Origin: Cyanobacteriota bacterium
Lineage (GTDB): Bacteria; Cyanobacteriota; Sericytochromatia; UBA7694; JACMQJ01
DNA: 41,388 nt
Assembly (NCBI GenBank): GCA_038060635.1
Contig: JBBTGK010000057.1
Coordinates: 1-41,388 of the forward strand
Direction: 5' to 3'
The notes beneath the pieces are model-generated. The model was not told the DNA's origin. It saw only the letters and a list, made by a program, of their open reading frames with translations, and did not search any database. Positions 1 through 41,388 of the stretch are shown here, piece after piece (the stretch's first letter is position 1; every line of letters starts with the position of its first letter). Position numbers and translations under genes: made by a program.

Positions 1-20
1 AAAAATATTCTACAAAATTT

Positions 21-236
21 TCAGGCAATGCCAAAAATACAAAGTTTTTTTGAATATTGACTTATCTTATTATAATCACATTTTATTGAAGTTCCTGTAT
101 CTGTTTTTATTTCTATTTTTTCGGTATTTTCTAAATCCTTAACTTTACGAACAGAACCCAAATAAATAGTTTGAATATGACCATTTTTAAAAAAAGAATT
201 TGGTTCAAATCTAATCTTTTCAATATTTTTATTCAT
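21..236 (-). CDS. Short ORF resembling the N-terminus of a YheT/ABHD-type alpha/beta hydrolase; possibly a truncated gene
   Basis: 71-aa ORF. 'FEPNSFFKNGHIQTIY' resembles the N-terminal F-x-P...N-x-H-x-QT motif of YheT-like hydrolases. The frame stops (TGA, 21-23) before any GxSxG nucleophile elbow. Only 20 nt remain to the window edge, so a continuation cannot be assessed. Confidence 0.3.
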   Translation of the reverse strand: MNKNIEKIRFEPNSFFKNGHIQTIYLGSVRKVKDLENTEKIEIKTDTGTSIKCDYNKISQYSKKLCIFGIA

Positions 237-395
237 AATTAATTAATTTTTCAAAATCAAAATCATTATAAATTATGTACCAAAAAATAATTATTATCAA
301 TTAAAGATACAAAGAGTAATTACTATATACATTTAAAAGAATTTTTATGATAAAATTCTATTCGACAATTTATTTTAGGTATTTTTTTTATAGTT

Positions 396-941
396 ATGAA
401 ATTAATCAAAAAAGTTGGTGTAGTTTTTTTATCAACAATCACATTATTATCTCTTGGAGCAGGTGGAAACCAAAAACTTCAAGGTAAGTTAGCACCAAGA
501 GAAAACACTATTGATTCTAATTTGAATAGTAAAATGAACGATCTTAAGTATAAGATGAAAGAACAAAAAGCTGGTATAACCGAAGCTACTGAAATGTTTA
601 AAGCAGTTTTTCCTAATAAATTAGAAGGAAGTGCTAAAGTAGAAAAATTGTGGTTTGAACAAGGTTTTAGTTCTATAGTTATTCTTGATAGCCCTTTACC
701 AATAAAAATAATATTTAAAGGTCAATATTTAAAAGACAATAAAATCTTATTGGAAAAAGTAGGAAAAGAAATAAAATTTAAAATAACAGATGTTAGTTTA
801 GTTGAAGAACCTGTTCTTAACACATTAAGGCTTCCTCTTGCAGATACTAAATTCTGGATTCATGCAACTTTCTCTGATTATGGAAAAGTAAAAGATGGCG
901 ATTATATTGATAATATCAAAGCTAATACAATTCCGTATTAA
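396..941 (+). CDS. Exported protein of unknown function
   Basis: 181-aa ORF. The N-terminus MKLIKKVGVVFLSTITLLSLGAGG looks like a signal peptide. No catalytic motif recognised. Confidence 0.5.
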   Translation: MKLIKKVGVVFLSTITLLSLGAGGNQKLQGKLAPRENTIDSNLNSKMNDLKYKMKEQKAGITEATEMFKAVFPNKLEGSAKVEKLWFEQGFSSIVILDSPLPIKIIFKGQYLKDNKILLEKVGKEIKFKITDVSLVEEPVLNTLRLPLADTKFWIHATFSDYGKVKDGDYIDNIKANTIPY

Positions 942-965
942 TTAATTGGAGGATAGAGTTTATTA

Positions 966-1826
966 ATGTCTCAAATTAAATCTGTATTTGTTGCTGGAGC
1001 TGGTCTTATGGGATCTGGTATTGCTCACGCAGTAATATCTTCTGCAAAAATACCAGTTTATCTATACGATATATCAGATGAATTTTTGCAAAAAGGTTTA
1101 AATAGAATAAAATCTGTTTTTACAAAATCTATTGAGAAAGGCATTTTAACTCAAACCGAAGTTGATTCATTTTTATCTAATTTGCATCCCGTAAAAGATT
1201 TATCTTTTGCTAAGGATGTAGATCTTGTTATTGAAGCTGTTTCTGAAAATATAGAAATTAAAAAAAATTTATTTTCAAAATTAGATCAAATTTGTAAAAA
1301 AGAAGCTATTTTTGCATCAAATACATCATCTTTGCCAATAACAAAAATAGCAACCGCTACAAAAAGAACTGATAAATTTATTGGTATGCACTTTTTTTCA
1401 CCTGTTCATAGAATGAAATTAATTGAAATAATAAGTGGGTATGATACTTCAAAAGAAACATTTGATTCAATAAAAAAGTTTGCTTCTATTTTAGGAAAAG
1501 AAGTTTCAGCATCTCAAGATTTTCCAGGATTTATAACAACAAGATTAGGTTTAGTTCTTATGAATGAAGCTGCTTTTTGTTTATTTGAAGGGGTTGGTAA
1601 GGTAGAAGATATCGATAATGGTATGAAACTTGGCTATAATCATCCAATTGGGCCATTAGCACTTGCAGATGAAATTGGTCTTGATATATGCTTATCTATA
1701 CTAGATATAATGTATGAAGAATATAAAGACTCTAAATATAGAGCTTGTCCTCTAATGAGAAAACTTGTTAATGCAGGACATTTGGGTAAAAAGTCTGGAA
1801 AAGGGTTTTATAGTTATAATAAGTGA
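966..1826 (+). CDS. hbd: NAD-dependent 3-hydroxyacyl-CoA (3-hydroxybutyryl-CoA) dehydrogenase
   Basis: N-terminal Rossmann motif VAGAGLMGSGIAH. Also HFFSPV, DFPGFITTR and GYNHPIGPLALAD blocks typical of Hbd/HADH. SD-like GGAGG lies upstream at about 950. Confidence 0.9.
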   Translation: MSQIKSVFVAGAGLMGSGIAHAVISSAKIPVYLYDISDEFLQKGLNRIKSVFTKSIEKGILTQTEVDSFLSNLHPVKDLSFAKDVDLVIEAVSENIEIKKNLFSKLDQICKKEAIFASNTSSLPITKIATATKRTDKFIGMHFFSPVHRMKLIEIISGYDTSKETFDSIKKFASILGKEVSASQDFPGFITTRLGLVLMNEAAFCLFEGVGKVEDIDNGMKLGYNHPIGPLALADEIGLDICLSILDIMYEEYKDSKYRACPLMRKLVNAGHLGKKSGKGFYSYNK

Positions 1827-1850
1827 TGTTAAAGTAAGAGAGGTTTTTAT

Positions 1851-2051
1851 ATGCAAAAAATGATGAAACCAGTCAAATTTGGCTGTGATAATGGTTTTCA
1901 AGAATTTTATTTTCAAATTGAAACTCCTGAGAAATATGAAGAAGGAAAGGTTTATTGTTATTTAAATCGTCTTTCAGATGAAAATAAAAAAGATACTGAA
2001 TGCCTCAAAAAATGTTTAGGTATGAAACCAAATGAATGTTGGAAAGCTTAA
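1851..2051 (+). CDS. Small Cys-containing hypothetical protein
   Basis: 66-aa ORF with five Cys and GAGAGG upstream of the ATG. No recognisable family. Confidence 0.35.
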   Translation: MQKMMKPVKFGCDNGFQEFYFQIETPEKYEEGKVYCYLNRLSDENKKDTECLKKCLGMKPNECWKA

Positions 2052-2052
2052 T

Positions 2053-2376
2053 ATGTCAAGACTTCCTCAAGATTATATAGATTTTATAGCTAAAGGTATA
2101 GCAATTAACCTTAAAGCAGAAGGCGTTCCTATAAAAGATTCTTATACCGAAGAAGACTTAATGGAAATTTTTTGTTGTAAGAATTTAGAAGAACTATATC
2201 GAAAAATAGAAGATATTGAAATAAATTCAATCAAAGCCCTTGGTTTACCAATTAAAGAATCTTATACTCTTGAGGAAATTGAAACTAAATTAAATCTTGC
2301 TCCTGGCATGATAGATTCTATGGGAAACTCGTTTGAAGGTTTTCCAACCATTAATGAAAACTCAAATAAGTTATAG
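2053..2376 (+). CDS. Hypothetical protein with an internal duplicated motif
   Basis: The track ORF starts at 2032, but the ATG at 2053 is preceded by GGAAAG. It contains two copies of G[VL]PIK[DE]SYT.EE (GVPIKDSYTEEDL and GLPIKESYTLEEI). No family recognised. Confidence 0.4.
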   Translation: MSRLPQDYIDFIAKGIAINLKAEGVPIKDSYTEEDLMEIFCCKNLEELYRKIEDIEINSIKALGLPIKESYTLEEIETKLNLAPGMIDSMGNSFEGFPTINENSNKL

Positions 2377-2434
2377 TCTTTAATATATTTTTTATATGAG
2401 TTTTTTATATTTATAGGTATTGTATTTTTTTAAA

Positions 2435-3139
2435 ATGAAAAAATATTTAATTATAACTGGTGCAAGTAAAGGCATTGGTTTTTCTACAGCAAAAAAGTTT
2501 TTAGATAAAAATTGGACTGTAATAAATATTTCTAGAAGTTTATGTAATTTACCAAATGTAATAAATATCCAAGCTGATTTATTAGAAGAAAATTGGGATA
2601 TTCTTGTTTCAAATGAAATTAAGAAATATATAACTGAAAAAAGTTTAATCTCTTTAGTTCATAATTCAGCTATGTTAGAAAAAGATAGTGTTTTAGATAT
2701 TAAAGCAGATAATTTTAGAAAAATCCTTGAATTAAATGTAATTGCCCCAACTATTTTAAATAAAATTTGTTTTGATTTTTTTAATAAAAACTCTTCTATA
2801 ATCTATATAGGTTCTACATTATCAGAAAAAGCAGTAAAAAATACTTTTTCTTATGTAACTTCTAAACATGCCTTAGTTGGTATTATGAAAGCAACTTGTC
2901 AAGATTTATCAGGTTCAGGAATACACACAGCATGTGTTTGTCCTGGTTTTACAGATACAGAGATGTTAAGAGAACACATCGGAAATAATGAAGAGATAAT
3001 AAAATCATTAGAATCTATTATTTGTGCAGGAAGATTAGTAAAAAAAGAAGAAATAGCTGAGATGATCTATTTTTGTTCTAATAATCCTGTTATTAATGGT
3101 TCTGTAATTCATGCTAATTTGGGTAACATTGAAAGATAA
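2435..3139 (+). CDS. Short-chain dehydrogenase/reductase (SDR) family oxidoreductase
   Basis: TGASKGIG cofactor motif directly after MKKYLII, so the start at 2435 is preferred over 2420. Also an NSAM block and the catalytic YVTSK (YxxxK). Confidence 0.85.
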   Translation: MKKYLIITGASKGIGFSTAKKFLDKNWTVINISRSLCNLPNVINIQADLLEENWDILVSNEIKKYITEKSLISLVHNSAMLEKDSVLDIKADNFRKILELNVIAPTILNKICFDFFNKNSSIIYIGSTLSEKAVKNTFSYVTSKHALVGIMKATCQDLSGSGIHTACVCPGFTDTEMLREHIGNNEEIIKSLESIICAGRLVKKEEIAEMIYFCSNNPVINGSVIHANLGNIER

Positions 3140-3171
3140 TATATTTAAATTATAATAAAGTGAGTTTAGTT

Positions 3172-3999
3172 CTATAAATTATTCTTTTGATAAAAAAACA
3201 AATTATCCTTTTTTACATTAAAAAAGCCAGAATTTACATCACTAATATTTTCAGTATTACTGACAATAAGATATCCACCATCATTTAAGTTATTTGCAAA
3301 ATTAGTTATTAGATTTTGCTTATATGTTTTATCAAAATAAATCATTACATTTCTGCAAAAAATAATATCATATTTATTATTAGAAGATAAAGTAGCACTA
3401 TCAAAAAGGTTTTCACAGTTAAAAGTTATATTTTCTTTTATTTCATCTTTTATTTTATAACTATCTTTAGTTTCATCAAAATAGGTATTTATAAAAGGCT
3501 TATCTACTGCTCTAAAGGTAAGTGAAATTTTACGATAAGTTCCTGATTTAGCTATTTCCAGAGCTTTTTTACTTATATCAATCCCTGTTATAGAAATTTT
3601 AGTATTATTTTTTAATAAATCTCTTAAAACAATAGAAATAGAATAAACTTCTTCACCTGTAGAACATCCAGCAGAAAGTATTTTTATGTGTTTTTTAGGA
3701 TTATTTTTAAGAAGTTCTTTAGGAATAATATCTTTAAGAGCTAATATATGTTCTTTTTCTCTAAAAAAATAGGTCTCATTAACTGTTAAAACATTATATA
3801 GTTCTTGAATTTCTTCTTCAGAATTATTATATTTTAGTAAATAATAATAATCTTTAAAAGTATTCAAGCCATTATATTCAAGCCTTTTTATCATTTTTTG
3901 CTGAAATATATATTTTTGTCTTTCATTATAAGTAATACCACATTTTTGAGTAGTATAATCAACTAAAAGTCTAAATTCTTCATCTGTCATATTTATCAT
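3172..3999 (-). CDS. cheR: Chemotaxis protein methyltransferase CheR
   Basis: ILSAGCSTGEEVYSI (SAM-binding) and IFCRNVMIYFD motifs characteristic of CheR. GGAAG SD lies 6 nt upstream of the ATG. Confidence 0.85.
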   Translation of the reverse strand: MINMTDEEFRLLVDYTTQKCGITYNERQKYIFQQKMIKRLEYNGLNTFKDYYYLLKYNNSEEEIQELYNVLTVNETYFFREKEHILALKDIIPKELLKNNPKKHIKILSAGCSTGEEVYSISIVLRDLLKNNTKISITGIDISKKALEIAKSGTYRKISLTFRAVDKPFINTYFDETKDSYKIKDEIKENITFNCENLFDSATLSSNNKYDIIFCRNVMIYFDKTYKQNLITNFANNLNDGGYLIVSNTENISDVNSGFFNVKKDNLFFYQKNNL

Positions 4000-4011
4000 A
4001 ATATACTTCCT

Positions 4012-6336
4012 TTATGAAACCAAAAGCATTTTAGCGGTTTGTTTTACAATAAAATCACTATCATTATTTGCTGACCACATAATAGCCCATAAAGCTCGTT
4101 GATCTTTTAAGAAAGAATTTAGAGCCAGAATAGAATGTTTTCTGACATTAGAAGATGAATCTTCTGAAGCAGATTTTAGTAAAAAATTTAATGAGTTTTG
4201 GCTATTTATTCCCGAAACAATAGATATTATAGCAATTTTTGTATCACTATCACTTGAGTAAAAAACATTTCTGAGATAAGGAATTATTTTTTCATCCGAT
4301 TTAGAAAGAGTTTGTATTACCTTATCTCTCATATTCTCAATACTTAAAAATTCAATCAGCACAGAAATAACTGTATCGTTTAACTCTTGTTTTATTAAGG
4401 AAGTTAAAATTTGAATATCAACAATATCTTCATTTTCTTGAGCTAACATCTTTAATAACAACTCTAATGAATCATTATTTTTTATTTTCTCTAAAGCTTT
4501 GGCAACAGCTTTTCGAACAATCCAATTTTTATTTTCAGACTGAATAGAAAGTAGGTATAAAAACTTTTTTTCATCTTCATTAGATAAATTAAAATTATTT
4601 AAAGCATTTATCGCTGTTTCTATTATATTAAAATCTGAAGTTAAAACAAAATGGTATAGAGTTTTTATAAATTCATCAGATTTCATTTCGCCTAATGCTT
4701 CTATAATAGCAATTACAACAAAAGGTGATTTATCGTTTAGAAGATCGATAAATTTTTTTATAACTTCTTCATTTATTTTTTGTTTTGAAAAAGTTTTTAT
4801 AGCAAAATATCTTACCCAAGGTTCACTATCAAATAAACATTCAAATATATATGGATAACTAGTTTCTCCAAATTCAGATAAAGTTAATATAGCTTCTTTT
4901 TTGACTTGTTGATTAGAATCTGACAAAAATTTAATTAAAATATTTCTGCTTTCTTCGTTATTATATTTTATTAAAGCTTTTGCTACATTTTTTCTAACTC
5001 TAAAATCTTCGTGATTAACAAATTTTTTTAGAAAATTAAAATTATTAGCATTATTTAATGAACAAATAAGCTCAAATATAAAAATAAAATTACCTTCATC
5101 TTTATATAAAATATCTTTTAATTTTTTATCTAATTTTTTACTAGGAAAGTTTTTTAAAGCGTTAATTGCTGCAATTTTAATATCCGTAGATTTATTATTT
5201 ATAAGTAATAAAAGCTTATCGATAGATTTTTCGTTTAATATTTTACCTAAAGCTTCAGCAGATTGTATTTTAATATCAATAGACTTACTATTTAAATGTT
5301 TTAATATTATATCGTTAGATTCCTGTATTTTATTATCAGCAAAAATCTTTATTATAAGTTTATTACATTCCTTAGAATTATTTTTTAAAAATTTCATAAG
5401 AAGGCAAATATCTTTTTCTTTTATTATATAAAAAGCTTCTTCTATTTCAAGTTCTAATTCTTGAGAATAATTATCTGCCAATATATCTATAGCTTTATTA
5501 TTTCCAATAACGCCCAGTAAAAATATACAACCTATTTTTAAAGAATAATCTTGATTACTAATAACTTTAGTTAATATTTTAAGAACATTATTAATAGTTT
5601 TTTTATCAAGTGAATTTAAATAGGAAGATATTATATTTATTAGGTTTTTTTGATTTATTTTTGACTTATCCACTTTATCTTTCATATTTTTTATAGTCAA
5701 AATACAAATTTCTTGGATATAGTCATCTTGACTTTGTAATGCATCTATAATGTATGATATTGCTCTTTCGTCTGCTATATTACTAATTGCTTGTAAAACA
5801 GGCTGTTTTAACATTTCATTTTCTGCTAAATGTAATAACGGTAATAAGGCTTTTTCATCACTTAATTGTCCAAGTGTTATTATAAGAGGAAATTGCTCCC
5901 AAGGATTATCCATATTTGAATATAAATATTGTAATAGAGGGGTTGTAGCTTCTTTATTACCTATTTTACCTATTGCTTCATAAGCGGCAAATTTTACATT
6001 GCTTTCTTCGTCAGTTAATAAATTTAATAATGCTTCAGTTGCAGAAGGATCTTTTATATCACCTAAAATATTACAACTAAAAATTCTTTCATTATAATTA
6101 CCAACTTTAGTTTTTTCTACTAAAATGTTTGTTACGTTTTTTCCCCATGCTGTAAGTATTTCTATAGCAGAATTTCTTTTTATAGCATCTTCAATAACTA
6201 AAAAACTAGCTATTTCATTATATAAATCCTTTTCATGAATTGAAGAAAGTATTTCTATTGTATTTCTTCTTTCTTTTAAATTTTCAGATGATAATTTTTG
6301 TATTAACTCATTATAATGAATATAAGTTTTTTTCAT
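4012..6336 (-). CDS. Large HEAT-repeat (PBS-lyase HEAT-like) protein
   Basis: 774 aa built of recurring ~30-aa helical repeats with the V/R-R-x-x-A-x-x-A-L signature (RRNTIEIL, VRKNVAKALIK, VRKAVAKALEKI, VRKHSILALNS). Its start overlaps the cheW stop as TAATG. Confidence 0.8.
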   Translation of the reverse strand: MKKTYIHYNELIQKLSSENLKERRNTIEILSSIHEKDLYNEIASFLVIEDAIKRNSAIEILTAWGKNVTNILVEKTKVGNYNERIFSCNILGDIKDPSATEALLNLLTDEESNVKFAAYEAIGKIGNKEATTPLLQYLYSNMDNPWEQFPLIITLGQLSDEKALLPLLHLAENEMLKQPVLQAISNIADERAISYIIDALQSQDDYIQEICILTIKNMKDKVDKSKINQKNLINIISSYLNSLDKKTINNVLKILTKVISNQDYSLKIGCIFLLGVIGNNKAIDILADNYSQELELEIEEAFYIIKEKDICLLMKFLKNNSKECNKLIIKIFADNKIQESNDIILKHLNSKSIDIKIQSAEALGKILNEKSIDKLLLLINNKSTDIKIAAINALKNFPSKKLDKKLKDILYKDEGNFIFIFELICSLNNANNFNFLKKFVNHEDFRVRKNVAKALIKYNNEESRNILIKFLSDSNQQVKKEAILTLSEFGETSYPYIFECLFDSEPWVRYFAIKTFSKQKINEEVIKKFIDLLNDKSPFVVIAIIEALGEMKSDEFIKTLYHFVLTSDFNIIETAINALNNFNLSNEDEKKFLYLLSIQSENKNWIVRKAVAKALEKIKNNDSLELLLKMLAQENEDIVDIQILTSLIKQELNDTVISVLIEFLSIENMRDKVIQTLSKSDEKIIPYLRNVFYSSDSDTKIAIISIVSGINSQNSLNFLLKSASEDSSSNVRKHSILALNSFLKDQRALWAIMWSANNDSDFIVKQTAKMLLVS

Positions 6337-6818
6337 TACTCAACTTCCATTAATCTATTTACATCTAAAATACTAATAAATTTTTCTATATTTTCATCAT
6401 CATCATCAGTAAATTTGTCTTTAGTTACATAAACAGATTCCATAAAAGTATCTTGATTAGAAGATGTTGGTGGTTGAATATGTTCTTTATTAACTCTAAT
6501 AACTTGATTCATATTATCAACAATAAAACCTACTATTCTTTTATTAAAATTCAAAATAACTATTCTAGTATCTTCAGTATCTTCAATTTTTTCCTTTAAC
6601 ATCTTTTTTCTAAGATTAATTATAGGTATGATAGAACCTCTTATATTCATTAAACCATCAACATATTTTTTTGTTAGTGGAACAGAAGTTATAAATTTAT
6701 TTTTTACGATTTCTTGAACATGAGCTATATTTATAGCAAAGATTTCATTATCAATATTAAATGTTATAAATTGAATTATTTCTTTGTAATCAATAGTATT
6801 TTCTAAAACGGTTCTCAT
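6336..6818 (-). CDS. cheW: Chemotaxis coupling protein CheW
   Basis: FAINIAHVQEIV and GLMNIRGSIIPIINLRK blocks typical of CheW domains. Strong SD GGGGGGAG upstream. Confidence 0.85.
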   Translation of the reverse strand: MRTVLENTIDYKEIIQFITFNIDNEIFAINIAHVQEIVKNKFITSVPLTKKYVDGLMNIRGSIIPIINLRKKMLKEKIEDTEDTRIVILNFNKRIVGFIVDNMNQVIRVNKEHIQPPTSSNQDTFMESVYVTKDKFTDDDDENIEKFISILDVNRLMEVE

Positions 6819-7140
6819 AATATATAACTCCCCCCAAAGGAGATAATGTTAACTTTTAAATCCGAATCTTAGACTCTTTAGGTATTTCAAAAACTAATAA
6901 AAATATCAACTTGTAAATAAAAAATTATTGTAAAGACTTTGCTCTGCAAGCTCTACGCAAATTAAAAACTAATTCTTAATATGTATAATAAAAAAAATAA
7001 TTTTTAATTAACTCAATATTTTAAAGAAATTGTATGATAAAAAAAACAAGATGTAAATAGATTTTAATTTTTTTGTGGACTAAAAAGATAAAAATTATTT
7101 TTTTAATTTTATATACAAAAAATATTGTAAACAAGTTACT

Positions 7141-7168
7141 TTGTTACCTTGAAAAAATGGAATATACT
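7141..7168 (+). promoter_or_regulatory. Candidate sigma-70 promoter for mutS
   Basis: TTGTTA (7141-7146), 16-nt spacer, TATACT (7163-7168), about 42 nt upstream of the mutS ATG. Pattern match only, in an AT-rich background. Confidence 0.3.
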
Positions 7169-7209
7169 TATTAATCAGGGCTTTATAAAAAAATAATTTT
7201 GGTAATTTT

Positions 7210-9765
7210 ATGGCAGAAAAACTAATAACAACACAAATAGAAGAAGGTAAAACCTATACTCCTATGATGGAACAATATATAGCTATAAAAAAAAATTACC
7301 CTAATACACTACTATTGTATAGAATGGGGGATTTTTATGAATGTTTTTTTCAAGATGCTGAAATTTTGTCAAAATCATTAAATATAACATTAACAGCAAG
7401 AGCTTCTACAGATGAAATGAGAATTGCTATGGCAGGAATTCCATACCATGCTTTGGATAGTTATCTTTCACGGTTAATAAGAAAAGGACTTAAAGTAGCT
7501 TTATGTGAGCAAATGGAACCAGCTGTAGCAGGTAAATTAGTAAAAAGAGAAGTTACAAGAGTTTTAACACCTGGAACTTTATTAGAAAATAACTTTTTAG
7601 CAGAAAAACAGAATAACTATTTAGCTTGTGTTTATAAAATAAATAAAGCTTACTCAATATCCTTTGTTGATATTTCTACAGGAGAATTTAAAGTAACTCA
7701 AATTTCTGGAAATAATGCAAAAGCTCTTGTTTATAATGAATTAGCAAGATTACCTGTTTCTGAATGTTTATTAGCATGTTCAAATCCTGATAAAAAAATT
7801 GATATTAGTGAAACTGATTGGAGTGATGTTATTCCTGATAACATAACAGTTACATGGCAGTCTGAATTATTTTTTAATTTTAAAAAAGCAGAAAAAAAAC
7901 TTTTAACCCATTTTAAAGTAAAATCATTAGAAGGCTTTGGTTTAAATACTTTACCATTAGCTGTAAGTTGTGCTGGAGCAACATTAAATTATATAGAAAA
8001 TACTCAAATGAAAGCTCTTAATCAATTTAAATCTATTTCTAATTATTCGATTACAGATTTTTTGATTATAGATGCTTCAACTAAAAAAAACTTAGAACTT
8101 TTTAGTACTAGTAGAGATAATCTTTTTCAAGGTTCACTTTTATCAACAATAGATCAAACAAAAACTCCTATGGGAGGAAGATTGATAAGGAATTGGTTAT
8201 TAAATCCATTATTAAATATCAGTTTTATAAATAAAAGATTAGATATTATCGAAGAATTAGTATTAAAAAATACTATGAGAATGGATATAAGAGAAACTTT
8301 AACAAATATTAGAGATATGGAAAGATTATCAGGTAGAACTTCCATAGGTTTATCGAATGCAAAAGAGCTAGTATCATTAGGAATTAGTTTTAATGCTTTA
8401 CCTAAAATATCTGAGATTTTGAATAAAAATGATAGTAATTTTTCTCAATTATTAAAAAATATCCCTCAGGAAATAATAGATATAACAAAAAAAATTGATG
8501 AAACTATTATAGATACGCCTCCTCATATTATTACTGACGGTGGATTAATAAAATATGGAGTTAATGAAGATTTAGATAAAATTCAAGATTCATTAAAAGA
8601 AGCTAAAGAATGGTTAACAAAATTAGAATTAGAAGAACGAGAAAAAACAGGGATAAAATCTTTAAAAGTATCGTTTAACAAAAATTTTGGCTATTTTATA
8701 GAGATAACAAATTCAAATAAACATCTTGTGCCAAAAGATTATATACGAAAACAAACACTTTCTAATAATGAGCGTTTTATTACGCCTGAATTAAAAGAGA
8801 AAGAAACTTTTATTTTAAAATCGGAAGATAAAATAAAAGAAATGGAATATAATCTTTTTTGTGCTTTAAGAGATGAAGTTGGATTACTTACAGAAACTAT
8901 TCAAAAAATTTCTTTTGAAATTGCAAAACTAGATATTTTTTCTAACTTTGCAGAATTAGCTTTAAAAAATAGATATGTTAGGCCTATTTTTACAGATGAA
9001 AATGAAATAGTTATAGAAGAAGGACGACATCCTGTAATAGAACAGATTTTACCTTCAGGTGAATTTATTGCAAATGATATTTATCTAAATACAAATGATT
9101 CTACTCTAATGATTCTTACAGGCCCTAATATGGCAGGTAAATCAACTTTTATGAGACAATCGGCTTTAATAATAATTCTAGCTCAAATAGGTTGTTTTGT
9201 TCCTGCTAACTATGCAAAAATAAGTATTTGTGATCGTATTTTTACTAGAGTTGGAGCAATTGATGATCTATCAACAGGACAAAGTACTTTTATGGTTGAA
9301 ATGAATGAAACAGCAAATATATTAAATAATGCAACAAATAAAAGTTTTATTCTTTTAGATGAAGTTGGACGAGGTACGAGTACTTTTGATGGTGTAAGTA
9401 TCGCATGGGCTGTGAGTGAATATATAACACAAGAAATAAAAGCAAAAACAATTTTTGCGACTCATTATCATGAATTAAATAAACTAGAAGAAAAAATACA
9501 AGGGGTTAAAAATTATCAAGTAGCAGTTCAAGAAACAGCTGAAAAAGTTATTTTTTTACACAAAGTTATAAAAGGTGGTACAGATAGAAGTTATGGTATA
9601 GAAGTAGCTAGATTAGCTGGATTACCTCAAGCTGTTATTAATAGAGCAAGAGATATTCAAACAGATATAGAAAAAAGAAGTAGAATACAAGCAAGTTTAT
9701 TAAAAAAAGTTTCTGATCAAAATATTGTAGAAAAAAAATCACAATTATCTTTATTTGAGATTTAA
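7210..9765 (+). CDS. mutS: DNA mismatch repair protein MutS
   Basis: N-terminal TPMMEQY..GDFYE mismatch-binding block, Walker A GPNMAGKST, STFMVEM and DEVGRGTST motifs. 851 aa. Confidence 0.95.
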   Translation: MAEKLITTQIEEGKTYTPMMEQYIAIKKNYPNTLLLYRMGDFYECFFQDAEILSKSLNITLTARASTDEMRIAMAGIPYHALDSYLSRLIRKGLKVALCEQMEPAVAGKLVKREVTRVLTPGTLLENNFLAEKQNNYLACVYKINKAYSISFVDISTGEFKVTQISGNNAKALVYNELARLPVSECLLACSNPDKKIDISETDWSDVIPDNITVTWQSELFFNFKKAEKKLLTHFKVKSLEGFGLNTLPLAVSCAGATLNYIENTQMKALNQFKSISNYSITDFLIIDASTKKNLELFSTSRDNLFQGSLLSTIDQTKTPMGGRLIRNWLLNPLLNISFINKRLDIIEELVLKNTMRMDIRETLTNIRDMERLSGRTSIGLSNAKELVSLGISFNALPKISEILNKNDSNFSQLLKNIPQEIIDITKKIDETIIDTPPHIITDGGLIKYGVNEDLDKIQDSLKEAKEWLTKLELEEREKTGIKSLKVSFNKNFGYFIEITNSNKHLVPKDYIRKQTLSNNERFITPELKEKETFILKSEDKIKEMEYNLFCALRDEVGLLTETIQKISFEIAKLDIFSNFAELALKNRYVRPIFTDENEIVIEEGRHPVIEQILPSGEFIANDIYLNTNDSTLMILTGPNMAGKSTFMRQSALIIILAQIGCFVPANYAKISICDRIFTRVGAIDDLSTGQSTFMVEMNETANILNNATNKSFILLDEVGRGTSTFDGVSIAWAVSEYITQEIKAKTIFATHYHELNKLEEKIQGVKNYQVAVQETAEKVIFLHKVIKGGTDRSYGIEVARLAGLPQAVINRARDIQTDIEKRSRIQASLLKKVSDQNIVEKKSQLSLFEI

Positions 9766-9769
9766 TTGC

Positions 9770-9831
9770 TATAAATTATCCAATGTGTTTGTTTAGGAAT
9801 GTTTTTAAAACATTCCTTACGGATTATTATT
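9770..9831 (+). repeat. Copy 1 of a 62-nt dispersed element containing a stem-loop
   Basis: 53/62 ungapped identity to the reverse complement of 30813-30874. The first 25 nt differ at one position. Stem-loop AGGAATGTT/AACATTCCT at 9795-9817. Confidence 0.7.
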
Positions 9832-9864
9832 CCCATTTAAGAACACATTTCCTTTTATTAATTA

Positions 9865-10248
9865 TCACCAAATTCTTGAGGTTATATATTTATCAAATAT
9901 TTCATCTTTGCTTATCAATAACATATTTTCAGCTTTACTTTGTGCAACGATTAATCTGTCAAAAGGATCTCTATGATGCAAAGATAACTCTTCAAGACTG
10001 AAAATATGGTTTGGTTCTACAGAAATAATTTTAATACCTGAATTTTTTGTTTCATTTATTAAATCTCTAGTAGAATATGAAATATCAAGTTTACCCAAAC
10101 TTCTTTTTATAGAAACTTCCCAAAAGCTAATAATACTAACAAATAATTCCAACTTAGGATTCTTAATTATTTCTAGAACATTTTTTGATAATACATTATC
10201 ACCATTTAACAACCAAATTAACACATGAGTATCAAGTAAGTATTTCAT
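9865..10248 (-). CDS. vapC: PIN-domain toxin, VapC-like (type II toxin-antitoxin)
   Basis: N-terminal MKYLLDTHVLIW with the acidic PIN residue, later DPFDR and a C-terminal acidic block. Its start overlaps the upstream antitoxin stop as TAATG. Confidence 0.85.
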   Translation of the reverse strand: MKYLLDTHVLIWLLNGDNVLSKNVLEIIKNPKLELFVSIISFWEVSIKRSLGKLDISYSTRDLINETKNSGIKIISVEPNHIFSLEELSLHHRDPFDRLIVAQSKAENMLLISKDEIFDKYITSRIW

Positions 10249-10529
10249 TAATACATATATTCCTTAAAATCATCTAATGGTTCATCAAAATCATCAGCTA
10301 TATATTTAACAAAACCTTTTAATTTTCCAAATATTTTTCGTTCTTCTTGTACTTCTAATGACTTATCAAAATCATGAGTCTTATTACTATCAAACTTAGG
10401 GATAATCTTCTTTTGCTCTTGCTGTAATTTATATTTATTAACTAAAAATTCAACATAATCAAATATTTGAGATTTCATATTTTCTGGCATAATATGAATT
10501 TTAGAAAAAAGTTCTTGTTCATTTATCAT
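10248..10529 (-). CDS. Putative antitoxin partner of VapC (DUF2281-like)
   Basis: 93-aa acidic protein translationally coupled to the PIN toxin. The block 'QIFDYVEFLVNKY' resembles DUF2281-type antitoxins. Assigned mainly from position. Confidence 0.55.
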   Translation of the reverse strand: MINEQELFSKIHIMPENMKSQIFDYVEFLVNKYKLQQEQKKIIPKFDSNKTHDFDKSLEVQEERKIFGKLKGFVKYIADDFDEPLDDFKEYMY

Positions 10530-10596
10530 AATATTTCCATCCTACTATTATTTTACTTATTGTAGCATAATTTGATTTTATTTTTTTAAGAAGATT

Positions 10597-10893
10597 TTAT
10601 TCAACTTTAACTACTTTCCCATAAATTGTTCTTGTCCAACCATTTTCAAAACCATGGTTATTTGCAATTAGATATCCTCTATTTTTGTCTTTTTTTGTTA
10701 CTTTATGAGCATCAATATATCTGCCTTTTACCTTGCAAAAAACAATATCACTGATTTCATATTCTTCAAATTTTTGAAAAGTTAATAGCGAACCACTTTT
10801 TATTATTGGAAGCATAGAACTTCCAAAAACTTTCATTTTTCCCTGAGAATTTTGATTGAGTTCTTCTATTAACCTTAGATATTTACTACCCAT
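10597..10893 (-). CDS. Stand-alone S24/S26-like peptidase-fold protein
   Basis: 98 aa. GSSMLP matches the G-x-S-M-x-P nucleophile motif of LexA/signal-peptidase-type enzymes. It is followed by SDIVFCKV and HKV..GYLIANN, which resemble the general-base Lys region. No HTH or other domain is attached. Confidence 0.5.
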   Translation of the reverse strand: MGSKYLRLIEELNQNSQGKMKVFGSSMLPIIKSGSLLTFQKFEEYEISDIVFCKVKGRYIDAHKVTKKDKNRGYLIANNHGFENGWTRTIYGKVVKVE

Positions 10894-10956
10894 TAATTAA
10901 TTTTAATTTTTTATTCAAGGTACTTTAATAATAATAGCAGTAAAAAACTTTGTACC

Positions 10957-11400
10957 TTATTTCATATTTACTGCTGATGGTAATTTTGCTAGTTGATCAG
11001 AATTTAAGATAGCTTTCTTTTGTAAAAAATTCTCTAAAGCTTCCATTCTTAGTTTAGATTCTACAGCTAATTTTTCTTTCATTATTTTTCGTATAACATC
11101 AGAACTCGAATGAGGCGAAATCAACATTTTTTCTATTTCAAGTTGTTTAAGATCAATTTCTGCCTTAAATTTTATAGAAATTTTCTGAAAATCCATATTC
11201 ATTAATCTCATTTTATCTTTTTGAGCAGGAGTAAGATTTAAAACCCCCCAATTTATTGCAAGAGAATTTGTTGACTCTATAGGTGGTCTTGGAAGTTTTC
11301 TATCATCTGCAAAAGCAGTCAAAGAAAAAGCAAATGACAATAATAAAGATAAAAGAATCTTTTTGTTTATATCATTGAAAAAAATAATCTTATTTATCAT
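10957..11400 (-). CDS. Periplasmic LTXXQ-motif protein (Spy/CpxP / heavy-metal-sensor family)
   Basis: Signal peptide (LLSLLLSFAFSLTAFA), then LNLTPAQKDKM (LTXXQ) and a second degenerate LNSDQLAKL. Translationally coupled (TAATG) to the anti-sigma gene. Confidence 0.65.
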   Translation of the reverse strand: MINKIIFFNDINKKILLSLLLSFAFSLTAFADDRKLPRPPIESTNSLAINWGVLNLTPAQKDKMRLMNMDFQKISIKFKAEIDLKQLEIEKMLISPHSSSDVIRKIMKEKLAVESKLRMEALENFLQKKAILNSDQLAKLPSAVNMK

Positions 11401-12317
11401 TAAAGCCCAATATCCTCTATATCAAGATCATCTTTTTTACTTTCCGTAATTATGTCTATAGAGTCTGATTTATAATCCATACCTGATGAAAAAATATAAT
11501 TTTCAGAATGTTCTGTAATATTCACATTTGGATCTGCTGCAATCTGAGTAACAGGAGCAAATCTTGAAAAAGGCATTATAATCATTGCTGTTATTGCGGC
11601 TGCAATTGATAATTTAGAAAATTTATTTCTTGTAAAAGTACTAAATATTTTTATTTTAGATTCTTTTTCTTCAAGTGATTTAATTAATTTAGAAGAAAAA
11701 CCTATATTCAATGCTGGTTCGTATAATTTTGCTGTTACTTTTTTCAAATTATTAATAGTAACAAGTTTCTCTTCGCATACAGCACAATTTTCTAAATGCG
11801 CTAAGATTTGAATTCTGTCTTCTCCAAAAATTTCATTATCAGCATAAGCAGATAAATCTTCATACAAAGTATGTTCAACATCTAAGCCAATTTTTGACAT
11901 TAAGCTATCTAAAAAGCTATCTTCATCATACGAATAAAATTCTAATTCTTTTATAGAATCTGATTGTTTAGAGATTGCTGTATAAGTTTCTTCACAAGGA
12001 TAACACTCACCCAAATGATTTCTTATTTCTAAAGAATTTTCAATATTCATCTCATTATCATAGTATTCTGAAAGAGTATCAAAAGAGATATGTTTTACAT
12101 TCTCTATTTTTTCAAAAATGGCATTTATGAAACTATCTGAAACTTCTATATTATCAATATTTAATTTTTTTACGGATAAAGTTAAGGTTTTGTATGAATT
12201 AAAAATCGCACTACATTTAGAGCAAGCAAGCACATGCTCTTCAACTTGATGTGAATTTTTGTCATCAAGCTCATTATCAAAATAACTATTTATTAAACTT
12301 ATATCTATACAACTCAT
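11400..12317 (-). CDS. Membrane anti-sigma factor with three tandem zf-HC2 (HxxxCxxC) modules
   Basis: H28-C32-C35, H101-C105-C108 and H174-C178-C181, each preceded by Y-[FYA]-D-N-E. One predicted TM segment (LSIAAAITAMIIMPF). ATGA overlap with the ECF sigma gene. Confidence 0.75.
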   Translation of the reverse strand: MSCIDISLINSYFDNELDDKNSHQVEEHVLACSKCSAIFNSYKTLTLSVKKLNIDNIEVSDSFINAIFEKIENVKHISFDTLSEYYDNEMNIENSLEIRNHLGECYPCEETYTAISKQSDSIKELEFYSYDEDSFLDSLMSKIGLDVEHTLYEDLSAYADNEIFGEDRIQILAHLENCAVCEEKLVTINNLKKVTAKLYEPALNIGFSSKLIKSLEEKESKIKIFSTFTRNKFSKLSIAAAITAMIIMPFSRFAPVTQIAADPNVNITEHSENYIFSSGMDYKSDSIDIITESKKDDLDIEDIGL

Positions 12318-12913
12318 AATCTTTTCGGCTCCTTAAAATATAAGGACAACTCCTTTATCATCATCTCTCTTGCACGTGACAATCTTGATTTAACCGTACC
12401 TATGGTTATTCCTAAAATATCTCCAATTTCTTCATAAGAAAGAGATTGGTTATCTTTCATTACTATCAATAACCTAGATTGTTCTGGCATTGCTCTTAAT
12501 GTTTTATCAACAAAAATTTTCCACTCTTCACTTAATAAAATCTCTTCAGGGATTGGTGAAGGATCTTCAATTTCTCTCTCTCTTTGTTCGCCAGAATCAT
12601 CATCTGAAAACATTTCGCTTAGAGAAACCTCGTTCCTATCACTCTCCTTTCTTTTTTTACTATAGTAAGTAGTGATTGCTATTCGATTCAACCAAGACTT
12701 AAAGGAGGAGTAAGTTTTTACCTTACCTATAGAATTATAGACTTTTACCCAAACTTCTTGTGCAAGATCTTCAACACTATCCTTATCAGGTAACATCCTG
12801 AAAAGGAGACTAAAAACAAAGCGTTGATACTTTCTTACTAATTCAGCAAAAGCTCCCTTATCGCCTCTTTGGCATCTTCGAATAAGCTCTTCTTCAATTT
12901 CGTTAACCATCAT
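12314..12913 (-). CDS. ECF-type RNA polymerase sigma-70 family factor
   Basis: Region 2 (AFAELVRKYQRFVFSLLFRM, DLAQEVWVKV) and region 4 HTH (LSYEEIGDILGITIGTVKSRLSRAR). An anti-sigma gene lies immediately downstream. Confidence 0.9.
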   Translation of the reverse strand: MMVNEIEEELIRRCQRGDKGAFAELVRKYQRFVFSLLFRMLPDKDSVEDLAQEVWVKVYNSIGKVKTYSSFKSWLNRIAITTYYSKKRKESDRNEVSLSEMFSDDDSGEQREREIEDPSPIPEEILLSEEWKIFVDKTLRAMPEQSRLLIVMKDNQSLSYEEIGDILGITIGTVKSRLSRAREMMIKELSLYFKEPKRL

Positions 12914-12944
12914 TAAGCTTATTCAATATTGTTCCTTATATATA

Positions 12945-12971
12945 TAGACGCAAGTTTTGCTAAAAAGTTCC
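12945..12971 (-). promoter_or_regulatory. ECF-type autoregulatory promoter (GGAACTT-N-CGTCTA)
   Basis: The minus strand reads GGAACTT (12971-12965). There are 16 nt between GGAAC and CGTCTA (12950-12945). The site lies about 30 nt upstream of the sigma-factor start and matches the common ECF -35 GGAAC / -10 CGTC pattern. Confidence 0.6.
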
Positions 12972-12989
12972 ATGAAGTTTTGTAAATAA

Positions 12990-15482
12990 TTAGAACTCGG
13001 TGTTCTCTATTATATCCATAACCATATTTTTATATTTTTCTAAAAGATTAGAGACCTTTACAGCATCATCACCATCAGCATATAAACGAACTATTGGATC
13101 TGAAGCAGATGGTAAAATCAAAGCCCAACTTCCATCTGGCTCATGTACTTTTATCCCATCAAGAAGATCTACTTTTTGACCTCTAGTTTTTTCTACCAAA
13201 TTTCTAATAACAGTACCTTTTTTCTCTGTAATACATGGAACAGTATCAGTTAAGAAATTTATTTTAGGAATATCTTTTAATATACTAGATATTTTTTCAT
13301 TTTTCCTACTTAAAAGAGTGGCAAGTTTTGCTGTTGCAAACATAGCATCAAAACCACAATGGAAATAAGGGAAAATAAATTTACCACCACTTATTGCAGA
13401 AAGAATAGCCCCTCTATTTCTAGCAGTTTCCATTAATGATCTATTATTTGCTTTAGTCATTATAGTTCTACTTCCATATTGAAGTGTTATTTGATCAATA
13501 ACATTAGGATAATCAACAGGAACAACAATATCTTTACCTGGACTTTCTTCTAAGGTTAGTTTTACCATAAGAGCTAGTAAAATATGATTATCAACAATTT
13601 GCCCTTTATCATCAACTAAAATAAGTCTTTCTCCATCACTATCTAATATTGCACCAAAATCAGCTTTTAAGGCTAAAACTACTTCAGAAAGTTGTTTTAT
13701 AGATGATTCTGTATTAACATTAGGACGACTCATAACATGAGCATTAAGAACTACTGTATCCATTCCTAATTGACCTAATAAAGTTGGTAAAACAACGTTA
13801 TTTATTTTATAAGCATAATCAAGAACTATTTTTAAAGGTTTATGATTTTTTTCTGTAAAAAAGTCATAAAAACTTTCAGTATATCTTTCTTTTACTCTAG
13901 CAGGATAATTAATTTCACCAATTTCTTCTATAGTAGCTCTTCTAAAATCTTGTTTGTAATAGGTTGATTCTATTTTTTTCTCTTGATTTGGAGATATATT
14001 AAGCCCTGAAGCATCTAAAAATTCTATGGTAACTTTTTCAGGATTTTCAGAATCAGCTCTTACATGAACACCACCAGCAACGCCTAATGAAGCAATTCTA
14101 TGTCTTGTTATTGGTATAGGAGTTTCTTCTAAATTTCTTACATCAACTCCAACAGATAAAATTCCTGAAAATAAAGCTCTACTAATTAATCTAGCAGCTT
14201 TACTTTGATCTCTACTGATCGTTACGCTTTTTCCAATTCCTATGGTTGCACCATAAGCAGCACCAATTGTTACACAAAGTTCTGGAGAAATATCAAGATT
14301 AATAAGACCTTTTACACCACCTTCACCAAAAAGACTTTTTTGAGCACCAGTTCCCCAAACTAAACTATCTTTTACAACTGATGATGATTCTATATTTTTA
14401 GATGGCCATACTCTTACTTCTGGTCTTACTTCAGATTTGCTTCCTAAAACACAATCATCACCTATAACAGCTCCTTCTAAAATTCTAGCTTCAGATTTTA
14501 CTTTTGCATTTTTACCTAAAATACAGCCACTTAATGAAGCATGTTTATCAATATAAACTCCATTCCATAAAACAGGTCTTTTTAAAGAAGCTCCATCAGA
14601 AACAACAACATTATCACCTATTATGGTATTTTCTGATATTTTTACATTTTTACCAATATAACAATTATTTCCAATAACGCAAGGTGATTCAATAACAGCA
14701 GAAGCTTCTATTACAACACCTTCTCCGATAAAAATACCTTTTTCTTTTTCTTCATAAGGTACATTTATATCTACTTTTCCATTTAAAACATCATAATTTG
14801 AAGATCTATAAGTATCTAAACTACCAACATCACACCAATATCCTTGGGCAATGTATCCATATAAAGGTTCATTATTTTTTAATAAAGCTGGAAATAAGTC
14901 TTTAGAAAAATCTTTTTCTGCATTTGGTTCAAGATATTTTAAAACTTCTGGTTCTAAAATATAGATTCCAGTATTTATTGTATCGCTAAAAACTTCACTA
15001 CTAGTTGGTTTTTCTAAAAATCGCTCTATTTTTCCATCATCATCTGTTATTACTACACCAAATTCTAAAGGGTTTGTAACTCTTGTAAGAACTATGGTAG
15101 CTTTAGAGCCTTTTGATTTATGAAAATCTATAGCATCTTGCAAATTAAAATCAGTTAAAGCGTCTCCACTTATTACAATAAAAGTTTCACCTAGTTTATC
15201 TTCTATGTTTTTTACACAACCAGCTGTTCCTAAAGGAGCACCTTCTTCTATAGAATAAGAAACATTTGCATTAAAATCCTCACCTGTTTGTAAATAATTC
15301 TCTATTACTGTAGGCAAGTAATGAAGCGTTACAATTATATCTTTTATCTCATATTTTGTTAATAAATCAACTATATGACCTATAATAGGCTTATTTACTA
15401 TAGGAACCATAGGCTTAGGAATAGAACAAGTAAGAGGTCTTAACCTTGTTCCTGAACCACCTGCCATCAAAACTGCTTTCAT
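12990..15482 (-). CDS. Fused sugar-1-phosphate nucleotidyltransferase (mannose-1-P guanylyltransferase-like) / left-handed beta-helix / phosphohexomutase-like protein
   Basis: N-terminal [13 protein letters not shown] nucleotidyltransferase signature. Hexapeptide-repeat middle. C-terminal PGM/PMM-like region with an Mg loop DSDGER but divergent phosphoserine loop (ADSENP) and phosphate loop (LPSASDP). Confidence 0.85.
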
Positions 15483-15583
15483 AATTGCAAACCTTTCTTA
15501 ATATTGATAAGTAAACGTTAATGTATTATACATTAGTTTATCTAATCTTATATAATCAAAAATAGGCTAAATAAAAAACTATT

Positions 15584-16735
15584 TTAAGTTAAAATAATTT
15601 TAGCAATAGTTTGAAGTTGCATAAAAGATGTTCCTTCATAAATTTTACCTATTTTAGAATCTCTAAAATATTTTTCTGCTGGATAATCTTTTGTAAAACC
15701 ATAACCACCGAAAACTTCTATACATTGAGACGCTACTTTTTCTGCAACATGAGAAGAAAAATATTTAGCCATTGCAGCTTCTTTTATATAATCTTTTTTA
15801 GCATCTTTTATTCTAGCAGCATTATAAACCATAAGTCTTGCAGCTTCTGTTTCTACAGCTAATTCAGCTAATTGAAATTGAAGTGCTTGGAAACTTGAAA
15901 TAGATTTTCCAAATTGGAATCTTTCTTTTGAATATTTTATTGCATGTTCTAATGCACCTTGTGCAACACCAATCATTTGAGCTCCAATTCCTATTCTTCC
16001 TTCATTTAAAGTTTCAATAGCTACTTTGTAACCTTTACCTACTTCCCCTAAAACATTTTCTTTAGGAACAATACAATCATCAAGAACAAGCTCACAAGTG
16101 CTACTAGCTCTTATTCCTAATTTATCTTCTTTTTTACCTATAGAAAAACCAGTAAAACCTTTTTCTACAACAAAAGCTGTTATTCCTTTATAACCTAAAT
16201 CTTTATTTGCATTTGCAAAAACTATAAAAATGTCAGATTCATTTGCATTTGTGATCCAAAGTTTTCTACCATTTAATAAATAATGATCTCCTTTATCTTC
16301 AGCTTTAGTTTCAAGAGCAAAAGCATCACTACCAGAACCAGCTTCTGATAAAGCATAAGAACCAACAAATTGAGTTGCAAGTTTTGGCAAATATTTTTGT
16401 TTTAATTCTTTACTTCCCCATCTTACAAAAGCGTTATTTACTAGAGTATTTTGAACATCAACTAAAACTGATGGTGACGCATCAACTTTAGCAAATTCTT
16501 CTATCAATAAAATTGAGTTAAAAAAAGTGCTTCCTGCACCTTCATATTCTTCTGGTATTTCTATACCCATTACTCCAAGATCAAAAAACTTTTTTAATAA
16601 ATTTTTATCAAAATGAGATTCTTCATCCATTTTTTTTACTAATGGTTTTATATTTTCTTCAGCAAAGCTTTTTACTGTATCTCTAAACATTATTTCTTCT
16701 TCTGAAAAATGAGTTAAAGGTGAGAAATTAGACAT
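15584..16735 (-). CDS. Acyl-CoA dehydrogenase (short/butyryl-chain type)
   Basis: 383 aa. YALSEAGSGSDA, KLWITNA, QFG and the C-terminal IYEGTS catalytic-Glu block are typical of ACADs. Confidence 0.9.
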   Translation of the reverse strand: MSNFSPLTHFSEEEIMFRDTVKSFAEENIKPLVKKMDEESHFDKNLLKKFFDLGVMGIEIPEEYEGAGSTFFNSILLIEEFAKVDASPSVLVDVQNTLVNNAFVRWGSKELKQKYLPKLATQFVGSYALSEAGSGSDAFALETKAEDKGDHYLLNGRKLWITNANESDIFIVFANANKDLGYKGITAFVVEKGFTGFSIGKKEDKLGIRASSTCELVLDDCIVPKENVLGEVGKGYKVAIETLNEGRIGIGAQMIGVAQGALEHAIKYSKERFQFGKSISSFQALQFQLAELAVETEAARLMVYNAARIKDAKKDYIKEAAMAKYFSSHVAEKVASQCIEVFGGYGFTKDYPAEKYFRDSKIGKIYEGTSFMQLQTIAKIILT

Positions 16736-16885
16736 ATTAATATTTCCTATAAAATTGATATTTTAATAATTACAGACAATAATTTTATCACATTAAAATA
16801 AAATGAAAAATTGATTGATATTAATTTTAATAGATTTATAATCGGCAATAAAAATTTAATAAAACTAAAATTACATTGTAAATAC

Positions 16886-18130
16886 CTATTTTAAAGCAGA
16901 TAAAATTTCATTAAATTGAAGTTGAACCATTAAAGCCTCATTTAATTGAGCTTTTGTAATTATTTCAGAATCTAATAAAAAATTACCTAAAAGAGGTCCT
17001 TTTGATTCTCCACCAGCTTCATAATTAGCACCAGATCTTGTTGCGGCACGACTTCTATTACTTGCTTCAAAATTTTGTACTGAAACTCTATGAAGTTGTA
17101 TAATTTTATCAAGTTTTTCTACTGGAATATGACCTAAAAATGCTAACCATTCTCCAATTCTCAATCTCATTTCTTTATCTTGTGGAGCATCGTTGGCTCT
17201 TTTAAATAAAATATATTTTGCCATATAAACAGAATATACTTTGTATATAAAATTTACCATACTCAAATTTGAATAAGCTTCAGAATAAACTAAAGATAAA
17301 GACTTAAAACCATCGCAAGGTTTTATAAATTGATATATTTCTACTGGTGTAGATAAATTACCTAATGCTTTTTTAGCACTTTCTGTAGGAATAGGAATTA
17401 TATATTTTAATGTTTCATTTATAGACATTATAGGCTTACTATTAGTTTTATCTACAGGATCTTTTGGTTTTAAGTTAAAAGTTCCTGTTAAAGTTAGACC
17501 TTTAGAAAATTTCATTTCTACTGTATTTCCACTAGGTCTTGGAGGTAAAGTAGATGGTGGGGCTGATGGTGCAGGCATTGTTGGTATAAATTTTTTAACA
17601 GTATTCATTTGATGAACACCTGATGAATTGAAATTTGGTGCTGGTGGTGGAGATGCAGGTTGTCCAATAATTTGAGGTGGTGCAGATGGTGGAGCTGAGG
17701 GAGGTGTAGTATTAGGACGAGATGGTGGAGATGTTTGAGCTGCTGTAGTTGCATTATTACTTTTAATTGAATTTTGCAAAATTAGACTAACTTCAGACAT
17801 AACGCTTTGTTTTACTTCTTCATTTAAAGTAGTAGCTAATTTATTGAAGATTGGAAAAACAGGGATACTTTGTATATGTAATTGCCTTAAAACATTCCAA
17901 TTTAATTCTTCTAAAACTTTTTGTTGGGTGTCTTTAGGAAGAACAGCTAATATTCTACTAACAACAGAAAAAGGATCTGCAGTATGAGATTGAGCAACAC
18001 CATTTACAAGAATCTGAGTAATTTGAGTTAGTGTTTTTTGCTTGTTATCATTATTAAGTAGATTTACTACATTCTCAGCTTCGGATATATCTTTTATAAA
18101 CATATAATTAAAATTTAAATAAATTCTCAA
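16886..18130 (-). CDS. Hypothetical protein with a proline-rich linker and a C-terminal MshEN/T2SSE_N-like 24-residue motif
   Basis: Long ORF with coding-like composition. Central SPPSRPNTTPPSAPPSAPP...SPPPAP low-complexity region. C-terminal LLGNFLLDSEIITKAQLNEALMVQ fits xLGxx[LIV][LIV]xxGx[LIV]xxxxLxxxLxxQ except G to E at position 10. The start is uncertain (TTG at 18130 or ATG at 18103; no clear SD for either). Confidence 0.6.
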   Translation of the reverse strand: MRIYLNFNYMFIKDISEAENVVNLLNNDNKQKTLTQITQILVNGVAQSHTADPFSVVSRILAVLPKDTQQKVLEELNWNVLRQLHIQSIPVFPIFNKLATTLNEEVKQSVMSEVSLILQNSIKSNNATTAAQTSPPSRPNTTPPSAPPSAPPQIIGQPASPPPAPNFNSSGVHQMNTVKKFIPTMPAPSAPPSTLPPRPSGNTVEMKFSKGLTLTGTFNLKPKDPVDKTNSKPIMSINETLKYIIPIPTESAKKALGNLSTPVEIYQFIKPCDGFKSLSLVYSEAYSNLSMVNFIYKVYSVYMAKYILFKRANDAPQDKEMRLRIGEWLAFLGHIPVEKLDKIIQLHRVSVQNFEASNRSRAATRSGANYEAGGESKGPLLGNFLLDSEIITKAQLNEALMVQLQFNEILSALK

Positions 18131-18216
18131 AAATCATATTATACATTATAAACTATATTACAAAAACTATATACCTTAAAATTTAAAAATATATCAAAGC
18201 AATTTAAATTTATATA

Positions 18217-18250
18217 GCAAAAAAGCAGGAAAAAATTCGTTTCCCTGCTT
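18217..18250 (-). terminator. Rho-independent terminator closing the small-peptide unit
   Basis: The minus strand reads AAGCAGGGAA-ACGAATTTT-TTCCTGC-TTTTTTGC. This is a GC-containing stem (GCAGG(G)AA/TTCCTGC, one bulge) followed by a T6 run. It lies about 32 nt after the stop of the 18282-18335 peptide ORF. Confidence 0.6.
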
Positions 18251-18281
18251 GGTAAATAATTCTAAAAATCTTTTCTAAAAA

Positions 18282-18335
18282 TTATCTAAATGATAATCCT
18301 GAATTAATAAATCTGTTGAAAACATAAGAATCCAT
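18282..18335 (-). CDS. 17-codon small ORF, copy B (MDSYVFNRFINSGLSFR)
   Basis: ATG preceded by GGAGG (18342-18346) with a 6-nt spacer TTTATT. Stop is TAA. It is a paralogue of 18388-18441 with two synonymous differences. Below the size cutoff of the ORF track. Confidence 0.5.
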   Translation of the reverse strand: MDSYVFNRFINSGLSFR

Positions 18336-18387
18336 AATAAACCTCCTATTTATAATATATATCAAATTTAACTTCTTAATTTCAAAA

Positions 18388-18441
18388 CTATTTAAAAAAT
18401 AATCCTGAATTAATAAACCTGTTAAACATATAAGAATCCAT
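18388..18441 (-). CDS. 17-codon small ORF, copy A (MDSYMFNRFINSGLFFK)
   Basis: ATG preceded by GGAGG (18448-18452) with the identical 6-nt spacer TTTATT. Stop is TAG. A TATAAT hexamer lies 14 nt upstream of the SD. Confidence 0.5.
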   Translation of the reverse strand: MDSYMFNRFINSGLFFK

Positions 18442-18537
18442 AATAAACCTCCATTTCAAATACATATTATATTTAGGGGTGTATTTAATACCCACTGTCA
18501 ATATTTCTTAATTTATTTAAAATTAAGAAACAAAAAA

Positions 18538-18960
18538 TCACTCAATAACAATCTTCTTAGCTTTTTCCTTATCTATTTTAGGAATAACTAACTCTATTAC
18601 ACCATCAGTATATTTAGCTTTTATATTATCCGTATCTACATTACTAGCAAAACTTACTTGTTTTTGAAAAGAACCATAAACTCTTTCTTTTCTGTGATAG
18701 TTATAATCGCCTTCTTCTTTTATTTCATTTTTTTGTGCTTTCAAAGTAAGAACATTATTATTTATTGAAATATCAATATCTTCTTTTTTTATACCTGCTA
18801 AATCGGCTTTAACGATATATTCATCTTTATTTTCAAGAACATCCACAGGAGGATGAAAGTCTAAACCTTTAGGGTCTTTCCAAAAATCAGTAAACATTCT
18901 GTCTATTTGATTTTGAATTGTAGCAACTTCTTGTAATGGTTCCCATTTTACTAATCTCAT
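18538..18960 (-). CDS. Small heat-shock protein, Hsp20/alpha-crystallin family
   Basis: 140 aa. 'PPVDVLENKDEYIVKADLAGIKKEDIDI' and 'KAKYTDGVIELVIPK' are typical alpha-crystallin-domain blocks. SD GGAGGG upstream. CIRCE operator upstream. Confidence 0.9.
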   Translation of the reverse strand: MRLVKWEPLQEVATIQNQIDRMFTDFWKDPKGLDFHPPVDVLENKDEYIVKADLAGIKKEDIDISINNNVLTLKAQKNEIKEEGDYNYHRKERVYGSFQKQVSFASNVDTDNIKAKYTDGVIELVIPKIDKEKAKKIVIE

Positions 18961-18990
18961 TTTTTATCCCTCCGAAAAAATATTTTTTTA

Positions 18991-19017
18991 TTAGCACTCA
19001 CTATTATTAACTGCTAA
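18991..19017. promoter_or_regulatory. Second, imperfect CIRCE-like inverted repeat
   Basis: TTAGCACTC-N9-AACTGCTAA. One arm is perfect and the other matches 7/9 to the CIRCE consensus. It lies between the predicted -10 and the hsp20 SD, so probably in the 5' UTR. Confidence 0.5.
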
Positions 19018-19025
19018 CAAGAATA

Positions 19026-19054
19026 ATATTATCATTTATTAGCACTCTTGTCAA
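19026..19054 (-). promoter_or_regulatory. Candidate sigma-70 promoter of hsp20, overlapping CIRCE
   Basis: The minus strand reads TTGACA (19054-19049), a 17-nt spacer containing TG at the extended -10 position, then TAATAT (19031-19026). The -35 hexamer sits in the spacer of the perfect CIRCE element. Confidence 0.5.
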
Positions 19055-19065
19055 GTGAGTGCTAA
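19039..19065. promoter_or_regulatory. CIRCE operator (HrcA binding site), perfect consensus
   Basis: TTAGCACTC-TTGTCAAGT-GAGTGCTAA matches the canonical TTAGCACTC-N9-GAGTGCTAA exactly. Confidence 0.85.
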
Positions 19066-19192
19066 TAAATTATTTCTAAAATATTTTTGTTTATATTATT
19101 AATAAGCTTAAAATATTTCAATTTATCATTATGTAATACTGAGATGATATATAATAAAATCTGATTTATTTGAATAAAAATAAAAATTTTAA

Positions 19193-20827
19193 ATGACTTA
19201 TAGCATACAAAAAATAGAATATCTGATTGATCAACAAAAATTTAATCTCATCATAAATATTCTAAATCATGAACAAGAAAAAAATGATTTAAGTTATTAT
19301 TTTTTAGCTAAATGCTATCTTTTACAAGAAAATTATTTATTAGCTTATGAAAATATTCAAAAAGCAGTTAATATTTCACCTTATGGTTTTTATAAAAATG
19401 ATATTTTTTCTGTTTTATTAAATGAATTGTCAACTTGTGGGAAAATAGAAACTAATAGGCAAAAAATTATTATAGATAGTTATGATAAATTTTCAACTCA
19501 TGCAAGAGCTATTTATCCTTTTGCAGATTGTATTACTTTATCAGAATTAGAAAAACTTAATTATTTAAAAGCAGATTATTTTATCATTCCAAATTGGTTA
19601 TCGCCATCTCATCCCATTTATGAAAAAATTGAAGAGTTAAATATTCCTGTAATATCAATGATTGTAGACAGAATTATTCATGCAGAAGAACATATAAAAC
19701 CTAATTTAATTTATGCTGATTTAATTGTTTGTATGGAAAATTATGCTGTCGAATTATATAAAAAGCAAGGTTTTGAAAATGTTATATACATACCTTGTGC
19801 AGGTTCTGTTGGTTATGATCCTTATATATATCCACCAATAAAAACGGAAAAAAAATATGATTTGGTTTTTTTAGGGAATATAAAATCAAATTATACTAAC
19901 TACATTTATAATAATAGAAAAAAAATCTTAGATAAATTAGAAGAGCTTCAAAATAAATATAATATATTAATAAAATCAACCCCTTCTTATAATGAATATG
20001 TAACTTTAACCTCAGAAGCAAGAATTTGTTTAGATAGTACTATAGATAGCAAAGCTTTAAATTATAGGGTTTTTCAAGCTATGGGTATGGGTGTTTTATG
20101 TTTTTCAGAAGATGATAATGATATGGTAAAAGAGCTTTATACAGATAAGAAAGACTTAGTTTTATATAATACAGATAATTTAGAAATTTTAATTAATTAT
20201 TATCTTAATAATCAAGAAGAAAGTAATAAAATAGCAAAAAATGGACAAATTAAAACAACTCAAAATTATACTCATTACCATTTTATAAAACAAGTAATTG
20301 ATGAAGCTAATAAAATGGATCTTAAAAAAAGTCAGAAAAAAAACTTAAGTCAAAATACAATTTCTATGTACAAAGGTATTATGTATTATTATAAAAAAGA
20401 TTATATTAAAGCAATAAGCTATTTTGAGAAAATTATAAATAATAATAATAATGAGAAAAACAATAATATTTTTGTTCAAAAATTATGCTTATATGAAGAA
20501 AATAAATCTCAAGAATTAGAGTTTGAAATAAACAATATATTTAAAAATAATGAAAATAATGTTTTAATAGCATTTAATTATTATATTTTTTTATTTTTTA
20601 TAAAAAAAGAACCTGATAAAAACTTAATTGCTAATATAAAATCAAAATTAGAATCAAAACAATTTGATTATACAGGGCTTATTTTTCTACCAAAAAATCA
20701 ACCAGATTTTGAACTTTTTTATAAATTAAACCATGGTGAAATTATTTTTGAACATGGTATAAATTCAGAAATTTTTATCAATAATTTTTATTTATTACTC
20801 TTAAAAATAATAGAAACTTTTAGATAA
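19193..20827 (+). CDS. TPR-like N-terminal region fused to a CgeB-like glycosyltransferase domain
   Basis: 544 aa. The central block 'KYDLVFLGN...NRKKIL...LNYRVFQAMGMGVLCFSED' resembles the CgeB/YkvP-type glycosyltransferase-like domain. The ends are helical and repeat-like. Family assignment was made by eye only. Confidence 0.55.
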   Translation: MTYSIQKIEYLIDQQKFNLIINILNHEQEKNDLSYYFLAKCYLLQENYLLAYENIQKAVNISPYGFYKNDIFSVLLNELSTCGKIETNRQKIIIDSYDKFSTHARAIYPFADCITLSELEKLNYLKADYFIIPNWLSPSHPIYEKIEELNIPVISMIVDRIIHAEEHIKPNLIYADLIVCMENYAVELYKKQGFENVIYIPCAGSVGYDPYIYPPIKTEKKYDLVFLGNIKSNYTNYIYNNRKKILDKLEELQNKYNILIKSTPSYNEYVTLTSEARICLDSTIDSKALNYRVFQAMGMGVLCFSEDDNDMVKELYTDKKDLVLYNTDNLEILINYYLNNQEESNKIAKNGQIKTTQNYTHYHFIKQVIDEANKMDLKKSQKKNLSQNTISMYKGIMYYYKKDYIKAISYFEKIINNNNNEKNNNIFVQKLCLYEENKSQELEFEINNIFKNNENNVLIAFNYYIFLFFIKKEPDKNLIANIKSKLESKQFDYTGLIFLPKNQPDFELFYKLNHGEIIFEHGINSEIFINNFYLLLLKIIETFR

Positions 20828-21016
20828 TTTCTTTAATAGTGATACAAATACCTATACTTATCACATTATATTAAGTTACAATTGTAAATGTATAATTTAA
20901 ATAAGTCTTCATATATAAAAAATTTTAGAACTAAATAGTAAATAGTTTTTAATTTTATAATCAATAATTTTTTATATATAAATTCATTTTCAATATATTT
21001 TTGTTGGTTAAGGTAA

Positions 21017-23026
21017 ATGAAACAAAAAATAATAAAGTTTTTAATAGGTATAGTAATGATAGTAGTTTTTATACTTACCTATTTTACAGCTAACTTTGGA
21101 AAGATTATTGAATCAAGTCTTTATGACAAAAGATTTGATATAAGAGGTGAAAGAGAAGCTAGTAAAGATATAGTAATAGTTGCAGTAGATAATTTTTCTA
21201 TGGATGAATTAGATATATGGCCTTGGCCAAGAGATTATCATGCTCAAATAGTAAAAAATCTAAAATCTTATGGAGCTAAAGTAGTTTCATTTGACGTTTC
21301 TTTTACAAAACCATCAAAAGATCCTCTAAAAGATCAAGTATTTGCAGAATCAATGAAAGAAGCTAAAAATGTTGTTTTGGGTAGTATGTTTATAGGTGGT
21401 TCTTTTAGTAAAGTTCAAAGCTCTTCAGGAGAAGCCGAAGAATCAGCTTCTTATACAGCACCTGATTATTTTGAAGAAATGATACCTGATATTATAAAAT
21501 ATGGTGCCGTTAATTTTGATAGGGATATGGATAAATCTATAAGGTCTGGTCAAATTTCATTTGATATAGGTGATTTAATGCCATCTAGTCAAGTTTTTAA
21601 TGAAAAATATGAACCTTCATTAGCATTACAAACCATAAAACAATTTAAACCAGAAAGATACAAGGAATTAATAGCAAAATATAAAGATGAAAAAATTCTT
21701 ATAAATTTTGCAGGGCCTTCAAAAACCTATAAAACAGTTTCTTATTCTAGTGTTCTTAAAGGTAATGATGGACTTCTTGAAAAAGGAGCAAAAAGCTGGA
21801 GTGATGTTTTTAAAGATAAAATAGTATTAATTGGTTCAAATGCAGAAATTTTACATGATAATTTCTCTACTCCTTTTACTGGTGTTCCTCTTATCGGAGG
21901 TTTATTAGGAGAAAGAGATAGAGATGAAATGCCAGGAGTTGAAATCCATGCCGCTTTAATTGATACTTTATTAAATGATATTCAATATACAAAAGCACCA
22001 ATAGAACTTGATATGGGAATTGTGTTTTTATTAGGTCTTGTATCAATGATAATTTCGATATATTTAAATCCTTTTGCAGGAACATTAGCAATACTAAGTA
22101 CATCTATTATTTATTTAATTGTAAACGTAACTGTTTTTTGGCAAAATAGATTATGGCTTGACATGTTCGCTCCTTTAGCAATAAACGTATTTGTTTTTGC
22201 TGTTGTTTACTCATATAGATTCTTTATTGAAGAAAAAGAGAAAAGAAGAGTTAGAAATATCTTTAAGAGATATATGTCTCCAGCATTAGTTGAGGAAGCA
22301 CTTAAAGATCCTGGTAAAATACCAACTCTTGATGTTTGTGATAAAAAATTTGTAACTGTTCTTTTTTCGGATATAGCAGGTTTTACTACAATGTCTGAGA
22401 AATTTCCTCCTGAAGAAGTAAAAAGAGTTTTAGATGAATATTTAACTGCTATGACTCAAATTGTATTTGATAACAAAGGTGTTTTAGACAAATATATTGG
22501 TGATGCTATTATGGCTGTATATGGAAATATTGGAAGCGAAGATCATCCAACAAATGCTTTTAGAACAGTAAAAACAGCTATAGAAATGACAGATAAAATG
22601 AAAGAATTAAGACAAAAATGGGTTGCAGAAGGTTCTATTGCTATGCAAATAAGAATTGGTATTCACTCTGGTGAAGCTTTAGTTGGAAACTTCGGTTCTC
22701 CATTAAAAATGGATTATACCGTAATAGGAGATACAGTTAATACAGCAGCTAGACTTGAAGGTTTGAATAAAGATTTTGGAACTACTGTAATGATAAGTCA
22801 TTCAACTTATGAACTTATAACTGATATGGTAAATGTAAGAAGCCTTGGACCAGCATCTGTAAAAGGTAAATCTGAAAGTTTACATGTATATGAAGTATTA
22901 AGTATTAGTGAAGTTGGTCAAGGTAAATTGACTGAAGATAAAAACAACAGTAAGAAAACCAATTGGGGTAAAAATGACAAGAAAACTAATTGGTCAAGAG
23001 GAAGTAAAGATACTACTTGGAAATAA
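21017..23026 (+). CDS. CHASE2 sensor-domain class III adenylate cyclase
   Basis: N-terminal TM, then a periplasmic CHASE2-like region (VIVAVDNFSMDELD.WPWPR), three TM helices, and a cyclase domain (VTVLFSDIAGFTTMSE, KYIGDAIMAVYG, DYTVIGDTVNTAARLE). The Lys before IGD suggests ATP specificity. The C-terminal tail carries three KKTNW-like repeats. Confidence 0.9.
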   Translation: MKQKIIKFLIGIVMIVVFILTYFTANFGKIIESSLYDKRFDIRGEREASKDIVIVAVDNFSMDELDIWPWPRDYHAQIVKNLKSYGAKVVSFDVSFTKPSKDPLKDQVFAESMKEAKNVVLGSMFIGGSFSKVQSSSGEAEESASYTAPDYFEEMIPDIIKYGAVNFDRDMDKSIRSGQISFDIGDLMPSSQVFNEKYEPSLALQTIKQFKPERYKELIAKYKDEKILINFAGPSKTYKTVSYSSVLKGNDGLLEKGAKSWSDVFKDKIVLIGSNAEILHDNFSTPFTGVPLIGGLLGERDRDEMPGVEIHAALIDTLLNDIQYTKAPIELDMGIVFLLGLVSMIISIYLNPFAGTLAILSTSIIYLIVNVTVFWQNRLWLDMFAPLAINVFVFAVVYSYRFFIEEKEKRRVRNIFKRYMSPALVEEALKDPGKIPTLDVCDKKFVTVLFSDIAGFTTMSEKFPPEEVKRVLDEYLTAMTQIVFDNKGVLDKYIGDAIMAVYGNIGSEDHPTNAFRTVKTAIEMTDKMKELRQKWVAEGSIAMQIRIGIHSGEALVGNFGSPLKMDYTVIGDTVNTAARLEGLNKDFGTTVMISHSTYELITDMVNVRSLGPASVKGKSESLHVYEVLSISEVGQGKLTEDKNNSKKTNWGKNDKKTNWSRGSKDTTWK

Positions 23027-23104
23027 GTATTTAGAATTAATTAATGTCCATTTTTGTATAAGTGAAGGGTGAAAAGTGATGAGTGATGAGAAAGAATCTT
23101 GCAG

Positions 23105-23130
23105 GGATTTGATTCATCAAATCCTTTATA
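23105..23130 (+). terminator. Probable intrinsic terminator after the cyclase gene
   Basis: GGATTTGA-TTCA-TCAAATCC (8-bp stem) followed by TTTATATAATTT. Confidence 0.55.
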
Positions 23131-23164
23131 TAATTTCAGGATGTTATTTAATTTCTGATCCTAG

Positions 23165-23827
23165 ATGATTTCTAAAATACTGAGCTTTTTTTCAAAAAAA
23201 AATAACTTTTATACTGAAGAAAAGCTCTTTTTTACTGAAGAATATTTAAATACATTAAAAGATGAAATAATGAAATCATCTTATTTAAAAAAAAATAATT
23301 TAAATTATAATTTTTCAGGAACTTTGGGATTTACCATTGTTTTTAAAAAAGGCTTTGAGAAAGAAGTAATTAAACGTTTTCCTTTTTTTGATAAGTATCT
23401 TGAAAAAATATATAATGATGATTTTAATGTTTATTATCTAAATCCATTAGTTATGAGTTCAGGTTCAAAAATAAAAAAACATGTAGATCATAGCCTAAGA
23501 AGTTATTATATAAATGTTGATTTACCAAAGTTAGTAAACGTTCTTTATGTTCATATTCCTATTCTTGAAGGGGGTAATTTGATCCTTTATGAAGAAAAAA
23601 AATTTATTGCTAAAATAAAACCTGAAAAAAATAAATTATTAAAATTTAAAGGAACACTTAAACATGAAGTAACACCTGTTATAATTAAAAAAGAAAATGA
23701 AGTTAGAATAAGTCTAGTTTGTGAACAATATTCTATAGATAAGGATATTCTTACAAAAATACCAGATTTTTTAATTCTTTCTTCTGCTCAATTTAGTGAT
23801 TTTTTAGAAAATGAAATGGAGTTATGA
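23165..23827 (+). CDS. 2-oxoglutarate/Fe(II)-dependent oxygenase-like protein
   Basis: HVD (HxD) at 'KIKKHVDHS', a distal His in 'LKHEVTPV' about 60 residues later, and R-I-S 14 residues after that. Together these match the HxD...H...RxS facial triad / 2OG-binding pattern. No clear SD at the annotated ATG. Confidence 0.6.
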   Translation: MISKILSFFSKKNNFYTEEKLFFTEEYLNTLKDEIMKSSYLKKNNLNYNFSGTLGFTIVFKKGFEKEVIKRFPFFDKYLEKIYNDDFNVYYLNPLVMSSGSKIKKHVDHSLRSYYINVDLPKLVNVLYVHIPILEGGNLILYEEKKFIAKIKPEKNKLLKFKGTLKHEVTPVIIKKENEVRISLVCEQYSIDKDILTKIPDFLILSSAQFSDFLENEMEL

Positions 23828-24384
23828 TGGGTACATTAGAAGTTACAAAAGAGAAATTATATAATTTCTCATCTTTTTTAAATGAAGATGGTTTTGCTGC
23901 TCAAGTATATGAACCAGATGAAAATAATATAATTTATCAACTTTTAATTCCTATAACACCAAATGAAGGTGAAACGGAAGAAGAAACACCTTTGATACAA
24001 GTAATGTTTGTTGAAGATGTTTTAGAAGTTTCTGGACATATTACAAAAGAAATTAATGATACTTTTATTCTTCAGTTTTTTGTTCCTATTCTTATAAATA
24101 ACCAAAAATTTGATATTAATGAAATGAATATATTTTTATCTTATCTAAATAAGCTTGTTCCAATTGGATATTTTGGAAATGGAGTAGAAGGAATATTTTT
24201 TAGACATACAGTTGTTACCAACGCAAAAAATATTGAAAGAGAAACATCATTAGAAATAGTTAGACTTATTTCTTTTTTTACTAAAAGATTTTATAAAAGA
24301 ATTTTAGCTCTTGCAGAAGGAAATAAAACAAAAGAAGCTCTTTTAAAAGAATTAGATGATGAAATAAAAGGGTTAAATCTTTAA
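23824..24384 (+). CDS. Hypothetical protein, translationally coupled to the oxygenase
   Basis: 186-aa ORF whose ATG overlaps the upstream TGA (ATGA). It vaguely resembles YbjN/chaperone-like proteins, but no diagnostic motif is present. Confidence 0.5.
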   Translation: MMGTLEVTKEKLYNFSSFLNEDGFAAQVYEPDENNIIYQLLIPITPNEGETEEETPLIQVMFVEDVLEVSGHITKEINDTFILQFFVPILINNQKFDINEMNIFLSYLNKLVPIGYFGNGVEGIFFRHTVVTNAKNIERETSLEIVRLISFFTKRFYKRILALAEGNKTKEALLKELDDEIKGLNL

Positions 24385-24468
24385 TTAAACTTGAATATTT
24401 TAAAATACACAAGGGCGTATACGTCCTGTGTGTGATATAAAAATAAAAGAAAAAATAGGAAACAAGTA

Positions 24469-25605
24469 ATGAAAAAGAGAATAACTTTAATTTTATTAAT
24501 CTTATTATTTTTAAGTTTTGCTGAAACAATTAGTGTTGCTAAAACTTATTCTGAAGAATTTTCAATTAAAAGCAAAGATAAGTTAACTAATGTTACAGGA
24601 GAAATTGATTTTCCAACTTATGAGAATGTTAAGTTCCCCCTTATTTTAATGGTTCCTGGTACAGGTTTATTTGATAGAGACGTTTTATTTGGTGAATCAT
24701 ATACTGAAAAGGATAAGATATTTAAAGATTTATCTGAAAATTTAATTGAAAAAGGTATTGCCACTGTTAGATTCGATAAAAGAGGAATAAAATGTAAATG
24801 TAATAATGATAAATTTACCAAAAATTATTATAAGGAATATGTGAATAAAGACATAACAATACAACAAACCCCTGAAGCCCTAAGAGATGATATTGAAGAA
24901 GTTTATAATTATGCAAAAAATAATTCAAGAATAGACACTGATAAGATTTTAATATTGGCTCACTCAGAAGGATCTGTACATGTTGCCTATCTTGTAAAAA
25001 ATAAAAAAATTAATCCGAAGGCAATTCATTTTATGGGAATGATAAGTGAAAGTCCAGCCAGTCTTATTAAGTGGCAAATGGTAGATAGAATAAATGATAT
25101 TATTTTGTCATTGGATAAGAATAAAGATAATAAAATTACAAATACCGAATTAGATAAGGCACAAGGATTTAATGCTACTTTTGCAAAAGCCTATAAAAAG
25201 GAGAAAAATGGGTATTGGAAAAAATCTGATTTAATTAAAAAATTAGAAAATGATTATTTAGAAACTAAAAAGGATGCAATATCACATAAAGATTCAGAGG
25301 TAATTTTTGGATATAACTCTTATAAATGGTGGAAAATGTTTTTTGAAGATAATAATAAAGTTATAAATAATTTACTTGAATATGAAGGTAAGATTTATGT
25401 CCACAATGGAGACATAGACAGTCAAACGCCAGCTACTAGAGAATTTAAATTTATTAAGGAAGTAGAAAATAAATTTAAAATAAAGCCAACTTTAAAGTTA
25501 TATAAAAATAAAGGCCATACATTATCAAATGATCGTTTATTTGGACCAATAGATGACAATTCAAAAAGAGAATTAATTAAATATATTGAAGAAAGTGTAA
25601 AATAA
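24469..25605 (+). CDS. Secreted alpha/beta-fold hydrolase with an embedded EF-hand-type Ca-binding loop
   Basis: Signal peptide (LILLILLFLSFAETISVA). Nucleophile elbow AHSEG (S166). Candidate Asp (NGDIDS) and His (NKGHTL). Canonical 12-residue EF-hand loop DKNKDNKITNTE at residues 216-227 (nt 25114-25149). Confidence 0.7.
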   Translation: MKKRITLILLILLFLSFAETISVAKTYSEEFSIKSKDKLTNVTGEIDFPTYENVKFPLILMVPGTGLFDRDVLFGESYTEKDKIFKDLSENLIEKGIATVRFDKRGIKCKCNNDKFTKNYYKEYVNKDITIQQTPEALRDDIEEVYNYAKNNSRIDTDKILILAHSEGSVHVAYLVKNKKINPKAIHFMGMISESPASLIKWQMVDRINDIILSLDKNKDNKITNTELDKAQGFNATFAKAYKKEKNGYWKKSDLIKKLENDYLETKKDAISHKDSEVIFGYNSYKWWKMFFEDNNKVINNLLEYEGKIYVHNGDIDSQTPATREFKFIKEVENKFKIKPTLKLYKNKGHTLSNDRLFGPIDDNSKRELIKYIEESVK

Positions 25606-25758
25606 AATACGGCACACAGCATTGTGTATATGAACGGACTCAGTGGATATACAAGTATTCGTTGATTAACTTACTTTAATAAAATATAATGAATATGTTT
25701 GATGAATCAAACCGCTTTTATATATTGTTTGTAGTAGTTTAAAGAAAAAGGAGAAAAA

Positions 25759-26964
25759 GTGAAAGGATATATAGTTTTTAATGGTAATATTCAATTTGAA
25801 GCAGATTTTATTGATAAATTTAGGAATTTAATATTATCCTCACATCATTCTGATCCTATTGTAAAAGATTCAAAAAAAGTTTTATTAATAACTGCTGCAT
25901 GGCAAAAAAGAGAATTTCAAGAAAGTCATGTAAAACAAGCTTTATATAATATTGGATTACAACCTAAATTTAAAGATGGTTTTGATCAAAACATACAAAA
26001 CCTTTCTGTATATCATGATTTTAATATTTTTAAGAAAGAAGAAGATAAATTACATGCTTTTTATCATTCAAAACAAAAACTAATACAAAAAGTAAAGGAA
26101 TTTTATAGAGAAAAAAATTCTGGACTAATTTCAATTTTTCAAAAACAAATAAAAAATCTCAAAAAAACTTTTAGACAATTAACATTACATCAAATATTAA
26201 GTTACAATCCTAAAAAAAATAACGAAAATTTTACAGATTATAATCAATTTCAACTACTTTATCATTATGCTTGTTTAGATATTCAAAATACAATGACTCA
26301 AATAAAAGAGAATGATTCTTTAATGACGAATGTATGCAAAGAAATAGATGATTATTTTTTTATTAACTCTAATATTAGCAAAAATGAAACATATATAGCA
26401 TTAAGATAAAGATTAAAAGAAAGGATTCTTTCATCAAATACAATATTTATTTTTGGTGGTCATGTCGCAGTTCTTTATAATAGACTTAATTTTTTTAAAT
26501 TAAAAGATACTTTTGCAGAAGCATTAAATAGAGGAACTAATTTTTATACAGTTTCTGCTGGTTCTCTTTCATTATGTGAAAATATTATAGTTTTTGATGA
26601 TAATTCTAAAGAATGGGAAACAAATTCTAATATGTTTGATTTTGAATATTTTGATTTGGGTTTTAGTTTAGTAAAAAAAGTTCAAATTTTTCCACATTGC
26701 AAAGATTATATAAATATGAAAGATCCAGAAACTATTTCATACACTTCTCATCGTTTTGATAAAAACTTATGTGTTGGAATGGATCAAAATTCCTTTTTAT
26801 TATTAGAAACTTATGAAGAAAATGGAAAAGAATATGAAAAGTTTACTTCCATAGGAAAAGAAGAAGGTTTATATCTATTTAATAAAGATGGTTCTATTCA
26901 TACTACAAAATATGGAGAAGAATTAGTTTTACCTGGTACTAAAATATATGAAAAAATGAATTGA
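25759..26964 (+). pseudogene. Peptidase S51 (dipeptidase E/cyanophycinase)-like gene interrupted by one in-frame TAA
   Basis: The track ORFs 25759-26409 and 26632-26964 are in the same frame. The only stop between them is TAA at 26407-26409. Translation after it continues as RLKERILSSNTIFIFGGHVAVLYNRL...FYTVSAGSLSLCE...IFPHCKD, which carries the S51-type G-x-SAG serine and PH motifs. Strong AAGGAG SD before the GTG start at 25759. Confidence 0.6.
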
Positions 26965-27007
26965 TTGGATATAATAGTTAATATAGGTATTTTTTTTAGA
27001 GTTTAAA

Positions 27008-27874
27008 ATGATTGAACCAGATAACCTTTTAGGTAAACTTCTTTTAAAGAAGGGGTACATTACAACATCCCAATTAATGATGGGGTTGGACTTTCAAACT
27101 AATCTTGACAAAAAAAACTGGGTTCCTTTAGGGGAAATTTTAATAAGATATAAGTATATTACAAGAGAAAAACTTAATGAAGTTTTGGAAGAACAAAAAA
27201 AACTAACTGAAAAAAGATTGAATGAACCTTTTTATCAACCATTGCCTCAAAGAATAAGTACAGCAACTAATAGACCTATGTCTAATGAATCTAAAGATAA
27301 AACTTCAGAACCAGCAAAAATTCAACCTCATCAATTTAAAATAACTAGCTTAGGCAAAAATACTTTTTCAAATGAAGTGCAAAAAGTAAAGGAAGAAATA
27401 AAAAAAACTCAACAATTCGATTCAAAACCAGATACTTCATCGCCACCTGCTGTTCCATCTTTAATACAAAAAGATAGAGAATCAAGAAAACCATTAGGAG
27501 AAATACTTGTTGAAAAAGGTCTTATAACAAGGTATCAATTAAGTACAGCACTTCAATATCAAGCTATTTTACCTCCAACTCATTACAAACCTATAGGTGA
27601 AGTAATGATAGATATGGGCTTGATAAATAGAGAGCAACTTCAAGAAGCTTTAACACAACAGCCTAAAAAAGAAGGAAATACAATAGGTGAAATTTTAAAA
27701 AAACTTGGTTTTATAAACGAACAGCAACTCTCTGCTGTACTTTCTCAACAACATTCTGTTGGTGGTAAACATGTTCTTATAGGTGAATTGCTAGTTCAAC
27801 ATGGTTTTATTTCAAAAGAAAATCTTGAAGAAGCTTTAAAAATTCAAAAATCTATTGATAATAAAGTTATTTAA
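27008..27874 (+). CDS. Protein composed of six MshEN/T2SSE_N-type 24-residue motifs flanking a disordered linker
   Basis: Six matches to xLGxx[LIV][LIV]xxGx[LIV]xxxxLxxxLxxQ. Two are N-terminal (aa 7-30 and 40-63). Four are C-terminal (aa 162-185, 195-218, 225-248 and 257-280). No ATPase domain is attached. Confidence 0.7.
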   Translation: MIEPDNLLGKLLLKKGYITTSQLMMGLDFQTNLDKKNWVPLGEILIRYKYITREKLNEVLEEQKKLTEKRLNEPFYQPLPQRISTATNRPMSNESKDKTSEPAKIQPHQFKITSLGKNTFSNEVQKVKEEIKKTQQFDSKPDTSSPPAVPSLIQKDRESRKPLGEILVEKGLITRYQLSTALQYQAILPPTHYKPIGEVMIDMGLINREQLQEALTQQPKKEGNTIGEILKKLGFINEQQLSAVLSQQHSVGGKHVLIGELLVQHGFISKENLEEALKIQKSIDNKVI

Positions 27875-27968
27875 TTTAAAATTTAAATTACAGATTTAGA
27901 AATATTAAATAATGACTGTAAATATAGATTTATAGATAAAATAACCAGTTAAGCATAACTTTCACTTT

Positions 27969-29357
27969 TTACTTAGAAAAACCAGCATATTTAGAAAAAA
28001 CTTCTCCTCTTTCGGCAAAGTTTTTAAATCTTCCATAACTAGGAGAACCAGGCGAAAGTATTATAACTCCATTTTCTGGGGTTATTTCTTTAGAAATTCT
28101 AACTGCATCTTGCAAATCATTAGCTTCTTTCAAAATAGTTTTCCCCGACAGGATGTCATTATTTTCAAAATTAGCTAATTTTTTTCTTATTTCTTCTGCT
28201 ATTCTTACACCATTATCAGGCATAGTAATAACAGCATGAATATTTTTAGTAGCTATATATTCAGCTAAATCATTAAAATCTAGCCCTCTATCAAAACCAC
28301 CTAATAAAATAGTAATTTTTTTATACTTATGAGTTTCCATTGCCGCAACAGCAGATTGTGGTGTTGTTGAGATACTATCATCTATGTAAAGAATATTGTC
28401 TATTTTTCCACAAGGATATAATCTATGAGGTAAACCTTTAAAAGAAGAGATAGATTTAACACATTTTTCAAAATCAACACCTAATGCTTTTACAACTGTT
28501 AAAGCAGCACAAATATTACCTAAATTATGCTTTCCTGGAATTGGAACTTCAGTAGCACCGAGAATTTTTTTATCTTGATAATAAACAGCATCTTCGTAAA
28601 CATGAAAACCATTTTTATCATTAAAAAAGAAAATATTATTTAGTTTTTCTTGATCAACATATAAATTTGTATTTTTATCAATTTTATCTATTACAGAAAT
28701 AGAAGTATCTTTTTGATTAGAAAAAACGTTTAATTTATCTTTATAGTAATTTTCAACACCTTTATGCCAATCTAAATGTTCAGGAAAAAGATTTAATAAT
28801 AATGAAACTGTAGGAGAACAACCTTCAAAATCAGTTAGTTGATAACTTGATAATTCTATTACCCAAATTTCTGGTTTAGGTTCTACATCAAACATATCAA
28901 GCATTGGTGTTCCTATATTTCCGCCTAATGTTACTCTTTTATTTGAATGTCTTAAAAAATGAGTTATAAGACTAGATGTTGTACTTTTTCCTTTAGTTCC
29001 TGTTATACAAACAGTTGTATCAGTAGGGTGTTCTGCAAACCATAATTTTGTAGCAGAAGTAAAATAAATACCTTTTTTTAGTGCATTTTGTATTTCATCT
29101 TTATAAAAAGTAACCCCTGGTGATTTTATTACAACATCAACTAAATCTAGTTTTTTGCTTATTTCATCTCCAATTGCAAGGTCTAAAAAAGGATCTTGCT
29201 TTAGTGTATCTTCCATTTCTTGAGAAAAATGAGAGTCATTAAAAAGAACAAATTTATTAGCAGGAAATTTTTTTCTTAGTAACTTTAAAGTTGACCAACC
29301 TTCAGCTCCTAAACCCCAAATACCAACGTTTTTATCTTTAAGATCTTGAATACGCAT
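27969..29357 (-). CDS. murD: MurD-family UDP-N-acetylmuramoyl-L-alanine:glutamate ligase (candidate MurD2)
   Basis: N-terminal IWGLGAEG Rossmann-like motif, P-loop GTKGKST, and Mur-ligase central and C-terminal blocks. GAGGA SD 6 nt before the ATG. No flanking mraY or ftsW. Overlaps the upstream gene by 20 nt. Confidence 0.85.
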   Translation of the reverse strand: MRIQDLKDKNVGIWGLGAEGWSTLKLLRKKFPANKFVLFNDSHFSQEMEDTLKQDPFLDLAIGDEISKKLDLVDVVIKSPGVTFYKDEIQNALKKGIYFTSATKLWFAEHPTDTTVCITGTKGKSTTSSLITHFLRHSNKRVTLGGNIGTPMLDMFDVEPKPEIWVIELSSYQLTDFEGCSPTVSLLLNLFPEHLDWHKGVENYYKDKLNVFSNQKDTSISVIDKIDKNTNLYVDQEKLNNIFFFNDKNGFHVYEDAVYYQDKKILGATEVPIPGKHNLGNICAALTVVKALGVDFEKCVKSISSFKGLPHRLYPCGKIDNILYIDDSISTTPQSAVAAMETHKYKKITILLGGFDRGLDFNDLAEYIATKNIHAVITMPDNGVRIAEEIRKKLANFENNDILSGKTILKEANDLQDAVRISKEITPENGVIILSPGSPSYGRFKNFAERGEVFSKYAGFSK

Positions 29358-30726
29358 TTAAAATCCTCATATATTTATCATTTAATCGATGATCTGTTGA
29401 AAGAGAAAAGGTTTTATTAATTATTTCTTCTTCATTTTTTATATTTGGTAAAGCTTTTTCATTAAACATTTTTATAACAATATCATTTTTCCATTCATCT
29501 TTTTTATTTAGTAATAAAAATGCAGTTATACATTCTTCAACTTCACCAACACATTCAAAAGGTTTATGACCAGAGACACCTATTAACTCTTCAAAACCAA
29601 TTAATTGAGTTTGATCATCTAATAAATTTTTACCAAAAATAGTTAACATTTTTTCTTTACTTAAAAAAGGTGCTAAAGCTAAGAAAACAAATCTACATTT
29701 ATCACAGTTCAAACACCATCTATCAACTCTTTTATCTTCTTGAATTTTAAACGCTGAATTACAACTAGTAAAAATATTATGATATTTTTCAAACTTACTA
29801 AAAATGCTTCCAATTCCAAGCTCTGATAAAGGTCTTAAAAAAGAGAAATAATTGAAGTTTTTCATTATATGAGAGTTAAAAAAGGAAGAAACATCTCTTT
29901 CAAATTCTAAACCTTTACTATATTGGTGATTTATTTCTAAACCATCTTTTATTAAATTTCCAATACTAGCCGATCTTTCATTTGACATAGCAACAGAATC
30001 AAAATCATATATGACAGATGCTGTAGCAAGAATAAAAGCAATTATTCCAGATATAGGAACATGACCATTATAAGCACCTTGAGCATTAAGTTCAAATAAA
30101 ACAGGTGAAAGTTTTCTTGTAACCAAAATATGTTCTAATCCTGAAATTTCAACTGTTTGTTTTATTGCTTTAGGATTTCCTACTGAAAAAAGAATAATAT
30201 TCTCATTATTTTGTTTTAGAGTCTCAATCGTTACAATAGAATCCTTTCCTCCACCAACAGGAACAACTGTTTTATTTGATAATTTTATTTCCGAAGGAGA
30301 TGGTTTTTCATTATCAGAAAAAGGAAATTTTATTTTTTCTTTAAGATCTAAATTATTTCTATGAGCAAATTCACCTAAACCATTAATATACAATTTTTCC
30401 ATAAAAACAGCTGTTTCTTTTGTAATTTTTTGATTTTCTATTACTATTTCATTTGGTATAGCAGCTTTATAATAACTTGAACCAGCTACCAAATGAAGAT
30501 TTTTTAAACACAAGTCAATTGCTTTTCTTTTTTCTTCTGTAAAAATAGTATTTTCATCTTGATTAGATTTATTAAAAGTAATTTCTTCTGTAAAAAAATA
30601 ACTATCATCAAAAGCATAATTTAGCTTTGCAACAAAATTTTTTTCATCAAATTCATAAGAAGTAAATCTAAATTTTTTTATTAAATTTGGGTCAAACACA
30701 TCTATAATTCCTAAAAACATACACAA
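29338..30726 (-). CDS. PP-loop-like protein co-translated with the MurD-like ligase (candidate MurL-type epimerase)
   Basis: 462-aa ORF with VVPVGGGKDS, which resembles the SGGxDS PP-loop, and a CxxC (CLNCDKC). Its 3' end overlaps the murD-like start. The functional call is inferred from the gene pairing. The start is ambiguous (TTG at 30726 or ATG at 30720). Confidence 0.45.
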   Translation of the reverse strand: MCMFLGIIDVFDPNLIKKFRFTSYEFDEKNFVAKLNYAFDDSYFFTEEITFNKSNQDENTIFTEEKRKAIDLCLKNLHLVAGSSYYKAAIPNEIVIENQKITKETAVFMEKLYINGLGEFAHRNNLDLKEKIKFPFSDNEKPSPSEIKLSNKTVVPVGGGKDSIVTIETLKQNNENIILFSVGNPKAIKQTVEISGLEHILVTRKLSPVLFELNAQGAYNGHVPISGIIAFILATASVIYDFDSVAMSNERSASIGNLIKDGLEINHQYSKGLEFERDVSSFFNSHIMKNFNYFSFLRPLSELGIGSIFSKFEKYHNIFTSCNSAFKIQEDKRVDRWCLNCDKCRFVFLALAPFLSKEKMLTIFGKNLLDDQTQLIGFEELIGVSGHKPFECVGEVEECITAFLLLNKKDEWKNDIVIKMFNEKALPNIKNEEEIINKTFSLSTDHRLNDKYMRILNAYSRS

Positions 30727-30812
30727 AAAACTATTACAGATTCTTATTATATATCAAAAACTATGTGATAAAATGATCTTATATTTATTTTTATTTATAA
30801 ATAGTTAATGTA

Positions 30813-30874
30813 GATAATATTCTGTAGGGAACGTTTTAAAAACGTTCTCAAACAAACACATTGGATAGTTTATA
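30813..30874 (-). repeat. Copy 2 (inverted) of the 62-nt dispersed element
   Basis: The reverse complement aligns ungapped with 9770-9831 (53/62). Stem-loop GAGAACGTT/AACGTTCCC. It lies in the divergent intergenic region between 30726(-) and 30901(+). Confidence 0.7.
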
Positions 30875-30900
30875 ATATTAATAAAAAATTTGGAGTGAGT

Positions 30901-32553
30901 ATGAAATTAAAAATAGCTTATGGGCGTTTTATGCAGGAAACTAATTCATTTTCGCCTGTACTAACAAAAAAAGAAGATTTTGAAAGAACTCATTTTATGG
31001 AAGGAGAAGAACTTGCTTTAGCTTGTTCTCCTAAAAACTATGAAGTAAAAGGTTTTTTAAAAAATCTTGAATTATCTGGCTTTTTAAAAGCAGTTAATAA
31101 AAATATCGAAGAAGAAAAAATTGAAATAGAAACTATTCCATTGGTAAGTGCTTGGTCTATTTCTGGAGGACCTGTAGCAAAAGATTTTTTTGATGAAATG
31201 GTAACTAAATTTCAAGCAGAGTTAAAAAAAGCAGGTGAGTTAGATGGTGTTTTTGTCGCTTTTCATGGTGCTATGGGAGTGGAAAATGTTAAAAACCCTG
31301 AAGTTGTTTTTATAGAAAAAATTAGAGAAATAGTAGGAAATATTCCAATAGCAGTAACTTTTGATTTACACGCTACTTTAAATGAGAAAAAAATGACTAG
31401 TATGGATTTGATTATAGGTTATCAAACAAACCCTCATAGAGATATGGCAAAAGTTGGTTTTAAAGCAGGAGATTTATTAATAAAACAGTTAATAAAAAAA
31501 ATAACCCCTACAAAATCATGGAGGTATTTGCCAATGCTTTTGGGTGGAGGAACTACAGTAGATTTATTCCCTCCAATGAGACATATTTTTCAAAGAATAA
31601 AACAAATAGAAGAAGATCCAAGAGTACTTTCTTGTAATGTTTTTATGTGTCATCCTTTTCTTGATGATCCTGATTTAGGTTGGGCTGTAAGTGTTATAAC
31701 TGATAATGATAAAAATCTTGCAGAGCATATATCAGAAGAATTAGCTGATATGTGTTGGAATGTAAGACATAAAAAACCACCTGAATTTATTGATGTAGAA
31801 AAAATGCTAAAAGAAGTAAGAAGTGCTAAGATTGCCAGAAAATTAGGTTGTGTTGCTGTTTGTGATACATCTGATGTAGTAGGAGCTGGTGCTACTGGTG
31901 AAAACACAGCAATGTTAAAAGAATTATTAGAAAAAGCAACTGATCTTATTTCTTATGTTCCTATAAGAGATCCTGAAGCTGTTTTAAGTTTATGGGATAA
32001 AGATTTAAATAGTGATGTGGAAATTACTGTGGGTGGAAAATTACAACCAGAAATTAATGAACCTGTTTTTTTAAAAGGAAAACTAATATTAAAAAAAGAT
32101 ACTGAAAATTTTTCAAAAGTAGTAGTAATAGATGCTGGGCATATTAAACTAGTTATTACAGAAGGCTATGCAATGCCAATGAAACCTTCTTTTTATGAAG
32201 ATTTAGGTTTAAGTACAATGAAAGCAGATATTGTAATAACAAAAAACTTTTTCCATTTTAGAATTTATTTTTTATTAAAAAGCAGAAAAACACTTTATGT
32301 AAAAACAAAAGGAATAACTGATTTAGATAGAATTTTGACAATTAAAAATAATCATCCTGTTTTTCCTAAAGATGATATTAAAGATTGGAGAGAATTAGAT
32401 AGAATTAAAAGAGGAATAGAAGAGATAGAAGAAAAAATATCTAATTATGATTATAAATTAGTTAGAAAAAGTAAAAAGAAAGAAATAATTATTTTAACAT
32501 CTTTTTTAATGCTCTTTTCTTTTTTAATATACAAGTTAATTAAGAAAAAATAG
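30901..32553 (+). CDS. M81-family (MlrC-like) metallopeptidase homologue with a C-terminal membrane anchor
   Basis: N-terminal 'KIAYGRFMQETNSFSP' is typical of the MlrC/DUF1485 N-domain. C-terminal hydrophobic segment IIILTSFLMLFSFLIY followed by KLIKKK. ATG at 30901 (GGAG upstream) is preferred over GTG at 30895. Confidence 0.75.
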   Translation: MKLKIAYGRFMQETNSFSPVLTKKEDFERTHFMEGEELALACSPKNYEVKGFLKNLELSGFLKAVNKNIEEEKIEIETIPLVSAWSISGGPVAKDFFDEMVTKFQAELKKAGELDGVFVAFHGAMGVENVKNPEVVFIEKIREIVGNIPIAVTFDLHATLNEKKMTSMDLIIGYQTNPHRDMAKVGFKAGDLLIKQLIKKITPTKSWRYLPMLLGGGTTVDLFPPMRHIFQRIKQIEEDPRVLSCNVFMCHPFLDDPDLGWAVSVITDNDKNLAEHISEELADMCWNVRHKKPPEFIDVEKMLKEVRSAKIARKLGCVAVCDTSDVVGAGATGENTAMLKELLEKATDLISYVPIRDPEAVLSLWDKDLNSDVEITVGGKLQPEINEPVFLKGKLILKKDTENFSKVVVIDAGHIKLVITEGYAMPMKPSFYEDLGLSTMKADIVITKNFFHFRIYFLLKSRKTLYVKTKGITDLDRILTIKNNHPVFPKDDIKDWRELDRIKRGIEEIEEKISNYDYKLVRKSKKKEIIILTSFLMLFSFLIYKLIKKK

Positions 32554-32556
32554 ATC

Positions 32557-33147
32557 TTAACTAGATGGAAGATTGAAACGTTTTAGATCAACTAAATTAG
32601 GTTCTCCTTTAAATGATATTGAGCTAATTTGAAGACTACCTACCATTGTATATATTTTGTAAAATCTAGCTCTTTGAAGTGCTTCAAAGAGTGATTTTCT
32701 TGTAAAACCTGTTTTATGAGCATAATAATCTTTACCGCTTTGCTCGATAGCCTCGCAATGTCCATATAATACATCTAAAACCCTAATAGGTCCAGCAGCA
32801 GATTGGTAAAGAACATCATCTATATCCAAACCTTTAGCAATAGTCATTCTCATTACTGCATCAATATCTGGGACAATTATTTGTGCAAAACCATCATCTT
32901 TAAGAACATGCAAAAAACCAGCCAAAACTTTTGGAACATCGTGACGATAATAATGTTCTAAATTATGTGAACAATACACTGCATCAAATTGTTTAGGAGC
33001 AAGAGTCTTAAGATTACGAGCATCACAAATAATATCTGGTAAACATCTTGAATCTATATCTAGCGAAACATTCTGAAAATCAGAGTATTCAGGTGGAAGA
33101 GGATGAGAACTCTTAGTACTAGAGCCAACATTTAAAACTTTTTTCAA
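32557..33147 (-). CDS. Class I SAM-dependent methyltransferase (Methyltransf_11-like), compositionally atypical
   Basis: VLNVGS motif I-like, AVYCSHNLEHY and LKDDGFAQIIVPD blocks. TTG start with a GAGG SD. A hand-counted 100 nt (32701-32800) has 38 G+C, against 29 in 33301-33400 of the neighbouring gene. Confidence 0.75.
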   Translation of the reverse strand: MKKVLNVGSSTKSSHPLPPEYSDFQNVSLDIDSRCLPDIICDARNLKTLAPKQFDAVYCSHNLEHYYRHDVPKVLAGFLHVLKDDGFAQIIVPDIDAVMRMTIAKGLDIDDVLYQSAAGPIRVLDVLYGHCEAIEQSGKDYYAHKTGFTRKSLFEALQRARFYKIYTMVGSLQISSISFKGEPNLVDLKRFNLPSS

Positions 33148-33274
33148 AGTAACCTCAGTAAATTACTAAAAATATGTTTTGAAAAGCTTAACAAGTTAAT
33201 AACTTTTTAAGAGTAACAAAAAAATAAATTATAACAAAAAAAGATTTACAATATTTGATATTTAATTAAAATAT

Positions 33275-34111
33275 TCAAAAAACATGGGCTAAATAAATAG
33301 TAGCAACATTATATTCAGGTGGAATATTGTGTTTTAATCCTAATTGCTTGGCAAAATTTAACGGATTAAATGTTTCAACAAAATCAAAACCGCATTCTTT
33401 TAAAAACTCTTGACCTTCATCGCTATTATCAATATCGGCAAAAAATTTGATTCCCATTAAGTTTATTGGTAAATTTATCAATTTGGCATGATTTTTTTTT
33501 AAATCTTCATTATGGTAAATATCACAAATATAAACACCACCATCATTTGCTCTTAAAAAAGAAGATATATTTAAAAAAATCTTTTTCAAGTTCTCCATAT
33601 CAAAATAAGGGGTTAAACCTTCTGTAATTACAACTGTTTTTTCTTTGCTAACATGTTTTTTTACTTTTTCAAAAATATTATCTTTTAAAATATCTAAACT
33701 AACAAAGTTATGGTTTTTTCTTTGAATTTTTTTATCTGAATATATTTTTTCAACTAGATTTTTTTTAGTTTTTAACATTTTATCTAAATCAGCTTCAATA
33801 TAGTTAAATTCAGGATTTTCTGCAAAAGTCATTCCTCTTGGTGATAAACCACAAGCTAACTCTACTATTTGTTTATAATGAAATTTAGAAAAAATAAAAT
33901 AATCTATGGCTCTATGACGAGGCTCTAGCATAAAATAGATATAATCTTTTTTCTTATTTAAAAAAAGTGGAAATCCTATTGTTCTAAGTAAATTTAGAAA
34001 AAATTTATATTGAGGACTAACAAAATATTTTGCGTTAGAAATTTCTAAATAATCCCAAGCGTGTGAAGTAATATGTGCTGTAGGACTAATTTTTTCTGAT
34101 ATTATACTCAT
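33275..34111 (-). CDS. SAM-dependent methyltransferase, LCMT / O-methyltransferase-like
   Basis: N-terminal ISPTAHITSHAW and QIVELACGLSPRG resemble the TAxxxAxxRA and V-x-LGAGLDTR blocks of the leucine carboxyl / putative O-methyltransferase family. The start overlaps the smpB stop as ATGA. Confidence 0.55.
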   Translation of the reverse strand: MSIISEKISPTAHITSHAWDYLEISNAKYFVSPQYKFFLNLLRTIGFPLFLNKKKDYIYFMLEPRHRAIDYFIFSKFHYKQIVELACGLSPRGMTFAENPEFNYIEADLDKMLKTKKNLVEKIYSDKKIQRKNHNFVSLDILKDNIFEKVKKHVSKEKTVVITEGLTPYFDMENLKKIFLNISSFLRANDGGVYICDIYHNEDLKKNHAKLINLPINLMGIKFFADIDNSDEGQEFLKECGFDFVETFNPLNFAKQLGLKHNIPPEYNVATIYLAHVF

Positions 34112-34572
34112 TCAGCAAATTTTCTCATAGCTCTTCCGATTTCTCTGTTTGAATCTCTTTGTTTTATGGTATCTCTCTTATCATATTCTTTTTTACCTTT
34201 TGCAAGACCAAGTTCTATTTTAGCCCAATCACCTGACCAATATAATTTTAATCCAATTAAACTTAAACCTTTTTCTTGAGTTTTTCCAAAAAGTTTCATA
34301 ATTTCTTGTTTATGCAAAAGAACATTTCTGGTTCTTACAGGATCATGATTATATCTATTTCCATGTACATAAGGACTTATATGCATGTTATAAAGTAAAA
34401 CTTCACCTTTTTCAACTCTAGCGAAGCAATCAGCCATGGTAACTCTTCCCATACGTATTGATTTTATTTCAGTACCAGTAAGAACTAAACCTGCTTCAAA
34501 TTTTTCTATTATAAAAAAATCATAATAAGCTTTTCTATTTTCAGCAATAATTTTTCTATTTTCAGAACTCAT
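34108..34572 (-). CDS. smpB: SsrA-binding protein SmpB
   Basis: 154 aa. 'NRKAYYDFFIIEKFEAGLVLTGTEIKSIR' and 'LLHKQEI', plus a basic C-terminal tail, are diagnostic of SmpB. Confidence 0.9.
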   Translation of the reverse strand: MSSENRKIIAENRKAYYDFFIIEKFEAGLVLTGTEIKSIRMGRVTMADCFARVEKGEVLLYNMHISPYVHGNRYNHDPVRTRNVLLHKQEIMKLFGKTQEKGLSLIGLKLYWSGDWAKIELGLAKGKKEYDKRDTIKQRDSNREIGRAMRKFAE

Positions 34573-34701
34573 GATCCTTCCTTAGTTTTTTATATCTCAA
34601 AAACAATTTTATCACATGAAATATTAAATAGTTTTATTTTATTATTAAAATATTGATTATAATAGAAAGTAATAAATATAAACCATTAAGGCATTTTAGA
34701 A

Positions 34702-34733
34702 TTTTATATGAATGTACAAAAATTCATATAAAA
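34702..34733. promoter_or_regulatory. Perfect 12-bp inverted repeat in the smpB-tpx divergent intergenic region (candidate operator)
   Basis: TTTTATATGAAT-N8-ATTCATATAAAA, with arms at 34702-34713 and 34722-34733. It lies about 50 nt upstream of the candidate tpx -10. Confidence 0.4.
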
Positions 34734-34782
34734 AATATCATCTAAGAAAAAAAAATATTTTTATAAACATTTCAAAATTCTT

Positions 34783-34791
34783 TGTTATAAT
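34783..34791 (+). promoter_or_regulatory. Candidate extended -10 promoter element for tpx
   Basis: TGTTATAAT matches TGnTATAAT exactly and lies 57 nt upstream of the tpx ATG. No good -35 is present. Confidence 0.35.
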
Positions 34792-34847
34792 TCAGTTGAA
34801 AATTAAAAAAATATATAAGTTAATTACAATTTTTTAGGAGTAAAAAA

Positions 34848-35348
34848 ATGGCAAAAATAACATTAAAAGGGAACCCAATAAATACAGCTGGTGAATTACC
34901 AAAAGTAGGTTCAAATGCACCTGATTTTAATTTAACAAAAACAGATTTATCAAATGTAAGTTTAAAAGATTTTTCTGGTAAAAGAGTTGTTTTAAACATA
35001 TTCCCAAGTGTTGATACACCTACATGTTCTGCATCAGTAAGAAGATTTAACAAAGAAGTAAGCAATATGAGCAATACTGTTGTTCTTTGTATTTCAAGAG
35101 ATTTACCTTTTGCATTAAAAAGATTTTGTGGTGCTGAAGGTTTAGAAAATGTAGTATCAGCTTCAGAATTAAGAGACACATCTTTTAGTGATAATTATGG
35201 AGTTAGAATAAAAGACGGTGGTCTTGCAGAATTAATGTCTAGAGCGGTTGTAGTTATTGATGAAAAAGGTTTAGTATCTTATACAGAACAAGTTCCTGAA
35301 ATAGCTGATGAACCAAACTATGCAAATGTTGTTGAATTATTGAAATAG
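34848..35348 (+). CDS. tpx: Thiol peroxidase (atypical 2-Cys peroxiredoxin, Tpx)
   Basis: 'FPSVDTPTCS' peroxidatic Cys block, 'ISRDLPFALKRFCGAEG' resolving Cys block, 166 aa, AGGAG SD. Confidence 0.9.
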   Translation: MAKITLKGNPINTAGELPKVGSNAPDFNLTKTDLSNVSLKDFSGKRVVLNIFPSVDTPTCSASVRRFNKEVSNMSNTVVLCISRDLPFALKRFCGAEGLENVVSASELRDTSFSDNYGVRIKDGGLAELMSRAVVVIDEKGLVSYTEQVPEIADEPNYANVVELLK

Positions 35349-35354
35349 ATTTTA

Positions 35355-35412
35355 AAGCATTGTAATAAAAAAAAATAATGCTTTTGTAGAGACGCATTGC
35401 AATGTGTCTCTA
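35355..35412 (+). terminator. Two consecutive stem-loops downstream of tpx (probable terminator region)
   Basis: AAAGCATT...AATGCTTT (8-bp arms at 35355-35362 and 35378-35385), then TAGAGACGCA/TGTGTCTCTA (10-bp stem with one G-T, 35387-35412). The trailing T-tract is weak. Confidence 0.45.
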
Positions 35413-35469
35413 TTAAATAAAAATTATATTTCAGAATTAAGAGTATTATATTGAAAAATAAGGTTTTCT

Positions 35470-36252
35470 ATGGCAGAAGATTTGTTAATAAAAAAATTAG
35501 AGAATAATATTCTTACTATTACTCTAAATCGTCCTGAAGTAATGAATTCTATAAATGTATCAATATTAAAAGAATTAAGGGAATGCTTAGAAAAATCAAG
35601 ATTTGATAGTGAAATAAAAGTACTTGTAATAACAGGAAGTGGAGAAAAAGCTTTTTGTGCAGGTGCAGATTTAAAAGAACGAGCAACTTTATCTGAAAAA
35701 GAAGTAAAAGAATTTATTTTTAACATAAGATCGACTTTTTCATTAATATCCAATTATCCCAAACCAACTATAGCTGCAATAAATGGAATTGCATTGGGTG
35801 GAGGAACAGAACTATCTTTAGCGTGTGATATAAGAATAGCATCAGAAAATGCAAAAATGGGTTTAACTGAAACAAAATTAGCAATAATTCCAGGTGCAGG
35901 TGGAACTCAAAGATTACCAAGAATTATTGGAGTAGCAAAAGCAAAAGAATTAATTTTTACAGGAAGAACAGTTGATTCTAAAGAAGCTTTAAATATAGGA
36001 TTAGTAAATAATGTAGTTTCTTCTGAGTTGTTATTAGATGAATGTTATAAAATGGCTACAATGATTTGCCAAAATGGTCCTATTGCCATAGAACAATCTA
36101 AAAAAGCTATAAATCGTGGAATAGAAACAGATCTTGAAACAGGATTAAATTTTGAATCTGAAGCATATCAATCTTGTATTCCAACACAAGATAGACTAGA
36201 AGGCTTAAAAGCGTTTGCTGAAAAAAGAAAACCAGAATATAAGGGCAAATAA
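35470..36252 (+). CDS. Enoyl-CoA hydratase/isomerase family protein (crotonase; possibly methylglutaconyl-CoA hydratase)
   Basis: 'FCAGADLKE', 'GIALGGGTELSLACDIRIA' and 'ETKLAIIPGAGGTQRLPR' are canonical crotonase blocks. The specific substrate is inferred only from the neighbouring carboxyltransferase. Confidence 0.85.
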   Translation: MAEDLLIKKLENNILTITLNRPEVMNSINVSILKELRECLEKSRFDSEIKVLVITGSGEKAFCAGADLKERATLSEKEVKEFIFNIRSTFSLISNYPKPTIAAINGIALGGGTELSLACDIRIASENAKMGLTETKLAIIPGAGGTQRLPRIIGVAKAKELIFTGRTVDSKEALNIGLVNNVVSSELLLDECYKMATMICQNGPIAIEQSKKAINRGIETDLETGLNFESEAYQSCIPTQDRLEGLKAFAEKRKPEYKGK

Positions 36253-36675
36253 ATGAAAAAATTTTTGTCAATTCTTGAAATGCTCTCTGCTATTTTTCTT
36301 GTAGTTTGTTTTTTTTTAGAAGGAAAACAAACAGGAATTTCAAAAACTGTTGGTTTTGAATTTAATGTGGTTAATGCGGTTATAGCCATCGGAGCATTTT
36401 ATGTACTAAAAACGATGTTAATTTTAGTTGTTGAAATGGCGGATCCTGTTTCTTCAAATTTTCTGAAAAAATTTATAATGTTTTTTCAAATACTAGCAGG
36501 TTTTTCATTAATAGTTTCTGGTTTATGTGATGGTAGAGATACCGTTATAGAAAAGTTTTTTGATGTTGAAATAATTGCAAATCATGGTGTTGTTGTATTA
36601 GGAGTCTATTATGCTTCAAGATCATTAGTTCAGTTATTTTTTGAAGAAGATGGCAAATCTATAGCGGATGTTTGA
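36253..36675 (+). CDS. Small integral membrane protein (about 4 TM), unknown function
   Basis: 140 aa with four hydrophobic stretches. Its ATG directly abuts the upstream TAA (TAAATG). Its stop overlaps the next start (ATGTTTGA). Confidence 0.6.
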   Translation: MKKFLSILEMLSAIFLVVCFFLEGKQTGISKTVGFEFNVVNAVIAIGAFYVLKTMLILVVEMADPVSSNFLKKFIMFFQILAGFSLIVSGLCDGRDTVIEKFFDVEIIANHGVVVLGVYYASRSLVQLFFEEDGKSIADV

Positions 36676-38233
36676 TTTAGATATAATAAAAACTAAAATA
36701 AATAAAAAATCTGCTAGTTATATAGATAATTATAATAAAATGCTTCTTTTAGCTCAAGAACTTGAAGAGGAATTTAATAAAGCACTTTATCAAGGTGAAG
36801 AAAAAATCCTTTCTAAATATAAAAAAGAAAATAGATTAACTCCTAGAGATAGAATTGAATATTTATTAGATAAAGATAGTCCTTTTTTAGAATTATTACC
36901 AATTGCTGGTTGGAATGAAGATTGTTATAAACTTGGTGGTTCAATAATAGCTGGAATTGGAGTAGTTTCAAATAAAATTTGTATAATTGTGTCTCATGTA
37001 GGAACAGTAAAAGGTGGAGCGATAGATTCTGTTACACTAAAAAAAATGCACCGAATTAATGAAATAGCTCAAGAAAATAAAATGTTAGTAATAAATCTTA
37101 TGGAATCTTCAGGAGCAAATCTTACTAAGCAAGACGAAATTTTTAATTATGCAGGAACTGTTTTTAAAGATATTACAAATCGTTCTAAAAATGGTTTAAC
37201 AACTATATCTGGAGTTTTTGGAAATAATGCAGGTGGTGGAGCTTATACAGCAGGAATTTCTGATTATATTGTAATGGTAAAAAAATCATCAAAAATGTTT
37301 ATTTCAGGTTCTGCTGTTGTTAAACTTGCAACAGGTGAAAATACTAGTGAAGAAGAGCTAGGAGGAGCCGAAATGCACTCTATGATTTCAGGTGTTAGTG
37401 ATTATCTAGTTGATAGTGAACATTTAGCTATAAAAAAAATACGAGAAATTGTTTATTATTTAAAATCACCAGAAAAAATACTTGAACAAGAAAATATTAT
37501 TGAAGAACCTTTCTATGATGCTGAAGAAATTTTAGGAATAGTTAGCCATGATGTAAAAATACCTTTTGATGTAAGAGAATTAATTGCAAGAATTGTTGAT
37601 GGTTCAAAATTTTCTGAATTTAAAAAAGAATATGGGGCAACAATTGTAACAGGGTTTGCAAAAATAAATGGTTTTACTGTTGGTTTAATAGGAAACAATG
37701 GTGTTCTTTTTTCTGAATCTGCAAATAAAACAGCTCATTTTGTTCAATTATGCAATAAAAATAATACACCAATAATATTTTTTCAGAATATAACAGGATT
37801 TATTGTGGGTAAAAAATATGAAGAAGAAGGCATAATAAAAAATGGTTCAAAAATGTTAAATGCAATTGCAAATAGTGAAGTTCCAATTATAACCATAATA
37901 ATTGGTTCATCTTATGGCGCAGGTAATTTTGCAATGTGTGGAAGATCTATAAAACCAAGATTTTTATTTAGTTATCCAAATTCAAAAAATTCTGTAATGG
38001 GACCAGATCAAATTTCAGGAGTTTTAAAAATGATAAGTAAAAATGAAAATGATTATGAAAAGTTAAAAAATGATATTGAATTCCAATCTCAACCCTTTTA
38101 TACAAGTGGAAAAATGTGGGATGATGGTATTATTGATCCAAGAGAAACTAGAACTTATTTAAGTATCTGTTTGGAAGTTTTTTCTGAAACCTATTCAAAA
38201 ATTAATAATAATTATGGGGTTTTTAGATTCTAA
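36668..38233 (+). CDS. Acyl-CoA carboxylase carboxyltransferase subunit (methylcrotonyl-CoA carboxylase beta-like)
   Basis: 'LTPRDRIEYLLDKDSPFLELLPIAGW', 'GGAYTAG' and 'AGNFAMCGR' blocks are typical of the carboxyl_trans family. 521 aa. Confidence 0.85.
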   Translation: MFDLDIIKTKINKKSASYIDNYNKMLLLAQELEEEFNKALYQGEEKILSKYKKENRLTPRDRIEYLLDKDSPFLELLPIAGWNEDCYKLGGSIIAGIGVVSNKICIIVSHVGTVKGGAIDSVTLKKMHRINEIAQENKMLVINLMESSGANLTKQDEIFNYAGTVFKDITNRSKNGLTTISGVFGNNAGGGAYTAGISDYIVMVKKSSKMFISGSAVVKLATGENTSEEELGGAEMHSMISGVSDYLVDSEHLAIKKIREIVYYLKSPEKILEQENIIEEPFYDAEEILGIVSHDVKIPFDVRELIARIVDGSKFSEFKKEYGATIVTGFAKINGFTVGLIGNNGVLFSESANKTAHFVQLCNKNNTPIIFFQNITGFIVGKKYEEEGIIKNGSKMLNAIANSEVPIITIIIGSSYGAGNFAMCGRSIKPRFLFSYPNSKNSVMGPDQISGVLKMISKNENDYEKLKNDIEFQSQPFYTSGKMWDDGIIDPRETRTYLSICLEVFSETYSKINNNYGVFRF

Positions 38234-38282
38234 TTATTTATGATAAAATTATCAAATTAAATTGTGTTTGCAAATAAAAAAA

Positions 38283-39596
38283 ATGAAAATAAAAAAAATA
38301 ATTTCGCTTTCGCTATTATTTACAACAATTGCACTTAATTCTGTAATTGCAAAAGATCTAAAACCTCAAAAAAATATTGTATTTGAAACTAAAGATAAAA
38401 ATACGATTGATTTATATAAAAATGTAGAAAAAATATTTGAAGATGTTCAAAAAACCAGAAATTTATTTGCAAAAAAGCCTGTAAAAATAGGTATAAAAAC
38501 TAAAAATCAAGTTAAAGATTTTTTGAGTAAAACAATAAAAACTGATTATCCAGATAAAATGGTAAAAAAAGACTACCTTTTACTTCTTAAACTTGGTCTA
38601 ATAAAAGAAGGATTAAATCTTAAAGAAATTCTTTTAAATTCGTATGCTCAGCAAATTGCAGGTTTTTATGATGAAAAAACAAAATCTCTCTATGTTATAA
38701 ATGAAAAAAGTAATTTAGGACAACTTGAATCTTCCATTGTTATTTCCCATGAATTAGTTCATGCACTTCAAGATCAAAACTTTCACATAAATAAAGTAGT
38801 TAATAAATATGAATTAGATAGTGATAAAGTCTTAGCAAAAATGGCTCTTATTGAAGGCGAAGCAACCTTAGCATCAATGCAATATGTTATGGGAAATATG
38901 GGTTTAAAAACATCTTTTATGCCAAATTTTGGAGATTTAATGAAAAAGAATTTAAAATCTAATACTCCTACTGAAATGAAAGATATTCCAGGTTTTTTAT
39001 CGGAACAAATGTTTTTTCCCTATATAGAAGGGACTAGATTTTGTGAATATGTTTATAAAAAAACAAATAATTGGGATGATTTTAATAAAGTTTATAAAAG
39101 ATTACCAGAATCAACTGAACAAATAATACATCCTGAAAAATATATAAAAAATGAAAAACCAATAAAAGTAAATGTAAAAAAATGGTTTTTGAATGATTGG
39201 AGATGGAATCTTTTGGATTATGATACTTTAGGAGAATTTGCAATTAATAATTGGTTATTAGAATACAATGATCAAAAAACATCAGAAAAAGCTAGTTCTG
39301 GTTGGGGTGGAGATAAATATGCTTTTTTTAGCAAAAATGATAAAGAAAATATTTTTGTCTATAAATCAGTTTGGGATACAGATAAAGATGCTGTTGAATT
39401 TTTCGATGTTATTAAAGATACAATAAAATTAAGATATGAAAATAATTTAAATATAGAAAAAGATAATAAAAATGAGTTTTTAGGAAGAAGTAAAGATGGT
39501 TATATCTATATTTCAAAGAAAAATAAAAATGTAAATTTAGCAGATGGTTTTCCTAAAGATTTTCAAAAAAAAGTTATGAAATATTTGGGTGAATAA
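38283..39596 (+). CDS. Secreted HExxH (gluzincin/MA-clan-like) putative metalloprotease
   Basis: Signal peptide MKIKKIISLSLLFTTIALNSVIA; the start at 38283 is preferred over TTG at 38262. HELVHALQD zinc motif with a downstream Glu candidate in ALIEGEATLA. Confidence 0.6.
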   Translation: MKIKKIISLSLLFTTIALNSVIAKDLKPQKNIVFETKDKNTIDLYKNVEKIFEDVQKTRNLFAKKPVKIGIKTKNQVKDFLSKTIKTDYPDKMVKKDYLLLLKLGLIKEGLNLKEILLNSYAQQIAGFYDEKTKSLYVINEKSNLGQLESSIVISHELVHALQDQNFHINKVVNKYELDSDKVLAKMALIEGEATLASMQYVMGNMGLKTSFMPNFGDLMKKNLKSNTPTEMKDIPGFLSEQMFFPYIEGTRFCEYVYKKTNNWDDFNKVYKRLPESTEQIIHPEKYIKNEKPIKVNVKKWFLNDWRWNLLDYDTLGEFAINNWLLEYNDQKTSEKASSGWGGDKYAFFSKNDKENIFVYKSVWDTDKDAVEFFDVIKDTIKLRYENNLNIEKDNKNEFLGRSKDGYIYISKKNKNVNLADGFPKDFQKKVMKYLGE

Positions 39597-39598
39597 TT

Positions 39599-41314
39599 AT
39601 GAGTTTAATAGAAAATTTTTTAGAAAAATGTAGTGAGTTTGATAATAATATTTCTTATCGTTACCTTGTTGATGGTGAAAATAATGTAAAAAATATTACT
39701 TATAGAGAATTAAAAGAAAGTGCTGAAAAATTTGCAGGTTTTCTTTTAGAAAAATATCAACCTCAATCAAGAGTGCTTTTACTTTTTGATACCAGTTTAG
39801 ATTTTATAATTTCTTTTTGGGGAACAATTATAGCAGGAATGGTAGCTGTACCAGTTCAACCACCATTTAACTTTAAAATGTTGGAAAGATTATTACACAT
39901 AGGAAAAAATGCAGATTCTAATATATTAATAACTTCCCACGATTTTTTGCAACAGCTTGATTCTTTTAAATCTTATTTTGAGCAATTACCAGCAATGGAA
40001 AAATTTTCTGTAACTCAAATTTTAAATGAGAATAAAAAATATGAAATGCCAAATATTTCAAATGATTTTAATGCTCTTATTCAATATACGTCTGGTTCAG
40101 TTGGAAGCTCTAAAGGTGTTTTATTAAGCCACAACAATATGATGAGTAATGTAAAAATGCCTATTGCTGTATTAACAAAAATAAAACCAGAAAAAACAGA
40201 AAAAGATTCTTGTCTCACTTGGCTTCCTCTTTATCATGATATGGGTTTAATTTCGGGAATACTTATGCCTGTTTTTATGGGAATAGAATCAGTTGTAATG
40301 TCTCCTTTAATGTTTTTACAAAAACCTTTTAGATGGATAAAAGCTTTGTCTGATTATAAAAGTAGTGTTAGTGCAGCACCCAATTTTGCTTATGATTTAT
40401 GTGTAAAAAAAGTTAAAGATGAGCAATTAGAAGGTCTTGATATAAGTAATTGGTCTATAGCACTAAATGGAGCTGAATCTGTTAGATACGATACTATAGA
40501 AAATTTTTCTAATAAATTTTCAAAAGCTGGTTTTAGAAAAAAACAGTTTTATCCTGCCTATGGTTTAGCCGAATCAGTAGTTTTTGTTACTGGAAAAAGT
40601 AGAAATGAAGAAGTAAGATTTTTGCAATTAGATAAAACTGCTTTAGAAAAAAATAAAGTTGTTTTAAGTGATGTTGAAAAAGATAGCTTAAAAATATTAG
40701 GTTTAGGATATACATGGGAAGATGCAGAACTTGCAATTATTAATTCTGAAACATTAGAACTCGTTGGAGAAAATGAAGTAGGTGAAATTTGTGTTTCTGG
40801 TAAAAGTATTGCAAAATGTTATTGGAATTCTGATGAAGAAACAAACAAAGTTTTTGATACTAAAATAAATTCAACTGATGAAAAATACAAAGATAAAACT
40901 TTTTTAAGAACTGAAGATTTAGGTTTTGTATATGATGGTTTTTTATATATGACAGGAAGATTAAAAGATCTTATAATAATTAGAGGTAATTCATACTACC
41001 CTCAACATATAGAACAAACTACCGAGAAATCTCATGAAAGCTTTAGATTAGGTAATTGCAGTGCTTTTTCTATAGATGAAGATAATGAAGAAAAACTAGT
41101 TATTATTCAAGAAATAAAAAAAGATATGTCTATTTCTAATTTTGATGATTTGGTAAATTTAGTTAGAAAAAATGTTACAGAAACACATGCAATATCTCCT
41201 TATAAAATAGTTTTTGTTAAAACCGAATCTTTACCTAAAACATCTAGTGGTAAGTTGCAAAGAAGATTATCAAAAAAAATGTATCTTAATAATGAATTTA
41301 GTTTTTTGAATTAA
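39599..41314 (+). CDS. Fatty acyl-AMP ligase (FAAL-type adenylate-forming enzyme)
   Basis: AMP-binding motif YTSGSVGSSKGV. Also 'WLPLYHDMGLI' and 'AAPNFAYDLC' blocks characteristic of FAAL/FadD32-like enzymes, and C-terminal 'SSGKLQR'. Confidence 0.85.
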   Translation: MSLIENFLEKCSEFDNNISYRYLVDGENNVKNITYRELKESAEKFAGFLLEKYQPQSRVLLLFDTSLDFIISFWGTIIAGMVAVPVQPPFNFKMLERLLHIGKNADSNILITSHDFLQQLDSFKSYFEQLPAMEKFSVTQILNENKKYEMPNISNDFNALIQYTSGSVGSSKGVLLSHNNMMSNVKMPIAVLTKIKPEKTEKDSCLTWLPLYHDMGLISGILMPVFMGIESVVMSPLMFLQKPFRWIKALSDYKSSVSAAPNFAYDLCVKKVKDEQLEGLDISNWSIALNGAESVRYDTIENFSNKFSKAGFRKKQFYPAYGLAESVVFVTGKSRNEEVRFLQLDKTALEKNKVVLSDVEKDSLKILGLGYTWEDAELAIINSETLELVGENEVGEICVSGKSIAKCYWNSDEETNKVFDTKINSTDEKYKDKTFLRTEDLGFVYDGFLYMTGRLKDLIIIRGNSYYPQHIEQTTEKSHESFRLGNCSAFSIDEDNEEKLVIIQEIKKDMSISNFDDLVNLVRKNVTETHAISPYKIVFVKTESLPKTSSGKLQRRLSKKMYLNNEFSFLN

Positions 41315-41388
41315 TATCAAAATAGATTATTCACGCAGCGACTGTGATAAAAGTCAATAGATAAAATAAAAAAAATTCTAAAAAATTT

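Follow-up and report, generated by a model that had tools for sequence, protein, structure and literature searches.

The locus considered here raises the question of whether a short direct repeat behind an hsp20 gene encodes peptides and, if so, what those peptides would do in the cell. The repeat lies in a window of 41,388 nt (the whole stretch of DNA that was analysed), which is part of a Candidatus Sericytochromatia genome. We know of essentially nothing that has been established on gene regulation in the Sericytochromatia, which form the sister group of the cyanobacteria and do not photosynthesise. An initial annotation had described a direct repeat with a 106-nt period in a gap of 407 nt between hsp20 and a gene for a proline-rich protein, with each copy reading GGAGG-TTTATT-ATG followed by 17 codons on the minus strand. 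Repeat and reading frames were both recovered at the positions listed below, and the extent of the gap (18131-18537) holds if the proline-rich ORF starts at TTG 18130, while the gene callers prefer ATG 18103. The locus, read from the terminator to the promoter, comprises the following features.

18217..18250, minus strand: intrinsic terminator with an 11-bp stem (AAGCAGGGAAA/TTTTCCTGCTT) and a T-run, which would end the hsp20-sORF unit
18278..18346: second copy of the direct repeat, 69 nt, sharing 88% identity with copy 1 at a period of 106
18282..18335, minus strand: sORF-B, MDSYVFNRFINSGLSFR, 17 codons and TAA, tandem paralogue of sORF-A
18336..18346, minus strand: Shine-Dalgarno (SD) sequence of sORF-B, GGAGG (18346-18342), and 6-nt spacer TTTATT
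18384..18452: direct-repeat copy 1, 69 nt, from the SD to the stop codon plus 4 nt
18388..18441, minus strand: sORF-A, MDSYMFNRFINSGLFFK, 17 codons and TAG, member of the MD[LS][YF]xFN[RK]xI micropeptide family
18442..18452, minus strand: SD sequence of sORF-A, GGAGG (18452-18448), and 6-nt spacer TTTATT
18502..18532, minus strand: AT-only 13-bp hairpin directly after the hsp20 stop, without a T-run; an intercistronic stem-loop, non-canonical as a terminator
18538..18960, minus strand: hsp20, 140 aa, alpha-crystallin family (PF00011, E = 2.6e-21), first cistron of the unit
18991..19017: CIRCE 2, within the 5' leader of hsp20, with 2 mismatches
19026..19054, minus strand: sigma-70-type promoter TTGACA-17-TAATAT with an extended TG, the best promoter-like site of the region
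19039..19065: CIRCE 1, a perfect TTAGCACTC-N9-GAGTGCTAA (0 mismatches), with the -35 hexamer within its spacer

Within the window, the similarity between the two units is maximal precisely over the segment from SD to stop codon; a weaker match of about 70% continues for some 25 nt in front of the SD, and past the stop codon the similarity is lost within about 10 nt. The window contains precisely two instances of the 23-nt motif of SD and start, where 100 shuffles give an expectation of 0.00. As described earlier, the copies differ by synonymous exchanges (TTT/TTC and AGG/AGA), by amino acid replacements (ATG/GTT, M/V; TTT/TCA, F/S; AAA/AGA, K/R) and in their stop codons (TAG/TAA). sORF-A is unchanged in a 99% strain variant, in the sole variant contig that spans it. 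All lineages other than that of the window carry one sORF copy per locus, and sORF-A and sORF-B are a lineage-specific tandem duplication of one micropeptide gene.

Homologous loci anchored by hsp20 were found in five further lineages, each with one SD-preceded sORF of 12-14 codons after hsp20. The encoded peptides are MDLYIFNRTIGMF in L004, MDLFLFNKMISI in L007, MDLYFFNRIIASYK in L008-10, MDLYFFNRFIESL in L011 and MDLYFFNRLIESL in L012, and a stand-alone sORF was found in a single MAG at a locus without hsp20 (L050, MDLYFFNRTIQLF). The hsp20 genes of the five lineages encode proteins with 44-67% identity to that of the window, and their flanking genes differ. The peptides share an N-terminal decapeptide, M-D-[LS]-[YF]-x-F-N-[RK]-x-I, which is followed by 2-7 variable residues to a total of 12-17 aa; most lineages have 12-13 aa, tail and length varying while the first 10 residues are conserved. 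A pattern scan of the genome collection returned 36 matches, among which only L037 (from the same MAG as L004) and L050 were real; 27 of the 36 mark the beginning of rhizobial membrane proteins (about 220 aa, starting MDSFEFNK), and several more fall within long ORFs or belong to unrelated short ORFs. The same approach gave 7 matches and no family member in the metagenome collection, where one match (L057) falls within a 1,062-aa ORF on the opposite strand, and no match at all in the viral collection. Searches of Pfam, NCBIfam and the PDB with extended in-frame ORFs as queries gave no match at E <= 10, and nothing relevant was found in Rfam with either a gathering scan of the whole window or an E-value scan of 18000-19300. 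In the literature the peptide strings appear in no paper, and no description of such a peptide or of an hsp20-linked sORF was found. The micropeptide gene family is previously undescribed and so far confined to low-GC Candidatus Sericytochromatia.

The comparison across lineages bears directly on whether the sORFs are genes. The ATG, the reading frame and a GGAG-containing SD 7-10 nt upstream are kept at all homologous loci, that is in the five hsp20-anchored lineages and L050, and with the window paralogues included none of the 8 copies has lost its SD or ATG. Nucleotide identity is 78% over the first 10 codons, compared with 43% and 38% in the flanks, which are unalignable. Over the same codons the variable sites are distributed as 2/4/7 among the first, second and third codon positions, and alternative synonymous codons are used for F6, N7, I10, L3 and R8, while the other two reading frames are interrupted by stops. 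In a column-shuffle test the observed pattern was reached in 22 of 20,000 shuffles for the 8 sequences, and in 47 of 20,000 for the five independent hsp20-anchored lineages, which were not pattern-selected. The sample of 8 peptides from 7 lineages is small and includes L050, which was retrieved with a motif-forcing pattern. The proposal that the paralogues are peptide genes under selection for their product, made originally from the window alone, is thus supported by the retention of frame, SD and ATG and by the third-position variation across lineages; loci with a broken frame or a lost SD or ATG were looked for, as was conservation at the RNA level only, and neither was seen. The sORFs are very probably a real coding gene family, and sequence comparison indicates that purifying selection acts on the peptide across lineages.

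How the sORFs would be expressed is suggested by their surroundings. The placement of the promoter in a CIRCE element recurs in L004, L007, L008 and L011, and a double CIRCE upstream of hsp20 is present in the window, L004, L008, L011, L012 and L062, with one CIRCE seen in L007. The terminator reported after sORF-B was found again, with a stem from 18250 to 18223 and a segment folding energy of -15.6 kcal/mol, and no other terminator-like site occurs in 17900-19300, where 0.1 are expected. Every sORF is followed within 10-35 nt by a strong A-tract/hairpin/T-tract terminator (-15 to -27 kcal/mol). The interval between hsp20 and the sORF is free of canonical terminators in the window, L004, L008 and L011, and in L007 a weak terminator-like hairpin separates the two genes. 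The window interval does contain the AT-only hairpin noted in the initial annotation, with a predicted stem of 13 bp (about 18532-18502) rather than 10 bp (18504-18530). Because the CIRCE-hsp20 promoter is conserved and there is usually no terminator before the sORF, the peptide gene most likely closes an HrcA-controlled heat-shock operon as its last cistron, and the two sORFs of the window are probably co-transcribed as the last cistrons of its CIRCE-hsp20 operon. A position at the end of the hsp20 transcript, under CIRCE control, is therefore favoured over the discrete transcription unit that had been considered beside it, although L050 indicates that the gene can be autonomous, and internal promoters may precede the sORFs. 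The L050 sORF has no CIRCE within 363 nt upstream, and no promoter or operator common to this stand-alone copy and the hsp20-linked copies was found.

Linkage to hsp20 is not obligatory, as the sORF stands alone in L050 and as L062 and L063 carry the same double-CIRCE hsp20 with a terminator straight after its stop codon and without the sORF. In L061, whose hsp20 is 60% identical, the contig stops 139 nt past hsp20 and is thus uninformative on the sORF. Nevertheless, hsp20 is the only recurrent neighbour of the sORF, found in 6 of 7 lineages, every other flanking gene having turned over, and Pfam annotation of the neighbours in the window and 7 loci identified hsp20 as the only shared gene.

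The working that would follow from this arrangement is a simple one. The sigma-70-type promoter embedded in CIRCE would be repressed by HrcA and released by heat or proteotoxic stress, giving a transcript that runs from hsp20 through the sORF or sORFs to a single strong intrinsic terminator, with ribosomes initiating independently at the strong SD of each sORF. The freed peptide would then act in trans, as a small partner that binds to a target within the heat-stress or proteostasis response, as its repeated position behind a double-CIRCE hsp20 predicts for a free peptide active in the sHSP or heat-shock response. Translation, co-transcription, heat induction and action in trans are each steps that we infer, and on balance we lean towards a trans-acting stress micropeptide. 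Among the roles put forward in the initial annotation, the one in best agreement with the data is a small stress peptide induced together with the sHSP, while a partnership with a neighbouring protein survives only in part, since hsp20 alone recurs beside the sORF and the partner can accordingly be Hsp20 and not the proline-rich protein.

If the peptide has a partner of this kind, the co-encoded Hsp20 would be the most probable target, the peptide for instance docking in one of the peptide-binding grooves of the alpha-crystallin domain and so tuning oligomer dynamics, although that Hsp20 itself is the target can be proposed only tentatively. Free short peptides bind the alpha-crystallin-domain grooves of sHSPs, and competition for the groove tunes oligomerisation and client binding (PMC6791718; PMC6212398). 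A more specific and rather doubtful version holds that the peptide is a separately encoded Hsp20 co-peptide, made in stoichiometric amounts from the CIRCE-controlled mRNA, which competes for the groove with the N-terminal [ILF]-[ND]-[RK]-x-F of Hsp20; docking would in that case switch the sHSP between a storage oligomer and an active holdase. The most conserved N-terminal motif of the Hsp20 clade, [ILF]-[ND]-[RK]-x-F, does resemble the peptide core F-N-[RK]-x-I, which must be taken with caution, since about 0.5 occurrences of a PHI-[ND]-[RK]-x-PHI pattern are expected per 140-aa protein. Local alignments of each peptide with its cognate Hsp20 scored no better than shuffled controls and no consistent I-x-I motif was found among the peptides, so mimicry of the N-terminal or IxI motifs of Hsp20 is not significant. 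The Hsp20 proteins of the lineage without the sORF have no peptide-like extension, that is, no Rosetta-stone fusion was seen.

The last of these results speak for a stress micropeptide whose target has nothing to do with Hsp20, the CIRCE promoter of hsp20 serving as a mere heat-inducible site. A regulator, a membrane or a further chaperone or protease could be the target under this alternative. Both the sORF without hsp20 (L050) and hsp20 without the sORF (L062) exist, the peptide has no significant sequence relationship to Hsp20 and is not fused to it, and tiny peptides acting in trans are precedented by SpfP and peTrpL. On the other side, adjacency to hsp20 in 6 of 7 lineages exceeds what a random choice among heat-inducible sites would give. 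A transmembrane role is not suggested by the peptides either, which are too short and too polar for it and not significantly amphipathic; their hydrophobic moment is no larger than that of shuffles, and the idea of an amphipathic helix or membrane peptide was dropped for this reason. An unrelated target is a possibility that we entertain with reservation.

Less probable still, and in our view unlikely, is that the sORF acts in cis, with nascent-chain arrest or ribosome recruitment governing the 3' end of the hsp20 mRNA and the released peptide having no function. The fates of the 3' end meant here are stability, processing or termination efficiency. Erm leaders stall within about 10 codons, and conservation of the first 10 residues together with a variable tail and length is compatible with such short arrest leaders. 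The terminator is always close to the sORF, there are intercistronic hairpins, one of which is maintained by compensatory changes in L011 and L012, and the SD is sequestered in a helix in this sublineage. However, the L050 sORF has no upstream gene to control, and in L004, L007 and L050 the gene past the terminator is convergent, leaving no downstream target there. Moreover, the terminator stem mostly lies >20 nt past the stop codon and thus out of reach of masking by a terminating ribosome, no conserved alternative (antiterminator) structure was found, and sequestration of the SD is not general, its probability of being unpaired amounting to 0.9 in L004, 0.7 in L008 and 0.5 in L050. Two related candidates were rejected. 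For an RNA thermometer, sequestration of the SD is confined to L011 and L012 (P(unpaired) 0.01-0.05, hardly melting up to 45 C); the SD is accessible in L004, L008 and L050 and, in the window, indistinguishable from shuffles. For an attenuator or arrest leader, the gene past the terminator is unrelated in the lineages where it is not convergent, RNAalifold over the sORF units gave 0 conserved pairs, and the terminators are separate hairpins 10-35 nt past the stop codon.

A non-coding element, whether an sRNA, a DNA repeat or a protein-binding site, with only incidental ORFs is very improbable. It draws on the fact that AT-rich intergenic repeats are common and that an uninterrupted frame of this length is by itself weak evidence for a gene, 12 open codons having by our own estimate a chance of about 0.34 at this composition, but coding is favoured by the variation at wobble positions and by the column-shuffle test, SD and ATG persist in all copies, conservation ends at the ORF boundaries and neither a conserved structure nor an Rfam match was found, so that this reading appears largely refuted by the comparative data. 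A RiPP precursor or a secreted signalling peptide (SHP/XIP/Phr-like), as suggested initially, is highly improbable. Arrays of RiPP precursors typically consist of short peptide genes in tandem paralogous copies, and ComS/XIP precursors can be 17 aa long; both roles fail nonetheless because the neighbours differ in every lineage and include no conserved modifying enzyme, protease, exporter or Rgg/ComR/RNPP-type receptor, and the peptides have no leader/core organisation, their conserved part being the extreme N-terminus of what are mostly only 12-13 aa. A type I toxin-antitoxin-like locus, in which a toxic peptide would be held under an antisense RNA in tandem units like ibs/sib or ldr, is largely refuted and scarcely credible, as the very small intergenic ORFs, strong SDs and tandem duplication of the window are set against peptides of 12-17 aa with a GRAVY of 0-1.2 and 4-5 polar or charged residues, which cannot span a membrane (such toxins being typically at least 18 aa long and mostly apolar), plus-strand promoter and terminator sites that do not exceed shuffle expectation in consensus scans, a single copy per locus in all other lineages, and a position inside what is probably a chaperone operon.

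Taken together, these loci describe a conserved gene family at the lowest end of the protein size range (12-17 aa), annotated by no gene caller. If the peptide is indeed an Hsp20 co-peptide, it would be without precedent in any organism as a genetically encoded peptide that regulates an sHSP in trans, and modulation of the sHSP would amount to a new principle of regulation for chaperones whose activation is poorly understood. This can be approached with synthetic peptide and recombinant Hsp20, so cultivation of the organism, which is uncultured, is unnecessary. If there is no effect on the sHSP, the family still provides a clean case of selection on a peptide of about 10 residues.

Among known systems, the tiny intergenic ORFs, in tandem in the window, recall Ibs/Sib and Ldr/Rdl, but the peptides are too short and insufficiently hydrophobic for a transmembrane position, no antisense RNA signals stand out in consensus scans and the gene is single-copy elsewhere, in what is probably a chaperone operon. 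With leader peptides (TrpL, PheL, TnaC, SpeFL and Erm; 9-34 aa) the family shares size, a strong SD, a nearby intrinsic terminator and a short conserved segment; leaders, however, sit upstream of the gene they control and use alternative RNA structures, whereas the sORF comes after hsp20, with a terminator and often a convergent gene behind it, and has neither alternative structures nor runs of regulatory codons. A further parallel is the class of Hemm et al. 2010, which reportedly consists of unannotated enterobacterial sORFs of <=50 aa induced by heat or other stresses. Like these small stress proteins, the sORFs are unannotated, SD-preceded, very short and conserved at the peptide level, would stand under a stress promoter and are presumed to bind a larger protein. 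They differ in having no sequence relationship to that class, in a length (12-17 aa) far below that of most characterised members, in encoding a cytosolic-looking peptide and not a single transmembrane helix, and in what is probably the distal position of a sericytochromatial hsp20 operon under HrcA/CIRCE. Small stress-response proteins are the subject of two reviews (PMC10730256; PMC11429745). The terminal motifs that bind the sHSP groove, namely the C-terminal IxI and the N-terminal 'distal' and 'conserved' motifs (PMC6791718; PMC6212398), are likewise short hydrophobic or aromatic peptides, and the core F-N-[RK]-x-I can be set beside the clade motif in a post-hoc, 5-residue and non-significant resemblance; those motifs reside within the sHSP chain, clients or co-chaperones, while the sORF peptide is separately encoded. 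In size the family is comparable to two regulators introduced above. SpfP is a 15-aa peptide encoded in Spot 42 RNA that acts on CRP, and peTrpL is a 14-aa rhizobial leader peptide that acts in trans. Both are encoded in an sRNA or attenuator with an RNA function of its own, unlike the sORF, which has no detectable RNA function or conserved structure and probably belongs to a chaperone operon; what they share with it is the size range, and they show that 14-15 residues suffice for a specific trans-acting regulator.

The window belongs to a Sericytochromatia genome, as judged from its GC content of 26% and its MutS, which shares 77% identity with the MutS of Candidatus Sericytochromatia MAG STL-CYA2 and 65-71% with further Sericytochromatia-type sequences, versus ~53% for Blackallbacteria and ~47% for photosynthetic cyanobacteria. 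Three contigs from Hainich aquifer samples carry the gene hsp20, which encodes a small heat-shock protein (sHSP), and the entire intergenic region in identical form. Both SD-preceded 17-codon ORFs reported for this region in the initial annotation, their repeat with a 106-nt period and each base difference between the copies were recovered, as was the terminator behind the second copy.

Features of the hsp20-sORF region in the window
19039-19065, CIRCE 1 (HrcA operator), with the -35 TTGACA within its spacer
19054-19026, minus strand, hsp20 promoter (-35/-10)
18991-19017, CIRCE 2, in the hsp20 5' leader
18540-18538, minus strand, hsp20 stop codon
18502-18532, minus strand, AT-only 13-bp hairpin without T-run, directly after the hsp20 stop
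96 nt, minus strand, spacer from the hsp20 stop to the sORF-A unit
18278-18346 and 18384-18452, direct repeat (repeat finder), 69 nt, 88% identical, period 106
18441-18388, minus strand, sORF-A, 17 codons, MDSYMFNRFINSGLFFK, start GGAGG-TTTATT-ATG
41 nt, minus strand, spacer between sORF-A and the second SD unit
18335-18282, minus strand, sORF-B, 17 codons, MDSYVFNRFINSGLSFR, same GGAGG-TTTATT-ATG start
18250-18223 plus T-run, minus strand, the sole intrinsic terminator found in 17900-19300

The 23-nt motif of SD and start occurs exactly twice in 41 kb (0.00 expected). When the two units are aligned, identity is maximal from the SD through the stop codon, amounts to ~70% over ~25 nt upstream of the SD and reaches background within ~10 nt past the stop. 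The hairpin behind hsp20 is present as annotated, but with a stem of 13 rather than 10 bp; the relatives each have another stable stem-loop between the two cistrons, and such structures may set the hsp20:peptide ratio as processing or stability elements. Further downstream in the window lies a 414-aa proline-rich ORF without Pfam match (16886-18130, minus strand; gene callers choose ATG 18103 over TTG 18130), which adjoins the sORF in no other lineage.

For comparison, DNA was fetched around hsp20 homologues, and an hsp20-independent pattern scan was run on a collection holding one genome per species.

Loci from other genomes (hsp20 identity relative to that of the window)
L004, hsp20 67%, sORF peptide MDLYIFNRTIGMF after hsp20
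L007, hsp20 67%, sORF peptide MDLFLFNKMISI after hsp20
L008/9/10, hsp20 44%, sORF peptide MDLYFFNRIIASYK after hsp20
L011, hsp20 46%, sORF peptide MDLYFFNRFIESL after hsp20
L012, hsp20 44%, sORF peptide MDLYFFNRLIESL after hsp20
L050, a second Sericytochromatia MAG, no hsp20, stand-alone sORF peptide MDLYFFNRTIQLF
L062/63, hsp20 51%, no sORF, terminator immediately past the hsp20 stop

The five hsp20-linked lineages (L004 to L012), whose flanking genes all differ, each carry a single 12-14-codon ORF on the same strand, 58-134 nt downstream of hsp20, with a GGAG-containing SD 7-8 nt upstream; frame, SD and ATG are retained in all of them and in the stand-alone copy. Behind every sORF, within 10-35 nt, stands an A-tract/GC-hairpin/T-tract terminator with a folding energy of -15 to -27 kcal/mol. 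The window pair is a lineage-specific tandem duplicate and comprises the longest members, at 17 aa. Synteny with hsp20 holds in five other lineages and fails in two directions: the L050 sORF sits by itself, flanked by two genes on the opposite strand, and has an SD and a terminator of its own, hsp20 being absent from the 8-kb locus, while the low-GC, closely related L062/63 lineage has the same hsp20 promoter architecture, yet lacks the sORF (L062 4436-4494 and L063; the terminator abuts the hsp20 stop codon). At the more distant, GC-richer hsp20 genes of L013, L014 and L064 both CIRCE and sORF are missing.

The known distribution is narrow, at seven lineages. The one-genome-per-species scan recovered only the L004 MAG and L050, its remaining matches being unrelated N-termini of ~220-aa rhizobial proteins or fragments of long ORFs, and scans of metagenome and viral collections yielded no additional member. 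The rhizobial proteins (27 loci within L017-L052, Mesorhizobium and other Rhizobiales) are membrane proteins starting MDSFEFNK[LIV]IG, which share the ten-residue pattern before a hydrophobic segment; this only other recurrence of the motif is probably coincidence.

Selection on the peptide, proposed earlier from the two copies, is borne out across lineages. M1, D2, F6, N7 and I10 are invariant in the eight peptides, position 3 is L/S, 4 is Y/F and 8 is R/K, hydrophobic residues predominate at positions 5 and 9, and tails of 2-7 variable residues follow. DNA identity between lineages is 78% over the first ten codons versus 43% and 38% in the adjacent 25-30 nt; variable columns number 2/4/7 at codon positions 1/2/3, with synonymous codons at invariant residues (TTT/TTC, AAC/AAT, ATT/ATA/ATC) and also for L (TTA/TTG) and R (AGA/AGG). 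The observed amino-acid identity was reached in 22 of 20,000 column shuffles of the eight sequences and in 47 of 20,000 when only the five independent hsp20-anchored lineages, chosen independently of the search pattern, were used. The other two frames contain stops in two and seven of the eight sequences, and RNAalifold predicted no conserved base pairs over the sORF units. Together, this comparative evidence argues strongly that the sORFs form a family of protein-coding micropeptide genes subject to purifying selection. No family had been recognised for them, and Rfam, Pfam, NCBIfam and PDB likewise gave no match; the peptide strings occur in no paper found. A run of at least seven U within codons 4-7 (TAT TTT TTT AAC) in L008, L011, L012 and L050 could serve as a slippery or transcript-slippage site, though a functional role is unlikely, since the window copies lack it.

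All sORF-linked hsp20 genes and L062 share a promoter in which the -35 TTGACA lies inside the 9-nt spacer of a perfect or near-perfect CIRCE, the -10 is placed 17 nt after the -35 and a second CIRCE occupies the leader (window 18991-19065; L004 5890-5960; upstream of hsp20 in L008, L011, L012 and L062); for L007 a single CIRCE was detected. HrcA/CIRCE usually goes with groE rather than hspA in model cyanobacteria, and the double-CIRCE hsp20 may therefore be a Sericytochromatia trait. Transcription from hsp20 into the sORF would meet no canonical terminator in the window, L004, L008 or L011, and a weak terminator-like site in L007; no convincing internal promoter was found, site counts lying within shuffle expectation. 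The simplest reading, already entertained as the tail of a CIRCE-controlled hsp20 transcript, would be one HrcA-repressed operon running from hsp20 through the sORF(s) to the terminator; we infer both co-transcription and heat induction. The L050 sORF has no CIRCE within 363 nt, which indicates that expression apart from hsp20 is possible. One sub-clade has a divergently oriented TetR-family gene upstream of hsp20 (L008 5093-5785, L011 3083-3769, L012 2844-3530, all minus strand), resembling the layout of RheA, the divergent repressor of Streptomyces hsp18; the window lacks it and has a TPR-glycosyltransferase gene at that position.

Because hsp20 is the sole recurrent neighbour, all surrounding genes having turned over, and because the unit carries a heat-shock operator, a stress-co-expressed micropeptide acting in trans has the best support; the co-induced stress peptide among the candidates of the initial annotation is thereby favoured, its heat induction being predicted. 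Most specifically, the micropeptide might bind the sHSP encoded with it. In free form, peptides derived from sHSP terminal regions dock into defined grooves of the alpha-crystallin domain, and oligomerisation as well as client binding is governed by competition for these grooves (PMC6791718; PMC6212398). The core of the micropeptide, F-N-[RK]-x-I, is similar to [ILF]-[ND]-[RK]-x-F, the N-terminal motif best conserved among Hsp20 proteins of the clade. Since this likeness was noted post hoc and does not reach significance, and neither fusion nor co-variation between micropeptide and Hsp20 was evident, Hsp20 is a rather unlikely target. The micropeptide may instead act on another component of the stress response or, as a nascent peptide, in cis.

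A general RNA thermometer was rejected, the SD being sequestered solely in L011 and L012. There, the hsp20-sORF spacer (L011 4424-4560, L012 4183-4317) holds a 15-bp hairpin maintained by two double compensatory changes, and an 8-bp G.U-rich helix buries the sORF SD (P(unpaired) 0.01-0.05); translation may be specially gated in this sublineage. A leader or attenuator peptide does not fit a following gene that runs convergently in three lineages and is unrelated in the rest, nor were alternative RNA structures seen. A type I toxin is disfavoured by a peptide that is too short, too polar and not significantly amphipathic, and no antisense promoter/terminator pair exceeded shuffle expectation. 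The RiPP-like or signalling precursor considered initially was dropped, as no enzyme, exporter or receptor is common to the loci; the reported lack of an adjacent modifying enzyme was correct.

There is strong evidence that the gene is real and selected, whereas its mechanism is proposed, and the link of this solid new micropeptide family to sHSP biology is directly testable. We found no description of a comparable gene fixed at the end of a CIRCE-hsp20 operon, as this one is in an uncultured cyanobacterial sister lineage. Bacteria are known to make small proteins under stress; among these the Sericytochromatia family has no relative, and it is unusually short.
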